From Escherichia phage RB32: a DNA stretch of 64,000 nt. Positions 1 to 64,000 of this stretch are shown here, one piece after another. The stretch lies in the sequence record NC_008515.1. The stretch is one strand, 5' to 3'. The notes beneath the pieces are model-generated. The model was not told where the DNA came from. It worked only from the letters and a program-made list of their open reading frames with translations, and did no database searches. The stretch's first letter is position 1. Each line of letters begins with the position of its first letter. Position numbers and translations under genes: made by a program.

Positions 1-1297
1 GCTTATTAAATAATGGAATGTACTTTTTAATAATAGCACCTTTAATACCAGAATCTTTGAGCATATCAGTCAAAATTCCTCGGTGGTATTTTTCCATTAC
101 TAAATTAGTTTTTGTCTTAACAATTTTATCAAGTTCTTCTTGAAGCAGTGCTATTTCATCAGCATGGTCAATAAATTCAGAAGATGCTTTTTCTATAGCC
201 GCTTTAACTTTTTTAGCTTTATCTACCGTCGTGATTAGAGATTGCTTTTTATTGCGAATATCATTTGCCAACGTCTGCTGGGTTTTAATATTATCTCGGT
301 ATTCATCAACAAGAACTTTTAAATTATCACGATGTGTTGAAAGCTGTTCAAATGAATGTGTGCATTCAGAAACTTTATCTTTAATTTTAGAAACAACTTT
401 ATCACCGGAACTTAATTGTGACAAACAGGTTGGACATAATCCACCTTCGTGATACATATTAATGACTTTATTATACGAGTCAATTTTTGATTTAATTAAA
501 ACTGCTTCTTGACCGATTTTATTAAATGCATCAGTAGGGTCTTCATCCAAAACAATATTAACTAATCTTTCATTAGCTTCTTCTATTTCCGATTTTAGCG
601 TTCTAGCTTCTTTTGCCAAATCATCATACATATTTTGCAGACGAGTAAGGTTGTCACCCGTTAATTTTTTCTGGCGTTCAACGTTATCATTATATATTTT
701 AATTTGTTGGATAATACTATCTTTTTTAACATCAAGCACTTGGTTTTGTGAATTTAATTCACGTATTAGTGCTTTATTAAGCTTATCCATTTCAGCTAAT
801 GTTCCTACCTCAAGCAGGTCTTCCACAAGCTTTCTTCGCGCAGGGGTCGACAAACCCATGAAAGGGGTATACCCTGCTGTACCAAGGACAACAATCTGCT
901 TGAAACTGGCATATGACATTCCGATAAGCTGTTCAAATTCTGCTTGGAAATCTTTACTGCTGGCAGATTCATTAAGACGTGTACCGTTAATGGTGATTTC
1001 AAAAACGTTCGGTTTTTGTCCTCTTTTGATATAGTACTTTTTCTCATCATATTCCATCCACAGTTCAACTAAAAGTTCTTTCTTATTTGTGCTGTTTATT
1101 AATTGACCTTTCTTTACATCACGAAATGGCTTACCAAAAAGCCCAAATGTGATGGCTTCTAACATAGTAGACTTACCACCGCCATTTCGTCCAGTAATAA
1201 GAGTTTTTTGAACCTTATCTAATTGAATGTCAATAGGATTTCCACCTACTGACATTATATTTTGATACCTAACTCGGTTTAGTTTAAAATTCTTCAC
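1..1297 (-). CDS. 46: Recombination endonuclease subunit gp46 (SbcC/Rad50-like ATPase), partial; C-terminus lies beyond window start
   Basis: Uninterrupted minus-strand frame; translation matches T4 gp46 as recalled (VKNFKLNRVRYQNIMSVGGNPIDIQL..GRNGGGKSTMLEAITFGLFG Walker A). Apparent GTG start at 1297, so absent from the ATG-only ORF track. Confidence 0.9.
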   Translation of the reverse strand, partial: MKNFKLNRVRYQNIMSVGGNPIDIQLDKVQKTLITGRNGGGKSTMLEAITFGLFGKPFRDVKKGQLINSTNKKELLVELWMEYDEKKYYIKRGQKPNVFEITINGTRLNESASSKDFQAEFEQLIGMSYASFKQIVVLGTAGYTPFMGLSTPARRKLVEDLLEVGTLAEMDKLNKALIRELNSQNQVLDVKKDSIIQQIKIYNDNVERQKKLTGDNLTRLQNMYDDLAKEARTLKSEIEEANERLVNIVLDEDPTDAFNKIGQEAVLIKSKIDSYNKVINMYHEGGLCPTCLSQLSSGDKVVSKIKDKVSECTHSFEQLSTHRDNLKVLVDEYRDNIKTQQTLANDIRNKKQSLITTVDKAKKVKAAIEKASSEFIDHADEIALLQEELDKIVKTKTNLVMEKYHRGILTDMLKDSGIKGAIIKKYIPLFNK

Positions 1298-1557
1298 AAA
1301 AGATTCCTTTTAATGTATCTTTTAGACCATTCTATCATATCATCATAATCTAAAAAGTATTCATCAAATTCAGCCATGCAAACAACACCTTGTGCTGTTT
1401 TTGATGTAATATAAATTATTCCAACATATCTAGAATCTTCTTCGGTATAATCAATGTTTGCTATGAATTCATCATTAATGTCAAATGTCGAAAACTTCAC
1501 AGTATGCATCCTTAATACAAGATACGGCCATATCTCGCAATGATTTAGGTGTGTCAT
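1294..1557 (-). CDS. Hypothetical small protein (between genes 46 and 47); true start may be the internal Met at 1509
   Basis: 87-aa ORF in track, stop abuts gp46 start; overlaps next ORF by 77 nt, so the shorter start is likely. Confidence 0.5.
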   Translation of the reverse strand: MTHLNHCEIWPYLVLRMHTVKFSTFDINDEFIANIDYTEEDSRYVGIIYITSKTAQGVVCMAEFDEYFLDYDDMIEWSKRYIKRNLL

Positions 1558-1744
1558 TATCTAAAATGTTGAAGTTAAAAGATACAGCCCAGTCAGTGCA
1601 GACCGTGACCTTTTTAATACAATTATCTTCAACCTCTAGCGGTTCAAACCAATATTCAATAATTTCTTTATGACCAATATCATCTTTTACTTCGCATTCA
1701 AAATGCTGACTCATCATAACATTTTTAAATTCATCAAAAGTCAT
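1481..1744 (-). CDS. Hypothetical small protein (between genes 46 and 47)
   Basis: 87-aa ORF; start codon overlaps gp47 stop (ATGA-type coupling). Confidence 0.6.
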   Translation of the reverse strand: MTFDEFKNVMMSQHFECEVKDDIGHKEIIEYWFEPLEVEDNCIKKVTVCTDWAVSFNFNILDNDTPKSLRDMAVSCIKDAYCEVFDI

Positions 1745-2760
1745 TGTGTTGCCTCTACATATAGCTGATTTGCATATTGAATAAGTGCTTCACGGTCAGA
1801 ATCAGTGATGTCTGGAATTGCATTAATGTATTCTTCCATCAACGTCTGAAGAGATTGAACTTCAACTTCTTCACTGTCATCTGACTCGACAGAGTTATCA
1901 ATTTTTGACACAACTCGTAATGAATGCACAACTTTTTCTAGTTCAGATTCGAACTTCGTTAGATTTTTGTCTACCTCAATTACTATAACACGTACTGATA
2001 GATTTGTAAAATCTTTATAGTCAATTTTTCCTTTAAATGGATAATGAATTCTACGATGCCAGGTAGTATTGTTTGGAATAAATTCCATTCGTTCTGTTTC
2101 TGTATCAAACATCCAGAACCCGCGAGGGTCATTCTCGTCACCTGCAGTTAGTGTCCATGGTGTCCCAATATATCTGACGTTTGCAGCCTCAGAAATAGTA
2201 TGGAAGTGACCAGACCACACTTCTTTATAAGTCTTAAGGAAATCAGGTTCAAGACCGTGAGATTTCATTCCTTTATAAAAATAAAATCCATTCAGTTCCC
2301 AGTGACCGACGCAAAAAGAAGCAGATGAAGTTTTGATGTGCTCAAGAATTTCACCAGTATTTTCTTCACACATCCAAGGAATTAAATCAATTAAACATCC
2401 GTCAAAATCTACTGTAGTAGGCTTATCATATACTTTAACATTAGGATATTTAGCCAAAAGCTCAGTAGAGGCATTTGGAGTTAAAGTATTTTTAAAGTGC
2501 ATATCATGGTTTCCTACAACAGTATGTAGGGTAATACCAGCATCATCAAGCATTTGAACTATTTCACGAGCGAACTCCATAGTTTTATGCGTGATTGCTT
2601 TTCGCACATCAAAAATATCGCCATATTGAATCCAGGTAGTAATTCCATTTTTCTTAGAATATTCTATGGCTTGTTTAATTCCATCCAACTGAATGGATTG
2701 AACCCACTCATCATCGGCTTTAACGCCTAAATGCCAATCACCTAAATTTAAAATTTTCAT
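1741..2760 (-). CDS. 47: Recombination endonuclease subunit gp47 (Mre11/SbcD-like phosphoesterase)
   Basis: 339 aa; MKILNLGDWHLG..GNHD calcineurin-like phosphoesterase motifs; matches T4 gp47 length and sequence as recalled. Confidence 0.95.
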   Translation of the reverse strand: MKILNLGDWHLGVKADDEWVQSIQLDGIKQAIEYSKKNGITTWIQYGDIFDVRKAITHKTMEFAREIVQMLDDAGITLHTVVGNHDMHFKNTLTPNASTELLAKYPNVKVYDKPTTVDFDGCLIDLIPWMCEENTGEILEHIKTSSASFCVGHWELNGFYFYKGMKSHGLEPDFLKTYKEVWSGHFHTISEAANVRYIGTPWTLTAGDENDPRGFWMFDTETERMEFIPNNTTWHRRIHYPFKGKIDYKDFTNLSVRVIVIEVDKNLTKFESELEKVVHSLRVVSKIDNSVESDDSEEVEVQSLQTLMEEYINAIPDITDSDREALIQYANQLYVEATQ

Positions 2761-2897
2761 ATATCAAGAACCGTCATTGAAATGCAAAATAAAATTATTG
2801 AAATAAATCCATCTGGAGTGCTAAAGAACCCAATCCAACATGCTCTAGTGAATAGATAAAATGCAAGAAAAAGTATCACATATCCAAGAAATATCAT
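2757..2897 (-). CDS. Small hydrophobic (membrane) protein, 46 aa
   Basis: Own translation MIFLGYVILFLAFYLFTRACWIGFFSTPDGFISIILFCISMTVLDI; stop overlaps gp47 start; below ORF-track size cutoff. Confidence 0.45.
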   Translation of the reverse strand: MIFLGYVILFLAFYLFTRACWIGFFSTPDGFISIILFCISMTVLDI

Positions 2898-2920
2898 TAT
2901 ATCAAACTCCGTATAAAGCT

Positions 2921-2938
2921 AAAGGGCCGAAGCCCTTT
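2921..2938 (-). terminator. Stem-loop terminator (UUCG tetraloop on transcript) at a-gt 3' end
   Basis: AAAGGGC-CGAA-GCCCTTT inverted repeat on plus strand, overlapping a-gt stop codon. Confidence 0.55.
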
Positions 2939-4139
2939 ATTTTGTAATAATGTCAAATTGCTCTTTAAAGCAGAAGCTTGAATCTTGATGCTGATACAAA
3001 AATTCATATGCTTTTTCTCGCTCACGGTCATAAAGAGCTCGGTCAGATGACAGTTCTTTAATACGCTCGAATGTTGATTCCATGTCATTTTCATCAAACC
3101 AAATGATACCGCTATCATGCGAGGTCAAAGGAGTATTATCAACACGGAATTTCAAATTATCACCCGTTGATTTCCAGAAAACAGGAATTGTACCGCAAGC
3201 ACCAAGCTCGAGATGAGTATATTCTAAAGAACGTTGTAGATATTTTTTGTCCAACTTACTCAACTGATAACCAAATCCGGATTTACTCATGCGTTCAAGC
3301 ATTTCGCTATTTACATAACGGTCAAGAATTTGCGTTGGCAAATTAGGAGCAATTTTAATTTGGTCTACTTGATGAAGACGATAATACTCGTATGGAATTC
3401 CTTTTTCTTTAATAGGAATGAACGCTGGAGAACGTTCCAGACCTTCCATAATAGTACTTAGTCCTGCAGGTTTAAGATGTTTTTCATGAAAATCAAACAT
3501 CTGATAAAAACCTTTCCATGTAGTCGTACGACCAATCCAACGGTTGATATTCATGTTAATTTCAGAAACATCTTTCCAGTAGGTTGATCTAACCTTCGCA
3601 ATATCCATAGGAGGCTGAAAGTTATATACTGTCGGCGCTTCTTCAATATCATCAAACAAAGAAACTGTTTCAGGATACCATTCTTTCATCAGAACTTTAT
3701 TAAAATCGCCATTATCAGAATGACTAAAAATAACATCAGCTCGACGAACAGTTTCTTCTAATCCCAAATTTCGACGCAAAGAAAGAGAAGAATGGTCATG
3801 TTGATAAACTACAACACGAACCGAAGGTTTAATGTTATCAATAATTTTTTTATAGTTATTAATTGTGTCTTCTTCAACTGAAGTAGCAGGAACTGAATTG
3901 ATAATTAGAATATCACAATCATTTACCAGCTTAAGCGTTTTATCGTATTCTTTTGCCAATAAAACCGGAATTGAAAATGATTTATAATCATGCGCACAGT
4001 TACGAGTAAATGATTTATCTTTAGCATAAACCAAAGTTACTTCATGACCATTTTTAATAAACCAATCACGCTGCTCAAGAGAAAATTTAGTTACACCGCA
4101 ACCTTCAAGACCTCGAGCCATAAAAATACATACTTTCAT
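2937..4139 (-). CDS. a-gt: DNA alpha-glucosyltransferase
   Basis: 400 aa; near-identical to T4 alpha-glucosyltransferase as recalled (MKVCIFMARGLEGCGVTKFSLEQRDWFIKNGHEVTLVYAKDKSF..). Confidence 0.95.
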   Translation of the reverse strand: MKVCIFMARGLEGCGVTKFSLEQRDWFIKNGHEVTLVYAKDKSFTRNCAHDYKSFSIPVLLAKEYDKTLKLVNDCDILIINSVPATSVEEDTINNYKKIIDNIKPSVRVVVYQHDHSSLSLRRNLGLEETVRRADVIFSHSDNGDFNKVLMKEWYPETVSLFDDIEEAPTVYNFQPPMDIAKVRSTYWKDVSEINMNINRWIGRTTTWKGFYQMFDFHEKHLKPAGLSTIMEGLERSPAFIPIKEKGIPYEYYRLHQVDQIKIAPNLPTQILDRYVNSEMLERMSKSGFGYQLSKLDKKYLQRSLEYTHLELGACGTIPVFWKSTGDNLKFRVDNTPLTSHDSGIIWFDENDMESTFERIKELSSDRALYDREREKAYEFLYQHQDSSFCFKEQFDIITK

Positions 4140-4189
4140 TTAATATCCTCATTGTTTTGGTTTATTTTACCAAAAATTTATAAAGCAAT

Positions 4190-4209
4190 ATAGGAGCCGA
4201 AGCTCCTAT
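4190..4209 (-). terminator. Stem-loop terminator (UUCG tetraloop)
   Basis: TAGGAGC-CGAA-GCTCCTA inverted repeat. Confidence 0.55.
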
Positions 4210-4379
4210 CCGCATAATACGCCATACAAAGGCTCGTTAGAGCTTCTAAATTTTATACGCTTATATGTTATAGTTCCTTCTGCTTTAGCTTTATCATGAG
4301 ACTCTTTAAAGCGTCTCATCATTTCTACTTTAGAGGAACGAATTTTATTATAATCTATTTCAGAAGTCTGGGTGTTCAT
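4206..4379 (-). CDS. Hypothetical small protein, 57 aa
   Basis: Own translation MNTQTSEIDYNKIRSSKVEMMRRFKESHDKAKAEGTITYKRIKFRSSNEPLYGVLCG; fills the gap between a-gt and the next ORF. Confidence 0.4.
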   Translation of the reverse strand: MNTQTSEIDYNKIRSSKVEMMRRFKESHDKAKAEGTITYKRIKFRSSNEPLYGVLCG

Positions 4380-4382
4380 CTT

Positions 4383-4589
4383 TCACAGTTGCCACCATTT
4401 TTTGACTTGATAAGAATCAACCCACACTTTCATATTAGGGTCTGCTCTTACAATAGGAGGATTAACTTCTTTAATTGAACTATCATGGTATTCTTTTTCA
4501 GAAATTTTCACACAAAGATGACCATTCAAAGATTCAGTAAATCCTGCATTAATTTTAAGACGCTTGAATTTTACGTGTGTAAGCATCAA
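4383..4589 (-). CDS. Hypothetical small protein
   Basis: 68-aa ORF in the compact minus-strand early gene array. Confidence 0.5.
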   Translation of the reverse strand: MMLTHVKFKRLKINAGFTESLNGHLCVKISEKEYHDSSIKEVNPPIVRADPNMKVWVDSYQVKKWWQL

Positions 4590-4872
4590 TCATATCCTCA
4601 ATCTGCGATCTAGTAGTCTTCCAAAGAATACTGATGAGTTCATCGTTATATGGCTGTTTTAGAATATCCCGACTTTTCTTGATAGCATATTCGTATTGAG
4701 CAAAATTATTATTTTCAGCTGCAATCTGAGCGTGCTTATAAAGACGATTCAGTTCGCGTTTGTTTTTAGACAATAACTTATTTGCTTTTCTTTCTGCTTC
4801 AAGACGGTTCTTTTCTTCAATAGAAGAAATAAGCTTTTCCACTTCATCATTAATTTCGGGTTTATCAGTCAT
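4555..4872 (-). CDS. Hypothetical protein, helical/charged
   Basis: 105-aa ORF, tightly packed with neighbours. Confidence 0.6.
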   Translation of the reverse strand: MTDKPEINDEVEKLISSIEEKNRLEAERKANKLLSKNKRELNRLYKHAQIAAENNNFAQYEYAIKKSRDILKQPYNDELISILWKTTRSQIEDMIDAYTRKIQAS

Positions 4873-4873
4873 A

Positions 4874-5092
4874 TTATTTCTCTAATATAAAATAAAAATC
4901 ATCATCTGTTAAATGATACCGATAGTTTAATTCTACACCATTAGATTTAAAAGCGGTATCATACGGATTTTCTGGATCAATATCAATGTCAAGAGCTAAA
5001 ACTTCCCTGAGATACATTTTAAGTAAATAGGGAATAGCTTCAACTTCAGGTATTTCTTCCAAGAATCCGGAGAGGTTAATCGTTAGCCTCAT
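4874..5092 (-). CDS. Hypothetical small acidic protein
   Basis: 72-aa ORF immediately downstream of gene 55. Confidence 0.55.
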
Positions 5093-5633
5093 ATAAAAAA
5101 TCCAAACTAGGAGAATCGTCTACAACACTTTTCTTTTCAGCCCCCGGTGTTCTATAGGTTGATTCTTCGTAATGCGTCATTTTATCGTAGATGTCTTGAA
5201 TAAAAGTTTCATCTACTAACGCAACCATATCGTCGTCACGGCTGTCATAGACATTGTGAACGAAGTAACTATATTTCTTTGCAACTTCCTTACGTTCTTT
5301 TTTAATACGTTGGACGAATGCATTAAAACAAGCTTGAGTTATATACGCATGTGGGTTTTTATATTTCGTTTCATCAAAATTATGAAGCCCCTTAATAGAA
5401 GCTTCTATACCATCTGCAATCATTTCTTGTTTCCAAGACTGGGTGTATCCTGAAAAGTTGAAACGTTTAGATAAGCCTTCTGCAATAAGCATAATGGCTA
5501 ATCCGATAGTATCATTCTGACGAACTACTTTATTTGGGTCTTTATTATTTGCTAATTCTGTTTTCCAATCAATAATAGCTTGTAAAAGCTCTTTATTGTT
5601 TACGTAATTATATTTAGGCTTAGTTTCTGACAT
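5076..5633 (-). CDS. 55: Late-transcription sigma factor gp55
   Basis: 185 aa from [24 protein letters not shown]..; matches T4 gp55 as recalled (ORF track gives a 2-codon longer start at 5639). Confidence 0.95.
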
Positions 5634-5715
5634 TTTCACCTCTTAGCTCAATTCATAGATCTATTATATCATAATATTTGAAGATCTATCTTAAAGCACA
5701 GAGGATGAATCAATT

Positions 5716-5937
5716 TCAAGCATTCATCAGCTTAGCTGCTCCAAGAGCTGCATCTAGTGAATCAAATTGGTCAACATATTCAATCAATTCGCCGTAATTA
5801 GCATATAACCACCATTGGCTAAATTCATACTCAAGGATGAATCCATTTCCTTCAATTTGAGTTAAACCAATGCCATTTGTATTTACTTCATATCCGGCAA
5901 GACGCAAATCGTTAATAAGAGCTTCGTTCATATTCAT
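5716..5937 (-). CDS. Hypothetical small protein
   Basis: 73-aa ORF. Confidence 0.55.
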   Translation of the reverse strand: MNMNEALINDLRLAGYEVNTNGIGLTQIEGNGFILEYEFSQWWLYANYGELIEYVDQFDSLDAALGAAKLMNA

Positions 5938-6260
5938 ACCTTAGCAATTTTCAGGTCTGTAAATTTTTTCTTGCGTTGATTTTTCATGCGACGAATAGTC
6001 TTATCGGAAATTTCATGCTTTTGATAAGCTTTAGATTCTACACCAAAAGCTTTAACATCAAATTCTGACAAGATATATTGAACCAGCAATTCACGGACAG
6101 TATTGCGTCCAATCTTCTGATCATTTTGTTTCATCGTCTGATGAAGCTCTTTTTCCCATTTATCCAAAATTTGAGGAGTTACAATATCGCCTTTTTCTAG
6201 CAAAGAAACTACTTTATCATATGCGTAAGAATTAATGACGTTTTTAATTTGAATAGTCAC
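5934..6260 (-). CDS. Hypothetical protein
   Basis: 108-aa ORF, start overlapped by the downstream gene stop. Confidence 0.6.
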   Translation of the reverse strand: MTIQIKNVINSYAYDKVVSLLEKGDIVTPQILDKWEKELHQTMKQNDQKIGRNTVRELLVQYILSEFDVKAFGVESKAYQKHEISDKTIRRMKNQRKKKFTDLKIAKV

Positions 6261-6299
6261 ACATTATCCTCAATTACGTTAAAAATTTTATTATCCAAA

Positions 6300-6315
6300 A
6301 AGGGCCGAAGCCCTT
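6300..6315 (-). terminator. Stem-loop terminator (UUCG tetraloop)
   Basis: AAGGGC-CGAA-GCCCTT inverted repeat overlapping the stop of the 6314..6514 ORF. Confidence 0.5.
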
Positions 6316-6514
6316 AGCTAAACTTTTTGGCACCCTTCCAGCCTTCATACATCATTGCGGCTGATATTAATATTGCTCCTGAGCAACTTGAATATTTGTG
6401 ATTCCAAAACCAGTTTAGAAAAACTTCATCATCAATACCTTGGGCTATCATATTTTCAAAGAACTGACGACGAGCTTCGGCAATTCGCTGCGATAATTTA
6501 GATTCAGGATTCAT
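6314..6514 (-). CDS. Hypothetical small protein
   Basis: 66-aa ORF. Confidence 0.5.
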   Translation of the reverse strand: MNPESKLSQRIAEARRQFFENMIAQGIDDEVFLNWFWNHKYSSCSGAILISAAMMYEGWKGAKKFS

Positions 6515-6646
6515 TTAAATTTCCCAATTGCCATTTTCATCAATAAATTTAATCCAGTCATTTACTGACCACTTGGTCGTATCGCCTTTTGGAGTAACAT
6601 TTAAAGTGTATAGCCCTTGCTTAAAAAGCATTCGTTTGATATTCAT
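6515..6646 (-). CDS. Hypothetical small protein (43 aa from internal Met)
   Basis: Non-overlapping part of the 71-aa track ORF 6515..6730. Confidence 0.35.
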   Translation of the reverse strand: MNIKRMLFKQGLYTLNVTPKGDTTKWSVNDWIKFIDENGNWEI

Positions 6647-6653
6647 AATTTCC

Positions 6654-6947
6654 TCAGCTATAACGATAACACTCGTTTGATTTACGTTTAGCAACTCGTT
6701 GAGAAGTATTATAATCAAAATCATCGTCAATGTAAACTGATTTTTTCAACTTTCTTACTTCACCGCGTAATTGACGATTTAGCTCATCTTTAACTTCTGA
6801 ATCAATGCCTTTCATTCTACGCCATTTATCTGAGCGAAAAATGTTTTCAACCATATCTTTATGACTTACACCATCAGGAGCTTTACGCTTTCCGAAATAG
6901 TCATAATCACGCACTTTTAAGTCTTTACGACGATACGTTTTACCCAT
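6654..6947 (-). CDS. Hypothetical basic protein (97 aa from MGKTYRRKDLK..)
   Basis: Trimmed from 112-aa track ORF to avoid overlap; Lys/Arg-rich. Confidence 0.5.
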   Translation of the reverse strand: MGKTYRRKDLKVRDYDYFGKRKAPDGVSHKDMVENIFRSDKWRRMKGIDSEVKDELNRQLRGEVRKLKKSVYIDDDFDYNTSQRVAKRKSNECYRYS

Positions 6948-7122
6948 GGAGTTTAATTTCCTTAGCAACTGAACTAAATACAGCACGGTCACAAATCATG
7001 TGTTTATGTAACTTAAGTATAAGATAATAAACATCATAACCATTTACGTAAGTAACGCGAACAGCATTACCATTAATAAGATAATACTGTCCCTTTTTAA
7101 TTTCTTTATCAATCATAACCAT
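6940..7122 (-). CDS. Hypothetical small protein
   Basis: 60-aa ORF downstream of an early promoter. Confidence 0.45.
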   Translation of the reverse strand: MVMIDKEIKKGQYYLINGNAVRVTYVNGYDVYYLILKLHKHMICDRAVFSSVAKEIKLHG

Positions 7123-7152
7123 ATCAATTCCTCAAAGGCAATTCATGTGTTA

Positions 7153-7182
7153 ATAATACCGCAGTTTGAGCTCGTTGTAAAC
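7153..7182 (-). promoter_or_regulatory. T4-type early promoter (-35 GTTTAC, 18-nt spacer, -10 TATTAT)
   Basis: Minus-strand reading AAAATAATTTTCGCAAAGTTGTTTACAACGAGCTCAAACTGCGGTATTATTAACA with A-rich upstream region. Confidence 0.6.
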
Positions 7183-7262
7183 AACTTTGCGAAAATTATT
7201 TTAGGGAATGATAAGAAAGGAACGATAGCTTAGAATGGTAATATACAGAATGTGAGAAAGAA

Positions 7263-7275
7263 AGGCCCAGAGGGC
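7263..7275 (-). terminator. Stem-loop downstream of nrdH
   Basis: GGCCC-AGA-GGGCC hairpin followed on the transcript by a U-rich run. Confidence 0.45.
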
Positions 7276-7280
7276 CCGTC

Positions 7281-7589
7281 TTAATCTTCTATGATATCTC
7301 TATCATATCCAAGTGAAATGAGAGTTTCTTTGAAGTGTTTAATGTTCTTTTGTCTAGAATCATTAATGAAAATGACTGGATAACGAATGTTAAGAGATGT
7401 GAATCCAGCGCGTTTAGCAAGAGATACAATCAGTGGACGATCATACTCAATCTTACCGTTATTTGTAAGAACTTTATAGAAAGTAAAAGGAGCATTAAGC
7501 TCCTTTAGAAGTTTTGTAACTGATTGACATCCAGGACAACGACCTACTTCATCTGGAATTCCATAGACTTCAATCTTATTTTGTTTCAC
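7281..7589 (-). CDS. nrdH: Glutaredoxin-like protein NrdH
   Basis: 102 aa with CPGC redox motif (GRCPGCQSV); position next to nrdG/nrdD as in T4. Confidence 0.85.
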   Translation of the reverse strand: MKQNKIEVYGIPDEVGRCPGCQSVTKLLKELNAPFTFYKVLTNNGKIEYDRPLIVSLAKRAGFTSLNIRYPVIFINDSRQKNIKHFKETLISLGYDRDIIED

Positions 7590-7591
7590 AA

Positions 7592-7804
7592 CTATTCCTT
7601 ACTAAGAGCAGCATTCAGCTTGTTAGTAATTTTATCCAGACGCTCATTAAACTCACTAGAAGATAAGCCCTTTTCTGGAGAAATCAAACTAATCACGAAA
7701 AATATAGCAATAAAAGGAATAAGGAAAATAGCTCCAACTGCCATAAACAGAAAGAATGTTACAGTTGTAAGAAAATCAGCTAAACCTTTACGAAATTTAT
7801 ACAT
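7592..7804 (-). CDS. Small membrane protein
   Basis: 70-aa ORF with a long hydrophobic stretch (VTFFLFMAVGAIFLIPFIAIFFVISLI). Confidence 0.6.
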   Translation of the reverse strand: MYKFRKGLADFLTTVTFFLFMAVGAIFLIPFIAIFFVISLISPEKGLSSSEFNERLDKITNKLNAALSKE

Positions 7805-7919
7805 ATTTTACCCTTAATTAATTAACCAAGCATTGATAAGCACTAAACTATATTGGGAATAAAATTCTGGACCAAAATGAAAAATCATATCATTTATAGT
7901 ATCCATAATGTAATTCAAT

Positions 7920-8390
7920 TTAATCATGTTTCCACACCCCATCGGTATTTGACCAAAGCCGCTGATTATCTGATCCTCGCCACAGCTTTTTGGTCGGAAG
8001 ATTTTTCTCATACTTCCCATCAATAATAACATCAACATATTTAAGCATTTCTAGTTGTTTAATATCTTCAAACTTATATCCTGTCCACAACCAAATGCTT
8101 TTATTGGGATAAAGATTTTTTACTGTTTGAACAATGCAATGAATAACATCTCGGTTATCAGGATAGAGAGGGTCACCTCCAGTTATAGTCAATCCTTCTA
8201 TATAATCATTATTCAAACATTCAATTAATTGCTCTAGTGTTTCACCAGTGAATGGAATACCATTTCTAGCATTCCATGTTGATTTATTATAACACCCTTC
8301 ACATTTATGCAAACAACCTGTAACGAAAAGAACGGTCCTGCAGCCAGGACCATTAATAAAATCGCAAGGATAAAATCTATCATAATTCAT
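7920..8390 (-). CDS. nrdG: Anaerobic ribonucleotide reductase activating protein (radical SAM)
   Basis: 156 aa; CxxxCxxC motif (GCLHKCEGCYN); matches T4 NrdG length and sequence as recalled. Confidence 0.95.
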   Translation of the reverse strand: MNYDRFYPCDFINGPGCRTVLFVTGCLHKCEGCYNKSTWNARNGIPFTGETLEQLIECLNNDYIEGLTITGGDPLYPDNRDVIHCIVQTVKNLYPNKSIWLWTGYKFEDIKQLEMLKYVDVIIDGKYEKNLPTKKLWRGSDNQRLWSNTDGVWKHD

Positions 8391-10204
8391 TGGTGTTTAA
8401 CCCTATGCATGATTTCTTTATTTTTGCCGAGATTAAATCCGCGTTCGTTCGGATTTCCCAAATAACCACACGTTCTTCTTATTGTGTTCATCTTTTTAGG
8501 ATCAGTTTCTCCACAAATAGAACAAACAAATCCGTTTTCAGTAGGAGTCATTTCATGGGTACTTCCGCATGTAAAACACTTATCTACTGGCATATTAACA
8601 CCAAAATAATCTAAATGTTGTGCAGCATAATCCCATACAGCCTCAAGACCTTTTAGGTTATTTTTCATATCAGGAAGTTCAACATAAGAAATGTGACCAC
8701 CTGTCGCAATGAAATGATATGGCGCTTCACGAGAAATCTTTTCAAACGGAGTAACATTTTCTTCTACTGAAACGTGGAAACTGTTAGTGTACCAGCCTTT
8801 ATCGGTAACATCTTTTACGCTTCCATATTTTTCTGTATCAAGTTTACAGAAGCGATAACAAAGGTTTTCAGCAGGAGTCGAATACAAACTAAAAGCAAAC
8901 CCAGTTCTTTCAGTCCACTGTTTAAGATGAGCATTCATTTTAGTTAAAATTTCTCGTCCAATATCACGACCGACAAGAATATTCAATTCGTGAATACCAA
9001 TGTATCCTAGGGACACTGAACTTCTACCGTTTTTAAATAACTCAATTATGTCGTCATCAGGTTTAAGACGAACCCCGAATGCACCTTCTTGGTAAAGAAT
9101 AGGAGCAACAGTAGCTTTAACTCCTTTTAAGGAACTAATTCTACACATCAAAGCTTCAAAACACAAATCCATACGTTCATTGAATAATTCAACAAATTTC
9201 TGTTCGTTAAATTGTGTTCCAATATAAGAATCTAATGCAATGCGAGGAAGATTCAGTGTTACAACACCAAGATTATTACGTCCATCAAGAATTTCATTAC
9301 CAGTCGAATCTTTCCATACGCTCAAGAAACTACGGCAACCCATTGGAGAAACAGGAATAGATGAACCGGTGATAGCTTTATTATTCTTAACTGAAATAAT
9401 ATCAGGATACATCCTTTTGCTTGCACACTCTAGAGCAAGCTGCTTAATATCATAGTTCGGATCGTCTTTATAAAGATTAACGCCTTCTTCAACGAACATA
9501 ACAAGTTTAGGAAAAATAGGAGTTATCCCATCACGACCAAGACCTTTAATACGATTTTTCAAAATTGCTTTCTGAATCATTCGTTCAGTCCAGTCAGTTC
9601 CCGTACCAAATGTAATTGTTACAAAAGGAGTCTGTCCGTTTGAACTAAAGAGAGTATTTACTTCATATTCATAAGCTTGGAATGCATCGTATACGTCTTT
9701 TTCTGTTTTAGATTGGGCATAATTCAGTGCATCGGCGATTTGCCATTTTTCTGCGTCCTCGATATGTTTTGCATAGGTGCGTTTAACATAAGGAGAAAGT
9801 ACTTTATCTACATTCGCAAAAGTCGTTCCGCCGTATTGGTGAGAAGCAACCTGTGCGGTAATTTGTGCCATAATTGCAGTAGCAACGCCAATTGATTTAG
9901 GAGTTTCAATCTGCGCATTACCAAGCTTAAATCCGTTCTCAAGCATTCCTTTTAAATCTACTAAACAACAATTAGTAAATGGAAGAGCAGGGGAATAATC
10001 AATATCATGAAAATGAATAATTCCGCTTTCATGCGCTTTCATAATAAAAGACGGGACCTTATTTTTGGCAATGTGTTTAGACACAATACCAGCCATAAGG
10101 TCCCGTTGAGTTGGAAAAACACGAGAATCTTTATTAGCATTCTCGTTTAAAAGGTCTTTATTAGTTTTATGAATCAATCCTTCAATTTCTTTTTCAATTG
10201 TCAT
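8387..10204 (-). CDS. nrdD: Anaerobic ribonucleoside-triphosphate reductase (glycyl radical enzyme), uninterrupted
   Basis: 605 aa; C-terminal zinc ribbon CFTCGSTHE..CSICGE and glycyl-radical region (RRTCGYLG); single ORF without intron. Confidence 0.95.
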   Translation of the reverse strand: MTIEKEIEGLIHKTNKDLLNENANKDSRVFPTQRDLMAGIVSKHIAKNKVPSFIMKAHESGIIHFHDIDYSPALPFTNCCLVDLKGMLENGFKLGNAQIETPKSIGVATAIMAQITAQVASHQYGGTTFANVDKVLSPYVKRTYAKHIEDAEKWQIADALNYAQSKTEKDVYDAFQAYEYEVNTLFSSNGQTPFVTITFGTGTDWTERMIQKAILKNRIKGLGRDGITPIFPKLVMFVEEGVNLYKDDPNYDIKQLALECASKRMYPDIISVKNNKAITGSSIPVSPMGCRSFLSVWKDSTGNEILDGRNNLGVVTLNLPRIALDSYIGTQFNEQKFVELFNERMDLCFEALMCRISSLKGVKATVAPILYQEGAFGVRLKPDDDIIELFKNGRSSVSLGYIGIHELNILVGRDIGREILTKMNAHLKQWTERTGFAFSLYSTPAENLCYRFCKLDTEKYGSVKDVTDKGWYTNSFHVSVEENVTPFEKISREAPYHFIATGGHISYVELPDMKNNLKGLEAVWDYAAQHLDYFGVNMPVDKCFTCGSTHEMTPTENGFVCSICGETDPKKMNTIRRTCGYLGNPNERGFNLGKNKEIMHRVKHQ

Positions 10205-10674
10205 TTTAAACTCTTTCTAAGCTGCTTCTTAAATGAAGCTATTAATTGTGTTTTGGTGTCAGATTCATTATATTCAAATCCTCTTTGAAGCATCTCGGCC
10301 ATCATTTCCTCTTTTCCTAAACGAGAAAATTCCTTTGATTTATCTCCAACAAAGTTAGGGTGAATATTATTTTGGGTGTAATCGGATTTTAAATAAGTAA
10401 GTAAATTTTCTAACCATTCAAGATAATCAACACCTTGTCCCTTTAAGCCAGAACGATTAAATTTATGCTTCATTTGACCTTCTGCGGCATTGCATAGATT
10501 ACAAAGCAATCCACGTACCTTTCCTGCTTTTGGTCCATTTAATTCATGGTCATGATCAAGATGATTAGCTTGAACATCAGGATTTAGTTCTCGTTGGCAA
10601 ATTAAGCATTTACCGTTTTGTGCATTATAAAATTTCTGTTTTTCTTCTTTGTATAATTTGCCAGTCAATAACAT
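10201..10674 (-). CDS. 49: Endonuclease VII (Holliday junction resolvase) gp49
   Basis: 157 aa; near-identical to T4 EndoVII as recalled (MLLTGKLYKEEKQKFY..CLICQREL..HLDHDHE). Confidence 0.95.
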   Translation of the reverse strand: MLLTGKLYKEEKQKFYNAQNGKCLICQRELNPDVQANHLDHDHELNGPKAGKVRGLLCNLCNAAEGQMKHKFNRSGLKGQGVDYLEWLENLLTYLKSDYTQNNIHPNFVGDKSKEFSRLGKEEMMAEMLQRGFEYNESDTKTQLIASFKKQLRKSLK

Positions 10675-10680
10675 AATAAA

Positions 10681-10705
10681 ACCCTTACCTTAAATAGATA
10701 AGGGT
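10681..10705 (-). terminator. Possible stem-loop terminator upstream of gene 49
   Basis: ACCCTTA..(11-nt loop)..TAAGGGT followed by a T-rich run on the transcript; large loop, weak. Confidence 0.3.
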
Positions 10706-10716
10706 ATTTATTATTT

Positions 10717-10893
10717 TTAAGTATTGTAAAACATTCGATGCAATCGTTTATACTGTCGAATCATCTTTTTAGTAGGACGAGAATAGGTTCCTACGCAAGT
10801 GGTCATATGAGGGTCCGTAGAATGTCCTTTAATAAAAAGTTTCCAAACCTTACCGCCATTTAACTTTTCAGTATAAACCAATTCGGTTTTCAT
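10717..10893 (-). CDS. Chimeric small ORF (58 aa) whose last 15 codons duplicate the 3' end of the adjacent upstream gene
   Basis: Own translation MKTELVYTEKLNGGKVWKLFIKGHSTDPHMTTCVGTYSRPTKKMIRQYKRLHRMFYNT; C-terminus MIRQYKRLHRMFYNT vs MIRQYKRLHQMFYNT in the 10930..11415 gene; AGGA 8 nt upstream of ATG. Confidence 0.4.
   Translation of the reverse strand: MKTELVYTEKLNGGKVWKLFIKGHSTDPHMTTCVGTYSRPTKKMIRQYKRLHRMFYNT
10719..10765. repeat. Imperfect direct repeat (about 41/46 nt identical) of 10930..10976; a second short repeat pairs 10903..10928 with 10980..11003
   Basis: aagtattgtaaaacattcgatgcaatcgtttatactgtcgaatcat vs aagtattataaaacatttgatgcaatcgcttatattgccgaatcat. Confidence 0.7.
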
Positions 10894-10929
10894 TAAAATG
10901 TCCTGTCAGAAAAAGAATTTTGAGTTTTT

Positions 10930-11415
10930 TCAAGTATTATAAAACATTTGATGCAATCGCTTATATTGCCGAATCATTTGGTCAGAAAAAGAATTTTGAG
11001 TTTCAAGCCATTCAATATATTCTGCCGCAGCTTGCATCAGGTTACCTTCATAGCCATCGTTATTTTCTTGCGCAGCTAATTTAGCTAATGCGTATGAAAT
11101 ACGTTCACCTTGAAAAGAGGCTTCAGGCTTCTGAACAACTTGATTAGTTCGCTCTACAACTTCTTCAATTTCGCCATTTTCAACGGATTCAGTATTCCAC
11201 AAGCACCAATACGTAATTGGCTTATCATAGATATTAATAATCTTTCCACCAGAAAGTTCAATTTCAATAATTCCAGTATCAGGCTCTATATCATCTTCAC
11301 ATTCTTTTGTAAGTTCACGAACTTTAAAGACAGTACCTGCACTAAGTTCCGGCCAGTAATTACACAGCCCTGTATCAGCACGATTAATTCTAAACCACTT
11401 ATCTACTGTAATCAT
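10930..11415 (-). CDS. Hypothetical protein at the T4 pin (protease inhibitor) position; 161 aa from MITVDKW
   Basis: 167-aa track ORF; internal Met gives 161 aa; the pin assignment is by position and length only. Confidence 0.6.
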   Translation of the reverse strand: MITVDKWFRINRADTGLCNYWPELSAGTVFKVRELTKECEDDIEPDTGIIEIELSGGKIINIYDKPITYWCLWNTESVENGEIEEVVERTNQVVQKPEASFQGERISYALAKLAAQENNDGYEGNLMQAAAEYIEWLETQNSFSDQMIRQYKRLHQMFYNT

Positions 11416-11455
11416 GTCCCATCTCCATATCAATTAAGTCATTTATCGTTGGTTC

Positions 11456-11485
11456 ATTATATACTGTTTCTTCATCAGTGTAAAC
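11456..11485 (-). promoter_or_regulatory. T4-type early promoter (-35 GTTTAC, 18-nt spacer, -10 TATAAT)
   Basis: Minus-strand GTTTACACTGATGAAGAAACAGTATATAAT upstream of the 10930..11415 gene. Confidence 0.5.
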
Positions 11486-11710
11486 CGGTTCTTCCGGCTC
11501 TGGCTCTACAGTTTCCCATCTAGCCGCCCACCAGGGTTTAACCCCGAAGCTTATTAAGTTCTTCATAATCAATCCAGGATTCTAGTCCTGATGGCAAATC
11601 AGATTCAATTTCCCAAAGAAGTTCTTCAATTTTCTGAAGACGATCTAATTCTTCAGCTGGAATAGTAACCATTGATGGAGTTCTTGATACACTAATATCG
11701 TAAATCATAT

Positions 11711-11926
11711 TTACCCCAGTTTAACCATGCAATCGCCGTATTTCCACTTAGAAATAGACTTTTCGCCATTAGAATAATAAACTTCGAGTTTAGCACGGTT
11801 ATTTTTAATTTGAATAATCTTTGCTGTCATCAAAGTTCCATACCCATAGTAAACTGCAACTTCATCACCTACATATACCGCGCTTCCGCGGTAATCATGG
11901 ATATAATCAGTTCCTTCGAGCATCAT
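11711..11926 (-). CDS. Hypothetical small protein
   Basis: 71-aa ORF; start overlaps nrdC stop. Confidence 0.5.
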   Translation of the reverse strand: MMLEGTDYIHDYRGSAVYVGDEVAVYYGYGTLMTAKIIQIKNNRAKLEVYYSNGEKSISKWKYGDCMVKLG

Positions 11927-12186
11927 TTAAAGTATTCCCGCAATTGGTCAAATCCACCAATATAACTTCCATCAGGAGCAAATACCTGAGGCATTGTCAA
12001 GCCGATTTGAGTATCACGACCTAGTTTCGTCAGAAGCTCAGCAATTTTCTCATCATCAAAAACACCTTTTTCCGGCATAATGTTGATAAATTCAAACGGC
12101 TGTTTCTTCACGGTCAAAAGACGTTTTGCATTATCACAATACACGCATTTATGAATGTTGCTATCATAACCATATACTTTAAACAT
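11923..12186 (-). CDS. nrdC: Thioredoxin/glutaredoxin NrdC
   Basis: 87 aa with CVYC redox motif (MFKVYGYDSNIHKCVYCDNAKRLL); matches T4 NrdC as recalled. Confidence 0.9.
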   Translation of the reverse strand: MFKVYGYDSNIHKCVYCDNAKRLLTVKKQPFEFINIMPEKGVFDDEKIAELLTKLGRDTQIGLTMPQVFAPDGSYIGGFDQLREYFK

Positions 12187-12187
12187 A

Positions 12188-12430
12188 TTATTCCTTAATT
12201 CCTAGTACTTGTTTAAAAGTCTCGTCGTAATCAAGACTTTGGCCCGTTTGTTCTTTATATTTGTATATAATATCACTTACTTCTGATAGCATATTTTTAT
12301 ATGAACGAGTTAAAGCAGATTTAAGCACGCTGTATCTATCAGGAAATTTACCATGTTCATTATAATAAGCTATTGTTAATTCACGGACTGCCTTTTCAGC
12401 AGTCTCCATATATTCTTTACGCTTGGTCAT
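12188..12430 (-). CDS. Hypothetical small protein (80 aa from [13 protein letters not shown])
   Basis: Non-overlapping part of 127-aa track ORF. Confidence 0.45.
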
Positions 12431-12731
12431 TTTCTTCTCGGTCAAATCGGTGTTTACAATGACGACATTTATAACGAAGATTACTAGTCTGCCAATGGAC
12501 CAATTGCACCTGTTCAGTTCCACATTCAGGGCAATTAGGAACGTTTTTAGAAGCCCTTTCGCGACGTTCAACCATGACCATTACAGAATCCCAATTAACA
12601 GGAGGGCTATAATCATCACAACCATGAATCTTTCCACGCATTTCCAGATCGTCTTCTTCACCAGCCATAATAATTTTAATTAGACTAGAATTACTTGAAG
12701 CTGCAATGTCTTCTAATAGACGCTTTTTCAT
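12417..12731 (-). CDS. Zinc-ribbon protein
   Basis: 104 aa with CPECG..(20)..CRHCKH four-Cys arrangement. Confidence 0.6.
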
Positions 12732-13654
12732 TTCAATACCTCAATAGCATTGCGTAAACCATTTGCTTTGGCGGTTAAAGCCTTAAGAACTTTAGTATGC
12801 TCTTCAATTTGTTTTTCAACTTCAATCAAACGAGCATTGAGATATTCGCGTTCTTCTTTCATAGTATCATTCCCATGATTGGATTTTGGTGTAGGTTTAA
12901 ATTCACTAGGGTCCTTTAATTTAATAACAAATTTAGTTTCAAACAGCGAAAGACCATAATTCGTATTATCATCAAAGGATTTGACTACATCCATATCAGA
13001 TAATAACACGCGTAAATTATAAGCCAAAGAACTAATAGTTTCATTGTGTTTATTAGCTTCGCGTGGTTTCATATACGGAAGATTTTTATATATCTCGTGC
13101 GGAGCACAAATGATAATTGACAATTCAAATTGCCCATTCTGGGACGATGGAGTGAATTTAGCCGTAACCCAGTCTTTTACATTCACATTAATAGTACGGT
13201 TATCACCATGACAAAACAGTCTACGAGAATGCTTAAAAAGCATATTCACGTTATTATTGAATTCGTGTGAAAATTCACTAGCAAATTTTTCTTTACTATC
13301 TTTAGAAAACCATTCTTCTAAATAAGTTCTTTTCACGTCGTTAATAATATTAAATGTAACAACACTAGCATTTGATACATTAGTCTCAATGTAGCTTGGA
13401 TACATAAATTTTTTAACATTATTAACAGCTATCACAGAAGATAGTAATCGGGAACGTTTGAACCACTCGAGCAAAGAACCAAGAGAATGTGAATACGCAT
13501 TTTGTGTATCTTTACAAATATGGTTTTCCCATCCAATATAGTCTAAAAAATCACGAAGAATATTATTGATTACTGCTCTGTGCCCGATCTGATAATTACG
13601 GTGTTTAGTAATAAGACTGTCAAAATAATCAATATAATGTTTACGAGTTTTCAT
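12728..13654 (-). CDS. Coiled-coil-tailed hypothetical protein, paralog family member 1 (308 aa)
   Basis: Long ORF; C-terminal amphipathic helix [31 protein letters not shown]; N-terminal YIDYFDSLI resembles member 2. Confidence 0.75.
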   Translation of the reverse strand: MKTRKHYIDYFDSLITKHRNYQIGHRAVINNILRDFLDYIGWENHICKDTQNAYSHSLGSLLEWFKRSRLLSSVIAVNNVKKFMYPSYIETNVSNASVVTFNIINDVKRTYLEEWFSKDSKEKFASEFSHEFNNNVNMLFKHSRRLFCHGDNRTINVNVKDWVTAKFTPSSQNGQFELSIIICAPHEIYKNLPYMKPREANKHNETISSLAYNLRVLLSDMDVVKSFDDNTNYGLSLFETKFVIKLKDPSEFKPTPKSNHGNDTMKEEREYLNARLIEVEKQIEEHTKVLKALTAKANGLRNAIEVLK

Positions 13655-13706
13655 ATTCTTCTCACTTGGTTAATGGTTTATACTCCGAGCCATCCTTGGC
13701 TTTAAA

Positions 13707-14708
13707 TTACTTAATTAACTGTAAAGCTTGTTCAAGACGATCAAGACGATTAACGGATTCTTCCCAAATCTTTTTAGCCTGCTCATATTCTTTCTGCGCT
13801 TTATTAGAAATTTCTAGAACTTCTTTATAAGCTTTTTCTAGTGCAATAACTTCTGGACGAATTTCTATCGGTTCAGGTGAATCATCAAGACATTCCATTA
13901 GTTCCTCAAGGGTAGTTTCTTCTTTAGGAGTATTCACAATTTCATCACATTTTTGTTGGTAAATTTCTTTATCAGTAGGTGAATAAGCACATTTCACTTC
14001 ACGAAGGCTAATTATAATTTTATATCCTTCCCAACCACACATATTTTTGAAAGGATATGTATGAATACTTTTTACAGTTTCCATACAGCCCAAAACCGCC
14101 TCTAATTGATAAGTTATAGTGCTAGCAATTGAGAAAAATTTATTAATGCTCTTTTGGTTAGCTTCTGGTGTAAAAAATCCATAATTCACAAAAATAGATA
14201 CTTTATTTTTATCAAGTTCATATTCTTTTATGATAATCATATCAGAAGCCAAAGGATGAATTTGACGATAATCGCCATAACATAATTTAGAAGCTGATTT
14301 TAGAATTTGTCCTTTGAAAAGTCTGAAATTACTAATCCAACGACGAGTAAAAATATTCTCAGGGTCTTCTTTATTATTGAGATGATAAGAATTAACATCA
14401 CCGAACCAATTATATCCTACTACATCTTTAGTTCGTTTAATTTCTTTCCCAAAATTACCAAGAATATCCCGATTAACCAAATATGAAAGAAGACGAGACT
14501 CTTTAAAGGTTTTCTTGATAACATCTTTATCTACACGGCTAGAAATTTTACGAACTTCATGAATAAATTTGCCGGAAGAAACAATACCTGCATCAACACT
14601 ATTGAGCCATTGATTGATAATAGAAAGAACGCTATTTTGGCCAAACATCGGTATAGCTTTATCATCAATAACGCTATTGAATGATTTGATATATTCGTTA
14701 CGAGTCAT
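13707..14708 (-). CDS. Coiled-coil-tailed hypothetical protein, paralog family member 2 (333 aa from MTRNEY)
   Basis: Start chosen at Met with GAGGAG Shine-Dalgarno; C-terminal helix KEYEQAKKIWEESVNRLDRLEQALQLIK. Confidence 0.75.
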   Translation of the reverse strand: MTRNEYIKSFNSVIDDKAIPMFGQNSVLSIINQWLNSVDAGIVSSGKFIHEVRKISSRVDKDVIKKTFKESRLLSYLVNRDILGNFGKEIKRTKDVVGYNWFGDVNSYHLNNKEDPENIFTRRWISNFRLFKGQILKSASKLCYGDYRQIHPLASDMIIIKEYELDKNKVSIFVNYGFFTPEANQKSINKFFSIASTITYQLEAVLGCMETVKSIHTYPFKNMCGWEGYKIIISLREVKCAYSPTDKEIYQQKCDEIVNTPKEETTLEELMECLDDSPEPIEIRPEVIALEKAYKEVLEISNKAQKEYEQAKKIWEESVNRLDRLEQALQLIK

Positions 14709-14736
14709 ATTAATCTCCTCAGTAGAAAGTAAGAAC

Positions 14737-14766
14737 ATTATACCACATCCTTGTGGCAAAGTAAAC
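14737..14766 (-). promoter_or_regulatory. T4-type early promoter (-35 GTTTAC, 18-nt spacer, -10 TATAAT)
   Basis: Minus-strand GTTTACTTTGCCACAAGGATGTGGTATAAT between family members 3 and 2. Confidence 0.6.
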
Positions 14767-15788
14767 TAGTTCAGTGCATTTAGTGCATTGTTCAGTTTAG
14801 AACGTTGCTTTGTCAGATTTTGAACCCTTGACTGAGCTTGTTCTAACGCCTTTTCAGCTTCTAGCACTTCATTGGTAGCTTTAACGAGTTCATCATCTAC
14901 TGCCTTAAGAGACTTCTCAATCGCGTCAGCGTGCCATTTTTCTACAGGTTTAAAATTTGAATTTTCAGTAGGAAGAAAACTCACTTTATTAAGTTTACAT
15001 GCATCTATATTGCTTGAGCTATACATCCAAAATTTAGGATCGTTTGATAAGTAATTGGATAAATTTAAGTTATCTTGCACTTCCTGCTTTTTCTCTTGCG
15101 GGACTTCGTCCTTTCTCAAAAAATCGTATTTAAATGAAACGATCATATCAAGTTCATATGTTGTTGTATGTTCCCAATTTCGCTCAAAACGAGGTAAAAT
15201 CTTAGATTGAACAGCAGCAACAACATCCATATACTTAAATGCTTCTGTCAGCTGTGATTTAAGACATTCACAAATTGAAAGAGAATTTTTAGTATTAGGC
15301 TTAAAGCTAATTCGTGCAGTTCTATTATTTTCTTTTAACGGTCTTACTTCCATCTGAAGAGTATAACCATCAAATTTCAGATTCTTTAAGTTAATATCAG
15401 AGCCTTTTAATCGACTAGCAGTAGACAAAATTTGCTTTAATTGTCTACGGAACAGAGCAATAAATCTCCATTCAATACGATAATGATTTGGATTGAAAAA
15501 TCCAGATGATAAATCGACCTTACTTTGACCAACGCCTTGAACAATCAAAGGATTTTTATAATCAATAGTTTTACAGAAATCGGTGAGCTGTTCACGAGCA
15601 GTCATTTGTGTAATATACCCTGCTTTACTAAAATTACGCACCCATTCACTGCTATTCGTATACTTAAAGTGATGAATAACACGATTAACTTTATCAGGGT
15701 CTAAATTATTTTGGCACAAAAATGTCATAACATCACGAGTATAACTGGCATTACGAACCATATCTTCAATTTGAGAACGAGTTTTCAT
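14766..15788 (-). CDS. Coiled-coil-tailed hypothetical protein, paralog family member 3 (340 aa)
   Basis: C-terminal helix EAEKALEQAQSRVQNLTKQRSKLNNALNALN; N-terminal DPDKVNRVIHHF resembles member 4. Confidence 0.75.
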   Translation of the reverse strand: MKTRSQIEDMVRNASYTRDVMTFLCQNNLDPDKVNRVIHHFKYTNSSEWVRNFSKAGYITQMTAREQLTDFCKTIDYKNPLIVQGVGQSKVDLSSGFFNPNHYRIEWRFIALFRRQLKQILSTASRLKGSDINLKNLKFDGYTLQMEVRPLKENNRTARISFKPNTKNSLSICECLKSQLTEAFKYMDVVAAVQSKILPRFERNWEHTTTYELDMIVSFKYDFLRKDEVPQEKKQEVQDNLNLSNYLSNDPKFWMYSSSNIDACKLNKVSFLPTENSNFKPVEKWHADAIEKSLKAVDDELVKATNEVLEAEKALEQAQSRVQNLTKQRSKLNNALNALN

Positions 15789-15796
15789 AGTGTTCC

Positions 15797-16708
15797 TTAA
15801 GATTTAAGTAAATCAACAATTTTAATTAACTTTTCACGCTCAGATTTAGCTTTACTACTCAGTCCAGATAGTCTGAAAATTTCATCATCATATTGTTGAA
15901 TAGAAATATTCAGCTCTTCAATTTGCTTATTAAAATAATCAATTTGCTCAGAATGTTTTTCGTTACTACGAACTGGTACAGGGTTTGTAGGCAATTTAGT
16001 TAAACTGGATTCATCCGGGCGATAAATTAAAATGCAATTTGAACCAATCGGGCATTTAGCACCAGATGAATATTCTAATGTTCCAGATTCTTTTAAAACT
16101 TCAAAAGCTAAACAGAGATGATGCCCCATATTGACATAATCTGTAGAGTGAGCTCTGATATAATAATCATCGCCGCGAATACTAAATTTAAAGCATTTAA
16201 GGTCTTCTGTATTATTGGTCTTAAAAATCATTTGTTTATCTAGACCTTTAGCTAATCGAGCGCCTAATGCTAATAATCGTCGTTGATTTTCCCACAAATC
16301 TGCGATCATTTGACCAAATGATAATTTCGGCATTAGTCGACCATAAAGGTCATATCCTTTATTATAATTGCGAAGGATTTCACTCGCATTAATACGAGAC
16401 AATGCTCCAATTTTATTAAGGGCTTTCATGATGCGATTAGATAAACTCATTCCAGACCCGTTTGTTCGCTGTAAATGTTTTTCTAATCCAAATCCAATAT
16501 CAACTTTAAATTTATCTAAAATTTCAGCATGAACATCTCTGTCAATAACATTCAAATCCAAAGTTGGGTTAAATCTATGAAAAAATTTATCTGGCTCTCC
16601 ACGACGAAATACAGTCCATTCATTCATCATTTTTTTATTAACTAAAGATTTAATTACTGCATTGACATTATTAATTACGACTGACATATTTTCCTCACTC
16701 AATTTCAA
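15797..16708 (-). CDS. Coiled-coil-tailed hypothetical protein, paralog family member 4 (303 aa)
   Basis: C-terminal helix QIEELNISIQQYDDEIFRLSGLSSKAKSEREKLIKIVDLLKS. Confidence 0.75.
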   Translation of the reverse strand: MKLSEENMSVVINNVNAVIKSLVNKKMMNEWTVFRRGEPDKFFHRFNPTLDLNVIDRDVHAEILDKFKVDIGFGLEKHLQRTNGSGMSLSNRIMKALNKIGALSRINASEILRNYNKGYDLYGRLMPKLSFGQMIADLWENQRRLLALGARLAKGLDKQMIFKTNNTEDLKCFKFSIRGDDYYIRAHSTDYVNMGHHLCLAFEVLKESGTLEYSSGAKCPIGSNCILIYRPDESSLTKLPTNPVPVRSNEKHSEQIDYFNKQIEELNISIQQYDDEIFRLSGLSSKAKSEREKLIKIVDLLKS

Positions 16709-17102
16709 TTTTACTAAATATACAGAATAAGATGGAACAGACTATATAAGCACCACACACAGATTGAACTAATACCATTCCAAAGAACCAAACAATATTA
16801 TCAAACAATGTCTGTTTTACGTCGAAAGGACGTAAACTTACAGTAATATTATCACCTTTTTCTATTGAAGAATACATCTCTGGGGAAATATATTCACTAA
16901 ATCTATAACCGTCTTTGAGTTCATATACAGCAATAAACGATAAACTAGACCCCTTTCCTTGAGTTCCTGTAAGGGTATTAACTACAGTAACATCATAATC
17001 TTTATAATGCATATAATCATTAATTGCGTAATAACCATATGCAATTACTATACATAAACAACATATCAATAAATTCAATCTTTTAATTATCAACTGTTTC
17101 AT
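16695..17102 (-). CDS. Membrane protein (N- and C-terminal hydrophobic helices)
   Basis: 135 aa; LLICCLCIVIAYGYYAI and VWFFGMVLVQSVCGAYIVCSILFCIF segments. Confidence 0.65.
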   Translation of the reverse strand: MKQLIIKRLNLLICCLCIVIAYGYYAINDYMHYKDYDVTVVNTLTGTQGKGSSLSFIAVYELKDGYRFSEYISPEMYSSIEKGDNITVSLRPFDVKQTLFDNIVWFFGMVLVQSVCGAYIVCSILFCIFSKIEIE

Positions 17103-17157
17103 AATAATCTCAATTAAAAGGGCTTAGAACCATTATACCATCCTTGGTATAAAGCGG

Positions 17158-17685
17158 TTATGCGAGTACCGTCTTTAACCGTTCTTCAAACTTCCGAAGA
17201 GTATTCTGGCGTTCAGCTCTTTGCTTTTTGTAAGTTTCAATACGCTCTGAAATGAGAGTGTATCGTTCATTTACTGATTCTTTCATAAAATCAGGAATTT
17301 CACGAGAAGCTTTAATCTCATCAAATTTATCAATAACAACTTGCTCTTCAGCAATTAAGTTATCATACATTAAAATATCTTTCTTGATGAACTCAATATC
17401 TTCTTGAGTTACACGAGATAATTTAGATGCTTTATCCTTTTTGTACTGTTCATTAGTATCACGAGACCAGTGTAATGTACGATTTTTATTCGTATTCTTG
17501 TAAATTTCTACAATACCAATCTCATCGATAATAACGATCCAATTCCAACGGGATTTGTAAATTTGTCCTCCATCAACCGTGATTTCACCTCCAATTGAGA
17601 TGTCATTAAAGAACTTGCTTTGTGCTTCAGATTTAAATTTACCATCGTTGTAATTTACCAGGTTGAAAATATCTTTAGCGTTCAT
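17158..17685 (-). CDS. Hypothetical protein with C-terminal charged helix
   Basis: 175-aa ORF immediately downstream of an early promoter. Confidence 0.65.
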   Translation of the reverse strand: MNAKDIFNLVNYNDGKFKSEAQSKFFNDISIGGEITVDGGQIYKSRWNWIVIIDEIGIVEIYKNTNKNRTLHWSRDTNEQYKKDKASKLSRVTQEDIEFIKKDILMYDNLIAEEQVVIDKFDEIKASREIPDFMKESVNERYTLISERIETYKKQRAERQNTLRKFEERLKTVLA

Positions 17686-17713
17686 TTTGTGTTCCTCCGT
17701 AGTTGATAGTTGT

Positions 17714-17743
17714 ATAGTACCACAGAGGAACAGTCTTGTAAAC
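17714..17743 (-). promoter_or_regulatory. T4-type early promoter (-35 GTTTAC, 18-nt spacer, -10 TACTAT)
   Basis: Minus-strand GTTTACAAGACTGTTCCTCTGTGGTACTATACAACTATCAACT. Confidence 0.6.
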
Positions 17744-17745
17744 CA

Positions 17746-18060
17746 CTAAAAGAAACTTCTTTTACAATTTTTTCCACTGAACCATGCGCTCACTGCTTTC
17801 TTAGTCTCAGGAGCAGTGTTATCCATAAACCATTCAAAGGCAGCCTTTTTATGATTCTGGAGGGCTTCTCGGGCTTTAATCTGCTCACGGTCTATTAACA
17901 CTAACATATGAGCCTTTCTTGTCACCAAGGGCTTCTTATGATTTTTTGAATACTCCCAATCATTTGTCCATCGCATCGTTGTTGCGAATTGAAGTACAGC
18001 TTCTTTAATTTTAGTTTCGTAAATTTCACGAGCCTTTGAGTATAACATCATTACCTCCAT
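17746..18060 (-). CDS. Hypothetical protein
   Basis: 104-aa ORF; 3' end abuts the promoter. Confidence 0.5.
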   Translation of the reverse strand: MEVMMLYSKAREIYETKIKEAVLQFATTMRWTNDWEYSKNHKKPLVTRKAHMLVLIDREQIKAREALQNHKKAAFEWFMDNTAPETKKAVSAWFSGKNCKRSFF

Positions 18061-18130
18061 TTACCAGTTTAATTCTAGTCATCTTTTTGATGGCAGTCCA
18101 TATAATCTATTTCTGAACTGCCTTTTTGTC

Positions 18131-18850
18131 TTAGGATTCTTCTAAATGTCTTTTCTGAAAAGTTGATACCATACTACGATACGGTTCATTTGGATATCCG
18201 TGTTTTATAGCTTCCTTTGTAAATTTTCTCCATCCATATTTAGTTTCTTTCCAAAGCTCGAATAATTCATCTTCATACTGCCATATAGTTAAATGAGAAC
18301 GCTTTGCAGCTTTAATTCCATTAATATGCTTTTCTTTTACTGCAGGATTGTTTAGTTTCTTTTTAATAATATTACTAACTTTTCTAACAAAAACTGGGTC
18401 CTTATATCGTTGCGAAGTTTTTATTGAAGTGTTTAATTTAGCTTCCGGCGTGGATGTGACCTCTTTCATCTTTTTCTTCATATGCTGTATATGATTAGGA
18501 TTTTTCCATAAATTTATAGAATGCTTTTTGCATTTTATCCTAGTTTCATCTGCAACCTTTCCTCCTTCACCCCCGTATGACAGGTTAACACAGTTTTTTC
18601 CATATTTCAATTTACCTGCCATGATATATAATATTTCAGCTTGTACCATTTTATCATAATTATCAAAAACTTCTAAAACCGTTTTTGATAATATGTGGTC
18701 ATTTGACACTTTTACACGTTCTATATAATTTCCACTACCAACATACGAATCATTGATGTTATTAGTTATATGTCGACCATAATAGTATTTCTTAATACCT
18801 GTCTTTAAATTTAATATTTCAGTTTTATAGATAGTAAAATATTTTTTCAT
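18131..18850 (-). CDS. GIY-YIG homing endonuclease (seg-like), free-standing
   Basis: 239 aa; YFTIYKTEILNLKTGIKKYYYGRH..YVGSG GIY-YIG motifs; start overlaps upstream gene stop. Confidence 0.8.
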   Translation of the reverse strand: MKKYFTIYKTEILNLKTGIKKYYYGRHITNNINDSYVGSGNYIERVKVSNDHILSKTVLEVFDNYDKMVQAEILYIMAGKLKYGKNCVNLSYGGEGGKVADETRIKCKKHSINLWKNPNHIQHMKKKMKEVTSTPEAKLNTSIKTSQRYKDPVFVRKVSNIIKKKLNNPAVKEKHINGIKAAKRSHLTIWQYEDELFELWKETKYGWRKFTKEAIKHGYPNEPYRSMVSTFQKRHLEES

Positions 18851-19827
18851 TTTAATAATACCGTTTCAGCGATTTCTTCCCAACCGTTTTTGTCGGTCAT
18901 AATAAAGTCAGCAAGATAAAGAGCAGTACGCAGTGAAACATTGCGTAAACGATTAACATTGACTTTCATCCATGATAATGCTTTATAAGTTTCTTCATCA
19001 GAAAGACCGCGCTTTTGCATCATGTCGGTTGAAAGAATAACATCTTCAACCCTGACCATAATTTCTTCATTAGTGTGAACACCCAAATCCAAATAAACCG
19101 AGCGGGACACTAATGCTTGTAAATGTGGAGCAAGTTTAGTACCACGGTCTAATTCGCGGTCAATGTCAACGTTTGTGATAAAAACAATCGTTCCTTTAAA
19201 TTCAAACTCACGCTCAATGCCTTTTTCTTCTAAGTAAGAAGATGCAGTGCTCCAGCAGACTTTACGGGTCTCTCCAGTGTCCAGAGCAGCTTTCAGAAGA
19301 TTAAGAATGTCCATATCAGAGAAAACATCCACATCATCAATCAAAAGGACAGAATTCTCTTCACGATTATTCCAAAGCTGCTCATAAAGACCAATACCAG
19401 AGATTTTACCATTAATGCTTTTATATTCAATGTATCCAATATCATTTGCTTTATTTAAAGCTTTATCTAAAGAATATGTTTTACCTATACCTGCCGCACC
19501 AGAGATAATTAATGAACGAATGTTTCCGTTAATAATACCATTCGTCATCATTCCCATAACATTAAATCTTTTATTAATGCGGGTTTTCATATCTTCATAT
19601 GATTCTTTAACTTCTTCAACTTTTACACCATCATATGAAATGTCTGATTTGTAAACCCAAACACCGCGACGCTTACCGTCAATTTCAACAAAAACTTTAC
19701 CATCTCCTTGTGCATCTACCGGAGCATTATCTGGGAACCATTCACCTAAGAGCTCAAAAGTTCCAGAGATTTCTTTACCAAAGTAGATACCCTTATTGAT
19801 AGTTACAGTTTTCATTTTATTCTCCAA
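18847..19827 (-). CDS. P-loop NTPase (AAA-like ATPase) with N-terminal extra domain
   Basis: 326 aa; Walker A ISGAAGIGKTYS, Walker B VLLIDDVD, candidate sensor FITN. Confidence 0.8.
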   Translation of the reverse strand: MENKMKTVTINKGIYFGKEISGTFELLGEWFPDNAPVDAQGDGKVFVEIDGKRRGVWVYKSDISYDGVKVEEVKESYEDMKTRINKRFNVMGMMTNGIINGNIRSLIISGAAGIGKTYSLDKALNKANDIGYIEYKSINGKISGIGLYEQLWNNREENSVLLIDDVDVFSDMDILNLLKAALDTGETRKVCWSTASSYLEEKGIEREFEFKGTIVFITNVDIDRELDRGTKLAPHLQALVSRSVYLDLGVHTNEEIMVRVEDVILSTDMMQKRGLSDEETYKALSWMKVNVNRLRNVSLRTALYLADFIMTDKNGWEEIAETVLLK

Positions 19828-19849
19828 ATCCGTATCAGTTGATAGTTGT

Positions 19850-19879
19850 ATAGTACCATAAAGCTTTATGCTTGTAAAC
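19850..19879 (-). promoter_or_regulatory. T4-type early promoter (-35 GTTTAC, 18-nt spacer, -10 TACTAT)
   Basis: Minus-strand GTTTACAAGCATAAAGCTTTATGGTACTATACAACTATCAACTGATACGG. Confidence 0.6.
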
Positions 19880-19909
19880 CGTTTTGTGAAAAATTTTTGA
19901 AATAAAAAA

Positions 19910-19927
19910 GGGAGCCCGAAGGCTCCC
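19910..19927 (-). terminator. Stem-loop terminator (UUCG tetraloop) followed by U-run
   Basis: GGGAGCC-CGAA-GGCTCCC; transcript continues UUUUUUAUUUC. Confidence 0.7.
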
Positions 19928-19929
19928 TA

Positions 19930-20943
19930 TCATTTATAATAACTTCGGTGGTTTTCAAGATAGACCTTCTCAAGGAAGTCATCCCAGAAACCCATGTCTA
20001 CTTTTTGCTGCATACCGTTCTTAGAAGCTTCAGTAGATGCTGCTTCTACTTGATCGACCACATCTTCCAAAAACTCTTGAACTGTTTTAAATGGATGTTT
20101 ACCCAACTTCACGTCGAGAATAAATGGAGCATCTTGGAGTGGATAAACCAAGTCACCAGTTTTGTAAATTTCCAATAGTTGAAGTCCACCACGACAAGCA
20201 TGACTCAGAGCTTTCCAGTCAATGCCTTCATTGGCTTCGGCCTTACGAGCGCGTTCACCATATTCAGCATCTAATTTGTTCAGTGACTGCTTAAGCTCAA
20301 TAAGAGAAAGAGTTGTCTGATATTTACGACCCAACACAGTGTAGAACGTTTGTGGGCCTGTTTTCTCATGATTATGGAACACCCATTCACAGAATTCGTT
20401 TTCTGGAAGACGATGCTTAATATCTTCAACTTTAGTACGACGCTGCTTAATGGAACCGTCTTCTTGGTAATCAACCCATTGCTCAGGGATTTGATTAACT
20501 ACTTTCAATACATCGCGTAATGCAGCCAAACGAGAACCCTTGACGCCATATTTAGAAGCTTGCTTACGGACATATCCTAAATAGGATTTCATGTTAGTCG
20601 TATAAAAACGAGAACGGTTGTCTTGAATAAACTTCCACACATCAGGCAAATCAGATTTAACCACTAATTCAGGTGGAGTGTGAAGCATATCCAATGCTAC
20701 AGTTTCACCATCTGCTGCTAATTTAAAGAAATATTTAAGACTATATAGTTCATGGTCAATATCATCTTTAGTGTTTTTAGATGATGTGTTGTTGGTATTT
20801 TTACTCATATGCTCTTTAACATTTCCGATAAGAATATCGCGAGCAGGAGGAACAAAAATTTCTTTAAAATCTACATCAGATTCTGGGGTAGAAGTTCCAT
20901 AAAGATGACTACCAAAATAGCTTTTCATTACTGTTTTCATCAT
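19930..20943 (-). CDS. Nucleotidyltransferase-fold protein (Pol-beta superfamily signature)
   Basis: 337 aa; N-terminal YFGSHLYGTSTPESDVDFKEIF fits the GS-x(9-13)-DxD motif; further acidic residues downstream. Confidence 0.7.
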   Translation of the reverse strand: MMKTVMKSYFGSHLYGTSTPESDVDFKEIFVPPARDILIGNVKEHMSKNTNNTSSKNTKDDIDHELYSLKYFFKLAADGETVALDMLHTPPELVVKSDLPDVWKFIQDNRSRFYTTNMKSYLGYVRKQASKYGVKGSRLAALRDVLKVVNQIPEQWVDYQEDGSIKQRRTKVEDIKHRLPENEFCEWVFHNHEKTGPQTFYTVLGRKYQTTLSLIELKQSLNKLDAEYGERARKAEANEGIDWKALSHACRGGLQLLEIYKTGDLVYPLQDAPFILDVKLGKHPFKTVQEFLEDVVDQVEAASTEASKNGMQQKVDMGFWDDFLEKVYLENHRSYYK

Positions 20944-21401
20944 TCAGCCTTATATTCAATAACAGGACATACTTTAGCTTTACGAGCTTTTAAAAATTCA
21001 ACGATAATCGATTTCTTGGGTTGAATAGGAGGTAAACCTTTATACGCCCTATCAATATTTTCTACGTGTAAAGCATAATCCTTTTTCCATTTATAATCTT
21101 TATATTTTTCACGCAAATGTACAGGAATAACAAATGAACCAATAATAAGTAAAACAACCAAAAGCGCAAGTATAAATGCTGATGGAAGCAAAGTCCATAA
21201 ACTACCAAAAATAAGCCAACGCTGTAGGCTTTCTGCACAAATAATTGTTAGCCCTACGAGTATAGCACATCCAAAAATAGAAACGAAAAATGTAGGAATG
21301 GCAATAGACCAAAAATATGCGCATAGTGTCTTAGGTCGTTGCCATTCATCGTTAAACATTTTGAATAATTTATAGTGCCAAGAGTTTTCATTAATAATCA
21401 T
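20940..21401 (-). CDS. Membrane protein (multiple TM helices)
   Basis: 153 aa; YFWSIAIPTFFVSIFGCAILVGLTIICA and LPSAFILALLVVLLIIGSFVIPV segments. Confidence 0.65.
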   Translation of the reverse strand: MIINENSWHYKLFKMFNDEWQRPKTLCAYFWSIAIPTFFVSIFGCAILVGLTIICAESLQRWLIFGSLWTLLPSAFILALLVVLLIIGSFVIPVHLREKYKDYKWKKDYALHVENIDRAYKGLPPIQPKKSIIVEFLKARKAKVCPVIEYKAE

Positions 21402-21403
21402 AA

Positions 21404-21925
21404 TTATCCTTTCATTGAAGGCGTAACGGTTGTTAAATACTTAATCATAGCTTCAGCTTCTGATTTTGATAATGAAATTTCTCCATTGTTTTGACGAATA
21501 GAAATAAAATCCGGATGACGGTCACCACCAGCTTTTAAAACACACATATAAGTATCAGTTTCATCTTCAATATTTGAAATGATTGAAGCAGTTCCACATG
21601 AATGCGGTTTTTGATAAATCAATACAGCTTTTCTTCCGCCATTTGACTGTTCATAGGCTTTTAATACATCAAACAAATCAGTTCTTTTATCAATAGCTAA
21701 AATGTTATTTTCATCTTCAATGTTAAATCCTTCGGATACTTCATAAAGCGTTACCCATAAATCACCGATGTCAATAACAGCATTTACTTTTCCACGGCTT
21801 TCAAGAATATGACAAATTTTCTTGATTTCGTCATAGCTCATTTTAATAATATCATCTCCTTGACTAAGAAAGATGTCATTTTTAAATTCAACGCGAATTA
21901 AACCGCTTCCACTTGAAATAAACAT
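21404..21925 (-). CDS. Hypothetical protein, paralog of 21932..22489
   Basis: 173 aa; C-terminus ISLSKSEAEAMIKYLTTVTPSM resembles ITLNKDEAIALKTYLDSVIPTM in the neighbour. Confidence 0.65.
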   Translation of the reverse strand: MFISSGSGLIRVEFKNDIFLSQGDDIIKMSYDEIKKICHILESRGKVNAVIDIGDLWVTLYEVSEGFNIEDENNILAIDKRTDLFDVLKAYEQSNGGRKAVLIYQKPHSCGTASIISNIEDETDTYMCVLKAGGDRHPDFISIRQNNGEISLSKSEAEAMIKYLTTVTPSMKG

Positions 21926-21931
21926 ATTTCC

Positions 21932-22489
21932 TCACTTTGAAATCATAGTTGGAATGACAGAATCAAGATAAGTCTTTAGTGCAATAGCTTCGTCTTTGTT
22001 TAATGTAATGATATGTGATCGAAAATCGTCAATTTGACGAATAGATACTACATCTCCCTCTTCATAGCATTTTGAAACATTTAAAATAGTTTCATCATTC
22101 TGATTACAGGAGTTAGTAATAATAGCATTACAATTTTTGAGCCATTTTAAACTATGTTTTCTTTCATTAGAATAATAAAAATATTTAATCTTAGCTATAA
22201 AACTATCCCAATGGATAACTGATAAACACATTGACTCACTTTTAATATTAAATCCTGGGCATGAAGAATAAAAATGAATTTTGTGCTCATCATTGATGCT
22301 TACTATTTTATCAGTATAAGGATATTCAATTTGGGTTAAATGAATGATTTCACTAGGCGTAAAATATAGCATATCGTCTTCTTGCGTCAAACGATACATG
22401 TTATTTACTTTTTCTATAGCCAATTCACCAAAAAGCGGACTAACTTCTAATACTAATCGTTTCATATTGATTCTCTTCGACTCACTCAC
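21932..22489 (-). CDS. Hypothetical protein, paralog of 21404..21925
   Basis: 185 aa; shared C-terminal motif with the neighbour. Confidence 0.65.
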   Translation of the reverse strand: MSESKRINMKRLVLEVSPLFGELAIEKVNNMYRLTQEDDMLYFTPSEIIHLTQIEYPYTDKIVSINDEHKIHFYSSCPGFNIKSESMCLSVIHWDSFIAKIKYFYYSNERKHSLKWLKNCNAIITNSCNQNDETILNVSKCYEEGDVVSIRQIDDFRSHIITLNKDEAIALKTYLDSVIPTMISK

Positions 22490-22624
22490 AATTACATACT
22501 CCTTTGAATAATATCAATAATGTTGTTCACCAGATTATAAGTAAACATTGGGTAATTATATTGAATCATTACATACACAACAAACAAAACTTTCATTCTC
22601 TTCTCCTTGACAGTTGACAAGATT

Positions 22625-22654
22625 ACTATACCATAACCTTGCCAACTTGTAAAC
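22625..22654 (-). promoter_or_regulatory. T4-type early promoter (-35 GTTTAC, 18-nt spacer, -10 TATAGT)
   Basis: Minus-strand GTTTACAAGTTGGCAAGGTTATGGTATAGTAATC. Confidence 0.55.
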
Positions 22655-22656
22655 CG

Positions 22657-22830
22657 TTAAATGTTGTTTTCAATAAAATTTTGAAGCTTTGTGTGAGCAT
22701 CAACCATGATTTTCATTTCTTCTTTGGCGAAAGCTGTACCTCTTTCCCGAGCAGAATACTCATAGTCAGAAACTGCATTAGCATATTCTTCAATTAGCTT
22801 CATTAAAAACATCTGCTTTTCAGTTTTCAT
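22657..22830 (-). CDS. Hypothetical small protein, 57 aa
   Basis: Own translation MKTEKQMFLMKLIEEYANAVSDYEYSARERGTAFAKEEMKIMVDAHTKLQNFIENNI. Confidence 0.4.
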   Translation of the reverse strand: MKTEKQMFLMKLIEEYANAVSDYEYSARERGTAFAKEEMKIMVDAHTKLQNFIENNI

Positions 22831-23014
22831 TATTCCACCTAATCATTTCAAGATATTGAACTAACTTAGCTTTAGATTTATCCAAATCCCTTTTAGCTGA
22901 TTCTATACCATCGTATGAATATCCTTCACAATGCTCAACTGCTAATTGGTATGAATCTATTTCAATATCATGCGCTAATTTAATGATTTTTTCAAACTGT
23001 TCGCGTGTTAGCAT
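22820..23014 (-). CDS. Hypothetical small acidic protein
   Basis: 64-aa ORF; similar start (MLTREQFEKII) to the 25031..25219 ORF (MITREQKNEILF). Confidence 0.5.
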   Translation of the reverse strand: MLTREQFEKIIKLAHDIEIDSYQLAVEHCEGYSYDGIESAKRDLDKSKAKLVQYLEMIRWNNEN

Positions 23015-23016
23015 AA

Positions 23017-23256
23017 TTAAACTCTCGTATTATGATCGATAATTTCATCAAGAAACATATCTAACGCTTCTAAAGCATTATCAACTTTAGCTTCAAGTTC
23101 ATCAATGCCTTTATTTGCAATGCCTGACGAAAACCAAGCAAAGTCACTAAGTTCCTCGTCTGCTTTACGAATTAAAGCTACCAATTCCTTAATTTTATCC
23201 GCTTGTTCGATACTAATCATTATTCCACCACATATGAAAGAGAGAATATTGCACAC
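23017..23256 (-). CDS. Hypothetical small protein
   Basis: 79-aa ORF. Confidence 0.5.
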
Positions 23257-23453
23257 GCCATGTGAGTTGCAACTTCATCACACATATTATAACGTTTCTT
23301 AAGAAGTTCTACAAGTTCTTCACTAGTAACTTCATCCATGTCGACGAAAAAATCACCATTAATGATGACGTAGATATTTCCTTCTTGATTAAGTGCTTCA
23401 ATTTTCATGATGTTCTCCTCTTTATCCGATGGTTGTATAGTATCACAGCTCAA
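23220..23453 (-). CDS. Hypothetical small acidic protein
   Basis: 77-aa ORF just downstream of an early promoter. Confidence 0.5.
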
Positions 23454-23466
23454 ATGGAAAGTAAAC
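23437..23466 (-). promoter_or_regulatory. T4-type early promoter (-35 GTTTAC, 18-nt spacer, -10 TACTAT)
   Basis: Minus-strand GTTTACTTTCCATTTGAGCTGTGATACTATACAACC. Confidence 0.6.
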
Positions 23467-23481
23467 CGTTTAAATGAAAAA

Positions 23482-23499
23482 AGTCTCCCGAAGGAGACT
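23482..23499 (-). terminator. Stem-loop terminator (UUCG tetraloop) followed by U-run
   Basis: AGTCTCC-CGAA-GGAGACT. Confidence 0.7.
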
Positions 23500-23503
23500 A
23501 ACG

Positions 23504-23890
23504 TTATTCGAGGGAAAGAAGATATTTACTCTGGTAAAACATTCCAGTAATATCATCTATCGTGCTTTGAATGGCTGGAGGCATTTCTTTGTAAATGCTG
23601 TTAGATTGGTCTAGTATGCGATCAATCATTTTAATTGTGTCGGTAGGAAGTTTACTGGCATCTGGAATTGAAGGTGTGTATTTTCTACCAGAATACCCCA
23701 AATATTGCTCACCAAATTTATCAATCAAATCTGGCAACTCGGAGAAAATAAAATCGTATGCTTTGTGTCTAGCATAATTTTTAGTTTCAAAATGTGCAGA
23801 ATGAAAATAAGCTTGTGCAGCCATTAATAAACCTAAGTATTCATCTGCCTTTGAAGGTTTTCCACTTTGTGAAAAGTCGCTGAATTTCAT
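23504..23890 (-). CDS. Hypothetical protein immediately downstream of rI (T4 rI.-1 position)
   Basis: 128-aa ORF; start overlaps rI stop. Confidence 0.65.
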
Positions 23891-24180
23891 TCAGTCTCCA
23901 ATTTAATGTTCATAATTCTAGCGTATGATTGTGCCATCTCCGCGCCTCGCTCTATACATTCAAAATCAGAAGAGCACGGGTCATTTTTATAGGTCGTTCT
24001 CATAAAACTATAGAATTGTTCAGACGATTCTACGCTTTTATTTTCAAAAAGTGTATAAACGTGCCTAATACCAGATTCCATAAATTTATCAAAATGAGGA
24101 TCGACATTCGCTTCAATCGATGGAGATAAAACAAATGACAATCCTAGCATGGCAAAAAGTGCCGTTGCTTTTAAGGCCAT
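23887..24180 (-). CDS. rI: Lysis-inhibition regulator rI (periplasmic antiholin)
   Basis: 97 aa; MALKATALFAMLGLSFVLSPSIEANVDPHF..; near-identical to T4 RI as recalled. Confidence 0.9.
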   Translation of the reverse strand: MALKATALFAMLGLSFVLSPSIEANVDPHFDKFMESGIRHVYTLFENKSVESSEQFYSFMRTTYKNDPCSSDFECIERGAEMAQSYARIMNIKLETE

Positions 24181-24192
24181 AAAGGCCTCCTA

Positions 24193-24405
24193 TCATTTTT
24201 GTCCTGTATTTACTTTATGCCGGTGCACGGCCTTAACTTTATCAAGGTATTTTTCAAAATTTCGCAATCTAGTATAGTCTGCCGGAGATTGGTTGAGCGA
24301 TACTTCTCGACGCAAAGCTGAAATGATATTTCCAACTTCCCTACGAATTTCATCTAATTGAAGCACAGTAAGATTGCGAAGTTGCTTTTCAGTTAATTGT
24401 AGCAT
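24193..24405 (-). CDS. Hypothetical small protein (T4 rI.1 position)
   Basis: 70-aa ORF between rI and tk. Confidence 0.6.
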
Positions 24406-24447
24406 ATATACCCCTTTAGTTAGATAAACCTATTTATAACTTTTGCA

Positions 24448-25029
24448 CTAACCGAGTTTTTTAGTTAATTCATTCCAATGTTTTCTACACAAAGAAACAT
24501 AAATTTCATCACCAATACAGATTTGATTACCTTCTTTAACGGGTGTTCCATCTTCCATTAATCGAGCTGTCATAATAGCTTTTTTACCACAATGACAAAC
24601 TGCCTTTAGTTCAATAAGTTTATCTGCAATCGCCAAAAGTTCTTTAGAACCTTCAAACAATTTTCCAGCGAAATCAGTCCTTAATCCATAAGCCATAACA
24701 GGAACATTATATGTATCAACAATTCGGCTCAATTGATGCACCTGTTCAGTTTTTAAAAACTGGGCTTCATCTACAAATACGCAATGAATATCTTTTTGTG
24801 CTTCAGCCCATTTATAGAACTCGAAAATATCCATATCATCTGTAATAATATTCGCTTCCTGCTTAATTCCAATGCGAGAAACGACTTCACAGACAGAATC
24901 ACGAGTATCAATAGCAGGCTTAAGAACTAATACACTCATTCCACGTTCTTTATAATTGTGTGCAGCAGTCAAAAGAGAAGCAGATTTTCCAGCATTCATT
25001 GCTGCATAAGTAAAAATTAAACTCGCCAT
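24448..25029 (-). CDS. tk: Thymidine kinase
   Basis: 193 aa; P-loop MNAGKSASLL; C-terminal zinc-binding Cys pairs; matches T4 Tk as recalled. Confidence 0.95.
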   Translation of the reverse strand: MASLIFTYAAMNAGKSASLLTAAHNYKERGMSVLVLKPAIDTRDSVCEVVSRIGIKQEANIITDDMDIFEFYKWAEAQKDIHCVFVDEAQFLKTEQVHQLSRIVDTYNVPVMAYGLRTDFAGKLFEGSKELLAIADKLIELKAVCHCGKKAIMTARLMEDGTPVKEGNQICIGDEIYVSLCRKHWNELTKKLG

Positions 25030-25030
25030 C

Positions 25031-25219
25031 TTAGTCCTTAGTTAAATTTTCTAAATATGTTTCTAAATCATTTTCAGCTTTATCGATAGATTTTACTAAT
25101 TCATAATATGTTTCGGCATCTCCATAATCAGAAGATAATTCAAAAGACAAATCCTTTTCTAAACTAATAATTTCACCAACTAAAAATAATATTTCGTTCT
25201 TTTGTTCGCGAGTAATCAT
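25031..25219 (-). CDS. Hypothetical small acidic protein (tk-downstream)
   Basis: 62-aa ORF; paralog-like to the 25216..25401 and 22820..23014 ORFs. Confidence 0.55.
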   Translation of the reverse strand: MITREQKNEILFLVGEIISLEKDLSFELSSDYGDAETYYELVKSIDKAENDLETYLENLTKD

Positions 25220-25401
25220 AAGGAATTTATATAATTAATAAGTTCTTGTTCTTTATTATCGAATTCTTTAGAAAGTTCTTCGTACTCGTTTGCACTAAAA
25301 GGACCGCATTCATTACAAACTTTTTCCAATTCACTATTTTTATCCATAACTTCATGGATAAGAGAAAAGAGTTTGTCTTTTTGTTCTTTGCTTAGGCTCA
25401 T
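25216..25401 (-). CDS. Hypothetical small acidic protein with CNEC motif
   Basis: 61-aa ORF. Confidence 0.55.
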   Translation of the reverse strand: MSLSKEQKDKLFSLIHEVMDKNSELEKVCNECGPFSANEYEELSKEFDNKEQELINYINSL

Positions 25402-25571
25402 ATATTAATTTCCAGAAGTTTTAAAATAATTCGCTTTTGCTTAAATATTTCCATAGTTAAATGATCAGTATCTTTTTGACCAATTCCAATAGCAAAACCT
25501 TTATTAGCAACGAGTTCAATTAAATTATCAAGTTCACGTGACACTTCATATTGTAACTCAGAACTATTCAT
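25398..25571 (-). CDS. Hypothetical small protein, 57 aa
   Basis: Own translation MNSSELQYEVSRELDNLIELVANKGFAIGIGQKDTDHLTMEIFKQKRIILKLLEINI; stop overlaps the next gene's start. Confidence 0.4.
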   Translation of the reverse strand: MNSSELQYEVSRELDNLIELVANKGFAIGIGQKDTDHLTMEIFKQKRIILKLLEINI

Positions 25572-25795
25572 TTCGGTTTACCTTCTTTAACGAAATCTGG
25601 ATAAGGATAAAATCCCGAATAAAATCCTTCACCTTTATGATTGATGCATCCTTTATTAGAACAATAGCACCAATAATCGAAATCACAAGCCATTTCATCA
25701 TTACATAAAGCAAAAACAACCGGCCATTTACACTTTTCACAATGGGCATTTTTAAGAATACTAGTTTGGCTCATAACCATGTAACCTTTAAGCAA
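25568..25795 (-). CDS. Cysteine-rich small protein (probable zinc binding)
   Basis: 75 aa; HCEKCKW..CNDEMACDFDYWCYCSNKGCINH. Confidence 0.55.
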   Translation of the reverse strand: MLKGYMVMSQTSILKNAHCEKCKWPVVFALCNDEMACDFDYWCYCSNKGCINHKGEGFYSGFYPYPDFVKEGKPK

Positions 25796-25998
25796 TATTC
25801 TTCTACATGTTGTTTACGACCTTTCTTATCAATAAAGGTATATTCAACGAATGTTCCAATGTAGTCTTTATCTACATCATGTGGACTATTAATTGGACAT
25901 TTAGTACGACAAATGCGTTCCCATTGACGAATAATTACTGTCTTATTCTTTGGGTCATATGGATGTGGATAATGTATATTCATAATAATGGTTCCCAA
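25771..25998 (-). CDS. Hypothetical small protein
   Basis: 75-aa ORF; overlaps neighbours at both ends so the start is uncertain. Confidence 0.45.
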   Translation of the reverse strand: MGTIIMNIHYPHPYDPKNKTVIIRQWERICRTKCPINSPHDVDKDYIGTFVEYTFIDKKGRKQHVEEYCLKVTWL

Positions 25999-26447
25999 TC
26001 AACAATCACAATTTCTAATTTAGAGGAATATGTATCTAAAATCCCCTCAATAATATCCCAGTTCCCTTTACCTATGCCTGCACCAATCCTAGGCATATAG
26101 ATTGTAGGTTTAGTCAGTTTATTTTCACCAAACTCATTTAATTCTAACATACAATTCATTAAAGCGGAATACTCAAAATTTGGCCCTGGTTGAAATTGAG
26201 TATAAAGATTAAAGCAATACGCTTTATGAGTCCTAAAGTATTTTTCATAGACTGAGTAAGAACCGAGTTTAGTTACATCACCACATTCAGTCTGTAATTT
26301 ATCAGCTTCCAAAATTTTAGGGAAAGCTTTGGTTAATTGACCCGCTACACCTGAACCCATAGTATGAAAACAATTGCATCCATGCGCAATATTTTTACCT
26401 TCAGCGAAAAGGGCGACAATATCGCCCTTGATATATTTTACAATCAT
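25980..26447 (-). CDS. Macro-domain protein (ADP-ribose binding/processing fold)
   Basis: 155 aa; GDIVALFAEGKNIAHGCNCFHTMGSGVAGQL aligns with the macro N-x(6)-G-x-G-V-x-G motif; IYMPRIGAGIGKGNWDI aligns with the P-x-I-[SG]-x-G-x-[YG] diphosphate-binding loop. Confidence 0.65.
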   Translation of the reverse strand: MIVKYIKGDIVALFAEGKNIAHGCNCFHTMGSGVAGQLTKAFPKILEADKLQTECGDVTKLGSYSVYEKYFRTHKAYCFNLYTQFQPGPNFEYSALMNCMLELNEFGENKLTKPTIYMPRIGAGIGKGNWDIIEGILDTYSSKLEIVIVDWEPLL

Positions 26448-26791
26448 CTAGTACTCAATCCTCGATTATAAGAATCTACCAAACGGTCAACCATTGAATG
26501 ACAAGCGGCTTTATCTTTCTCCTCCGCAACTGAACATTCTAAGGTATTCCACTTTTTAGCATATCGTTTTAATAATGTATCGTTTTTGTATCTGCTTGAT
26601 TTATCTCTTTCTCCGTCTTTATATGCATATATTAATTTCTGTGCAAATTCAGCTTGGCATGCTTTATTTTTCCCACAATAATCTGCCGCAGTGCGGTTTA
26701 CATATTCTCTAATTTCAGTATATGATGTATCTGCTGACGCAGAAGCAGAAAATGAAATTAATCCTATACATAAAACCAAAATTTTAGTCAT
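26444..26791 (-). CDS. Secreted/periplasmic Cys-containing protein (signal peptide)
   Basis: 115 aa; N-terminal MTKILVLCIGLISFSASASAD signal-like sequence. Confidence 0.6.
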   Translation of the reverse strand: MTKILVLCIGLISFSASASADTSYTEIREYVNRTAADYCGKNKACQAEFAQKLIYAYKDGERDKSSRYKNDTLLKRYAKKWNTLECSVAEEKDKAACHSMVDRLVDSYNRGLSTR

Positions 26792-27329
26792 TTACTATTT
26801 CCAAAAGTTTATTATTTTTAAGGTAATTAGCCTTTTCTAGGACTTCAGAAGCATATTTAGAACCTGCTTTAACATTCCATCCCGAATTATAAGAGGATAT
26901 TGCTTTTCTTATATCGCCCTTATGTATATTTAACCAATAAGAAAGTTCAATGTACGCCCAGGAAGCTGAATTGGATCGTTTATTCAACATTCTTTTTATT
27001 TCAGCATCGGTCATATTATAACCAAGTTCCTTAACTCTTGCTCGCATAGTAGGCAAATAATTTTGGAACATTCCGTAGGCATGATGCTTTGGTTTAGATT
27101 TTAAATTAACTCCGCCAGAGCTTTCTTGCCATAAAATAGCAGCCATTATATGACCTAATCCGCTCTTGTGGATATTTTTATGTGTTTTATATTTTCCATC
27201 CTTAGAAAATTGTTCCCCGAATTGATACGCGTAACGCATGTTATCGAGTTGGACATTACTGAAAGTATGCTCGGAGCTATGTGCCATCATTGAAATGGCC
27301 AATAGACCAGCGAGTAGTGCTTTTCTCAT
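26784..27329 (-). CDS. Soluble lytic transglycosylase-like protein with signal peptide
   Basis: 181 aa; MRKALLAGLLAISMMAHS signal; AILWQESSGG..AYGMFQ resembles the SLT catalytic E-S / GLMQ motifs. Confidence 0.65.
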   Translation of the reverse strand: MRKALLAGLLAISMMAHSSEHTFSNVQLDNMRYAYQFGEQFSKDGKYKTHKNIHKSGLGHIMAAILWQESSGGVNLKSKPKHHAYGMFQNYLPTMRARVKELGYNMTDAEIKRMLNKRSNSASWAYIELSYWLNIHKGDIRKAISSYNSGWNVKAGSKYASEVLEKANYLKNNKLLEIVND

Positions 27330-27336
27330 GCTTACC

Positions 27337-27798
27337 TCATTGAGTTTTAATTACTGCTTTAGAAGCCTTTCCTGGTAAACGACGACTATTGATAATTGCC
27401 ATCCTGCACTGAAGTGACGGGTCTTTGAACTTCGCATTAGGTTTACAAACTGTAAATCCAAGCCAAAGATTTCCATCTGTGATTTCTAAACGTCCAGGAC
27501 GATATTCAACCCCATCAATAAAATCCTCGTCAATGTCAGGACGCGGAGGCATACTCAGGAATTCATTAACTTCTAAAACATGGTCTTTTATTTTATGGAA
27601 TAATTCAAAAACGTATGTCTCATCAATCTCCCGTTGAATTGCGCGATCAAGAAGATGCTGAGAATATTTTAGATGAAACGATGAGACCCCTGCTGCTTTT
27701 GATGCCTCACGAATCTCATTGTTAATTTGACGAAACTCCGACTCAAAGTGACGACGAAGCTTATTTCGACGGATAAAAACTTCTGTATTGATAGTCAT
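27337..27798 (-). CDS. regB: Sequence-specific endoribonuclease RegB
   Basis: 153 aa; MTINTEVFIRRNKLRRHFESEFRQINNEIREASKAAG..; near-identical to T4 RegB as recalled. Confidence 0.9.
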   Translation of the reverse strand: MTINTEVFIRRNKLRRHFESEFRQINNEIREASKAAGVSSFHLKYSQHLLDRAIQREIDETYVFELFHKIKDHVLEVNEFLSMPPRPDIDEDFIDGVEYRPGRLEITDGNLWLGFTVCKPNAKFKDPSLQCRMAIINSRRLPGKASKAVIKTQ

Positions 27799-27823
27799 GT
27801 TATTCTCCTCTTAACTGATAGAA

Positions 27824-27853
27824 AAATTATACCACAGTCAAGAGGAAAAGTAA
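27824..27853 (-). promoter_or_regulatory. T4-type early promoter (-35 GTTTAC, 18-nt spacer, -10 TATAAT) for regB
   Basis: Minus-strand GTTTACTTTTCCTCTTGACTGTGGTATAATTTTTC. Confidence 0.65.
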
Positions 27854-27857
27854 ACAA

Positions 27858-28136
27858 TTATTCTTTAAATCTAATCAATTTATTCATAGACTTTGAAACT
27901 TCTGCACGAACCTCATGTAGATTTTTGAGCTGTTCAAGACGCTGCGTATAGTAAGCAATTTCATCTTCTTCGAGACAGTCCTGTGAATCTTCTTTAAGAT
28001 AACGTGTATAGTCCTGAAAAGCGTTACGAACTACTTCCTGGAAATCATCAAGACTTTGAATTTTCTTAGTAGCAGCAGATACATGACGAGGGGCAGTATA
28101 ATACTCATAACCAAACCCTGCGCTTAATTGAGCCAT
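27858..28136 (-). CDS. Hypothetical protein (92 aa from MAQLSAG; T4 vs.3 position)
   Basis: Trimmed from 106-aa track ORF so that it abuts the upstream gene. Confidence 0.55.
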
Positions 28137-28402
28137 TAGTATTTTTCCTCTGGTTGGAACACTGCACGACAAGCCCACATACTGGCTTCTTTGAGTTTCG
28201 TTTTAGCAATAGTTAACTGATCGAGGCTTTCGGCGTAATTCTTCACGAGTTCATCATCTTCACAATTATCTAGTGCTTCCCAGAATTCATCATACAAAGC
28301 ATCAAAGATAAGTCCTAAACGAACTTCAGCATCTTTGATAGCATTCACTTTACTGATTTTATCGTCAGTATGTGGCTTATAACCTTTAATGTCTTCAATC
28401 AT
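28136..28402 (-). CDS. Hypothetical small protein at T4 vs.4 position; possible Acb2-family cyclic-oligonucleotide sponge (positional inference only)
   Basis: 88-100 aa ORF, second gene upstream of regB; I cannot confirm sequence similarity from memory. Confidence 0.5.
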
Positions 28403-28616
28403 ATTTGACTTCCTCACCAGTACATAAATCGTATTCAACTAAACGAATAGGTTCATGAATGCCATATCCCTGAACAGAAATTTCTGTCGTAGGATAAATT
28501 CCGTCAATATCACCCATATTCCACGCTTCATTAAATTGCTGTTCGCCTGAATTACTAAACCACTCGGCGAAAGCATTTAGAACATCTTTAGAACCTTCAA
28601 TAATTATCTTTGCCAT
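28395..28616 (-). CDS. Hypothetical small protein (T4 vs.5 position)
   Basis: 73-aa ORF. Confidence 0.55.
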   Translation of the reverse strand: MAKIIIEGSKDVLNAFAEWFSNSGEQQFNEAWNMGDIDGIYPTTEISVQGYGIHEPIRLVEYDLCTGEEVKYD

Positions 28617-28978
28617 TACAAACTCTCGGTGAAGGTACGAGCGATAACGTCGCGCTGCTGTTCCGGAGTCAGAGAGTTAAAGCGAACTGCATAACCGGAT
28701 ACACGGATGGTCAGCTGCGGATATTTTTCCGGATGCTTAACTGCATCTTCCAGAGTTTCACGACGCAGAACGTTAACGTTCAGGTGTTGACCACCTTCAA
28801 TTTTAACTGTAGGCTGTGGCTCAATTTCAATTTCACGGGCATGCAAACCATAGAAAATTTCTGGGTCTACAAAAGAGTCCTCTTTAAAGGTTTTAGAAAC
28901 GATAATTCGTGCTTGAATACCATCTTCAAAATAAATAGTACCTTTATGTGTGCCTTCAAGAATTTGATATGCTTTCAT
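28616..28978 (-). CDS. Autonomous glycyl-radical cofactor (GrcA/YfiD-like)
   Basis: 120 aa; C-terminal [25 protein letters not shown] glycyl-radical motif. Confidence 0.8.
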
Positions 28979-28985
28979 ATAAACC

Positions 28986-29315
28986 TCAATTAGAAAATAA
29001 ATTTATCCAAGATTGTTCTTTAATTAAAAATGGCTCAGAATCATATGCCATTAAACTTTGCGTAATTAATCCTTTAAAAGGTCCATCAATAAATTCCATG
29101 GTAAAATATGGAATTTTATTCATTAGCCGTGCATTAGGAGCCGTGCACAAAACTCTGCATCCTTTGAATACACCTTTTTGTAATTTGTATTGCTTGGGAT
29201 AAAATTCGCTCAAAATGTTATTATTTGCTAAAATTTCAAAATGATTCACCAATTTATTTTTAATAGTTTTTGGCGAAAAATAAAGATATTCGAAAAGCTG
29301 AGTGTCTGTCATCAT
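28986..29315 (-). CDS. Hypothetical protein (109 aa from MMTDTQ)
   Basis: Trimmed from 126-aa track ORF. Confidence 0.5.
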
Positions 29316-29851
29316 TGCATTCCGATTACGAAAAACTGTGGACGAGTAATACCACCAATACAACATTTAATATTACAGCAGCAGTGTACAGTGTCAATAT
29401 GGACACTATAAATCTTATCCATATCAGGAGATTTGACGGGCTCATCAATTATATACAAAATTCGCGAAAGCGATAAACCTCTGAACTTGCTTCCTTTATT
29501 ACCAATAAAACTGCGCACAGAATCAGTAAATAAACGAAAACGTATATCATCATTAGAATAACGCGAAAATTCCTTTTTAATGTTATTTGCAGAAATTTTA
29601 GCGTAAGCTGAAGTATTAGAAAGAACAATAACTGTTCCGCCATCATACAACCAATTAGCAGCAAAGTTAGTCACAGCAATTGATTTACCGGATTGACGTC
29701 CACCATCTAGTCGAAGTGTGCAATACTGTTTAAGTAAGTCTTCAAATGGTGGAATATAATCGTTTTTACAAATTTCTTCTACTCTAGCATCAGAATGGTG
29801 TGTAAAAGCATTCATCAGGGATAGATAAGGACCAGTTAAAAATGTTCTCAT
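29312..29851 (-). CDS. Small P-loop NTPase (179 aa from MRTFLTGPY)
   Basis: Walker A DGGRQSGKS, Walker B-like ILYIIDEP; start chosen at the Met with GAGAGA Shine-Dalgarno (track start 29899 has none). Confidence 0.6.
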   Translation of the reverse strand: MRTFLTGPYLSLMNAFTHHSDARVEEICKNDYIPPFEDLLKQYCTLRLDGGRQSGKSIAVTNFAANWLYDGGTVIVLSNTSAYAKISANNIKKEFSRYSNDDIRFRLFTDSVRSFIGNKGSKFRGLSLSRILYIIDEPVKSPDMDKIYSVHIDTVHCCCNIKCCIGGITRPQFFVIGMQ

Positions 29852-30004
29852 TTTATTCTCTCTAGGTTTGGGCCATTCCATGGCGCATGAATTGTCCATT
29901 TCTGTATTTACCCATTACCGCACTTGGGCTCGACCTTATTACAGGTTGGCGGGAATCCCTCACAGAATCATGAGGTCCAGCTTGTTCCCATATTTCTTAT
30001 TTGC

Positions 30005-30478
30005 TTATTTGAATGATTTAACGTACTGAATAGAACCTTTACTATTCACGAAAGCGATTTTACCATTTTTATTATACATTGTAGCAGTACGTTGATAGCC
30101 ATAAGTTTGTTTACCAGATTGATAACCAACTAATGCGAAATTATCTTCACCCATTTTATTCTGTTTAGCGCGAATACGTTCATGACCATGTGCCATAAGA
30201 ACCTTAGCATCACCGGTTGCAATGGATCGACGAGTTTTTTCATCTTCAACTGTATTAACAAAGTCGTCAAATGAATCAAATTTAGCATGAGATTTATTAT
30301 ACAGTTTTCCATCTACTGCATAATTATATCCCTGTACATCCATCTCAACTTCTGTACCATCATCCAGTACAGCAGTGATTTTCTGTCCTTTTTTAAATTT
30401 CAAAAGATCAGTAAAAGATTCAGCAATAATTTGAGAATTAATAGCTGCTTCAGTAATAAATTCTTGATATGTTTTCAT
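30005..30478 (-). CDS. Internal head protein (IP family) with capsid-targeting N-terminus
   Basis: 157 aa; starts MKTYQEFITEAA, the T4 IP capsid-targeting sequence with the protease-type site after Glu; own early promoter upstream. Confidence 0.75.
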   Translation of the reverse strand: MKTYQEFITEAAINSQIIAESFTDLLKFKKGQKITAVLDDGTEVEMDVQGYNYAVDGKLYNKSHAKFDSFDDFVNTVEDEKTRRSIATGDAKVLMAHGHERIRAKQNKMGEDNFALVGYQSGKQTYGYQRTATMYNKNGKIAFVNSKGSIQYVKSFK

Positions 30479-30538
30479 GTGTATCCTTTAAATGTAAATA
30501 TTTTAATTAATAATTTATCTCTTCAAGTAACTGTGAAT

Positions 30539-30568
30539 ATACTATCACAATTCTAGAAGAAAGTAAAC
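30539..30568 (-). promoter_or_regulatory. T4-type early promoter (-35 GTTTAC, 18-nt spacer, -10 TAGTAT)
   Basis: Minus-strand GTTTACTTTCTTCTAGAATTGTGATAGTATATTCAC. Confidence 0.6.
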
Positions 30569-30572
30569 AACT

Positions 30573-31545
<973 letters not shown>

Positions 31546-31611
31546 TTTAATTTCCTACAATCACTCACAAACTCTTTCATTGATTCATTTTCAATATAAG
31601 ACATGTAGCTA

Positions 31612-31908
31612 TTATATTCTTTTAATTGTATTTTGTAATCTTTTTTTTTTTCTTTGCCAATTTATTTTAAAATTATCATAATGAAAATATAACATGGTAC
31701 CAAAGAATGAAAATAATGAAATAATTTTAGTATAGTGAAGTTCACTCCAAACTTCTATTATATTTACTGTGCCGTCGATGTTTAAAATAAGACAGTCAAT
31801 TAACAATCCAAAAAGACTACCCGCAAGAGCTGCAGCCAACGCCACAGCAAAAATTAAAAATGACTCAGGAAGCGAATATTTGACTTTATTTAGTTTTGGC
31901 TTTTGCAT
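31612..31908 (-). CDS. Membrane protein
   Basis: 98 aa; FLIFAVALAAALAGSLFGLLIDCLIL hydrophobic segment. Confidence 0.55.
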   Translation of the reverse strand: MQKPKLNKVKYSLPESFLIFAVALAAALAGSLFGLLIDCLILNIDGTVNIIEVWSELHYTKIISLFSFFGTMLYFHYDNFKINWQRKKKRLQNTIKRI

Positions 31909-32303
31909 CGTGATTCCTTAACAAATTTCATAATTTCATCAAATTCATACGCAGCAAGTTTAAGCTGGTGTTCCTTTTTAATCTTTTTACACTGTGCTTT
32001 CCAATCACGTACGCGTTTACGATAATGTCTTCCTTGATACCAGTATCCTACCCAATTTACAGGTACTAATAAAAATGGAACTATTAATGGAAGAATTAGC
32101 ATTAACACAAGTATTTCGCTAGAATCAATATCAGTCATAACATCTAAAACACCTCCAATAATCAATAGAATTACAAATGATATGAGTATAACAGGACCTA
32201 TTAATACATCAGTAGAAATTAGCTGACGCTTTAGTTCATACTTCAAAGGTTTACTTGGAAGGTATAGTGATGGCTTTGACATATTCTCTACATTCCTTAA
32301 CAA
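31890..32303 (-). CDS. Membrane protein
   Basis: 137 aa; two hydrophobic helices (LIGPVILISFVILLIIGGVL; LVLMLILPLIVPFLLV). Confidence 0.6.
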   Translation of the reverse strand: MLRNVENMSKPSLYLPSKPLKYELKRQLISTDVLIGPVILISFVILLIIGGVLDVMTDIDSSEILVLMLILPLIVPFLLVPVNWVGYWYQGRHYRKRVRDWKAQCKKIKKEHQLKLAAYEFDEIMKFVKESRCKSQN

Positions 32304-32859
32304 ATTTTTCTAATAATAAATCACTTTCAAAATTAGGATTTTCTACGAATTTATCAAAAAGATCATCAATAATAGTAAAGATATTCTTTTTACTAAGAAT
32401 ACGTTTATTTTCATGCTTCGTTTCAGAATCAACTATAAGAGTAAAGAAATATTTCTTGCCCTGAAATTTTACCGTAGTATCAATATAGAATAAATTTGAC
32501 TTTTGTAAATTACGTTTAAACCATGCGTCACTTAAACTATAAACACCGAGATAATCATAATCGTCGTTTAAATAACATACTGTCCATTCAGGAGAAATGA
32601 AATCAGTAAATTCAACATCAAAATCACACGTCAATAAATGAATTGATTCAATACTGTTAATAAGTATTCCAGGACGTATTAAAGACTTTTTACCTCTGGA
32701 AAATCTTCCAGAAAGACTTTCATCAGTTTCATATGAAGAACCCCAATAATAATTACGTCCTTCTGCCATACGTTTAAGAGCATTTAGTAATTGGTCTGGA
32801 ACATCAACTTGTCTTTGGAATTCTTCAAACATTGAATTGAAATCACTTTGCATTTTCAT
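32251..32859 (-). CDS. Hypothetical protein
   Basis: 202-aa ORF downstream of a terminator hairpin. Confidence 0.6.
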   Translation of the reverse strand: MKMQSDFNSMFEEFQRQVDVPDQLLNALKRMAEGRNYYWGSSYETDESLSGRFSRGKKSLIRPGILINSIESIHLLTCDFDVEFTDFISPEWTVCYLNDDYDYLGVYSLSDAWFKRNLQKSNLFYIDTTVKFQGKKYFFTLIVDSETKHENKRILSKKNIFTIIDDLFDKFVENPNFESDLLLEKFVKECREYVKAITIPSK

Positions 32860-32880
32860 TCCTATTTACTCCAAGTAATA

Positions 32881-32896
32881 GGGGCCGAAGCCCCTT
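32881..32896 (-). terminator. Stem-loop terminator (UUCG tetraloop)
   Basis: AGGGGC-CGAA-GCCCCT. Confidence 0.6.
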
Positions 32897-32900
32897 ATCA

Positions 32901-33494
32901 TTATTTCAGAGAATTAATATATTCCTGAACATCGGCAGAGGTAGTTTCAACCCCAGAAATATTGCCATTAAAGGTTTCAACTCGAGCAAGAGTATCTTCA
33001 ATATCAACCTTAGTCAGTGCTGCAATTTCAACTACATCATCGGCAGTACTAATTCCAAGTGCATTCGCTGCTCGAGTTTCACGGATATATTCCAATTTAA
33101 CTGCAAGTTCTTGGCGAGCATCATCCAATTCAACTACTTTCTTGGCGATTTCAATTCGCATTTCAGCATACCCATCAGCTTTAGTAGTTAACTGTTCAGC
33201 TGTTCGACGATATAGCAAGCCGAGTTTAGCATGCATTGTTACATCTTGACCTTCGGAAAGAAGCTTGCGAATTTCACGCTCTTTTGATTCGGCCTGCTTA
33301 TTCTTTTCGACAATAAGTTCACGAATACGCTTTTCTTCATTAATAGATTTAACAGAAGCAGTTTTTAGATCTTTAATTTTATCAAGCAATTTTGCTGCTG
33401 CGGCAGTATACTGCTCTTCAACAGATAGATTTTTAGCCATAGCAGAACCAAGTTTAGTGCGAATAAACTCAACAATTTTCTTCAGTGTGTTCAT
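32901..33494 (-). CDS. All-helical coiled-coil protein (PspA/IM30-like architecture, speculative)
   Basis: 197 aa rich in Ala/Glu/Lys/Arg heptad-like repeats; no catalytic motif seen. Confidence 0.6.
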
Positions 33495-33537
33495 AGTATT
33501 TCCTTAGGTTGATTAGAAATTAAAATCTGCAGAAGAA

Positions 33538-34071
33538 TTATATCATGCTACTTAAGAGATGTAAACTATTTTTAATTTTACAAATTCGTTCAGCTTCTTC
33601 AACAGCGGCAGTGATAATGCTTTTAGCTATAGGAGTACTAATATTAGTAGCTTTTACACTTAACACGATTTCTTTATCTTTACCAGGCCAACCCCACGAT
33701 TTTTCACCATGAGTGCCTTTAATTACAGCAGACACCTCAAGTGAGCATCCATTATCGCATGTTTTTACATTAACAACCCAAGTGTCACTTTTCTCAACCG
33801 GTTTATCCCAGTAAATATTAAGAATACGTGGGACATCAAATTTAGCAGGGCAAATCTTAACCGTAAGACCTTCGCTTTCTAGCCAATTAATAAGAGGGCG
33901 TTCATACATGCGGCGATGTGGGCTTTGAACTCGACAAGCTTTGTACCCATTGCTTGCGGCTTCACTAAGCTCTTCTAATACATGCTTTTGCATTATTGAT
34001 AAGATACCATCAAAAGATTTTTCGGAAGTTTCATTCAGTTCGGTATAAAGAGACATAACAGTTTTCCTCAA
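33538..34071 (-). CDS. Hypothetical protein
   Basis: 177-aa ORF. Confidence 0.6.
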   Translation of the reverse strand: MRKTVMSLYTELNETSEKSFDGILSIMQKHVLEELSEAASNGYKACRVQSPHRRMYERPLINWLESEGLTVKICPAKFDVPRILNIYWDKPVEKSDTWVVNVKTCDNGCSLEVSAVIKGTHGEKSWGWPGKDKEIVLSVKATNISTPIAKSIITAAVEEAERICKIKNSLHLLSSMI

Positions 34072-34112
34072 ATTATAGGCTCATAATATCTCAATCATGA
34101 GCCTATGTAAAC

Positions 34113-34388
34113 TTATTTCATATTATTGAAATATTCTTCTGCGATTTCGTCGTTATCATGGTAAACTTTAGAAGACAGTTTAACATAACCTTCAGCAGTG
34201 AACATGTTAATCACAACCTTTACAGTATACCACTGACCATCTTCATTACCCATTACTGCGTAAGTTTCAAACATCGGATGATCAGGACCGATAACTTTAA
34301 TATCATTCACTGTACGACCGAAATCTTCTGAAACACATTTCATAAAGAAGTTGAACAGTTCGCCGTAATTATCCATTTCATTCTCCAA
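34113..34388 (-). CDS. Hypothetical small acidic protein
   Basis: 91-aa ORF immediately downstream of an early promoter. Confidence 0.6.
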   Translation of the reverse strand: MENEMDNYGELFNFFMKCVSEDFGRTVNDIKVIGPDHPMFETYAVMGNEDGQWYTVKVVINMFTAEGYVKLSSKVYHDNDEIAEEYFNNMK

Positions 34389-34419
34389 ATTGTTTTCTGT
34401 ATCAGTAGTTGATAGTTGT

Positions 34420-34449
34420 ATAGTACCATGGAAGAACAGGGATGTAAAC
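34420..34449 (-). promoter_or_regulatory. T4-type early promoter (-35 GTTTAC, 18-nt spacer, -10 TACTAT)
   Basis: Minus-strand GTTTACATCCCTGTTCTTCCATGGTACTATACAACTATCAACTACTGATAC. Confidence 0.6.
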
Positions 34450-34586
34450 AGTTTTGTGAAAAAATTTTTAAAAAGTTTTATGGAATTCTAGGGTCAGGAG
34501 GGACAATTAAAAGGTAGGATAATATATTATAAAGGGTATAAACTAAATGATGCCTAGAGAGACAAGGAAAGGCCTAGATACCAAAA

Positions 34587-34610
34587 AGCCCCAACCTTTC
34601 GGCTGGGGCT
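34587..34610 (-). terminator. Stem-loop terminator downstream of an IP gene; near-identical copy at 35142..35165
   Basis: AGCCCCA(a)CC-TTTC-GG(c)TGGGGCT hairpin. Confidence 0.55.
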
Positions 34611-34617
34611 AAGAATG

Positions 34618-35091
34618 TTATTTGATTTGTTTAGCAGACCAAATGCGGTCTTTAATAATTTTTTGGATGTCTTCAACATACTCAAGAGAGTGAGCATGTG
34701 GGTTATCTTTGAAACTATAAGCACGAGCTAACTTTTGACCTTCAGTTTTGATTACTAAAAGCTCTTTAAGGATAGCTTCATATCTGGAGATAATTCCTTT
34801 AACGATATTTTTCTCTTGTGTGACTTTAGGATCTGCTTTAGGAGCAGGTTTACCTGAAGCCTTTGCAAAAGCAGCTCCAGTAGCAACTAAACTTTTCCAA
34901 GCCATACTAACTGCATTCCCTGTAAATCCTTCGGCTTTCATATCACGAGCAAATTGGAATCGTGATTCATCGGAAGCATCTTTATAGGAATATTTACCCG
35001 CGGCAATGGCTGCTTTTGCGACAGCTTGAATTTCGGTGCTAGATGCTTCATTTAACACCGCTTCATTTAAAAATTGAGCATATGATTTCAT
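34618..35091 (-). CDS. Internal head protein (IP family) with capsid-targeting N-terminus
   Basis: 157 aa; starts MKSYAQFLNEAV; Ala/Lys-rich; flanked by repeated terminator hairpins. Confidence 0.7.
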   Translation of the reverse strand: MKSYAQFLNEAVLNEASSTEIQAVAKAAIAAGKYSYKDASDESRFQFARDMKAEGFTGNAVSMAWKSLVATGAAFAKASGKPAPKADPKVTQEKNIVKGIISRYEAILKELLVIKTEGQKLARAYSFKDNPHAHSLEYVEDIQKIIKDRIWSAKQIK

Positions 35092-35141
35092 CTTATTTCC
35101 TGTTTTAATTCGGGGTTTTAATATACTTATTTATACTAAAA

Positions 35142-35165
35142 AGCCCCAACCTTTCGGTCGGGGCT
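35142..35165 (-). terminator. Stem-loop terminator ending the tRNA-Arg/stable-RNA transcript; repeat of 34587..34610
   Basis: AGCCCCAACC-TTTC-GGTCGGGGCT hairpin. Confidence 0.55.
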
Positions 35166-35169
35166 AAGC

Positions 35170-35481
35170 CTTGCGGCAACCTTGTCGGGGTTCCACCTGC
35201 TAAGGCAAGTGTTTGTACGAAACGCCGGGATTCGAACCCGGTTATTAAGCAGTTGACGCTACTCAATATTTTTAAAAGGCCATATCTCGACCATATCCGA
35301 ACGTTCCGTCAAAAACGCTACTCGGCTTACGGCAAAGATATTTCCTCGAATCGATAATTCGGTGCGCCGTTTCTGCTGTGATGTAAGAGGGCATCAACAA
35401 ATCATAAAGATTTATTAACACAATTCCTTACTCAGGGAACATCAGTCCGACGACTTACCGGTAGCGACCCGGTTTCTTGTT
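35170..35481 (-). ncRNA. Non-coding region with a tRNA-like T-arm; candidate small stable RNA(s) as in the T4 tRNA region
   Basis: No credible ORF; CCGGGTTCGAATCCCGG T-arm-like element and flanking stems; bounded by tRNA-Arg and a terminator. Confidence 0.35.
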
Positions 35482-35558
<77 letters not shown>

Positions 35559-35561
35559 TAA

Positions 35562-36227
35562 TTAAAATTTCATTTTTCGACCTTTAAACCATCCTTCTGG
35601 AATTGGGTCAGTTTTCTTAATACGTTTAGAAACTTTTTCATCTAATGAATGAATCCACATCATACCAAATTGGGAATTCTTTTCGCCCTGTTGGTGTTTA
35701 TTTCTGGCGTGAGATTCTTTCATTTTATTAATAGTTTCAGGAGTATGATGCTTATTTAAAAATCTGCTATTATTTAAAAATTTTTCCCTGTATTCAGGAG
35801 TTGACCACAAGCGTTTAAATACATTTGAACCATGTTTACGATATTTTTCTTGAAGTAAAATATCATTTTTAAAACGTGACTTAAACGATTTAGCTCCTTT
35901 TAAACTAGCGTCTTTCTTCTGGTTTAGCATCCTAGGAATATTTATATGGTCCCATCCACCTTCACCACCAAGTTTTAAATTATACACATCTGGTCTATTT
36001 AAAAACTCTTCTGTGACAATATTTTTCTCGGCTTCAAGCATAGATTCTTTATCATCAAAATACTCTAATATTTCTTTAGAAAAATTTTCTATACCATATT
36101 TATCTTGGGCTCTTTTTAATAATTTACCAGAACCCATATATCCATCATCTAAATTTTCGGTAGAATGCACACCAATATAAATTTTATTATTAATTTTATT
36201 TGTTATTTTATAAGTGTAATGGAACAT
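35562..36227 (-). CDS. segB: GIY-YIG homing endonuclease SegB
   Basis: 221 aa; YTYKITNKINNKIYIGVHST..YMGSG GIY-YIG motifs; located inside the tRNA cluster as in T4. Confidence 0.85.
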   Translation of the reverse strand: MFHYTYKITNKINNKIYIGVHSTENLDDGYMGSGKLLKRAQDKYGIENFSKEILEYFDDKESMLEAEKNIVTEEFLNRPDVYNLKLGGEGGWDHINIPRMLNQKKDASLKGAKSFKSRFKNDILLQEKYRKHGSNVFKRLWSTPEYREKFLNNSRFLNKHHTPETINKMKESHARNKHQQGEKNSQFGMMWIHSLDEKVSKRIKKTDPIPEGWFKGRKMKF

Positions 36228-36268
36228 AAATATCTCCTATTTCTAAGAGTATTTATGTTCCCAAAATA

Positions 36269-36340
36269 TGGCCCTGGGTGGAATTGAACCACCATCTGGC
36301 GATTATGAGTCGCTTGCTTGAACCTTCCAGCTACAGGGCC
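36269..36340 (-). tRNA. tRNA-Ile: tRNA with CAU anticodon (Ile2-type or Met)
   Basis: Cloverleaf: acceptor GGCCCTG/CAGGGCC, anticodon loop CTCATAA, T arm GGTGG-TTCAATT-CCACC; T4 carries a CAU tRNA-Ile at this position. Confidence 0.7.
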
Positions 36341-36341
36341 T

Positions 36342-36417
36342 TGGTGCTGATTGACGGAATCGAACCGCCGACCTTCTCATTACAAGTGAGTTGCTCTACC
36401 TACTGAGCTAAATCAGC
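36342..36417 (-). tRNA. tRNA-Thr: tRNA-Thr (anticodon UGU)
   Basis: Acceptor GCTGATT/AATCAGC, D arm GCTC..GAGC, anticodon loop CTTGTAA, encoded ACCA. Confidence 0.8.
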
Positions 36418-36419
36418 AA

Positions 36420-36506
36420 CGGAGGCGATAGGATTTGAACCTATGAGTCGCCGGAGCGACTGCCGGTTTTCAAGACCGGTGCATTAAACCACTCTGCCAC
36501 GCCTCC
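36420..36506 (-). tRNA. tRNA-Ser: tRNA-Ser (anticodon UGA), long variable arm
   Basis: Acceptor GGAGGCG/CGCCTCC, anticodon stem-loop CCGGT-CTTGAAA-ACCGG, long extra arm, T loop TTCAAAT. Confidence 0.8.
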
Positions 36507-36508
36507 AG

Positions 36509-36582
36509 TCTCCATACAAGGATTTGAACCTTGGACCTCCTGATCCCAAATCAGGCGCTCTACCAAACTGAGCTACACGGAG
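36509..36582 (-). tRNA. tRNA-Pro: tRNA-Pro (anticodon UGG)
   Basis: Anticodon stem-loop CCTGA-TTTGGGA-TCAGG, D arm TAGCTCAGTTTGGTAGAGC, T arm CAAGG-TTCAAAT-CCTTG. Confidence 0.8.
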
Positions 36583-36592
36583 TAAATTAAAT

Positions 36593-36666
<74 letters not shown>

Positions 36667-36671
36667 AAATT

Positions 36672-36758
36672 TGGTGCGAGAAGTGGGACTCGAACCCACA
36701 AGGAAATCATTCCGCAGCATTTTAAGTGCTGTGCCTTTACCAATTTGACCATTCTCGC
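36672..36758 (-). tRNA. tRNA-Leu: tRNA-Leu (anticodon UAA), long variable arm
   Basis: Acceptor GCGAGAA/TTCTCGC, anticodon stem-loop CAGCA-CTTAAAA-TGCTG, encoded ACCA. Confidence 0.8.
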
Positions 36759-36759
36759 G

Positions 36760-36832
36760 CTGGGAATAAAGGACTCGAACCTTTGCATCTAGCAGTCAAA
36801 GTGCTATGCCTTACCAACTTGGCTAATTCCCA
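36760..36832 (-). tRNA. tRNA-Gln: tRNA-Gln (anticodon UUG)
   Basis: TGGGAATTAGCCAAGTTGGTAAGGCATAGCACTTTGACTGCTAGATGCAAAGGTTCGAGTCCTTTATTCCCA; matches T4 tRNA-Gln as recalled. Confidence 0.85.
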
Positions 36833-36918
36833 ATTATTAACAAAGGCTCTCAAGCAAGAACCCTTGATGATAGAGGGTATTAATCAGTGCGGTATGAGTT
36901 AATAATAACAAATAATTC

Positions 36919-37434
36919 TTAAAGCAAATTAAACATTTTAACAGTCGGCAAAACAATTTCTTTTTCTATATAAGAGTATTTAACACTCTCAACTACACGC
37001 AGAAAATCATAATCATAATATTCAGAAGCACTGCCTAAAATATTAATAAGTCCTTCAAACACTTTATTACCATTCACAAAGAATAAATCAAATACACGTT
37101 CTTCATCTTCTTCGGATTTATTACCAAGGTCAACTTCTATATCAAAGACCTTTTTAATGAATTCTGGATAAAGTTGGTCTGAGAACAGTCCTTCAACCAA
37201 GTATTCATAAATAAAAAGCGATTGCTCGCTGAACAAGCCATTACCACAATAACGTTCAGCTTTAGTACTAGAATGTCTGCTTTTAAACTTCTTTAAAAGA
37301 TATTGAAATTGTAAGATTTCATGCTCTTCTACGCCAAACAGTGTTTTAGTTTTATAGTTGTCACCATCATTTTCCCAGGTAGTGACATCAATTACGTAAC
37401 CCTGCGGAATTGTAGTACCTAAACAAATATTCAT
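36919..37434 (-). CDS. Hypothetical acidic protein
   Basis: 171-aa ORF upstream of the tRNA cluster. Confidence 0.6.
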   Translation of the reverse strand: MNICLGTTIPQGYVIDVTTWENDGDNYKTKTLFGVEEHEILQFQYLLKKFKSRHSSTKAERYCGNGLFSEQSLFIYEYLVEGLFSDQLYPEFIKKVFDIEVDLGNKSEEDEERVFDLFFVNGNKVFEGLINILGSASEYYDYDFLRVVESVKYSYIEKEIVLPTVKMFNLL

Positions 37435-37727
37435 TTGCTCACCATATTAATGTAAGTATATTCAATACATTCAAGACCCAAAGGATTTTTGAAAATATCA
37501 TATTCAAGAGGACCTTTTTCCGTTTCAATAAAGAAATCAAAATTTACTGTATTAAATTTACGGTCTTCCTTCACTAATTTAACCTGAGAAGATGAACGAT
37601 CAATGTAAACCTTTTCAACCTCAAAACATGTTAAAACACCATAATCATCAATCAAGGCTTTGGCTGCTTCTTGATCATATTTATATCCATTTTCAACGGA
37701 TGATACTTTCGCATAAAGAATCATCAT
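37431..37727 (-). CDS. Hypothetical protein
   Basis: 98-aa ORF, translationally coupled to neighbours. Confidence 0.6.
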   Translation of the reverse strand: MMILYAKVSSVENGYKYDQEAAKALIDDYGVLTCFEVEKVYIDRSSSQVKLVKEDRKFNTVNFDFFIETEKGPLEYDIFKNPLGLECIEYTYINMVSK

Positions 37728-38137
37728 TAACCTCTATCAACAATAGCATGAGTATGGGCATTTACAATTTGCCACCAGTCGAAACGATTAGAACCATATT
37801 CTGGTTTATTTTCATTTTCTTTAATGATATCACGCAGTTTATCTTCTGTTTCAGCATACGCAATTAAATCATCATACCCACCACAAGGATAATAATTATC
37901 ACCTGCGAATAAAAGAAAATTTACCTTAGATGGATTTACGTAATAATGGTCTTTAGGATATTTAGTTCCTCTCCAATCAGTTACTTCAACATAACGGTAA
38001 GAAAATCCATTTTTACTTTCAATCCAACTCCACGCTTCAAAAGGAGTATTAAAAACTCTATCAGGTATTAAATTACCTTCAAAATGAGAAGGATTTGCAT
38101 AATCCCCGGCATAAACATAATATTCGTTAATACTCAT
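37727..38137 (-). CDS. Hypothetical Tyr/Trp-rich protein
   Basis: 136-aa ORF. Confidence 0.6.
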   Translation of the reverse strand: MSINEYYVYAGDYANPSHFEGNLIPDRVFNTPFEAWSWIESKNGFSYRYVEVTDWRGTKYPKDHYYVNPSKVNFLLFAGDNYYPCGGYDDLIAYAETEDKLRDIIKENENKPEYGSNRFDWWQIVNAHTHAIVDRG

Positions 38138-38323
38138 TTATTCACCTTTAGAAATTTTATCCATAACGATAGCAATTAAACCAATTAAAAATGCTACTAC
38201 AAGTGAAAACACATTTTCTGCTGTAGTTAATAATCCGCATATAAATCCAACAAACATTGAAAAACTAAAAGCAGAAGCAGAAATTGCAATAGCAACATTT
38301 CGAATTAATTCACAACGTTTCAT
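38138..38323 (-). CDS. Small membrane protein
   Basis: 61 aa; two hydrophobic helices; early promoter directly upstream. Confidence 0.55.
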   Translation of the reverse strand: MKRCELIRNVAIAISASAFSFSMFVGFICGLLTTAENVFSLVVAFLIGLIAIVMDKISKGE

Positions 38324-38351
38324 TTTATTCTCCTCAGTAGTTGATAGGGTA

Positions 38352-38381
38352 ATAGTATCACTACCCCATCTAAAAGTAAAC
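38352..38381 (-). promoter_or_regulatory. T4-type early promoter (-35 GTTTAC, 18-nt spacer, -10 TACTAT)
   Basis: Minus-strand GTTTACTTTTAGATGGGGTAGTGATACTATTACCCTATCAACTACTGAGGAGAATAAAATG. Confidence 0.6.
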
Positions 38382-38391
38382 GGTTTATAAA

Positions 38392-38700
38392 CTATTTTAT
38401 TCCGCGTGATGCAATTGTGTTCTGCCGTTTAGCACCAGTTTGTTTAAAATCATGATTGTCGATTTGATCGGTACGAGCAACTCCGAATGATGATTTGATT
38501 TTAGCTTTAGATCCTTTAGTTATAGAAATAAACATCTCGGAAGCCCCTTTCTTAAAGTCCGAGGCGATTACTTCAACGCCGTTCTTAGCAAGTGACTTCA
38601 GAATTGCCTCAGCATACTCATCGTCAAGACTCGCCTGAGTATTAATAACGAATGTCTTTGGCGCAGCCGCTTCATTGATAAATTCTTTAAATGTTTTCAT
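38392..38700 (-). CDS. Internal head protein (IP family) with capsid-targeting N-terminus
   Basis: 102 aa; starts MKTFKEFINEAAAP; own promoter. Confidence 0.7.
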   Translation of the reverse strand: MKTFKEFINEAAAPKTFVINTQASLDDEYAEAILKSLAKNGVEVIASDFKKGASEMFISITKGSKAKIKSSFGVARTDQIDNHDFKQTGAKRQNTIASRGIK

Positions 38701-38731
38701 TTTATTTTCCTAATTAATTTTTGATGAGATA

Positions 38732-38761
38732 ATAGTATCACTACCCTATTTAAAAGTAAAC
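38732..38761 (-). promoter_or_regulatory. T4-type early promoter (-35 GTTTAC, 18-nt spacer, -10 TACTAT)
   Basis: Minus-strand GTTTACTTTTAAATAGGGTAGTGATACTATTATCTCATC. Confidence 0.6.
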
Positions 38762-39034
38762 TCATTTTAAATAAATTGCGTATTTTTTATAACCCGCTGA
38801 CTCATGACGAAGACCCTTATCATTAGCAAAACGCTCAATGTTGTTAATTTGATTCTGATCAAGTTCAGAGATGTCAAACACGAAAAAGTTACGTTTGTTA
38901 CCAACTGTTATATAGTCAGTTAAATCAATATCATATAGGTAATTGATGTCAGCAATCAAAGTCTTGACAGCTTTGCTAATTTTTACTTTTTCGTTAAAAG
39001 CAGCTTCAGAAATAAATTCTTGATACGTTTTCAT
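38762..39034 (-). CDS. Internal head protein (IP family) with capsid-targeting N-terminus
   Basis: 90 aa; starts MKTYQEFISEAAF; own promoter. Confidence 0.7.
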   Translation of the reverse strand: MKTYQEFISEAAFNEKVKISKAVKTLIADINYLYDIDLTDYITVGNKRNFFVFDISELDQNQINNIERFANDKGLRHESAGYKKYAIYLK

Positions 39035-39062
39035 TTTATTCTCCTCAGTAGTTGATAGGGTA

Positions 39063-39092
39063 ATAGTATCACAGCTAAAACCCTATGTAAAC
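39063..39092 (-). promoter_or_regulatory. T4-type early promoter (-35 GTTTAC, 18-nt spacer, -10 TACTAT)
   Basis: Minus-strand GTTTACATAGGGTTTTAGCTGTGATACTATTACCCTATCAACTACTGAGGAG. Confidence 0.6.
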
Positions 39093-39104
39093 AACTTTGT
39101 GAAA

Positions 39105-39362
39105 TTACTTTAAATCTTCTAATCGTTTCTTCATCTTAGAACCATTTTTAGCGATTTCTCCTGCATCGGAGCATAATGCTAAAAGCGCTTTAACTTTAGT
39201 TTGGTCTCCTTTAAAAGATGAAGGATCGACTGCAGCAGCAAGTTCTTTAATACGAGAGAAAAGACGCTCAGCTTCAGCTAAAGCCATTCCAAGCTTTACT
39301 TCCATACCGTGGGAAGATTCAGTGATAGTAGTTTTTGTAGCAAACTCTTTGAAAGTTTTCAT
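39105..39362 (-). CDS. Internal head protein (IP family) with capsid-targeting-like N-terminus
   Basis: 85 aa; starts MKTFKEFATKTTITE; own promoter. Confidence 0.65.
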   Translation of the reverse strand: MKTFKEFATKTTITESSHGMEVKLGMALAEAERLFSRIKELAAAVDPSSFKGDQTKVKALLALCSDAGEIAKNGSKMKKRLEDLK

Positions 39363-39393
39363 TTTATTTTCCTAATTAATTTTGATGAGGTAA

Positions 39394-39423
39394 TAGTATC
39401 ACTACCTCATCAGCATGTAAACA
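39394..39423 (-). promoter_or_regulatory. T4-type early promoter (-35 GTTTAC, 18-nt spacer, -10 TACTAT)
   Basis: Minus-strand GTTTACATGCTGATGAGGTAGTGATACTATTACCTCATC. Confidence 0.6.
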
Positions 39424-39434
39424 ACTTTGTGAAA

Positions 39435-40119
<685 letters not shown>

Positions 40120-40120
<1 letters not shown>

Positions 40121-40845
40121 TATAGTACCTTTAGTGTATTTTTAATTTTAGAAAAAAGTTCTTCAAGAGAACCATCGTTTGTAATTACTAAATCGCCATC
40201 ACGAATTGGCAATCCAGCTTCTGTAATATGTGTATCATTGGATTTTTGACCAGGACGAACTACATGAATTACTGTAGCACCCATCGCCCTAGCCGCATCC
40301 ATTTCATGATCTTGACGGGTATCAGGAACGATATAATAATCATAACCTGAGTTAAATTTATCAAGATAATCTAAAGCAAATAATTTTACCCAGTACATGC
40401 GGTCGAAGTTATTAACAATCAAATCCGTACCTAGGGCTTGCATCAGACGACGGACTGACCATTGATCTTCAATATTATTTATAACGTCAATAATCTTGTT
40501 AAATGCTACGGAATTAACTGATTCTTTTCCTTCGTCATCAAAAACAAACACACCTTTAATTGGGCTTTTACCATTAAGATAGCAAAATGCTTGTTCCATA
40601 ATCGTGATTACTTCTAATTTAGTCAGATTTAAATTAGTCTCACGATCATAGTCAATTCCTTCAAACTCTTTACGAGTTAAGCAAGGATAGTCAGTGTTTG
40701 CTGCAAATACTCCCCATGCATAAGCCAATGCATCCTTAATAGGACCAGCAAGTTGGTATTTAACTGCAGAATAATTGCTCATGATAAAATCAGCAGTAGT
40801 ATCTTTTCCACTACGCTTTACACCGCTTAAAAAGATTAGTTTCAT
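40120..40845 (-). CDS. 1: Deoxynucleoside monophosphate kinase gp1
   Basis: 241 aa from MKLIFLSGVKRSGKDT (P-loop), GAGGAG Shine-Dalgarno; matches T4 gp1 as recalled; track start 40884 is an upstream in-frame Met. Confidence 0.93.
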
Positions 40846-40894
40846 GTGTTTCTCCTCAAATTTAATTAAGATTATAACACACAAAACTGAAGCA

Positions 40895-41425
40895 TTAAAC
40901 TTCTGCTATAATTTTTCCATCTTTTTCTACTTGAAAATAGGTGTAAGGAATCGTTGCAGTACATACTAAAGCCGGGTCTGAATCTTCTGTGTAGCTAAAT
41001 TCTACTTCAGATAGGTCAGAAACCCAAGGCTTATAAAAATTTATTGACATCACTATTTCAGTTTTGCTATTATCTAAGATGTAAAGCGTAATGTACTCAG
41101 GACCTGTTTTTTGGGCAGTATTTTCACCTGTAAGATAGTTGCTAGTTCCTAGCATCCATTCATACATTCCTATCCACGACTTAAGTTCTTCATCAACTAT
41201 AAATCTCACAATGAGTGGATCATACTCAAATGTAACACCTGGACGTTGTGCTCGGCCCAGTCCAAACGGCCCAGTCACGGTATCAGTAACAGGTATTCTA
41301 ATTCCTGGAATAGGAACTGACTGAGCATTTAAAGTAAAAGCAGATGTAGTATTACTATGTGGTATTGATACTACAAAGTTAGTTGTATTTGCTTGGTTAA
41401 AAATTTGTTGCAGAGCTTGCGACAT
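40895..41425 (-). CDS. 3: Tail sheath stabiliser / tail tube terminator gp3
   Basis: 176 aa from MSQALQQIFNQANTTNF.. with GAGGA Shine-Dalgarno; matches T4 gp3 as recalled. Confidence 0.93.
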   Translation of the reverse strand: MSQALQQIFNQANTTNFVVSIPHSNTTSAFTLNAQSVPIPGIRIPVTDTVTGPFGLGRAQRPGVTFEYDPLIVRFIVDEELKSWIGMYEWMLGTSNYLTGENTAQKTGPEYITLYILDNSKTEIVMSINFYKPWVSDLSEVEFSYTEDSDPALVCTATIPYTYFQVEKDGKIIAEV

Positions 41426-41531
41426 ATATTCCTCATAATGCTTTATAACTGTTGGTGGTATAATGGGTCTAAGTCCCTTCCATTCAATTCCATTTAGAAC
41501 AAACAATAGAAAAGAATGGAAGATAATAGAA

Positions 41532-42191
41532 TTAATTTATTAGACTTCTTAAACGAGCAGAAGTCATAAATGGAAATTTTTCTAAAGTTGGCTTTCGCCA
41601 ATATCTTGGATGACAAGTTGATTTAAAATCAAGAACAATTTTCTTTGCTTCATCAATAGTGTTAACTCCAAAGTTATCTAACATTATTTTCTTTTCTTTT
41701 TCCCACCGTTTATTAGCTAAAGCAGATTGAAGCTTTTTGTTTTTAAATGTGTCATTTTTTCTAGAATGAGTTGTTCCTTGTGTCGGACTCCATCCTCTTC
41801 CTAAAATAAATCCCTCAGGAATTATATCTCCATCATGCAATTTTATACATCTTTTACCATTATTATAATATTTTCGTCCAGTTTGTGTATTTGAAATATT
41901 ATTTGCATGTTTTCTTTTTAACCAACCATAAACTTTATTATTTCTCCTAACATATTTAGTTGAAACCGTCATTTTTATGGCTGCATAAGATAATTTTAAA
42001 GAATTTGGGTGTATTTTTACTAATAGCTGATGTGCAACATAATGCTCTTCTGGAGTTAAATCAACCAAGTTAGAAGCATCATTACTACCGCCTAAACATT
42101 TCGGAATAATATGATGTCTTTCTTTATATCCAGTAAGGGCTCTATTGCGAGCCCTATCAATTAGTGAATTATAAATTTTTTCATAATTCAT
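41532..42191 (-). CDS. HNH homing endonuclease, free-standing, inserted between genes 3 and 2
   Basis: 219 aa from MNYEKIYNS; HNH motif [30 protein letters not shown]; basic C-terminal DNA-binding-like region. Confidence 0.8.
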
Positions 42192-43015
42192 CGTACATTG
42201 CTCCAAACTTTGTTTGCAGAGAAACGTTTTCCTTTGGAGTAGAAGCTTTGGAGTGGCATTAACACAACGTTCGCCCAGTCTTTCGGGGCGATTTCAACAA
42301 GGCTACCCATAATATTACCAGGTATATATGCCTTAATCATTTGGTCTGCACCCCTAAATCCTTTCACTTGACTCCAATCAATTTTTAATTTCGTTTTATT
42401 AGTAATAGTAGGTGTATTTGCATATTGCTTTAAAAGCTCTTCTAGAAACTGTTGACGAGCTTTAGGTGGAATATAGTGCAAGTTTAATCCATACATTAAA
42501 TTATGCTTACCTAAACCAAGGTAAATTATTAAAGGAAATTTATCCCAGTAAGGAAGAGTTTCCTTGTGTTTAGCATCATAAGCAAAAGCATATATTCGTC
42601 CCGGCTGCGGGCGAACAACTTTATGTCCTTTTACTTGCTTAATAGTTTCAGCAAACCATTTTCTGGTTTTATTATTAATTGCTGCACCTTCATTACGAAT
42701 TTTATCGCGCAATGTTTGTCTGAATGAATTTATCATAAGCAGTTGTCTTTCTTGCTTATTGAGCTTATTCATTGGTTTTGATTCAAGCTTTTGAATCTTT
42801 TCAGCCGTTTTAATTCCCGAAGCATATTTTGACATTGCCGAAGTAAACGTAGAGTATTTGATTCCTCTTTCTTCAGCAAATTGCTTTCCTGTCATTCCTT
42901 TTGCTTTGGCCTTTTTATATTCAAGACCTATCTGAATCCATTTCTTTTCGTTTAATGATTGCTTAACCTTTGGAACTTGGGGTGTGCTTTCATTAATTAT
43001 TTGAAAAATAGCCAT
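42188..43015 (-). CDS. 2: DNA end-protector protein gp2
   Basis: 275-aa ORF in the T4 gp2 position between genes 3 and 4; length matches T4 gp2. Confidence 0.85.
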
Positions 43016-43467
43016 TATGCCCCCTTAAAGCCAAGAGCTCGTAATCCATCTTCTGTTAGAATTCTAAATTTTATTCCACGCTTTTCAGCTAAAGCTTGCG
43101 CTGCTTTCCATTTGTCAGTATTAACAGAATATGTATAAATTTCATTCATAAATCTTTTCTTCGCTGCGGTTGTTAGATGTGCTGGTTTAACTGGTGGTTG
43201 TGTTTCTTTTTTAGGCTTTATTTCAATAAAAAATTCTTGTCCAGAAGAATCTTTCATCCAAATATCCATGAAGTATCTACGTTTTTTCCCTTCTGCATTA
43301 CAAAAATAAGGAATTACTGCTGTTTCACTACCCCATGCAATAATTTCTGGATTTTTATCTAACCATTCAAAAAAGAATTTTTCCCAATTTGATCTATACG
43401 TAATTTTTTTAGGGTCACCTCTATATTTTGATATATTTTTAGGAACCCATTTTCCAGAATATGCCAT
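43015..43467 (-). CDS. 4: Head completion protein gp4
   Basis: 150-aa ORF in the T4 gp4 position; length matches. Confidence 0.85.
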
Positions 43468-43478
43468 TGGATTCTCCT

Positions 43479-43486
43479 TATAAATA
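43479..43486 (+). promoter_or_regulatory. T4 late promoter TATAAATA for gene 53
   Basis: Plus-strand TATAAATA 29 nt upstream of the gene 53 ATG in the divergent 4/53 intergenic region. Confidence 0.65.
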
Positions 43487-43493
43487 GATAATA

Positions 43494-43501
43494 TATTTAT
43501 A
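43494..43501 (-). promoter_or_regulatory. T4 late promoter TATAAATA for gene 4
   Basis: Minus-strand TATAAATA upstream of the gene 4 start. Confidence 0.6.
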
Positions 43502-43514
43502 AACAGGAGGGCCC

Positions 43515-44105
43515 ATGCTCTTTACATTTTTTGATCCGATTGAATATGCGGCCAAAACGGTGAATAAAAACGCGCCGACTATTCCTATGACAGATATTTT
43601 TAGAAACTATAAAGACTATTTTAAACGCGCTCTTGCGGGATACCGCTTACGTACTTATTATATTAAAGGTTCACCACGCCCGGAAGAATTAGCAAATACT
43701 ATATATGGAAATCCACAGTTGTATTGGGTTTTATTGATGTGTAATGATAATTATGATCCATATTATGGATGGATTACTTCGCAAGAAGCAGCTTATCAAG
43801 CATCTATACAAAAATACAAAAATGTAGGTGGAGACCAAATAGTATATCATGTGAACGAGAACGGTGAAAAATTTTATAATTTAATATCATACGATGATGA
43901 TCCATATGTTTGGTATGACAAAGGCGATAAAGCTAGAAAATATCCTCAATATGAAGGAGCACTTGCTGCTGTTGATACGTATGAAGCGGCTGTTCTTGAA
44001 AATGAAAAACTTCGTCAAATAAAAATAATAGCAAAATCAGACATCAATTCATTTATGAACGACCTTATACGTATAATGGAGAAATCTTATGGAAATGATA
44101 AGTAA
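43515..44105 (+). CDS. 53: Baseplate wedge protein gp53
   Basis: 196-aa ORF at the head of the plus-strand baseplate operon; length matches T4 gp53. Confidence 0.85.
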   Translation: MLFTFFDPIEYAAKTVNKNAPTIPMTDIFRNYKDYFKRALAGYRLRTYYIKGSPRPEELANTIYGNPQLYWVLLMCNDNYDPYYGWITSQEAAYQASIQKYKNVGGDQIVYHVNENGEKFYNLISYDDDPYVWYDKGDKARKYPQYEGALAAVDTYEAAVLENEKLRQIKIIAKSDINSFMNDLIRIMEKSYGNDK

Positions 44106-45816
44106 TAACCTTAATTGGTTTGTTGGTGTTGTTGAAGATAGAATGGACCCATTAAAATTAGGTCGTGTTCGTGTTCGTGTGGTTGGTCTGCATCCACCTC
44201 AAAGAGCACAAGGTGATGTAATGGGTATTCCAACTGAAAAATTACCATGGATGTCAGTTATTCAACCTATAACTTCTGCAGCAATGTCAGGAATTGGAGG
44301 TTCTGTTACAGGGCCAGTAGAAGGAACTAGAGTTTATGGTCATTTTTTAGACAAATGGAAAACTAACGGAATTGTCCTTGGCACGTATGGTGGAATAGTT
44401 CGCGAAAAACCGAATAGACTTGAAGGATTTTCTGACCCAACTGGGCAATATCCTAGACGTTTAGGAAATGATACTAACGTACTAAACCAAGGCGGAGAAG
44501 TAGGATATGATTCCTCTTCTAACATTATTCAAGATAGTAACTTAGACACTGCAATAAATCCCGATGATAGACCACTATCAGAGATTCCAACCGATGATAA
44601 TCCAAATATGTCAATGGCTGAAATGCTTCGCCGTGATGAAGGATTAAGATTAAAAGTTTATTGGGATACCGAAGGATATCCGACAATTGGTATTGGTCAT
44701 CTTATCATGAAGCAGCCAGTTCGTGATATGGCTCAAATTAATAAAGTTTTATCAAAACAAGTTGGTCGTGAAATTACAGGAAATCCAGGTTCTATTACAA
44801 TGGAAGAGGCGACGACTTTATTTGAGCGTGATTTGGCTGATATGCAACGTGACATTAAATCGCATTCTAAAGTAGGACCAGTCTGGCAAGCTGTCAACCG
44901 TTCTCGTCAAATGGCATTAGAAAATATGGCATTTCAGATGGGTGTTGGTGGTGTAGCTAAATTTAACACAATGTTAACTGCTATGTTAGCAGGAGATTGG
45001 GAAAAAGCGTATAAAGCCGGTCGTGATTCATTATGGTATCAACAAACAAAAGGCCGTGCATCCCGTGTTACCATGATTATTCTTACGGGAAATTTAGAAT
45101 CATATGGCGTTGAAGTGAAAACCCCAGCTAGGTCTCTATCAGCAATGGCTGCTACTGTAGCTAAATCTTCTGACCCTGCTGACCCTCCTATTCCAAATGA
45201 CTCGAGAATTTTATTCAAAGAACCAGTTTCTTCATATAAAGGTGAATATCCTTATGTGCATACAATGGAAACTGAAAGTGGACATATTCAGGAATTTGAT
45301 GATACCCCTGGGCAAGAACGATACAGATTAGTTCATCCAACTGGAACTTATGAAGAAGTATCACCGTCAGGAAGAAGAACAAGAAAAACTGTTGATAATT
45401 TGTATGATATAACCAACGCTGATGGTAATTTTTTGGTAGCCGGTGATAAAAAGACTAACGTCGGTGGATCAGAAATTTATTACAACATGGATAATCGTCT
45501 TCACCAGATAGATGGAAGCAATACAATATTTGTACGTGGCGACGAAACGAAAACTGTTGAAGGTAATGGAACTATCCTAGTTAAAGGTAATGTTACTATT
45601 GTAGTTGAAGGCAATGCTGACATTACAGTTAAAGGAGATGCTACCACTTTAGTTGAAGGAAATCAAACTAATACAGTAAATGGAAATCTTTCTTGGAAAG
45701 TTGCTGGGACAGTTGATTGGGACGTTGGTGGTGATTGGACAGAAAAAATGGCATCTATGAGTTCTATTTCATCTGGTCAATACACAATTGATGGATCGAG
45801 GATTGACATTGGCTAA
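44089..45816 (+). CDS. 5: Baseplate hub and tail lysozyme gp5
   Basis: 575 aa; central lysozyme domain resembling the e protein (MAEMLRRDEGLRLKVYWDTEGYPTIGIGHL) and C-terminal VxGxxxxx beta-helix repeats. Confidence 0.95.
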   Translation: MEMISNNLNWFVGVVEDRMDPLKLGRVRVRVVGLHPPQRAQGDVMGIPTEKLPWMSVIQPITSAAMSGIGGSVTGPVEGTRVYGHFLDKWKTNGIVLGTYGGIVREKPNRLEGFSDPTGQYPRRLGNDTNVLNQGGEVGYDSSSNIIQDSNLDTAINPDDRPLSEIPTDDNPNMSMAEMLRRDEGLRLKVYWDTEGYPTIGIGHLIMKQPVRDMAQINKVLSKQVGREITGNPGSITMEEATTLFERDLADMQRDIKSHSKVGPVWQAVNRSRQMALENMAFQMGVGGVAKFNTMLTAMLAGDWEKAYKAGRDSLWYQQTKGRASRVTMIILTGNLESYGVEVKTPARSLSAMAATVAKSSDPADPPIPNDSRILFKEPVSSYKGEYPYVHTMETESGHIQEFDDTPGQERYRLVHPTGTYEEVSPSGRRTRKTVDNLYDITNADGNFLVAGDKKTNVGGSEIYYNMDNRLHQIDGSNTIFVRGDETKTVEGNGTILVKGNVTIVVEGNADITVKGDATTLVEGNQTNTVNGNLSWKVAGTVDWDVGGDWTEKMASMSSISSGQYTIDGSRIDIG

Positions 45817-45850
45817 TATACTTCCAATGAGCGCTGATTTAGGAGAATCC

Positions 45851-46345
45851 ATGGAAGGTTCTTCTATCGACGTCACCTTTACCGCTCAATTAGAAACGGG
45901 TGAAACGTTAGTATCTATAAATATAACTAGTTACGAAGAAACTCCTGGGGTTTTAGTAGAAGAAAATCGCTTATATGGAACATATGAATCTGTATTTGGT
46001 TTCGGAAATGACGCGTTGAAATATCGTTTAGGCGATGAATTTAAAACTGCTGCTTCATGGGAAGAACTTCCTACTGATTCTGATACTCAGTTGTATTTGT
46101 GGAAAGCTCCTCAAAATCTCCAGAAGACATTCACTTACGAAGTAACATTAATATATGACTACCAAGAACAAAGTGAATCTGGGGGTTCTGGCAGTAATTC
46201 TAGGTCATCTTCTGATACTACTGAACCGACGGATCCTCCTGCTCCAGTAAGAAAAACTCTCGTTAAAAATTATACTAAAACTATAGTTGGAAATTGGAGT
46301 CGTTGGGCTAATAAATTGAGAAGCTATGTGTATGAGAGGCCATAA
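45851..46345 (+). CDS. Baseplate-associated protein gp5.1
   Basis: 164 aa from MEGSSIDV with AGGAG Shine-Dalgarno; track ORF starts inside gene 5. Confidence 0.6.
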
Positions 46346-46639
46346 ATGTCAGGATTAAGTTATGATAAGTGTGTTACTGCTGGCCATGAAGCGTGGCCTC
46401 CAACAGTTGTGAATGCTACACAAAGCAAAGTATTCACTGGAGGAATTGCTGTTCTAGTAGCAGGCGATCCAATTACAGAACATACAGAAATTAAAAAGCC
46501 ATATGAAACACATGGCGGAGTGACACAACCTAGAACTTCTAAGGTATATGTCACTGGAAAGAAAGCTGTTCAAATGGCTGATCCAATATCATGCGGTGAT
46601 ACTGTGGCTCAGGCATCATCTAAAGTATTCATTAAATAG
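46346..46639 (+). CDS. 5.4: PAAR-repeat spike-tip protein gp5.4
   Basis: 97 aa; matches T4 gp5.4 size and position between genes 5 and 6. Confidence 0.8.
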
Positions 46640-46647
46640 GATTTAAA

Positions 46648-48630
46648 ATGGCAAATACCCCTGTAAATTATCAATTAACAAGAACAGCAAATGCTATTCC
46701 CGAGATATTCGTCGGGGGTACATTTGCTGAAATAAAACAAAACCTCATTGAATGGCTTAATGGCCAAAATGAATTTTTGGATTATGATTTTGAAGGCTCA
46801 AGATTAAACGTTCTGTGTGACCTTTTGGCTTATAATACGCTGTACATTCAACAGTTTGGTAATGCTGCTGTGTATGAAAGCTTTATGCGTACTGCTAACT
46901 TACGAAGTTCAGTTGTTCAAGCTGCACAAGATAACGGATATTTACCTACTTCAAAATCCGCTGCACAGACCGAAATTATGTTAACGTGTACAGACGCATT
47001 GAATAGAAATTACATTACTATTCCTCGTGGTACTCGCTTTTTAGCATATGCAAAAGATACTTCTGTTAATCCATATAACTTCGTTTCTACCGAAGACGTT
47101 ATTGCTATTCGTGATAAAAATAACCAATATTTTCCACGTTTAAAACTTGCTCAAGGACGTATCGTAAGAACTGAAATCATTTATGATAAATTGACACCTA
47201 TTATCATTTATGATAAAAATATTGATAGAAACCAGGTTAAATTATACGTTGATGGAGCGGAATGGATTAACTGGACAAGAAAGTCAATGGTTCATGCTGG
47301 TTCTACATCAACAATTTACTACATGCGTGAAACTATTGATGGAAATACTGAATTTTATTTTGGTGAAGGTGAGATTTCCGTTAATGCGGCAGAAGGAGCA
47401 TTGACCGCTAATTATATTGGAGGTCTTAAACCTACCCAGAACTCTACAATTGTTATTGAGTACATCAGTACTAACGGTGCAGATGCGAACGGCGCAGTCG
47501 GATTTTCGTATGCAGATACATTAACAAATATAACTGTCATCAATATTAATGAAAATCCAAACGACGACCCAGATTTTGTCGGAGCAGATGGCGGCGGTGA
47601 TCCAGAAGATATTGAGCGTATTCGCGAATTAGGTACTATTAAACGCGAAACCCAGCAACGCTGCGTAACCGCAACTGATTATGATACATTTGTCTCAGAA
47701 AGATTTGGTTCTATTATTCAAGCTGTTCAGACTTTCACTGATTCTACTAAACCTGGGTATGCATTTATTGCTGCTAAACCTAAATCAGGATTGTATTTAA
47801 CTACTGTACAGCGTGAAGATATTAAAAATTATCTCAAAGATTATAATTTAGCGCCTATTACACCGTCAATTATTTCTCCTAATTATCTTTTTATTAAGAC
47901 TAATTTAAAAGTCACATATGCTTTAAATAAACTACAAGAATCCGAACAGTGGCTTGAAGGTCAAATAATTGATAAAATTGATCGTTATTATACCGAAGAT
48001 GTAGAAATTTTTAACTCATCTTTTGCCAAGTCTAAGATGTTAACTTACGTAGATGATGCAGATCATTCTATCATTGGTTCATCAGCGACTATTCAAATTG
48101 TTCGTGAAGTACAAAACTTCTATAAAACACCTGAAGCGGGTATTAAATATAATAATCAAATAAAAGACCGTTCTATGGAATCTAATACGTTTTCATTTAA
48201 TTCTGGACGAAAAGTTGTAAATCCTGATACTGGTTTAGAAGAAGATGTATTATATGACGTTCGTATAGTATCAACAGACCGAGATTCTAAAGGAATTGGC
48301 AAAGTTATTATTGGTCCATTTGCTTCTGGCGATGTTACAGAAAATGAAAACATTCAACCATATACAGGCAACGATTTTAACAAATTAGCAAATTCTGATG
48401 GACGTGACAAATACTATGTTATCGGTGAAATAAATTATCCAGCTGACATGATTTATTGGAATATCGCTAAAATTAATTTAACATCTGAAAAATTTGAAGT
48501 CCAGACTATTGAATTATATTCTGACCCGACCGATGATGTTATCTTTACTCGCGATGGTTCACTGATTGTATTTGAAAATGACTTACGTCCACAATACTTA
48601 ACTATCGATTTGGAGCCTATATCACAATGA
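46648..48630 (+). CDS. 6: Baseplate wedge protein gp6
   Basis: 660-aa ORF; length and order match T4. Confidence 0.9.
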   Translation: MANTPVNYQLTRTANAIPEIFVGGTFAEIKQNLIEWLNGQNEFLDYDFEGSRLNVLCDLLAYNTLYIQQFGNAAVYESFMRTANLRSSVVQAAQDNGYLPTSKSAAQTEIMLTCTDALNRNYITIPRGTRFLAYAKDTSVNPYNFVSTEDVIAIRDKNNQYFPRLKLAQGRIVRTEIIYDKLTPIIIYDKNIDRNQVKLYVDGAEWINWTRKSMVHAGSTSTIYYMRETIDGNTEFYFGEGEISVNAAEGALTANYIGGLKPTQNSTIVIEYISTNGADANGAVGFSYADTLTNITVININENPNDDPDFVGADGGGDPEDIERIRELGTIKRETQQRCVTATDYDTFVSERFGSIIQAVQTFTDSTKPGYAFIAAKPKSGLYLTTVQREDIKNYLKDYNLAPITPSIISPNYLFIKTNLKVTYALNKLQESEQWLEGQIIDKIDRYYTEDVEIFNSSFAKSKMLTYVDDADHSIIGSSATIQIVREVQNFYKTPEAGIKYNNQIKDRSMESNTFSFNSGRKVVNPDTGLEEDVLYDVRIVSTDRDSKGIGKVIIGPFASGDVTENENIQPYTGNDFNKLANSDGRDKYYVIGEINYPADMIYWNIAKINLTSEKFEVQTIELYSDPTDDVIFTRDGSLIVFENDLRPQYLTIDLEPISQ

Positions 48631-51600
48631 CAGTAAAAGCACCTTCAGTCACTAGTCTCAGAATTTCCAAGTTATCCGCTAATCAGGTGCAAGTACGCTG
48701 GGATGACGTTGGTGCTAATTTCTACTACTTTGTAGAAATCGCTGAGACAAAATCAAACTCGGGAGAAAATCTCCCGAGTAATCAATATCGTTGGATTAAT
48801 TTAGGATATACAGCAAATAATAGTTTCTTTTTTGATGATGCTGATCCATTGACATCATACATTATCAGAGTAGCTACAGCTGCGCAAGATTTTGAGCAGT
48901 CTGATTGGATTTATACAGAAGAGTTTGAAACTTTTGCTACAAATGCTTATACATTTCAAAACATGATTGAAATGCAATTAGCCAATAAATTCATTCAGGA
49001 AAAATTTACTCTTAATAATTCTGATTATGTTAATTTTAATAATGACACTATAATGGCTGCATTGATGAATGAATCATTTCAATTCAGCCCATCGTATGTT
49101 GATGTCTCATCAATCAGTAATTTTATTATTGGTGAAAACGAGTATCATGAAATACAAGGTTCTATTCAGCAAGTATGTAAGGATATTAACCGAGTTTATT
49201 TGATGGAATCAGAAGGAATTCTATATCTTTTTGAGCGCTATCAACCTGTAGTTAAAGTGTCCAATGATAAAGGACAAACCTGGAAAGCTGTAAAGCTCTT
49301 CAATGACCGTGTAGGATATCCTTTATCTAAGACTGTATATTACCAATCTGCAAACACAACATACGTTCTAGGATACGATAAGATTTTCTATGGCCGTAAA
49401 TCGACTGACGTTAGATGGTCAGCAGATGATGTCAGATTCAGTTCGCAGGATATAACATTTGCTAAATTAGGAGACCAACTTCATTTAGGATTCGATGTTG
49501 AAATCTTCGCTACTTATGCGACTTTACCAGCGAATGTATACCGCATTGCAGAAGCTATTACTTGCACCGATGATTACATCTATGTTGTCGCCAGAGACAA
49601 AGTTAGATACATAAAAACTAGTAATGCACCTATAGATTCTGATCCATTATCTCCAACATATTCGGAAAGACTTTTTGAACCTGATACAATGACTATAACT
49701 GGAAATCCTAAAGCAGTATGCTATAAAATGGATTCTATCGGTGATAAAGTTTTTGCTCTTATTATTGGTGAAGTTGAAACATTAAATGCCAATCCGAGAA
49801 CTTCAAAAATAATTGATTCTGCCGATAAAGGAATATATGTTTTAAATCATGCCACGAAAACATGGAAAAGAGTTTTTGGCAACACTGAAGAAGAAAGAAG
49901 ACGTATTCAACCTGGATATGCGAATATGTCAACTGACGGTAAATTAGTTTCTCTATCTTCGAGTAATTTTAAATTTTTAAGTGATAACATTGTTAATGAC
50001 CCTGAAACTGCAGCGAAATATCAGTTAATTGGTGCTGTTAAATATGAATTTCCTCGTGAATGGCTAGCTGATAAGCATTATCATATGATGGCATTTATAG
50101 CAGATGAAAAATCTGATTGGGAAACTTTTACGCCTCAGCCGATGAAATACTATGCAGAACCATTCTTTAACTGGTCTAAAAAATCTAACACACGCTGTTG
50201 GATAAACAACTCTGACAGAGCTGTAGTAGTTTATGCTGATTTAAAATACACCAAAGTTATAGAAAATATTCCGGAAACATCACCAGATAGATTAGTTCAT
50301 GAATACTGGGATGATGGTGATTGTACGATAGTAATGCCAAATGTTAAATTCACGGGATTTAAAAAATACGCGTCTGGGATGCTTTTTTATAAGTCTTCTG
50401 GTGAAATAATTTCTTACTATGATTTTAACTATCGAGTGAGAGACACAGTTGAAATAATTTGGAAGCCAACTGGAATATTTTTAAAAGCATTTTTACAAAA
50501 CCAAGAGCGTGAAACTCCTTGGTCCCCGGAAGAAGAGCATGGATTAGCTGATCCTGATTTAAGACCATTGATTGGCACAATGATGCCTGATTCTTATTTG
50601 CTACAGGATTCTAATTTTGAGGCATTCTGCGAAGCATATATTCAGTATCTTTCCGATGGATATGGAACTCAGTATAATAATTTACGAAATTTAATTCGTA
50701 ACCAATATCCGCGAGAAGAGCACGCGTGGGAATATTTGTGGTCAGAGATATATAAAAGAAACATTTATTTAAATGCTGATAAACGTGATGCTGTTGCAAG
50801 ATTTTTTGAATCACGTAGCTATGATTTTTATTCTACTAAAGGAATTGAAGCATCATACAAATTTCTTTTTAAAGTTCTTTATAATGAAGAAGTTGAAATT
50901 GAAATTGAATCTGGGGCTGGTACTGAATATGATATAATCGTTCAATCTGATTCTTTGACCGAAGACTTAGTAGGACAAACGATTTATACAGCCACAGGAA
51001 GATGTAATGTTACTTATATAGAAAGAAGTTATTCTAATGGTAAATTGCAATGGACCGTAACTATTCATAATCTTTTGGGAAGATTAATTGCCGGTCAAGA
51101 AGTTAAAGCAGAAAGACTCCCTAGTTTCGAAGGCGAAATTATTCGCGGGGTTAAAGGAAAGGATTTGCTTCAAAATAATATAGACTATATTAATAGAAGT
51201 AGATCATATTATGTAATGAAAATTAAATCCAATTTACCTTCTTCCCGCTGGAAATCTGACGTTATTCGTTTTATTCATCCAGTAGGATTTGGATTTATAG
51301 CAATTACCCTTTTAACGATGTTTATTAATGTTGGTTTAACTCTTAAACACACAGAGACTATAATTAATAAATACAAAAACTATAAATGGGATTCTGGATT
51401 GCCTACTGAATATGCTGATAGAGTAGCTAAATTGACTCCAACTGGTGAAATTGAGCATGATTCGGTAACAGGCGAAGCAATTTATGAGCCTGGCCCAATG
51501 GCTGGTGTAGAATATCCTCTTCCTGATGACTATAATGCTGAAAATAACAATTCAATATTTCAAGGTCAATTGCCGTCTGAACGACGTAAATTAATGAGTC

Positions 51601-51725
51601 CTTTATTTGATGCATCTGGAACAACATTTGCGCAATTTAGAGATTTAGTTAATAAACGTCTAAAAGACAATATAGGAAATCCAAGAGACCCTGAAAATCC
51701 AACACAGGTTAAAATAGATGAATGA
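48627..51725 (+). CDS. 7: Baseplate wedge protein gp7
   Basis: 1032-aa ORF; length and order match T4. Confidence 0.9.
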   Translation: MTVKAPSVTSLRISKLSANQVQVRWDDVGANFYYFVEIAETKSNSGENLPSNQYRWINLGYTANNSFFFDDADPLTSYIIRVATAAQDFEQSDWIYTEEFETFATNAYTFQNMIEMQLANKFIQEKFTLNNSDYVNFNNDTIMAALMNESFQFSPSYVDVSSISNFIIGENEYHEIQGSIQQVCKDINRVYLMESEGILYLFERYQPVVKVSNDKGQTWKAVKLFNDRVGYPLSKTVYYQSANTTYVLGYDKIFYGRKSTDVRWSADDVRFSSQDITFAKLGDQLHLGFDVEIFATYATLPANVYRIAEAITCTDDYIYVVARDKVRYIKTSNAPIDSDPLSPTYSERLFEPDTMTITGNPKAVCYKMDSIGDKVFALIIGEVETLNANPRTSKIIDSADKGIYVLNHATKTWKRVFGNTEEERRRIQPGYANMSTDGKLVSLSSSNFKFLSDNIVNDPETAAKYQLIGAVKYEFPREWLADKHYHMMAFIADEKSDWETFTPQPMKYYAEPFFNWSKKSNTRCWINNSDRAVVVYADLKYTKVIENIPETSPDRLVHEYWDDGDCTIVMPNVKFTGFKKYASGMLFYKSSGEIISYYDFNYRVRDTVEIIWKPTGIFLKAFLQNQERETPWSPEEEHGLADPDLRPLIGTMMPDSYLLQDSNFEAFCEAYIQYLSDGYGTQYNNLRNLIRNQYPREEHAWEYLWSEIYKRNIYLNADKRDAVARFFESRSYDFYSTKGIEASYKFLFKVLYNEEVEIEIESGAGTEYDIIVQSDSLTEDLVGQTIYTATGRCNVTYIERSYSNGKLQWTVTIHNLLGRLIAGQEVKAERLPSFEGEIIRGVKGKDLLQNNIDYINRSRSYYVMKIKSNLPSSRWKSDVIRFIHPVGFGFIAITLLTMFINVGLTLKHTETIINKYKNYKWDSGLPTEYADRVAKLTPTGEIEHDSVTGEAIYEPGPMAGVEYPLPDDYNAENNNSIFQGQLPSERRKLMSPLFDASGTTFAQFRDLVNKRLKDNIGNPRDPENPTQVKIDE

Positions 51726-52722
51726 TTCAAGTGTTATCTATCGTGCGATAGTTACTTCAAAATTTAGAACAGAAAAAATGTTGAATTTTTATAATTCAAT
51801 TGGAAGTGGTCCGGATAAAAACACTATCTTTATCACATTTGGAAGATCAGAACCGTGGTCATCAAATGAAAATGAGGTGGGCTTTGCCCCACCTTATCCT
51901 ACCGATTCTGTATTAGGTGTAACTGACATGTGGACTCATATGATGGGAACAGTAAAAGTTCTTCCATCTATGCTTGATGCAGTTATTCCTCGTCGAGATT
52001 GGGGAGATACTAGATATCCGGATCCATACACATTTAGAATTAATGATATTGTAGTGTGCAACTCAGCTCCTTACAACGCTACTGAATCAGGCGCGGGATG
52101 GTTAGTGTATCGCTGTTTAGATGTTCCTGATACTGGAATGTGCTCAATAGCATCTTTAACTAATAAGGATGAATGCCTTAAATTAGGTGGAAAATGGACT
52201 CCTTCTGCTAGGTCAATGACTCCTCCTGAAGGCCGAGGAGATGCTGAAGGAACAATTGAACCCGGCGATGGATATGTATGGGAATATCTTTTTGAGATTC
52301 CGCCTGATGTATCTATAAATAGATGCACGAATGAGTATATTGTAGTTCCTTGGCCTGAGGAATTAAAAGAAGACCCGACTAGATGGGGGTATGAAGATAA
52401 TCTCACTTGGCAGCAAGATGATTTTGGGTTAATTTATCGTGTTAAAGCTAATACAATTCGTTTTAAAGCATATTTAGATTCAGTTTATTTTCCTGAAGCT
52501 GCATTGCCGGGAAATAAAGGATTTAGACAAATATCGATAATTACAAATCCTCTTGAAGCTAAAGTTCATCCAAATGATCCAAACGTTAAAGCTGAAAAGG
52601 ATTATTATGATCCTGAAGATTTAATGAGGCATTCGGGTGAAATGATTTATATGGAAAATAGGCCACCTATTATTATGGCAATGGATCAGACAGAAGAAAT
52701 CAATATTCTGTTTACATTTTAA
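51718..52722 (+). CDS. 8: Baseplate wedge protein gp8
   Basis: 334-aa ORF; length and order match T4. Confidence 0.9.
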   Translation: MNDSSVIYRAIVTSKFRTEKMLNFYNSIGSGPDKNTIFITFGRSEPWSSNENEVGFAPPYPTDSVLGVTDMWTHMMGTVKVLPSMLDAVIPRRDWGDTRYPDPYTFRINDIVVCNSAPYNATESGAGWLVYRCLDVPDTGMCSIASLTNKDECLKLGGKWTPSARSMTPPEGRGDAEGTIEPGDGYVWEYLFEIPPDVSINRCTNEYIVVPWPEELKEDPTRWGYEDNLTWQQDDFGLIYRVKANTIRFKAYLDSVYFPEAALPGNKGFRQISIITNPLEAKVHPNDPNVKAEKDYYDPEDLMRHSGEMIYMENRPPIIMAMDQTEEINILFTF

Positions 52723-52727
52723 ATTAA

Positions 52728-52745
52728 GGGAGCCCATGGGCTCCC
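52728..52745 (+). terminator. Stem-loop terminator after gene 8
   Basis: GGGAGCC-CATG-GGCTCCC followed by TTTTTCTTT. Confidence 0.65.
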
Positions 52746-52753
52746 TTTTTCTT

Positions 52754-52761
52754 TATAAATA
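52754..52761 (+). promoter_or_regulatory. T4 late promoter TATAAATA for gene 9
   Basis: Plus-strand TATAAATACTATAAACTCATAAGGAAACCGCT-ATG. Confidence 0.65.
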
Positions 52762-52785
52762 CTATAAACTCATAAGGAAACCGCT

Positions 52786-53652
52786 ATGTTCATTCAAGAA
52801 CCAAAGAAATTGATTGATACCGGCGAAATTGGTAACGCTTCTACTGGTGATATCTTATTCGACGGTGGTAATAAAATTAATAGTGATTTTAACGCAATTT
52901 ATAACGCGTTTGGCGATCAACGTAAAATGGCAGTAGCAAATGGCACTGGAGCTGATGGTCAAATTATCCATGCTACTGGATATTATCAAAAACACTCTAT
53001 CGCGGAGTACGCAACTCCAGTAAAAGTTGGCACTAGACATGATATTGATACTTCTACCGTAGGTGTTAAAGTTATCATTGAAAGAGGCGAACTTGGCGAC
53101 TGCGTTGAATTTATTAACTCGAATGGATCAATATCAGTTACTAATCCTTTAACGATTCAAGCTATTGATTCAATTAAAGGCGTTTCAGGTAATTTAGTAG
53201 TAACTAGTCCATATAGTAAAGTTACTTTACGTTGTATTTCATCTGATAATTCTACGTCAGTTTGGAATTATTCTATTGAAAGTATGTTTGGGCAAAAGGA
53301 ATCACCAGCTGAAGGTACACGGAATATTTCTACATCTGGATCAGTTGACATTCCACTATTTCATCGCACTGAATACAATATGGCTAAATTGCTAGTTACG
53401 TGCCAATCAGTAGATGGAAGAAAAATTAAAACAGCAGAAATAAATATTCTTGTGGATACTGTTAATTCAGAGGTCATTTCTTCTGAATATGCTGTCATGC
53501 GAGTTGGGAATGAAACCGAAGAAGACGAAATCGCTAATATTGCATTTAGTATTAAAGAAAATTACGTAACGGCGACTATAAGTTCTTCAACTGTCGGTAT
53601 GAGAGCAGCAGTTAAAGTTATCGCTACGCAGAAAATCGGGGTGGCTCAATAA
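52786..53652 (+). CDS. 9: Baseplate protein gp9 (long tail fibre socket)
   Basis: 288-aa ORF; length and order match T4. Confidence 0.9.
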   Translation: MFIQEPKKLIDTGEIGNASTGDILFDGGNKINSDFNAIYNAFGDQRKMAVANGTGADGQIIHATGYYQKHSIAEYATPVKVGTRHDIDTSTVGVKVIIERGELGDCVEFINSNGSISVTNPLTIQAIDSIKGVSGNLVVTSPYSKVTLRCISSDNSTSVWNYSIESMFGQKESPAEGTRNISTSGSVDIPLFHRTEYNMAKLLVTCQSVDGRKIKTAEINILVDTVNSEVISSEYAVMRVGNETEEDEIANIAFSIKENYVTATISSSTVGMRAAVKVIATQKIGVAQ

Positions 53653-55457
53653 TGAAACAAAATATTAATATCGGTAATGTTGTAGATGATGGTACAGGTG
53701 ACTACCTGCGTAAAGGTGGTATAAAAATAAATGAAAACTTTGATGAGCTTTATTATGAACTCGGTGATGGTAATGTTCCATATTCAGCCGGTGCTTGGAA
53801 AACTTATAATGCTTCATCTGGGCAAACATTAAAAGCTGAATGGGGAAAATCATACACTATTAATACTTCGTCTGGAAGAGTAACACTGCAACTTCCTAAA
53901 GGAACTGTTAATGATTATAATAAAGTAATTAGAGCTAGGGATGTATTTGCAACATGGAATGTTAATCCAGTTACTTTAGTAGCCGCTTCTGGTGATACTA
54001 TCAAAGGATCATCGTCATCGGTTGAAATTAACGTTCAATTTAGTGATTTAGAGCTAGTTTATTGCGCTCCGGGCCGTTGGGAATATGTCAAAAATAAACA
54101 AATTGACAAAATTATTAGTTCAGACATTAGCAATGTAGCTCGTAAAGAATTTTTAGTCGAAGTTCAAGGACAAACAGACTTTTTAGATATTTTCCGTGGA
54201 ACTAGTTATAATGTTAATAACATCAGAGTAAAACACCGCGGTAATGAATTGTATTACGGCGATGTTTTTAGCGAAAACAGTGACTTTGGCTCTCCAGGGG
54301 AAAATGAAGGAGAATTGGTTCCTCTTGATGGATTTAATATTAGATTAAGACAGCCTTGTAATGTTGGTGACACTGTTCAAATTGAAACATTTATGGATGG
54401 TGTATCGCAGTGGAGAAGTTCATACACAAGACGTCAAATAAAAATATTAGATTCAAAATTAACATCAAAAACTTCTTTGGAAGGAAGTATTTACGTTACT
54501 GATTTATCGGCAATGAAATCAATTCCATTCTCCGCATTTGGATTAATTCCAGGAGAACCTATTAATCCTAATTCTCTTGAAGTTCGTTTTAATGGAATTT
54601 TACAACAACAAGCTGGAACAGCCGGATATCCTCTGTTTTTATGTGAAGGTGCTAATTCAGATACGCAAGAAGGATGTATATCTCTTGGCGGTGAATGGAA
54701 AGAATCAAACACAGATTATTCTATAGAATATGAAGATGGAAAACCGATCAGTCTTTTATTTGATAGAAAATTTGAATCAGGCGATATAATCGTTATAACG
54801 TGGTTCAATAATGATTTAGGAACTCTTTTGGAAAAAGATGACATTATTGAATTAACTGATGAACGCTATGTTAGCAAAGGATCATCTACTGAAGTTACTG
54901 GTGATGTAGCCTTAACTGATTTTGATAAAATCGGTTGGCCAAATGTTGAAAAAGTTGATTCTTATACTAGAACGTATAATTCAATATCATCTATTTTCGA
55001 TAGCATTTATCCCATTGGTTCAATTTATGAAAATGCTATAAACCCAAATAATCCAGTAACTTATATGGGATTTGGTTCATGGAAATTATTTGGTAAAGGG
55101 CAGGTTTTAGTAGGATGGAATGATGATGTCACAGATCCAAACTTTGCATTAAACAATAATGATTTAGATTTTAGCGGAAATCCTTCACATACCGCCGGTG
55201 GAACAGTTGGTACAACATCAGTAACGCTTGAAAACGCAAATCTTCCTGCGACTAAAACTGATGAAAGAGTTTTAATTGAAGACGAAAATGGATCAGTTAT
55301 TATTGGAGGATGTCAATATGACCCAGACGAAACTGGTCCTATATATACAAAATATCGTGAAGACTACGCAACAACAAACTCTTCACATACTCCTCCTGCT
55401 AATATTAGTAATATTCAACCGTCTATTACTGTATACCGTTGGATAAGGATTGCATAA
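53652..55457 (+). CDS. 10: Baseplate wedge protein gp10
   Basis: 601-aa ORF; length and order match T4. Confidence 0.9.
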
Positions 55458-56116
55458 TGAGTTTACTTAATAATAAAGCGGGAGTTATTTCCCGCTTAGC
55501 AGATTTTCTTGGTTTTAGAACTAAGAAAAATGATATTTCGGTTATGAATAATCAGCCAGTAGGTGCTGTAACAATTTCACAAATAGCAAAAGGTTTTTAT
55601 GACCCAAATGTAGAATCTGCTATCAATGATGTTAGAAATATGGCAGAGCAACAGGTTGGAGCTGTATTAGTTAATATAAGTGGCGTATCTCCTACTGGCG
55701 TGCAGCAAACAGACTATTGGTCATTTGAAGGAACTGTTACTGATACTTCAGCCAAACCAGGTGACCCAGTTATTGTTAATATGTTTGGCATTCCTGTTAA
55801 AGCTACTAATGGAATGACTTCAATCGAATTTACCAGTGCCGTTAGAATAGCTCTACAGGAAATGGTTGCAAAATTTATTGCAATTGATTCATTTGAAGAC
55901 CATCCTACCATAGGAAATAAAATACAAGTTAAGTATTTAGATAACCAAGAACATATCTTAGAACAATACTCTGATAAAGGAATTACTTTCAAACAAGAAA
56001 TAATTTCTCCTTCTAAACCTGGATACGGAACTTGGCAATTATTAGGTGCGCAAACTGTCACGCTAGATAGTCACACACAACCTACAGTATTTTATTATTT
56101 TGAGAGAATAGCATGA
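55457..56116 (+). CDS. 11: Baseplate wedge protein gp11 (short tail fibre attachment)
   Basis: 219 aa from MSLLNNKAG with AAGGA Shine-Dalgarno; track ORF has a 6-codon extension. Confidence 0.9.
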
Positions 56117-57663
56117 GTAATAATACATATCAGCACGTATCAAATGAATCAAAATATGTTAAATTCGATCCAGTAGGATCGAATTTTCCTGACACTGTTA
56201 CGACAGTGCAGTCTGCATTATCAAAAATAAGTAATATTGGCGTAAATGGTATTCCTGATGCAACTATGGAAGTTAAAGGAATAGCAATGATTGCGTCAGA
56301 GCAAGAGGTTTTAGATGGAACTAATAATTCTAAAATCGTTACACCCGCTACATTAGCAACAAGATTATTGTATCCAAATGCTACTGAAACTAAATATGGT
56401 TTAACACGCTATTCAACAAATGAAGAAACGTTAGAAGGCTCAGATAATAATTCATCAATAACACCACAAAAACTGAAATACCACACTGACGATGTGTTCC
56501 AAAATAGATATTCGTCTGAGTCGTCAAACGGGGTTATTAAAATATCATCTACACCTGCAGCTTTGGCTGGAGTTGATGATACTACGGCAATGACTCCATT
56601 AAAAACCCAAAAACTTGCAATAAAATTAATTTCACAAATAGCTCCTTCCGAAGATACTGCATCAGAATCTGTGAGAGGTGTAGTTCAATTATCTACTGTT
56701 GCGCAAACTCGTCAAGGAACTCTCCGCGAAGGATATGCAATTTCTCCGTATACCTTTATGAATTCTGTTGCAACACAAGAATATAAGGGTGTTATACGTT
56801 TAGGAACACAATCGGAAATTAACAGTAATTTAGGAGATGTTGCAGTAACAGGTGAAACATTAAATGGTCGAGGAGCTACTAGTTCTATGCGTGGAGTAGT
56901 TAAATTAACGACGCAAGCCGGTATTGCCCCCGAAGGTGATGGCTCTGGAGCATTAGCATGGAACGCAGATGTAATTAATACTCGCGGTGGACAAACTATT
57001 AACGGTTCTTTAAATTTAGACCATCTTACAGCAAATGGAATTTGGTCACGCGGCGGTATGTGGAAAAATGGCGATCAACCTGTTGCCACTGAAAGATATG
57101 CGTCCGAAAGGGTTCCAGTTGGAACTATTATGATGTTTGCGGGTGATTCTGCACCTCCAGGTTGGATTATGTGTCATGGTGGAACTGTGTCAGGAGACCA
57201 ATATCCTGATTATAGAAACACAGTTGGAGCAAGATTTGGTGGTGATTGGAATAACCCCGGCATTCCTGATATGAGAGGTCTTTTCGTTAGAGGAGCTGGA
57301 ACAGGCGGTCATATTTTAAATCAACGAGGACAAGATGGTTACGGGAAGGATAGACTTGGCGTAGGATGTGACGGAATGCATGTTGGTGGTGTCCAGGCAC
57401 AACAAATGTCATACCATAAACACGCTGGTGGATGGGGAGAATACCAAAGACATGAAGCTCCATTTGGCGCGTCCGTTTATCAAGGATATCTTGGAACTAG
57501 AAAATATTCCGACTGGGATAATGCTTCATACTTCACTAATGATGGATTTGAATTAGGTGGACCGAGAGATGCCCTTGGTACACTTAATCGTGAAGGATTA
57601 ATTGGTTATGAAACTAGACCATGGAATATATCATTAAACTATATTATTAAAATTCATTACTAA
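56113..57663 (+). CDS. 12: Short tail fibre protein gp12
   Basis: 516-aa ORF in the T4 gp12 position; repetitive beta-rich sequence. Confidence 0.9.
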
Positions 57664-57672
57664 GGATTACAA

Positions 57673-59130
57673 ATGATTGAATTAAAAGATTTACCTTTTG
57701 TTGATAGCGTTCCTGGCGAAGGTCAGGAACGTATTTCATGGATTAAAAATGGTGAAGAAATACTAGGAGCTAGTACTAAGTATGGAAACGATGGATCAAT
57801 GAATAGACCAACTGTTTCTGTGTTTAAAAACGTCGAGGTTCTTGATGAAAATGTGGGAATTCTTAAAACTGCCATTGAAACATCACAGAAAGATATTAAA
57901 ACAATTCAAGGAGTTTTAGATGTATCAGGAGATATAGAAGCACTATCGCAGATCAGTGTTAATAAAAATGACATATCAAATTTAAAGACACTTACTAATG
58001 AACACACTGATATATTAACTGGAACTAATAATACAGTTGACAAAATTATTGCTGATATAGGTCCATTTAATGATGAAGAAAATTCTGTTTATAGAACAAT
58101 TAGAAATGATTTATTGTGGATTAAACAGGAATTAGGACAATATTCTGGCCAAGATATTAACGGTCTTCCTGTTGTTGGTAATGCTAGCACAGGAATGAAA
58201 CACAGAATAATAACAAATAGTACATTATTATCTTCACAAGGCATTCGTTTAAGCGAATTAGAAAATAAATTTACTGAATCTGACGTAGGATCATTAACTG
58301 TTGAAGTTGGTAAATTACGTGATGAACTTGGTAATAAACCGGTAGATTTTGGACCAAATATTTATAATAGATTAAACACTATAGATGATAAACAAACTTT
58401 AATAAATTCTGATATAGCAGAAATTAAATCTTCTATTGGATACCCAGAAAATGTTTCTATAATAACAGAAATTAATAATAACAAAAGTAGCATTGAATCT
58501 ATTAATAATGAATTAAATCAGAGTGAAGGTGTTAAACAGCGCTTAACGGCTATTGAAACTTCTATAGGTTCAGATGATATTCCTTCTAGTATTAAAGGAA
58601 AAATTAAAAATCACACAACTTCTATTGAGTCTTTAAACGGAATTGTTGGTGAAAACACTTCGTCTGGTTTAAGAGCGAATGTTTCGTGGTTAAATCAAAT
58701 TGTTGGAACTGACTCCAGCGGAGGACAACCGTCTCCTTCTGGATCTCTATTAAATAAAGTTTCAGTGCTTGAAGGAGAAGTTTCAGTTTTAAACAATAAT
58801 GTTCAAAATATACAAGTTGAAATAGGAAATAATAGAACAGGAATTAAAGGTCAAGTTATTGAACTTACTTCACTTATAAATGGAAATAATCCTGACGGAT
58901 CAACTGTTGAAGAACGAGGATTAACTAATTCTGTAAAAACGAATGAAACCAACATTGCGGCAGTCACACATGAAGTAAATACAGCTAAAGACAATATATC
59001 CTCTTTACAGAGCAGCGTTCAAGCTCTACAAGAAGCAGGTTATATTCCTGAAGCTCCAAAAGATGGCCAAGCTTACGTTCGTAAAGACGGCGAATGGGTA
59101 CTACTTTCTACCTTTTTATCACCAGCATAA
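57673..59130 (+). CDS. wac: Fibritin (whisker, neck) Wac
   Basis: 485 aa; heptad coiled-coil body; C-terminal foldon [27 protein letters not shown]. Confidence 0.95.
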
Positions 59131-59134
59131 CATG

Positions 59135-59150
59135 GGGGCCGCAAGGCCCC
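59135..59150 (+). terminator. Stem-loop (GNRA tetraloop) after wac
   Basis: GGGGCC-GCAA-GGCCCC; no strong U-run, so may act as a processing or stability element. Confidence 0.45.
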
Positions 59151-59162
59151 AAAGGATTTTAA

Positions 59163-60864
<1,702 letters not shown>

Positions 60865-60905
60865 TAAATATTATAAACTAATTAAAGCCCAGATTAGGAG
60901 AAATC

Positions 60906-64000
<3,095 letters not shown>

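Follow-up and report, generated by a model that had tools for sequence, protein, structure and literature searches.

A two-copy, terminator-like repeat brackets a putative late cassette for a candidate internal protein between rnaC and e.8 of T-even phages

In the 64-kb stretch of phage DNA analysed here (the window), two copies of a 36-nt direct repeat, each predicted to terminate transcription, enclose a gene, designated X, whose product is probably an internal head protein. The interval that harbors X, between the terminator of the stable RNA rnaC and the gene e.8 (the slot), is empty in some related phages, contains X in others and in still others contains a second gene, Y, either alone or behind X. 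All of the junctions and indel breakpoints examined are located inside the hairpin of the repeat or in its T-run. The arrangement is likely to represent an insulated cassette, composed of a late promoter, an internal-protein-type (IP-type) gene and a terminator, that is precisely lost by recombination between the terminator copies and that in principle could be re-inserted via a circle.

A 1.7-kb region around the locus is 100% identical to that of Enterobacteria phage RB33 (KM607001.1, Tequatrovirus), and rnaC and rnaD were placed by mapping the annotation of the RB33 record onto the window (Table 1). All genes of the locus are encoded on the minus strand and follow one another, in the direction of transcription, in the order tRNA cluster, segB, tRNA-Arg, rnaD, rnaC, repeat copy B, X, repeat copy A and e.8. 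tRNA-Arg (UCU) is the last tRNA of the cluster and the upstream member of the stable-RNA transcription unit. rnaC and rnaD are without an Rfam family and an Rfam search of positions 34000-37000 yielded tRNAs only, such that the identity of the two RNAs is that given in the RB33 and T4 annotations. The e.8 promoter is located outside the repeat, approximately 140 nt downstream of copy A, in a region conserved in T4, RB14 and JB75.

Table 1. Features of the rnaC-e.8 locus, in the direction of transcription (positions in the window)
Feature	Position	Strand	Basis or remarks
segB, homing endonuclease	35562-36227		adjoins tRNA-Arg; ~470 nt from X
tRNA-Arg (UCU)	35482..35558	-	ARAGORN; Rfam tRNA, 69 bits; RB33 annotation
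rnaD (species 2 RNA)	35360-35480	-	RB33 annotation
rnaC (species 1 RNA)	35216-35354	-	RB33 annotation; region 98% identical to T4 rnaC
Repeat copy B, predicted intrinsic terminator of tRNA/rnaD/rnaC	35133..35168	-	hairpin 35142-35165 (AGCCCCAACCTTTCGGTCGGGGCT); U-run 35137-35141
Late promoter motif TATAAATA (putative)	35128..35135	-	T4-type; sequence match
Shine-Dalgarno-like AGGAAA	35096..35101	-	4 nt before the ATG of X; read from sequence
Gene X (RB33_134), 157 aa	34618..35091	-	capsid-targeting-like leader MKSYAQFLNE
Repeat copy A, predicted intrinsic terminator of X	34578..34613	-	hairpin 34587-34610 (AGCCCCAACCTTTCGGCTGGGGCT); U-run 34582-34586
e.8 early-type promoter TTTACA-17-TACTAT	34420..34448	-	TG precedes the -10 element
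e.8, downstream flank of the slot	34113..34376	-	RB33 annotation; 97-99% identical in T4, JEP6 and OMNI12

The original prediction placed near-identical 24-nt hairpins on both sides of the gene, one of them ending the tRNA-Arg/stable-RNA transcript and the other that of the gene. Both hairpins are present at these positions and they are the sole matches in the window at a tolerance of up to 3 mismatches, with matches in 0 of 100 shuffled sequences. The direct repeat is in fact longer than first noted, extending over 36 nt of which 33 are identical, with the copies 555 nt apart. On the minus strand it reads CTTAGCCCC(AG/GA)CCGAAAGGTTGGGGCTTTTT(G/A)GTAT, and both copies fold into a perfect 10-bp stem with 7 G-C pairs, a GAAA tetraloop and then UUUUU (fold energies of -22.8 and -20.3 kcal/mol; z -3.5 and -3.2). 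The two differences within the stem trade A-U and G.U for G.U and A-U, which preserves the pairing. On the plus strand each copy contains an A.C mismatch and is without a T-run. Since only the minus strand provides both a perfect stem and a U-run, the copies look like leftward intrinsic terminators, that is, predicted rho-independent terminators on the coding strand at the 3' ends of transcription units. Copy B is located 50 nt past the annotated rnaC and copy A 7 nt past the stop codon of X, in agreement with the roles first proposed for them. In a GenBank record of the T4 tRNA region from 1985 (X03016), the homologue of copy B follows species 1 RNA and bears the annotation 'pot. stem-loop structure; pot. 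terminator'. Copy B is the RB33 orthologue of this element, with the same position, stem and loop; however, T4 possesses a single copy with no gene after it, whereas in RB33 the second copy follows downstream.

The X product starts with MKSYAQFLNEAVLNEA and resembles the leader of T4 IPIII (MKTYQEFIAEA), with 5 of the first 10 residues identical and 3 conservatively exchanged, which is in line with the initial classification of X as IP-type. L-x-E motifs occur at residues 8-10 (LNE) and again at residues 13-15; L/I-x-E is the motif cleaved by the T4 prohead protease (gp21). The leader pattern is matched by only four ORFs within the window, X included. The other three are at 38392-38700 and 38762-39034, which from the T4 map position we take to be the ipI region, and at 30005-30478, presumably, by the same reasoning, near the ipII/ipIII region. 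The ipI and ipII/ipIII regions are the two known IP loci. X matches phrog_2280, a PHROGs family of unknown function (E 7e-60), and its relatives all belong to the Tevenvirinae and are all named 'hypothetical'. Searches of Pfam and NCBIfam gave no match for X or Y, and no nuclease, recombinase or transposase domain was found in X with PHROGs, Pfam and NCBIfam. AlphaFold predicts an all-helical X with moderate confidence (pLDDT 71, pTM 0.40); a Foldseek search with this model against BFVD and the PDB retrieved only relatives of X itself and no informative fold. X is probably an internal, injected head protein of unassigned activity, the leader being the feature that suggests packaging.

X has a putative late promoter of its own. 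The motif TATAAATA begins 2 nt after the U-run of copy B and overlaps the last 3 nt of the repeat. It occurs 9 times on this strand of the 64 kb, compared to approximately 8 expected per strand, such that its significance derives from its conservation at the homologous position. There it is found, in exact form, in JB75, MLP2, OMNI12, JEP6, G8, Jiaodavirus K5 and two metagenomic relatives from other genera, L019 and L006. The Mosigviruses APCEc01 and phiE142 have AATAAATA at the position of the late promoter.

Alignment with other T4-like genomes revealed that the gene content of the slot varies while the hairpins are kept. Far from containing the same gene in all relatives, the slot is empty, with one hairpin, in T4 and T2; it is occupied by X only in RB33 and many others, by Y only in RB14 and RB69, and by X followed by Y in JB75, MLP2 and OMNI12. 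X was identified by tblastn in 510 phage records, in one place each and in 468 of them at a coverage of at least 80%. The junction of X, terminator and e.8 is contained in 276 records of the phage collection and that of X, terminator and Y in 125; as Y occurs in 165 records, approximately 40 have Y only. In an evenly spaced sample of 60 records, about 40 contained both anchors; of these, about 5 were empty, 20 had X only, 5 had Y only and 9-10 carried larger inserts. A query with the empty-site junction matched 316 records, in which empty and X-only slots are mixed because the pieces of the match are joined across the 555-nt insert, and our estimate of 40-100 empty slots is accordingly rough. 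An exact-pattern scan of IMG/VR delivered 17 loci, too few for a census. The variation consists mostly of presence, absence and stacking, together with allelic divergence, and not of one-for-one replacement between the same two repeats.

Y encodes 187 residues starting with MKTYAEFLTEA and shares 8 of the first 11 residues with X but nothing else. A tandem duplication as the source of the X-Y pair was considered and is unsupported, in that there is no homology beyond the leader between X and Y or between Y and the X-like protein of the Klebsiella phage described below. Y was found by tblastn in one place in each of its records, in 164 of them with at least 95% identity. It is near-uniform across Tequatrovirus and is also present in two Mosigviruses, phiE142 and RB69, the copy in the latter being frameshifted. 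This distribution suggests a recent lateral spread of Y.

An alignment of 12 junctions provides a view of the slot at the nucleotide level. The left flank is of three kinds, the end of rnaC, of X or of Y. In the T-even phages these are joined to one of three right flanks: the leader of e.8 (TTTTTGGTATCTAGG...), the promoter of X (TTTTT(A/G)GTATAAATA...) or the leader of Y (TTTTTAGTTTGAATC...). APCEc01, a Mosigvirus, has a different gene downstream of X. Five of the T-even joins are at the conserved hairpin: rnaC with e.8, rnaC with X, rnaC with Y, X with e.8 and X with Y. The join of Y with e.8 uses a different stem (CCCTATC-TAAAT-GATAGGG), and the part in common is the GGGCTTTTTGGTATC tail only, which leaves only about 10 nt of homology (GGGCTTTTT) downstream of Y. 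The single hairpin of T4 combines a stem of the RB33 copy-B type with a tail of the copy-A type. Such a hybrid would be expected after a crossover within the repeat. Furthermore, the AG and GA variants of the stem are on opposite copies in RB33 and in the IMG/VR contig L021, which suggests an exchange between the copies. The four states of the slot and the position of the junctions support the original reading of the flanking repeats as the footprint of modular gene exchange, in which recombination between them would be the agent.

It could be argued that the two hairpins are independent terminators which look alike only because a GC-rich stem with a GNRA loop is a favored design for strong termination. 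They would then mark gene boundaries but play no role in recombination, and the indels would have had another origin and been spread by crossovers in conserved flanks, rnaC/tRNA on one side and e.8 on the other. The near-identity of two strong terminators is by itself not proof of a duplication. The same 24-nt core, with two central stem positions variable, also occurs in L009, L010, L013-L016 and L020, viral contigs without any of the sequences of the RB33 locus that served as probes; the hairpins on the two sides of the X-like gene of K5 are unlike each other; and the flanks, conserved to 96-100%, offer ample homology for exchange. We nevertheless regard this explanation as unlikely. The identity of the copies exceeds stem, loop and U-run, the functional parts, by CTT before and GTAT after. 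None of the examined indel breakpoints is elsewhere in the intergenic DNA, and a precise loss with one hybrid hairpin is the prediction of repeat-mediated deletion. The exchanged stem variants in RB33 and L021 also argue against terminators that arose separately.

The distribution of X alleles is informative regarding the direction of change. Divergent X alleles (72-79% nucleotide identity) are embedded between flanks that are 96-100% identical. In the Mosigviruses APCEc01, AV118 and phiE142, X directly follows the rnaC terminator and has 72% nucleotide identity; behind it, APCEc01 and AV118 have a hairpin that is similar but not identical, and then a different gene. In Jiaodavirus K5, a Klebsiella phage, the tRNA cluster is followed by a gene with homology to the N-terminal half of X. 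The string GGGGCTTTTTAGTATAAATA precedes this gene and is identical to that of RB33. G8 contains a third X allele, with 77-79% nucleotide identity to the RB33 type and 74-75% to the Mosigvirus type. From rnaC through copy B and from copy A through the e.8 leader, G8 is 96-100% identical to RB33; the identity falls right after copy B and is regained before copy A is reached, in the 3' part of X, which is conserved. A strong constraint on rnaC could by itself account for the sharpness of the 5' boundary. Since X is syntenic in Mosigvirus and has a diverged relative in Jiaodavirus, it is probably an old, ancestral resident of the site, and the empty state is probably derived. The empty slots of T4 and T2 and the Y-only slot of RB14 would then be secondary losses, the empty state probably having arisen by a precise deletion between the repeats. 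Apart from the 36-bp repeat there is no homology through which X could be lost precisely, and the ancestral appearance of X implies that the repeats explain its precise loss better than its arrival.

The proximity of segB allows another explanation, in which the SegB endonuclease introduces double-strand breaks into the tRNA region of a co-infecting phage and the repair, templated by the genome that carries segB, co-converts flanking DNA with the X or Y cassettes, the hairpins being incidental. segB is only ~470 nt from X, and SegB is reported to favor the T4 tRNA region over that of the other parent when infections are mixed (PMC2330249); the same paper makes no mention of the rnaC-e.8 slot. 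Sweeps of the tRNA/stable-RNA segment could have produced the 100% identity of rnaC in RB33 and APCEc01 over 150 nt, where X is only 72% identical. Arguing against SegB as the driving force is that co-conversion tracts are expected to end variably, which leaves the exact breakpoints at the terminator unexplained. In addition, T2 and RB14 differ in their slot state yet have no segB annotated here, whereas T4 (empty) and RB33 (X) both have it. This makes SegB a very improbable main cause of the polymorphism. For variants to spread between phages, crossovers in the conserved flanks would suffice, and the adjacent segB may stimulate them. That X is a recent mobile insertion which brought along a copy of the terminator or duplicated its target is scarcely credible: a direct repeat around a single gene and the existence of empty sites do resemble the footprint of an insertion, but the cassette is without a recombinase, transposase or nuclease, X is at the same position in Mosigvirus, has a diverged relative in Jiaodavirus and deeply diverged alleles, and it occurs once per genome, always at the same locus, in all 510 records. 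None of these alternatives accounts for every junction being in the hairpin or T-run.

In the model we favor, recombination between terminator copies, the cassette would directly follow the tRNA/stable-RNA operon terminator and consist of TATAAATA, a ribosome-binding site, X and a terminator. The latter is nearly a copy of the operon terminator, and the two form a 36-bp direct repeat around a 555-bp unit. The tRNA/rnaD/rnaC transcript would stop at terminator B, and X would be transcribed late from its own promoter. The leader would direct the X product into the prohead, where the prohead protease would cut it at L-x-E; the trimmed protein would be injected along with the DNA. The X transcript would stop at terminator A, ahead of the early promoter of e.8. 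Being insulated at both ends, the unit could be lost or stacked without disturbing its neighbors. Homologous recombination between the terminator copies would delete X and leave one hybrid terminator, the state of T4 and T2, and the junction of the 3' stem GGGGC with the T-run would serve in other phages as the point at which the second cassette, Y, is joined. We infer termination, late transcription, packaging, repeat recombination as the cause of the deletion and the direction of change from the sequences compared.

The mechanism has already been published (Repoila 1994, as cited in PMC2839356; PMC2839356; PMC4122927), and the slot is a new instance of it with a putative late promoter as a twist. 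PeSLs (promoter-early stem-loops) are stem-loop terminators and early promoters that flank small non-essential ORFs in hyperplastic regions; they mark the endpoints of indels between relatives and leave the cassettes between them transcriptionally insulated (PMC2839356; PMC4122927). In RB49 and phi1, deletion and the formation of mini-circles between flanking stem-loop/promoter cassettes were reported, and the model proposed comprises deletion, excision of a mini-circle and re-integration through recombination of the flanking copies (PMC2839356; PMC4122927). The RB33 locus resembles these elements in that a stem-loop terminator is part of a conserved repeat in which indels between relatives end. 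It differs from them in that the 36-nt repeat comprises the terminator and T-run without an early promoter inside, in that copy B is coupled to the putative late promoter TATAAATA, and in that the stem is unlike the T4/PST PeSL consensus (AGNA-loop-TCNT).

For T-even phages, Repoila et al. (1994, EMBO J 13:4181; cited in PMC2839356 and PMC4122927) described analogous elements at 'the two highly variable IP loci'. According to summaries of that work (PMC2839356; PMC3012670), the IP loci contain small genes of variable number and identity that have only the leader in common and are separated by repeated regulatory sequences; an adaptation to host range or to restriction was proposed. The repeats of the known IP loci are based on early promoters and have weak, AT-rich stem-loops (Arbiol 2010, PMC2839356). 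The genes of the rnaC-e.8 slot likewise share a leader, are variable and are separated by repeats. However, the slot is a place at which T4 carries no IP gene, and the RB33 repeat is a strong, GC-rich terminator. No paper describing the slot as an IP locus was found in a literature search that took in the key older papers only as cited by others. T4 deletion endpoints at a GGGC motif (Mosig et al. 1998, according to PMC2839356) provide a further parallel, as the junctions of the RB33 locus are at GGGGC/GGGC and the T-run within GCCCC...GGGGC hairpins; this is a lead only, in that the T4 endpoints are at another locus and were laboratory deletions, in contrast to the natural variants studied here. 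The X cassette is unlike a homing endonuclease gene, a transposon or an integron cassette, as it has its own promoter and no nuclease or recombinase domain.

T4-like phages owe part of their host adaptation to small proteins that are injected and counteract defences; IPI* of T4, for example, inhibits a restriction enzyme directed against DNA containing glucosyl-hmC. Insight into where and how such genes are swapped helps to predict host range and to find new anti-defence proteins. The locus constitutes a clean natural case, with all four combinations of presence and absence of two cassettes, junctions defined at the nucleotide level and hundreds of phages, and it nominates X and Y as candidate injected proteins. 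It suggests that exchangeable modules can be delimited not only by PeSLs with their early promoters but also by elements that combine a terminator with a late promoter. The RB33 locus leaves the present view of how phage genomes evolve as it is.

A wider proposal, which we put forward tentatively and consider more doubtful than probable, is that the rnaC terminator is a third, hitherto unrecognised internal-protein locus of the Tevenvirinae, a stacking site at which self-contained cassettes, each with a late promoter, a leader-bearing gene and a terminator, come and go at GGGGC and the T-run without a dedicated recombinase. The genes stacked there would form a reservoir of anti-defence proteins for injection, and the junction would be a recombination hotspot related to the GGGC endpoints of Mosig. 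The cargo found at the terminator comprises X, with at least three deep alleles, Y and, in other genera, genes of different kinds after the same terminator. In L019 the terminator is followed by TATAAATA and a leader-like ORF of 126 aa that starts with MYTVNEFLAETE. A comparison of L006 with L011 revealed an inserted unit composed of TATAAATA, a membrane-protein-like ORF of 184 aa and its own terminator, inserted at the same T-run and bounded by a duplicated GGGCTTTTTTATA.

Beyond X (RB33_134, the 157-aa leader-bearing gene of RB33), other genes are found directly behind the terminator of the stable RNA rnaC. In another T4-like lineage, a comparison of the sequences L006 and L011 revealed an inserted unit in L006, located at the rnaC terminator's T-run. 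The unit comprises TATAAATA, a 184-aa ORF (MKLLKYLSWILLVPL...) that probably encodes a membrane protein, and a terminator of its own (AGCCCGCATTGCGGGCT), and it is bounded by duplicated GGGCTTTTTTATA. In a metagenomic Mosigvirus-like contig (L019:12364-13200), TATAAATA comes next after the rnaC terminator, together with an ORF of 126 aa whose start, MYTVNEFLAETE, resembles the capsid-targeting leader. This ORF is a third kind of cargo after the rnaC terminator; its frames run on past the stop codon, which suggests a larger gene that has been frameshifted. A frameshift is present in RB69, where it splits Y, the 187-aa leader-bearing gene, into the two overlapping ORFs RB69ORF148c and 149c (L023:1704-2266), such that Y of RB69 is probably a pseudogene or the product of a sequencing error.

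The e.7 slot (336 nt in T4) is filled in RB33 by RB33_132, an unrelated gene of 172-177 aa, a homologue of which directly follows X in Mosigvirus APCEc01; a truncated form does likewise in AV118. The e.7 position is another replaceable slot, next to that of X. On the other side, T2, JEP6 and RB69 contain an insert of approximately 366 bp between rnaD and tRNA-Arg, with an ORF of 114-116 aa (MKGNVYLVVHDLTFYF...). RB33 and T4 are devoid of this insert, and the corresponding insertion point lies at approximately 35480/35481 of the window. Since JEP6 carries both the insert and segB, the two are independent of each other.

In RB33, a Tequatrovirus, rnaC (window 35174-35324) is identical at 150 of 150 positions to that of the Mosigvirus APCEc01, and the adjoining X is only 72% identical between the two phages. 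Either the stable RNA is under extreme constraint or the tRNA/stable-RNA segment has been spread by lateral sweeps.

In the paired terminators, which flank X in RB33, the AG and GA stem variants occupy opposite copies in RB33 and the IMG/VR contig L021. As judged from the sequences, this swap fits an exchange, or a gene conversion, involving both copies. The 24-nt hairpin core AGCCCC..CCGAAAGGTTGGGGCT, in which two central stem positions vary, also occurs in the viral contigs L009, L010, L013, L015, L016 and L020. These contigs lack all of the probe sequences from the RB33 locus, and the core therefore represents a recurrent terminator design. In some of them it lies between convergent genes, where it possibly terminates transcription in both directions.

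Additional leader-bearing ORFs are contained in the window. Based on their positions, we assign the two ORFs at 38392-39034 (minus strand) to the ipI region and the ORF at 30005-30478 to the vicinity of the ipII/ipIII region, beside gene e. The 102-aa ORF, the 90-aa ORF and the next downstream gene each have in front of them an early-promoter block (GTTTAC...GATACTAT...ATCAACTACTGAGGAGAATAAAATG) that is nearly identical in all three. The arrangement at 38392-39034 is of the same kind as the repeated-promoter arrangement attributed to Repoila (1994).

Positions of the genes, ORFs and terminators compared
Feature	Position	Strand	Remarks
RB33_132	window 33538-34071	-	phrog_6869
Leader-bearing ORF, 102 aa, MKTFKEFINEA	window 38700..38392	-	capsid-targeting leader
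Leader-bearing ORF, 90 aa, MKTYQEFISEA	window 39034..38762	-	capsid-targeting leader
Fourth leader-bearing ORF, 157 aa, MKTYQEFITEAA	window 30005-30478	-	leader
Terminator hairpins, RB33	window 34587-34610, 35142-35165		compared with L021
Terminator hairpins, L021	L021:563-586, 1118-1141		compared with RB33
L006 unit	L006 ~8674 onward	reverse	compared with L011 ~1112 onward
rnaD/tRNA-Arg insert ORF, T2	L024:2005-2355
rnaD/tRNA-Arg insert ORF, JEP6	L002:2981-3331
rnaD/tRNA-Arg insert ORF, RB69	L023:2696-3040
MLP2 ORF	L025:6051-6401		possible counterpart of the insert ORF, with equal length and relative position

Follow-up and report, generated by a model that had tools for sequence, protein, structure and literature searches.

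What do three small genes contribute to a T4-like phage when they stand head to tail, begin with almost the same residues and continue into unrelated bodies? The question is raised by the open reading frames which a preliminary description of this DNA placed at positions 38392-38700, 38762-39034 and 39105-39362 of the window, that is, of the whole stretch of 64,000 nucleotides that was analysed. All three are there; they lie on the minus strand and encode 102, 90 and 85 aa. The window is 100% identical to Enterobacteria phage RB33 (KM607001.1), in whose GenBank annotation the three genes are named Ip7, Ip9 and Ip5. Each protein matches a separate PHROG family of the type 'internal head protein' from end to end (Ip7, PHROG 2667; Ip9, PHROG 7673; Ip5, PHROG 3499; E = 2e-41 to 4e-55). 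Upstream the locus is anchored by the gene annotated as 57B (39435..39890, minus strand), a member of the Acb1 anti-CBASS family (Pfam PF23474 Acb1, E = 2.6e-60) which is present in all related loci compared; the shared flank begins at the last codons of 57B (..DDLK*). The usual downstream anchor, found in most related loci, is the annotated gene tRNA.4 (38138..38323, minus strand; PHROG 1692), which encodes a 61-aa predicted membrane protein without a targeting sequence. This is very probably the polymorphic ipI-type internal-protein (IP) locus between 57B and tRNA.4, with Ip5, Ip9 and Ip7 as three single-gene cassettes. The preliminary description had likewise proposed capsid-targeted proteins at a hyperplastic ipI-type locus which form a swappable set, and this agrees with the published view, the GenBank names, the RB15 record of 1994 and our comparison of 44 loci.

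The three-cassette arrangement is already known, having been sequenced and given its gene names in 1994. The RB15 record Z35082.1 ('DNA for Ip5, Ip9, Ip7, Ip8') has the same genes in the same order between the same flanks, 57B and tRNA.4, and is 98% identical to the RB33 locus over 1103 nt. The Ip5, Ip9 and Ip7 genes are 98-100% identical to their RB15 counterparts; the Ip5 protein is 100% identical to that of RB15 and Ip9 is 98% identical (Q38376). RB15 differs by an extra Ip8 cassette which RB33 does not have, and the junction falls within the promoter module upstream of tRNA.4.

In T4, a protein is targeted to the capsid by its first ~10 residues, of which position 4 is aromatic and position 7 is phenylalanine, and the protease gp21 cuts after (L/I)-x-E (PMC9026906). 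The T4-type targeting start claimed for each of the three genes is indeed there. Ip7 (38392..38700, minus strand; start MKTFKEFINEAA) begins with MKTFKEFINE10|A, Ip9 (38762..39034, minus strand; start MKTYQEFISEAA) with MKTYQEFISE10|A and Ip5 (39105..39362, minus strand; start MKTFKEFATKTT) with MKTFKEF followed by a predicted protease site at ITE15|S. Position 4 is thus F or Y and position 7 is F in all three proteins, and in our motif check the I-x-E prohead-protease motif ends at residue 10 in Ip7 (INE), 10 in Ip9 (ISE) and 15 in Ip5 (ITE). Cleavage there would leave mature forms of 92 aa with a pI of 9.7 (Ip7), 80 aa with a pI of 8.2 (Ip9) and 70 aa with a pI of 9.2 (Ip5). Alleles of Ip5, Ip7 and Ip9 from different phages all keep residues 4 and 7 and the I-x-E sites. 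Of the two polymorphic IP loci, one between 57B and tRNA.4 and the other on the e-to-tRNA side, the first holds all three genes. The degenerate codon pattern for MKT(Y/F)(Q/K)EF has four exact matches in the window, namely Ip5, Ip7, Ip9 and the gene at 30005-30478; with up to three mismatches there are 6 matches against 0.44 expected, a number reached in 0 of 100 shuffles. Our literature search for Ip5, Ip7 and Ip9 returned unrelated papers only, chiefly on inositol phosphates, and no report on virion presence, processing or injection of these proteins.

Behind the targeting peptide the bodies are mutually unrelated, as had been claimed. No pair scores better than E = 0.12 in BLASTP after residue 15, and the proteins belong to three different PHROG families. 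A recent tandem duplication of the three genes is rejected, there being no detectable similarity among the bodies. The AlphaFold2 model of Ip7 (mean pLDDT 64) shows a beta-alpha-beta-beta core and a disordered basic, Lys/Arg-rich C-terminal tail; the pLDDT is about 72-85 for residues 11-60 and below 50 for residues 76-102. Ip9 is predicted to adopt an alpha/beta fold (mean pLDDT 76). Foldseek searches of the PDB with the two models reached E = 0.058 at best for Ip7, whose core looks like a generic ACT/RRM-like beta-alpha-beta-beta fold, and E = 0.044 at best for Ip9, a generic alpha/beta fold in two layers. Neither model passes E = 0.001 or provides a functional lead. In BFVD, Ip9 matches one viral protein, of 535 aa and without a name (E = 3e-6), and no annotated one.

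Every one of the three genes is preceded by a module of the form GTTTAC-N18-TACTAT with a leader that ends in AATAAAATG. In the Ip5 module (39363..39422, minus strand) the -35 box GTTTAC lies at 39422-39417, the -10 box TACTAT at 39398-39393 and the leader reads TTAATTAGGAAAATAAA. In the Ip9 module (39035..39092, minus strand) the boxes lie at 39092-39087 and 39068-39063 and the leader is CAACTACTGAGGAGAATAAA with GGAG. The Ip7 module (38701..38761, minus strand; -35 box 38761-38756, -10 box 38737-38732) is a hybrid whose 5' half resembles the tRNA.4 module and whose 3' half resembles the Ip5 module. That each gene has an early promoter module of its own therefore holds, but the number is four and not three, as a fourth copy (38324..38381, minus strand) drives the non-IP gene tRNA.4. 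The modules had also been called near-identical. They are similar in the shared boxes and the end of the leader, but they are mosaics of 69-86% pairwise identity over the 61-64 nt from the -35 box to the ATG. The 3' halves of the tRNA.4 and Ip9 modules are identical at 31 of 31 positions, and all four combinations of two 5' halves with two 3' halves are present among the four RB33 modules. The leader CTACTGAGGAGAATAAAATG, which had been quoted for the whole set, is limited to Ip9 and tRNA.4, whereas Ip5 and Ip7 carry TTAATTAGGAAAATAAAATG.

Part of this resemblance is simply that of a T4-type early promoter, since the general early-promoter consensus of this phage, GTTTAC-N14-GTGATACTAT, which matches all four modules exactly, has 15 matches in the window with up to three mismatches, every one of them on the minus strand, against an expectation of 0.88. 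Promoter-like sites in a generic sigma-70 scan were no more frequent than in shuffles (16 against 16.5); it is the phage-specific consensus alone that carries information. The locus itself is free of late-promoter motifs, the nearest one upstream being TATAAATA at 40476-40483. The protein needed at prohead assembly would be supplied by early synthesis or by late read-through.

The modules contain a further element. In the Ip5 module an inverted repeat, GATGAGGTA/TACCTCATC, stands on both sides of the -10 box and as RNA would fold into a hairpin of -17.4 kcal/mol (z = -6.1). Similar hairpins are predicted for the Ip9 module (ATAGGGT...ACCCTAT; -12.1 kcal/mol, z = -3.5) and the tRNA.4 module (-16.1 kcal/mol, z = -4.0); in the Ip7 module the inverted repeat is disrupted and the fold is weak (-4.4 kcal/mol, z = -0.6). 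The stem-loop encloses the -10 box, and no U-run follows the stem. Rfam gave nothing relevant over the locus. Across phages the arms vary as GGGTA/TACCC, GAGGTA/TACCTC, GGGCT/AGCCC and GGGTT/AACCC, which is suggestive of a hairpin with covarying arms. It is only suggestive because pair counting in a mixed set of 41 modules is weak (paired cells 65.9% against 65.2% in shuffles) and because the permutation test for an association of left and right arms (0 of 5000) is inflated by the relatedness of the sequences. Double-sided changes in the 41 modules number 16 against 11 in shuffles, the observed value being reached in 16 of 500 shuffles, and the true hairpin register is clearly better than slid registers.

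How the set of genes came about is best seen by comparison with other phages. The check proposed in the preliminary description, a comparison with the IP repertoires of other T-even phages, reveals a variable set of cassettes. In 44 related loci we find 0-5 cassettes between 57B and tRNA.4, drawn from about 15 body families and in varying order. RB33 has Ip5-Ip9-Ip7, T2 has Ip5-Ip7, G4498 has Ip9-Ip7-Ip8, KIT06 has IPI-Ip9-Ip7 and an Ip8 remnant, L013 has Ip7-Ip9, and L015 has none. Cassettes have thus been gained, lost, replaced and reordered, with the junctions in the shared module; against T2, RB15, G4498, SP1, KIT06 and R5505, every break of collinearity falls in the interval that opens at the 3' end of the preceding gene and closes near codon 12 of the open reading frame. 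Bodies within each family are 75-100% identical with many invariant columns, and alleles of one body carry different variants of the targeting sequence. These comparisons show a stretch of ~100 nt common to all cassettes. It starts in the final codons and the stop of the gene before, takes in both promoter boxes and the leader, and reaches into the codons of the targeting sequence. Most likely it serves as portable homology, and recombination inside it adds, deletes, replaces and reorders cassettes between phages.

As judged from the sequences, the cassette pattern agrees with a shuffling model from the literature (Repoila 1994; PeSL papers). The model is said to have been put forward at the IP locus by Repoila, Tetart, Bouet and Krisch in 1994 in EMBO J 13:4181. 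The PeSL (promoter-early stem-loop) papers describe shuffling mediated by promoter modules in T4-like phages and credit Repoila 1994 for the IP locus, to which the authors trace the idea (Arbiol 2010, PMC2839356; Comeau 2014, PMC4122927). PeSL cassettes, as described there, likewise have repeated early promoter and Shine-Dalgarno modules between small accessory open reading frames, and the indel and replacement junctions fall in the module as in RB33, where four modules lie in 1.1 kb and six relatives were compared. Two differences are apparent: the PeSL stem-loop is described as lying just upstream of the promoter, whereas in RB33 the -10 box lies within the inverted repeat, and the homology shared by the RB33 cassettes reaches into coding sequence, namely the targeting-sequence codons. 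For PeSL mini-circles, detection by inverse PCR is described (PMC2839356).

The best-studied relative is T4. T4 ipI occupies the same locus, with an early-promoter module of the same kind, and IPI takes the position of Ip5 in KIT06 and R5505. Its mature product IPI* is an inhibitor of the GmrS/GmrD type IV restriction enzyme. The body of IPI* is unrelated to those of Ip5, Ip7 and Ip9, which fall into clusters separate from it; no IPI* entry is among the PDB sequence and fold matches listed. T4 IPII and IPIII (Ip2 and Ip3) likewise carry a 10-residue tag, MKTYQEFI.E, followed by an unrelated small basic body. They are injected and have a narrow target specificity, inhibiting GmrSD-ECOR21 and GmrSD-ECOR17 (PMC12373910, PMC9026906). 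Each of T4 Ip1, Ip2 and Ip3 inhibits a distinct GmrSD enzyme (PMC12373910), and the T-even internal proteins have been described as a diverse defence-countering set with only the targeting sequence in common (PMC3012670).

We suggest that the three cassettes work in the following way. Each consists, as the sequence shows, of a sigma-70/T4-early-type promoter, a Shine-Dalgarno leader and an open reading frame. By analogy with T4 IPIII and IPI genetics (PMC9026906), the first ~10 residues would target the protein into the scaffolding core of the prohead. There gp21 would cut after (I/L)-x-E, that is after E10 in Ip7 and Ip9 and after E15 in Ip5; the longer propeptide of Ip5 is similar to that of IPI with its 19 residues and of the same type (MKTFKEFTSTT...ITE|A in IPI, MKTFKEFATKTTITE|S in Ip5). 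The basic mature proteins of 70-92 aa would be kept in the head with the DNA and ejected into the host alongside it, and would therefore act before any phage gene expression. By analogy, each protein might block one particular host nuclease or defence protein, most probably a GmrSD-family type IV restriction enzyme which attacks glucosyl-hmC DNA, as for T4 Ip1, Ip2 and Ip3. Anti-restriction is by analogy the likeliest role for Ip5, Ip7 and Ip9. Sequence, family, defence-system and fold searches found no resemblance to IPI* or to another anti-defence protein that has been characterised: Pfam gave no match above threshold and PADLOC no match for the three proteins, and a PDB sequence search gave nothing below E = 0.02. 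This is no argument against such a function, because the known inhibitors are themselves mutually unrelated.

The body of Ip9 also occurs outside the T-even setting. A 72-aa gene in the siphovirus JSSK01 (Kagunavirus) encodes it without the targeting tag (50% identity, E = 2e-28), and in the Kuttervirus phage allotria it forms the C-terminal domain of a 964-aa protein. The Ip9 body is also found in phages without glucosyl-hmC DNA, which weakens a GmrSD-specific claim for Ip9. If Ip9 is a free-standing effector, the T-even phages would have made an injected protein out of the product of an ordinary early accessory gene, and the target of Ip9 would probably have nothing to do with GmrSD or glucosyl-hmC DNA. 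The tag-less Ip9 body and the hairpin at the -10 box are the details which may go beyond what is published. We put forward only tentatively, and consider it doubtful as a whole, that the hairpin with the -10 box in its loop is a recombination hotspot or the 3'-end or terminator of the upstream cassette, and that Ip9 is a free-standing effector domain converted to an injected one by a 10-residue tag.

These occurrences of Ip9 also bear on a possible, though rather unlikely, alternative for the whole set, in which the proteins are packaged and injected but are directed at other host defences or host functions and not at GmrSD-type enzymes. Head-packaged proteins can act on such functions: Alt modifies RNA polymerase. 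The neighbourhood would fit as well, as the locus adjoins the anti-CBASS gene Acb1/57B. T2 carries Ip5 and Ip7 and is yet restricted by GmrSD-ECOR21 and GmrSD-ECOR17 (PMC12373910), and therefore these two enzymes are probably not the targets of Ip5 and Ip7. Failure against two variants reveals little, however, about the remaining members of a very diverse family, and Ip1, Ip2 and Ip3, which are all the T-even internal proteins with known targets, inhibit members of it (PMC12373910). Furthermore, the title of one paper terms GmrSD/BrxU enzymes promiscuous (PMC13390438).

Two other explanations do without an injected inhibitor. The proteins might be chiefly structural or charge-neutralising components of the head interior which aid condensation, packaging or ejection of the DNA, with no specific host target and with a diversity that reflects weak constraint and not an arms race. 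The predicted mature forms are all basic (pI 8.2-9.7), Ip7 has its Lys/Arg-rich tail, and in T4 lysines of the internal proteins touch DNA phosphates and IPIII mutants have head-assembly defects (PMC3012670, PMC9026906). We nevertheless regard this as quite unlikely. The T4 proteins are non-essential or semi-essential (PMC9026906), some phages, such as L015, have no cassette here at all, the identity and the invariant columns within the body families argue for a specific folded function, and Ip9 and the Ip7 core are predicted to be compact. Finally, the MKT(Y/F)(Q/K)EF start could be a relic of recombination which no longer targets, on what would be ordinary early cytoplasmic proteins. Early-type promoters alone directly precede the genes in a locus free of the late-promoter motif, the same module drives tRNA.4, and other phages have tag-less Ip9-like genes. 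Against this, residues 4 and 7 and the predicted cleavage sites are kept in every allele, and tRNA.4 starts with MKRCEL... behind the same promoter and leader, so that the tag is not an automatic by-product of the module. Ten residues of the IPIII tag are enough to package foreign proteins (PMC9026906). We consider a relic highly improbable and retain the reading of packaged, injected proteins with anti-restriction as their likeliest role.

The locus is then a textbook case of the changeable protein kit of T4-like phages which enters the host with the DNA, ahead of gene expression, and the window leaves the picture of the T-even internal proteins as it was. What it offers in practice is a clean candidate list for defence-system screens, with the mature N-termini predicted. 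Since all three T4 internal proteins block different GmrSD enzymes, as has been known since 2025, each of the uncharacterised families (Ip4, Ip5, Ip7, Ip9, RB33_134 and others) supplies such screens with a ready candidate inhibitor.

Two of these families come from elsewhere in the window, where the preliminary description had noted two further IP-type genes. In T4, IPII and IPIII sit in the other IP locus on the e-to-tRNA side; RB33 has Ip4 and RB33_134 there. The gene at 30005..30478 (minus strand), which adjoins the lysozyme gene e, is indeed annotated as Ip4. Its product starts with MKTYQEFITE10|A and falls into PHROG 3155 ('internal virion protein') and Pfam DUF7412 (E = 6e-96). The gene's own early promoter lies at 30539-30568, with a different, longer leader. 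For the gene at 34618..35091 (minus strand; RB33_134, 157 aa) the claim stands as regards the start, which is targeting-like (MKSYAQFLNE10|A; MKSYAQFLNEA...), but the early module is absent and the late-promoter motif TATAAATA is found instead at 35128-35135, behind a terminator-like hairpin. RB33_134 is annotated as hypothetical only and belongs to PHROG 2280, a family of unknown function; its homologues occur in 510 phage records and are called 'hypothetical protein' in all 14 of the 14 entries listed.

The three internal-protein (IP) genes of RB33, as the phage of the window is called here, lie between 57B and tRNA.4. A 3.3-kb query around them has 100% identity to KM607001.1 (Enterobacteria phage RB33), and subtracting 32119 from a record position gives the window position. 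In gene order and all on the minus strand we find 57B (39435-39890), Ip5 (39105-39362, 85 aa), Ip9 (38762-39034, 90 aa), Ip7 (38392-38700, 102 aa) and tRNA.4 (38138-38323), a membrane ORF of 61 aa; further downstream come tRNA.3, tRNA.2, an unnamed ORF at 36919-37434 and then eight clustered tRNA genes. The RB33 GenBank notes give the names Ip5, Ip9 and Ip7. The same three genes occur in the same order in Z35082.1 (1,448 bp, "Bacteriophage RB15 DNA for Ip5, Ip9, Ip7, Ip8"), which is 98% identical to the RB33 locus over 1,103 nt and has an extra cassette, Ip8, before tRNA.4. From the gene names, we take this entry to belong to a 1994 study on T-even genome polymorphism. The RB33 finding therefore re-discovers a locus already published and named, and the idea of cassette shuffling, like the locus and its gene names, has been public since 1994. 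What residual interest there is concerns the targets of the three proteins and two modest side observations, a hairpin around the -10 box and the occurrence of the Ip9 domain elsewhere.

Directly upstream of the cassettes, 57B is a full-length member of the Acb1 anti-CBASS family (Pfam PF23474, E = 2.6e-60), labeled hypothetical in the RB33 record and "RNA ligase" in PHROGs and some records. Thus, the IP locus is part of a counter-defence neighbourhood. Within the RB33 tRNA cluster (35482-36832) lies the homing endonuclease gene segB (about 35562-36227). T2 carries another ORF at this place, and its set of tRNAs differs as well (Asn and Tyr present, Thr absent), so that the tRNA region too is polymorphic between close relatives.

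A degenerate DNA pattern for the start MKT(Y/F)(Q/K)EF fits the window exactly at four places (Ip5, Ip9, Ip7 and Ip4), and with up to three mismatches six matches are found versus 0.44 expected; the N-termini of Ip7, Ip9 and Ip5 are as quoted in the preliminary description. In T4 IPIII the first ten residues are enough for packaging, residues 4 and 7 being most important for targeting and residues 8 and 10 important for processing, and the prohead protease gp21 cleaves after (L/I)-x-E (PMC9026906). In Ip5, Ip7 and Ip9 alike, residue 4 is F or Y and residue 7 is F. An I-x-E ends at residue 10 in Ip7 and Ip9 but not in Ip5, where an I-T-E ends at residue 15 instead; in this Ip5 mirrors IPI, whose start is likewise MKTFKEF(T/A) and whose I-T-E is at residue 19. 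From these motifs we infer that the three proteins would be targeted to the capsid and processed, and the predicted mature forms have 92 aa and pI 9.7 (Ip7), 80 aa and pI 8.2 (Ip9) and 70 aa and pI 9.2 (Ip5). We found no proteomic evidence for Ip5, Ip7 or Ip9 in the literature.

Upstream of each of the three genes stand GTTTAC-N18-TACTAT and a leader that ends in AATAAAATG, which bears out that every cassette has a similar promoter/leader module. The modules are, however, not near-identical as had been claimed, and there are four of them instead of three: 38701-38761 (Ip7), 39035-39092 (Ip9), 39363-39422 (Ip5) and 38324-38381, all on the minus strand. The last one drives tRNA.4, whose product begins with MKRCEL and thus without a targeting sequence. 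The four modules are 61-64 nt long with pairwise identities of 69-86%, and they are mosaics. Ip7 and tRNA.4 share the 5' half GTTTACTTTTA(A/G)AT(A/G)GGGTA, and Ip5 and Ip9 share one starting TAATTTCACAAAGTTGTTTACAT...; the 3' half is CAACTACTGAGGAGAATAAAATG in Ip9 and tRNA.4 (31/31 identical) and CAAAATTAATTAGGAAAATAAAATG in Ip5 and Ip7. All four combinations of the two 5' and two 3' halves are present, which is what crossovers within the common GTGATACTAT core would produce. This core, searched as GTTTAC-N14-GTGATACTAT, has 15 matches with up to three mismatches in the window, all on the minus strand, versus 0.88 expected; it is simply the early-promoter consensus of this phage. The Ip9/tRNA.4 3' half has GGAG in its Shine-Dalgarno region and the Ip5/Ip7 3' half does not. 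Since the T4 nuclease RegB cuts at GGAG, the two mRNA types could differ in early decay.

In three of the four modules a strong inverted repeat holds the -10 box in its loop (38338-38381, 39049-39092 and 39379-39422, minus strand), with RNA folding energies of -16.1, -12.1 and -17.4 kcal/mol and z-scores from -3.5 to -6.1. In the Ip7 module, a recombinant hybrid, the arms are mismatched and there is no strong hairpin. In 41 distinct modules taken from the 44 loci compared, a change in one arm goes with a change in the other (GGGTA/TACCC, GAGGTA/TACCTC, GGGCT/AGCCC, GGGTT/AACCC). Permuting the right arms among these related sequences reached the observed pairing in 0 of 5000 trials; a formal count of paired positions over the mixed modules, again related sequences, gives a weak signal. 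The same feature is seen at some other early promoters of the window, at 34069-34112 (34083), 30525-30568 (30539) and 27826-27855. No U-run follows the hairpin, so it is not a classic terminator. In geometry it appears to differ from the promoter-early stem-loop (PeSL) modules, which as published have their stem-loop upstream of the promoter (PMC2839356, PMC4122927), whereas the RB33 repeat encloses the -10 box.

We compared the 57B-tRNA.4 interval of RB33, T2, RB15, five other GenBank phages and 36 IMG/VR loci. These 44 loci have 0 to 5 cassettes from about 15 body families, varying in content and order, in agreement with the proposed hyperplastic locus with a swappable set of genes. RB33 has Ip5-Ip9-Ip7, RB15 Ip5-Ip9-Ip7-Ip8, T2 Ip5-Ip7, G4498 Ip9-Ip7-Ip8, SP1 Ip9-Ip7, KIT06 IPI-Ip9-Ip7 plus an Ip8 remnant, R5505 IPI and another family, locus L013 Ip7-Ip9 and locus L015 none. 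Only three other records (VEc74, RB15 and KIT06) cover 80% or more of the RB33 arrangement. The observation of the cassette array is real and far beyond chance. Exchange of cassettes at IP loci was reportedly described in the 1994 study. It has since been generalised as PeSL-mediated shuffling (PMC2839356, PMC4122927), and the proposed interpretation agrees with this literature.

Between RB33 and six relatives all breaks of collinearity fall between the 3'-terminal codons of the preceding gene and about codon 12 of the ORF. Ip9 starts with MKTYQEFISEAA in RB33 versus MKTFKEFINEAT in SP1 and KIT06, and Ip7 with MKTFKEFINEAA in RB33 versus MKTYQEFINEAA in KIT06; the sequences thus indicate that the targeting codons themselves are exchanged between phages. 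The ends of 57B (DDLK*, 39435-39450) and Ip5 (EDLK*, 39105-39120) are both followed by an identical TAATTTCACAAAGTTGTTTACAT, so that the shared flank (81% identity over 69 nt) starts within the upstream coding sequence. This flank looks like the footprint of an Ip5 cassette insertion. Ip5-like genes of 47-54% identity adjoin the lysozyme gene e in other T4-like phages (VR20, AV115, HX01 and others), at the second IP locus, which indicates cassette movement between the two loci; in RB33 this second IP locus is occupied by Ip4.

The Ip8 remnant of KIT06 (42 aa, MKTYQKFIAEAKRHEDELP...; locus L007, 772-900 as annotated, 2047-2175 as oriented) has a complete promoter module in front and another module between it and tRNA.4; it is a decaying cassette left behind. 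The 77-aa "ip7" of Escherichia phage OLB35 (P0014) has no targeting sequence and is an in-frame chimera of an Ip7 middle segment (YA.AIL..SLAKNGVEV...KIKSSF) and the last 32 residues of an Ip9 (DENQFNNIQRFANDKGLRHE...IYLK); it is either a genuine recombinant or an artefact of assembly or annotation.

The three bodies are mutually unrelated, as had been noted: the best pairwise BLASTP match past residue 15 has E = 0.12, and each protein belongs to a different PHROG family, all annotated "internal head protein". Searches with Ip5, Ip7 and Ip9 gave no match above threshold in Pfam, none in PADLOC and none below E = 0.02 in the PDB. Among 5.8 billion clusters, Ip7 has just 14 homologues and Ip9 just 17, and these are close. 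AlphaFold2 models Ip7 as a moderately confident beta-alpha-beta-beta core with a disordered basic tail (mean pLDDT 64) and Ip9 as a compact alpha/beta domain (mean pLDDT 76); Foldseek with both models found no PDB match at E = 0.001 or better. No biochemical function can be read from the sequences, so that the proposed role as inhibitors of host nucleases or defence systems is an argument by analogy. IPI* is an inhibitor of GmrS/GmrD (PMC12373910, PMC3012670), Ip2 and Ip3 block two further enzymes of the GmrSD type without cross-protection, and many other Ips are uncharacterised according to the authors (PMC12373910). T2 carries Ip5 and Ip7, yet it is restricted by GmrSD-ECOR21 and GmrSD-ECOR17 (PMC12373910); these two enzymes are thus probably not the targets of Ip5 and Ip7.

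Outside T4-like phages the Ip9 body is an autonomous, free-standing domain. Residues 19-90 (38762-38980) are 50% identical (E = 2e-28) to a 72-aa gene product of the Kagunavirus siphophage JSSK01, whose gene (locus L046, 2507-2725) has no targeting sequence and stands at the head of a cluster of small ORFs. In the Kuttervirus phage allotria the domain forms the C-terminus of a 964-aa protein (locus L048, 5794-8688; PHROG 7673, E = 3e-8) adjoining genes annotated as structural. An exhaustive HMMER search retrieved only 8 representative clusters among 1.84 billion proteins, some with divergent targeting sequences (MKFNEFLTE, MKSFKEYLTE) and some with none.

Two further IP-type genes had been proposed. 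The one at 30005-30478 is Ip4 (Pfam DUF7412, PHROG "internal virion protein"), with its own early promoter and a longer leader different from that of the Ip5, Ip9 and Ip7 modules. The other, RB33_134 (34618-35091, minus strand, 157 aa), does have a start, MKSYAQFLNE/A, that resembles a targeting sequence followed by an L-x-E site, but no early module precedes it. Instead a late-promoter motif TATAAATA lies at 35128-35135, about 35 nt upstream of the ATG, with a terminator-like hairpin upstream of the motif. Homologues occur in 510 phage records and are called "hypothetical protein" in 14 of 14 among the matches listed. RB33_134 is plausibly an unnamed internal protein at the ipII/ipIII position.

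Follow-up and report, generated by a model that had tools for sequence, protein, structure and literature searches.

A gene for an HNH protein stands between genes 2 and 3 of a T4-like phage, at positions 41532-42191 of the window (the whole stretch of 64,000 nucleotides that was analysed), where it is an insertion relative to T4, placed just ahead of the stop codon that gene 2 originally used. In two genera the very same position is occupied in some phages and empty in others; the element is much younger than the DNA on either side of it and is decaying in some of its carriers. Very probably, this is a Mob-type homing endonuclease gene whose spread, ongoing or recent, takes place by homing into the end of gene 2. 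The gene is not new to the databases, since RB33 and dozens of related records already list it as a putative homing or mobile endonuclease; what is added here is descriptive and comprises the exact junction, the fidelity to the site and the coupling to gene 2 across genera, the contrast in age between the element and its surroundings, a series of decayed copies and a candidate target.

The ORF is not a chance ORF, since it matches PHROG 655 'homing endonuclease' (profile search; E 9.9e-59, residues 1-199) and has 2933 database homologs. With the ATG at 42191 as its start, the ORF comprises 219 aa plus stop, as the original prediction had it for 41532-42191 without giving a strand, and its strand is the minus strand. 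A mechanical ORF of 224 aa begins at an upstream TTG (42206); the orthologs all start with MNY, which supports the ATG at 42191 as the start. The 2.3-kb stretch around the ORF is 100% identical to Enterobacteria phage RB33 (KM607001.1; the window coordinate equals the coordinate in this record minus 32119), which according to the taxonomy belongs to the species RB32, and the RB33 record describes the gene, RB33_147, as 'putative site-specific intron-like DNA endonuclease'. Transcription on the minus strand follows the order 4, 2, HNH, 3, with this layout:

41532..42191, minus strand: free-standing gene RB33_147 for a probable HNH homing endonuclease, assigned from the ORF, the GenBank annotation, PHROG 655 and similarity to MobB
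42188..43015, minus strand: gene 2, DNA end protector, 275 aa, with the insertion at its 3' end
40895..41425, minus strand: gene 3, tail completion and sheath stabilizer protein, 176 aa, next in the downstream direction
42188..42191, minus strand: ATGA overlap read from the sequence, in which the gene 2 stop TGA (42190-42188) and the HNH start ATG (42191-42189) share nucleotides
41426..41531, minus strand: 106-nt spacer from the HNH stop (41534-41532) to gene 3, identical to the spacer between genes 2 and 3 of T4

The location between gp3 and gp2, described at the outset as adjacent in T4, was correctly recognised, and in T4 the spacer of 106 nt is all that separates the two genes. The designation of both as tail genes is apt for gp3, a tail completion and sheath stabilizer protein, and wrong for gp2, which is a DNA end protector and no tail protein. 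The coupling that had been described between the stop of the ORF and the start of gp2 has to be turned around, as it is the start of the HNH gene that overlaps the stop of gene 2 (ATGA).

In T4 (NC_000866) and in slur04, genes 2 and 3 are adjacent and separated by the same 106-nt spacer as in RB33, and alignments define the empty sites precisely to the nucleotide in both Tequatrovirus and Gaprivervirus. With the boundary marked by a slash, the T4-type empty site reads ...AAAGTC TGG TCA AAT ATC TAA/TTCTATT and the occupied site of RB33 reads ...AAAGTT TGG AGC AAT GTA CGA TGA-[HNH]-AAT TAA/TTCTATT; the TAA that closes gene 2 in the empty sites is the stop of the HNH ORF in RB33. The gp2 protein is one residue longer in RB33 (...WSNVR vs ...WSNI in T4), and the spacer and gene 3 are unaltered. 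The corresponding junctions of Gaprivervirus are ...AAATTCA/TAATCTATT when empty and ...AAATTCA[CTTTGAATTATCAG...AAAA]TAATCTATT when occupied.

Within Tequatrovirus, 36 of the 518 records (~7%) are carriers, made up of 35 with the full stretch and CT01 with a remnant, and the remaining records align over 71% of the query, that is, the query minus ~660 nt. The comparison of the gene 3-2 junction across relatives which had been proposed as a check thus finds T4 and ~93% of the Tequatrovirus records without the ORF, contrary to the presence in all relatives that would have spoken against an insertion. Nine of ~34 Gaprivervirus records (~26%) carry it at the same nucleotide position, and ~25 are empty. 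Orthologs beside gene 2 have been recorded as ORF146c in RB32 and ORF161c in VR7, and same-position orthologs annotated 'homing endonuclease' occur in HY03, fPS-2, vB_EcoM_112, Cronus, Ursula and Serratia phages SP1 and 4S. Sampling of IMG/VR with gp2 yielded three close T-even loci only, and the association between alleles reported below was taken from the GenBank phage collection.

Full-length relatives at 44-65% identity were recovered by tblastn and protein searches, and the orthologous loci with visible upstream context (13 of 13) lie directly 3' of gene 2; these loci are those of Citrobacter phage Ursula, Erwinia phage Cronus, Gaprivervirus TH55, VR25 and VR7, Serratia phages SP1 and 4S, and six metagenomic or assembly contigs. 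Contig L155 starts at the HNH gene and therefore displays gene 3 downstream and no upstream context, and in contig L154 the HNH gene is followed by a gp4-like gene instead of gene 3, which shows that the element keeps to the end of gene 2 rather than to gene 3. In all 14 occupied lineages, the HNH start either shares nucleotides with the gene 2 stop (as ATGA, TTGA, TAATG or TGATG) or lies 1 nt apart from it.

A scan for late-promoter motifs found none between gene 2 and the HNH ORF and none adjoining the ORF, and scans for sigma-70-like promoters and terminators at the HNH gene gave results at or below chance expectation. The late-promoter consensus that could serve the gene lies farther upstream:

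43494..43501, minus strand: T4 late-promoter consensus TATAAATA upstream of gene 4, the likely source of a 4-2-HNH transcript

Since a late promoter is found only upstream of gene 4 and the stop/start overlap is universal, the HNH gene appears to be expressed late, by restart from gene 2. In Tequatrovirus carriers, a synonymous change in a Ser codon (TCA>AGC) creates GGAG at 42201-42204, 9 nt before the HNH ATG; Gaprivervirus has this GGAG natively and several other lineages lack it, so that it is not essential.

The HNH motif named in the original prediction corresponds to residues 26-55 of the protein, and its catalytic residues are invariant in 23 full-length homologs, among which H26, H27, N41, H50, H54 and C32 never vary. 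The basic character ascribed to the C-terminal region was likewise borne out, with 31 K+R vs 11 D+E in residues 80-219 and a pI of ~10. The Pfam profiles HNH (PF01844; 16.5-18.1 bits vs a gathering threshold of 21.4) and HNH_5 (PF14279; 17.8-19.7 bits vs 27.5) score below threshold with the motif residues present, and a sub-threshold NCBIfam match to IscB was discarded as spurious. The AlphaFold model of the protein (mean pLDDT 87) is composed of four parts:

41955..42191, minus strand: N-terminal HNH (beta-beta-alpha-metal) domain, residues 1-79, with predicted catalytic H27, N41 and H50 together with H26, H54 and C32
41793..41954, minus strand: middle module of the model, residues 80-133, with a helix (88-102) and a beta-hairpin (YYNNG..CIKL..PEGF.GRG)
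41742..41792, minus strand: flexible basic linker, residues 134-150, with pLDDT below 50 for 134-148
41535..41741, minus strand: C-terminal four-helix domain of the model, residues 151-219, presumed to bind DNA in a target-specific manner

The HNH core of the model (residues ~1-75) is formed by strands 23-26 and 41-44 and by helix 46-59, with pLDDT above 90. The helix and hairpin of the middle module span residues 88-117, and the four C-terminal helices span 151-217. The middle module is common to many Mob-like proteins encoded at other loci, and its invariant positions in the homolog alignment are G105, Y108, I116, P125, G127, G131 and R132. Many database homologs cover ~60% of the query (residues 1 to ~132) at 50-55% identity and continue into other C-termini. 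MobB of T4 is 45% identical over 126 aa (E 2e-30) and lacks similarity after about residue 126, and a Tequatrovirus homing endonuclease encoded between rpbA and gene 46 in phage teqhad is 68% identical over the first 94 aa, after which the similarity ends. A tblastn search in T4 finds matches in five places, which is the number of T4 mob genes, and genes annotated as mobE or mobD match elsewhere. The C-terminal domain matches gene-2-linked copies only and is the fastest-diverging part among them; a Pfam scan of the C-terminal half gave no match, fold searches recovered no solved homing endonuclease and no significant DNA-binding fold, a sequence search of the PDB with the HNH protein returned nothing relevant, and I-HmuI was not recovered by the fold and sequence searches. 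The model shows separate domains joined by a disordered linker, and the C-terminal half is basic; overall the protein has the appearance of a modular Mob-type enzyme in which a shared nuclease head is combined with a locus-specific tail. An Rfam scan of 40500-43600 detected no intron RNA, so the gene is free-standing; gene 2 is complete and ends at the start of the HNH ORF, which is not located inside a group I intron.

Across 31 Tequatrovirus carriers, the divergence of the HNH gene from RB33 averages 0.45%, vs 2.40% in the flanking 1.64 kb. The flank is more diverged than the element in each of the 31 (Wilcoxon p ~1e-6), which makes the element 5.4-fold less diverged, and some copies are 100% identical to that of RB33 in genomes whose flanks differ by 2.8%. 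Purifying selection could be part of the reason why the element has diverged so little. Four copies are seen to be disrupted: in CT01 an in-frame deletion has taken out codons ~14-176 and with them the HNH motif, FL23 and FL44 share a 1-nt deletion with a frameshift at codon 60, and in Manna the HNH stop codon is lost and the ORF continues in frame across the spacer and on into gene 3. Of the 36 copies, most are full-length, with an identity of 98.8% or more; the intactness of the ORF was checked directly in a few. The idea of a free-standing homing endonuclease insertion, with which the analysis started, is supported by the empty sites in T4, the homology to the Mob group, the low divergence, the decayed copies and the lack of an intron, and every computable prediction of a homing insertion agrees with what was found.

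The flanking DNA that consistently accompanies the element in the carriers examined is confined to the very end of gene 2, where three adjoining segments can be distinguished in alignments:

42188..42209, minus strand: recoded end of gene 2, GTT TGG AGC AAT GTA CGA TGA (T4: GTC TGG TCA AAT ATC TAA)
42210..42235, minus strand: conserved gene 2 block coding for KGKRFSANK, the same in RB33 and T4, a candidate binding site by analogy with MobE
42236..42260, minus strand: variant gene 2 patch (LQSFYS in gp2 vs LQQFVS in T4), a candidate cleavage and immunity region

The recoded junction sequence is found in occupied alleles only, including the deletion derivative CT01. The variant patch is a peak of local divergence, with 10 mismatches in 60 nt vs 1.28 expected (P ~1e-6 per window of the scan), the second highest in ~6 kb, and it is overlapped by a 9-nt direct repeat, ACTCCAAAG, at 42232-42240 and 42246-42254. 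At about -45 to -33, the RB33 state is present in four of the four carriers examined, and the sites at the edges of the patch vary. From 240 nt upstream and 27 nt downstream outward, the markers that distinguish RB33 from T4 form a shuffled mosaic among carriers, and the only flanking DNA common to all carriers examined consists of the upstream patch (within ~30-55 nt) and the recoded junction. This co-inherited pair of patch and recoded gene 2 end is the likeliest candidate for the target and immunity region.

The patch itself may be imported donor DNA, a resistance allele, or both. As a strict marker of immunity it was rejected, because the carrier-type patch also occurs together with the T4-type junction in ~14 HNH-less records (e.g. 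GRNsp7 and PTE-Eco15), and other lineages natively have the QSFQ/QSFY version of gp2; not being exclusive to carriers, the patch is kept only as a candidate immunity region. In the occupied Gaprivervirus allele of TH55, the patch is close to the T4 empty type. A wider reading of the locus holds that one HNH lineage has stayed faithful to the last codons of gene 2 across several genera or lineages, dependent on restart in each, and that the ~14 empty genomes with the carrier-type patch are possibly resistant to cleavage; taken as a whole, this reading is rather doubtful. If these empty genomes were resistant, the locus would present all stages of a homing arms race, i.e. susceptible, occupied, decayed and resistant-empty alleles, and a few synonymous changes together with two non-synonymous ones would underlie the resistance.

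Considered as a whole, these observations are best explained, and with high confidence, by a free-standing homing endonuclease gene of the T4 Mob group that sits at the gene 2 stop and would use a four-step homing mechanism. For the HNH protein we infer endonuclease activity, homing and marker exclusion, which could be brought about as follows. Having no promoter of its own, the HNH gene would be transcribed late, on the message that runs from gene 4 to gene 2, and ribosomes terminating at the gene 2 stop would restart at the overlapping HNH ATG. In a mixed infection with an HNH-less phage, the C-terminal part of the protein would then bind the conserved KGKRFSANK-coding block of gene 2, and the HNH domain would nick or cut within approximately the last 60 nt of the gene or at the insertion point; the specific region of the target and the choice between nicking and cutting are put forward at even chances. 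Recombination-dependent repair would copy the element together with a very short flank from the carrier genome, with the result that the element would be over-transmitted and the gene 2/gene 3 markers of the rival would be locally excluded. What would protect the carrier itself is that its site is interrupted by the insertion and that the neighbouring patch and the gene 2 end are recoded.

Three other explanations address parts of the same evidence. The gene might be kept for the benefit of the phage, as a weapon against co-infecting relatives, a partner nuclease of gp2 or a stimulator of recombination, with its placement reflecting that function. The strict linkage to gene 2 and the conserved translational coupling across several genera or lineages would fit such a role, as would the invariance of the catalytic residues over 44-64% sequence divergence, and a report on SegB, itself a homing endonuclease of T-even phages, indicates that it can help the phage to evade host defence (PMC13096335). 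However, a beneficial gene sits poorly with carriers that amount to only ~7% of Tequatrovirus and ~26% of Gaprivervirus records, with deletions and frameshifts that carriers tolerate, and with empty sites that are precise and belong to phages isolated as plaque-forming viruses; moreover, no link to the function of gp2 was found in sequence or fold. Benefit as the reason for the presence of the gene is thus considered unlikely, although benefit to the phage and selfish homing are not mutually exclusive. It could also be supposed that the RB33 copy is an inactive relic, which persists without cutting DNA in the manner of the defunct I-TevIII in T4. Decay within the lineage (CT01, FL23/FL44 and Manna) and the sub-threshold Pfam HNH scores point in that direction, but the ORF of RB33 is full-length with all invariant residues, most of the other copies are full-length as well within the limits of the check given above, and copies that are 100% identical despite flanks differing by up to 2.8% argue for recent transfer, so that a relic is very unlikely.

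The third explanation concerns the recoded patches, which instead of protecting DNA might form an RNA hairpin that hides the ribosome-binding site of the HNH gene; mobE and I-TevI have been described as having hairpins of this kind. In the minimum-energy fold, CUCCAAA of the patch does pair with the Shine-Dalgarno sequence UUUGGAG, and a second hairpin follows the AUG (z = -2.28). Yet the paired probability from the Shine-Dalgarno sequence to the AUG, 0.53 in RB33, is 0.57 with shuffled distal sequence, and 66% of the shuffles reach 0.53; substitution of the T4-type patch leads to more pairing (0.66), and occlusion at the 5% level is seen in only 2 of 13 lineages. Both arms of the hairpin are also inside the translated part of gene 2, so ribosomes would melt the stem. 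The shuffle test, the chimera with the T4 patch and the 12 other lineages thus lend no support to a hairpin that sequesters the ribosome-binding site; the idea was rejected, and the explanation built on it is hardly credible. Homing by a Mob-type enzyme into the end of gene 2 is retained as the preferred reading.

The importance of the gene beyond its correct annotation is slight; Mob and Seg genes are well described in T-even phages. Its value, a modest one, is that of a Mob-type enzyme with a clearly delimited insertion site, for which natural occupied, empty, decayed and possibly resistant alleles exist in culturable coliphages and a short candidate target at the end of gene 2 is open to experiment. 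The site is also a likely boundary of biased marker inheritance in crosses of T4-like phages, which is of relevance where therapeutic or engineered phages are mixed. A literature search found no paper that characterises a homing endonuclease gene at the gene 2/gene 3 junction.

That T-even phages carry free-standing endonuclease genes of the Mob (HNH) and Seg (GIY-YIG) types is textbook knowledge (PMC2988022), and the count by Petrov et al. for RB32 is two mob-like HNH genes (PMC2993671). ORF146c of RB32, ORF161c of VR7 and the other annotated orthologs differ from the RB33 gene in nothing substantive, and their annotations were made by similarity; the VR7 record of 2010 reads 'putative mobile endonuclease, similar to T4 MobB and RB32 ORF146c', and other records label the gene 'mobB' or 'similar to MobB'. 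With MobB and the other T4 enzymes of the MobA-E series it shares a homologous N-terminal catalytic region, the free-standing state, the placement between conserved genes and the sporadic occurrence among relatives. In contrast, mobB of T4 occupies the locus a-gt/a-gt.2, whereas the RB33 gene is found at gene 2/gene 3, and the presumed C-terminal DNA-binding parts of the two proteins differ; RB33 has no mobB at the T4 position.

The proteins I-HmuI and I-TevIII represent HNH endonucleases without a CxxC zinc site that act as extended multi-domain monomers with a separate DNA-binding part. The RB33 protein resembles them in its HNH motif without CxxC and in being multi-domain, but these enzymes are intron-encoded, unlike the RB33 gene. 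Among the Mob enzymes, MobE is, to our knowledge, the only one with experimental data. Its gene is promoterless and depends on upstream transcription, and the enzyme nicks the neighbouring gene at a polymorphic patch that borders a conserved block, with carriers differing at the patch (PMC2790892). The HNH domain of MobE is related to that of the RB33 protein (~45% identity), and patch and block are arranged in the same way where gene 2 of RB33 ends. In contrast to the RB33 gene at gene 2, mobE is situated between nrdA and nrdB and its product targets nrdB, and mobE has an internal terminator, whereas a terminator scan found none in the RB33 HNH gene.

A parallel in the proposed lifestyle is provided by SegF and SegG, whose genes are inserted between essential genes and whose products cleave the neighbour gene, co-convert the flanks and cause marker exclusion (PMC2988022); they belong to the GIY-YIG family and the RB33 protein to the HNH family. 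In T4, co-conversion after homing mediated by endonucleases reaches no farther than ~2 kb from where the DNA is cleaved (PMC2790892), whereas the tract with a consistent linkage to the RB33 HNH gene spans only tens of nucleotides.

The stretch of gene 2 that differs between phage RB33, identical to the window around the free-standing Mob-type HNH endonuclease gene (HNH), and T4 contains a 9-nt direct repeat, ACTCCAAAG, whose two copies lie 14 nt apart on the minus strand at 42232-42240 and 42246-42254. Each copy is complementary to UUUGGAG at the Shine-Dalgarno sequence of the HNH gene. A test for a hairpin with the Shine-Dalgarno sequence was negative. The RB33-type version of this patch, encoding LQSFYS, is also found in Tequatrovirus genomes that lack the HNH gene, such as GRNsp7 (L145) and PTE-Eco15 (L146), where it is combined with a T4-type junction at the end of gene 2 (about 1200-1272 in these loci). 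Roughly 14 element-free Tequatrovirus records have the carrier-type patch, and genomes of the GRNsp7 and PTE-Eco15 type may once have carried the element, may be partial convertants, or may have empty alleles resistant to cleavage.

In Salmonella phage Manna (L148), the HNH ORF has lost its stop through a 1-nt deletion at codon 218 and runs on in frame across the 106-nt spacer into gene 3 (196-1491 in L148; compare 40895-41506 in the window), the whole being annotated as a single protein of 431 aa. The RB33 spacer is likewise open in the frame of gene 3 (TTG ORF, 40895-41506). The Manna read-through could be a genuine HNH-gp3 fusion or a sequencing error. In contigs of more distant T4-like phages, ORFs that match the N-terminal domain of the HNH protein along about 110 aa, at 46-56% identity, lie on the upstream rather than the downstream side of gene 2 (L013, 1337-1663; L014, 1346-1672; L020, 1611-1940). 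They represent another Mob-like insertion, distinct from that of RB33, in this neighborhood.

Among the 6 kb compared between RB33 and T4, local divergence is highest at about 39848-39958 of the window (13 differences per 60 nt, gaps counted). This peak falls on the boundary of genes 57A and 57B, and RB33 gene 57B is one codon shorter than that of T4. A further difference concerns the following genes:

38392-39362, three annotated small internal-protein genes of RB33 (Ip7, Ip9 and Ip5)

Their products share an N-terminal MKT(F/Y)(K/Q)EF, whereas T4 has a single ipI gene at this place; the site is an already known hypervariable cassette.

Two other genes of the window resemble homing endonuclease genes:

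18131-18850, minus strand, RB33_095 ("putative site-specific intron-like DNA endonuclease" in the annotation), free-standing endonuclease-like ORF of 239 aa
35562-36227, minus strand, segB-type GIY-YIG homing endonuclease gene inside the tRNA cluster, flanked by tRNA-Arg and tRNA-Met

RB33_095, located between nrdC.9 and nrdC.10, matches PHROG 314, "homing endonuclease", in a profile search (E 2e-30), but has no Pfam match, and no similarity between it and the HNH protein encoded next to gene 2 could be detected. The start codon of RB33_095 and the stop codon of nrdC.10 share an ATGA overlap, so that the two genes are arranged for coupling in the same way as gene 2 and the HNH gene. With the segB-type gene, the window therefore contains at least three genes of this kind. 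The mobB gene, present in T4 between a-gt and a-gt.2, is absent from this interval in RB33 (about 4140-4205). The close relatives RB33 and T4 are unlike in their homing endonuclease gene content at several loci.
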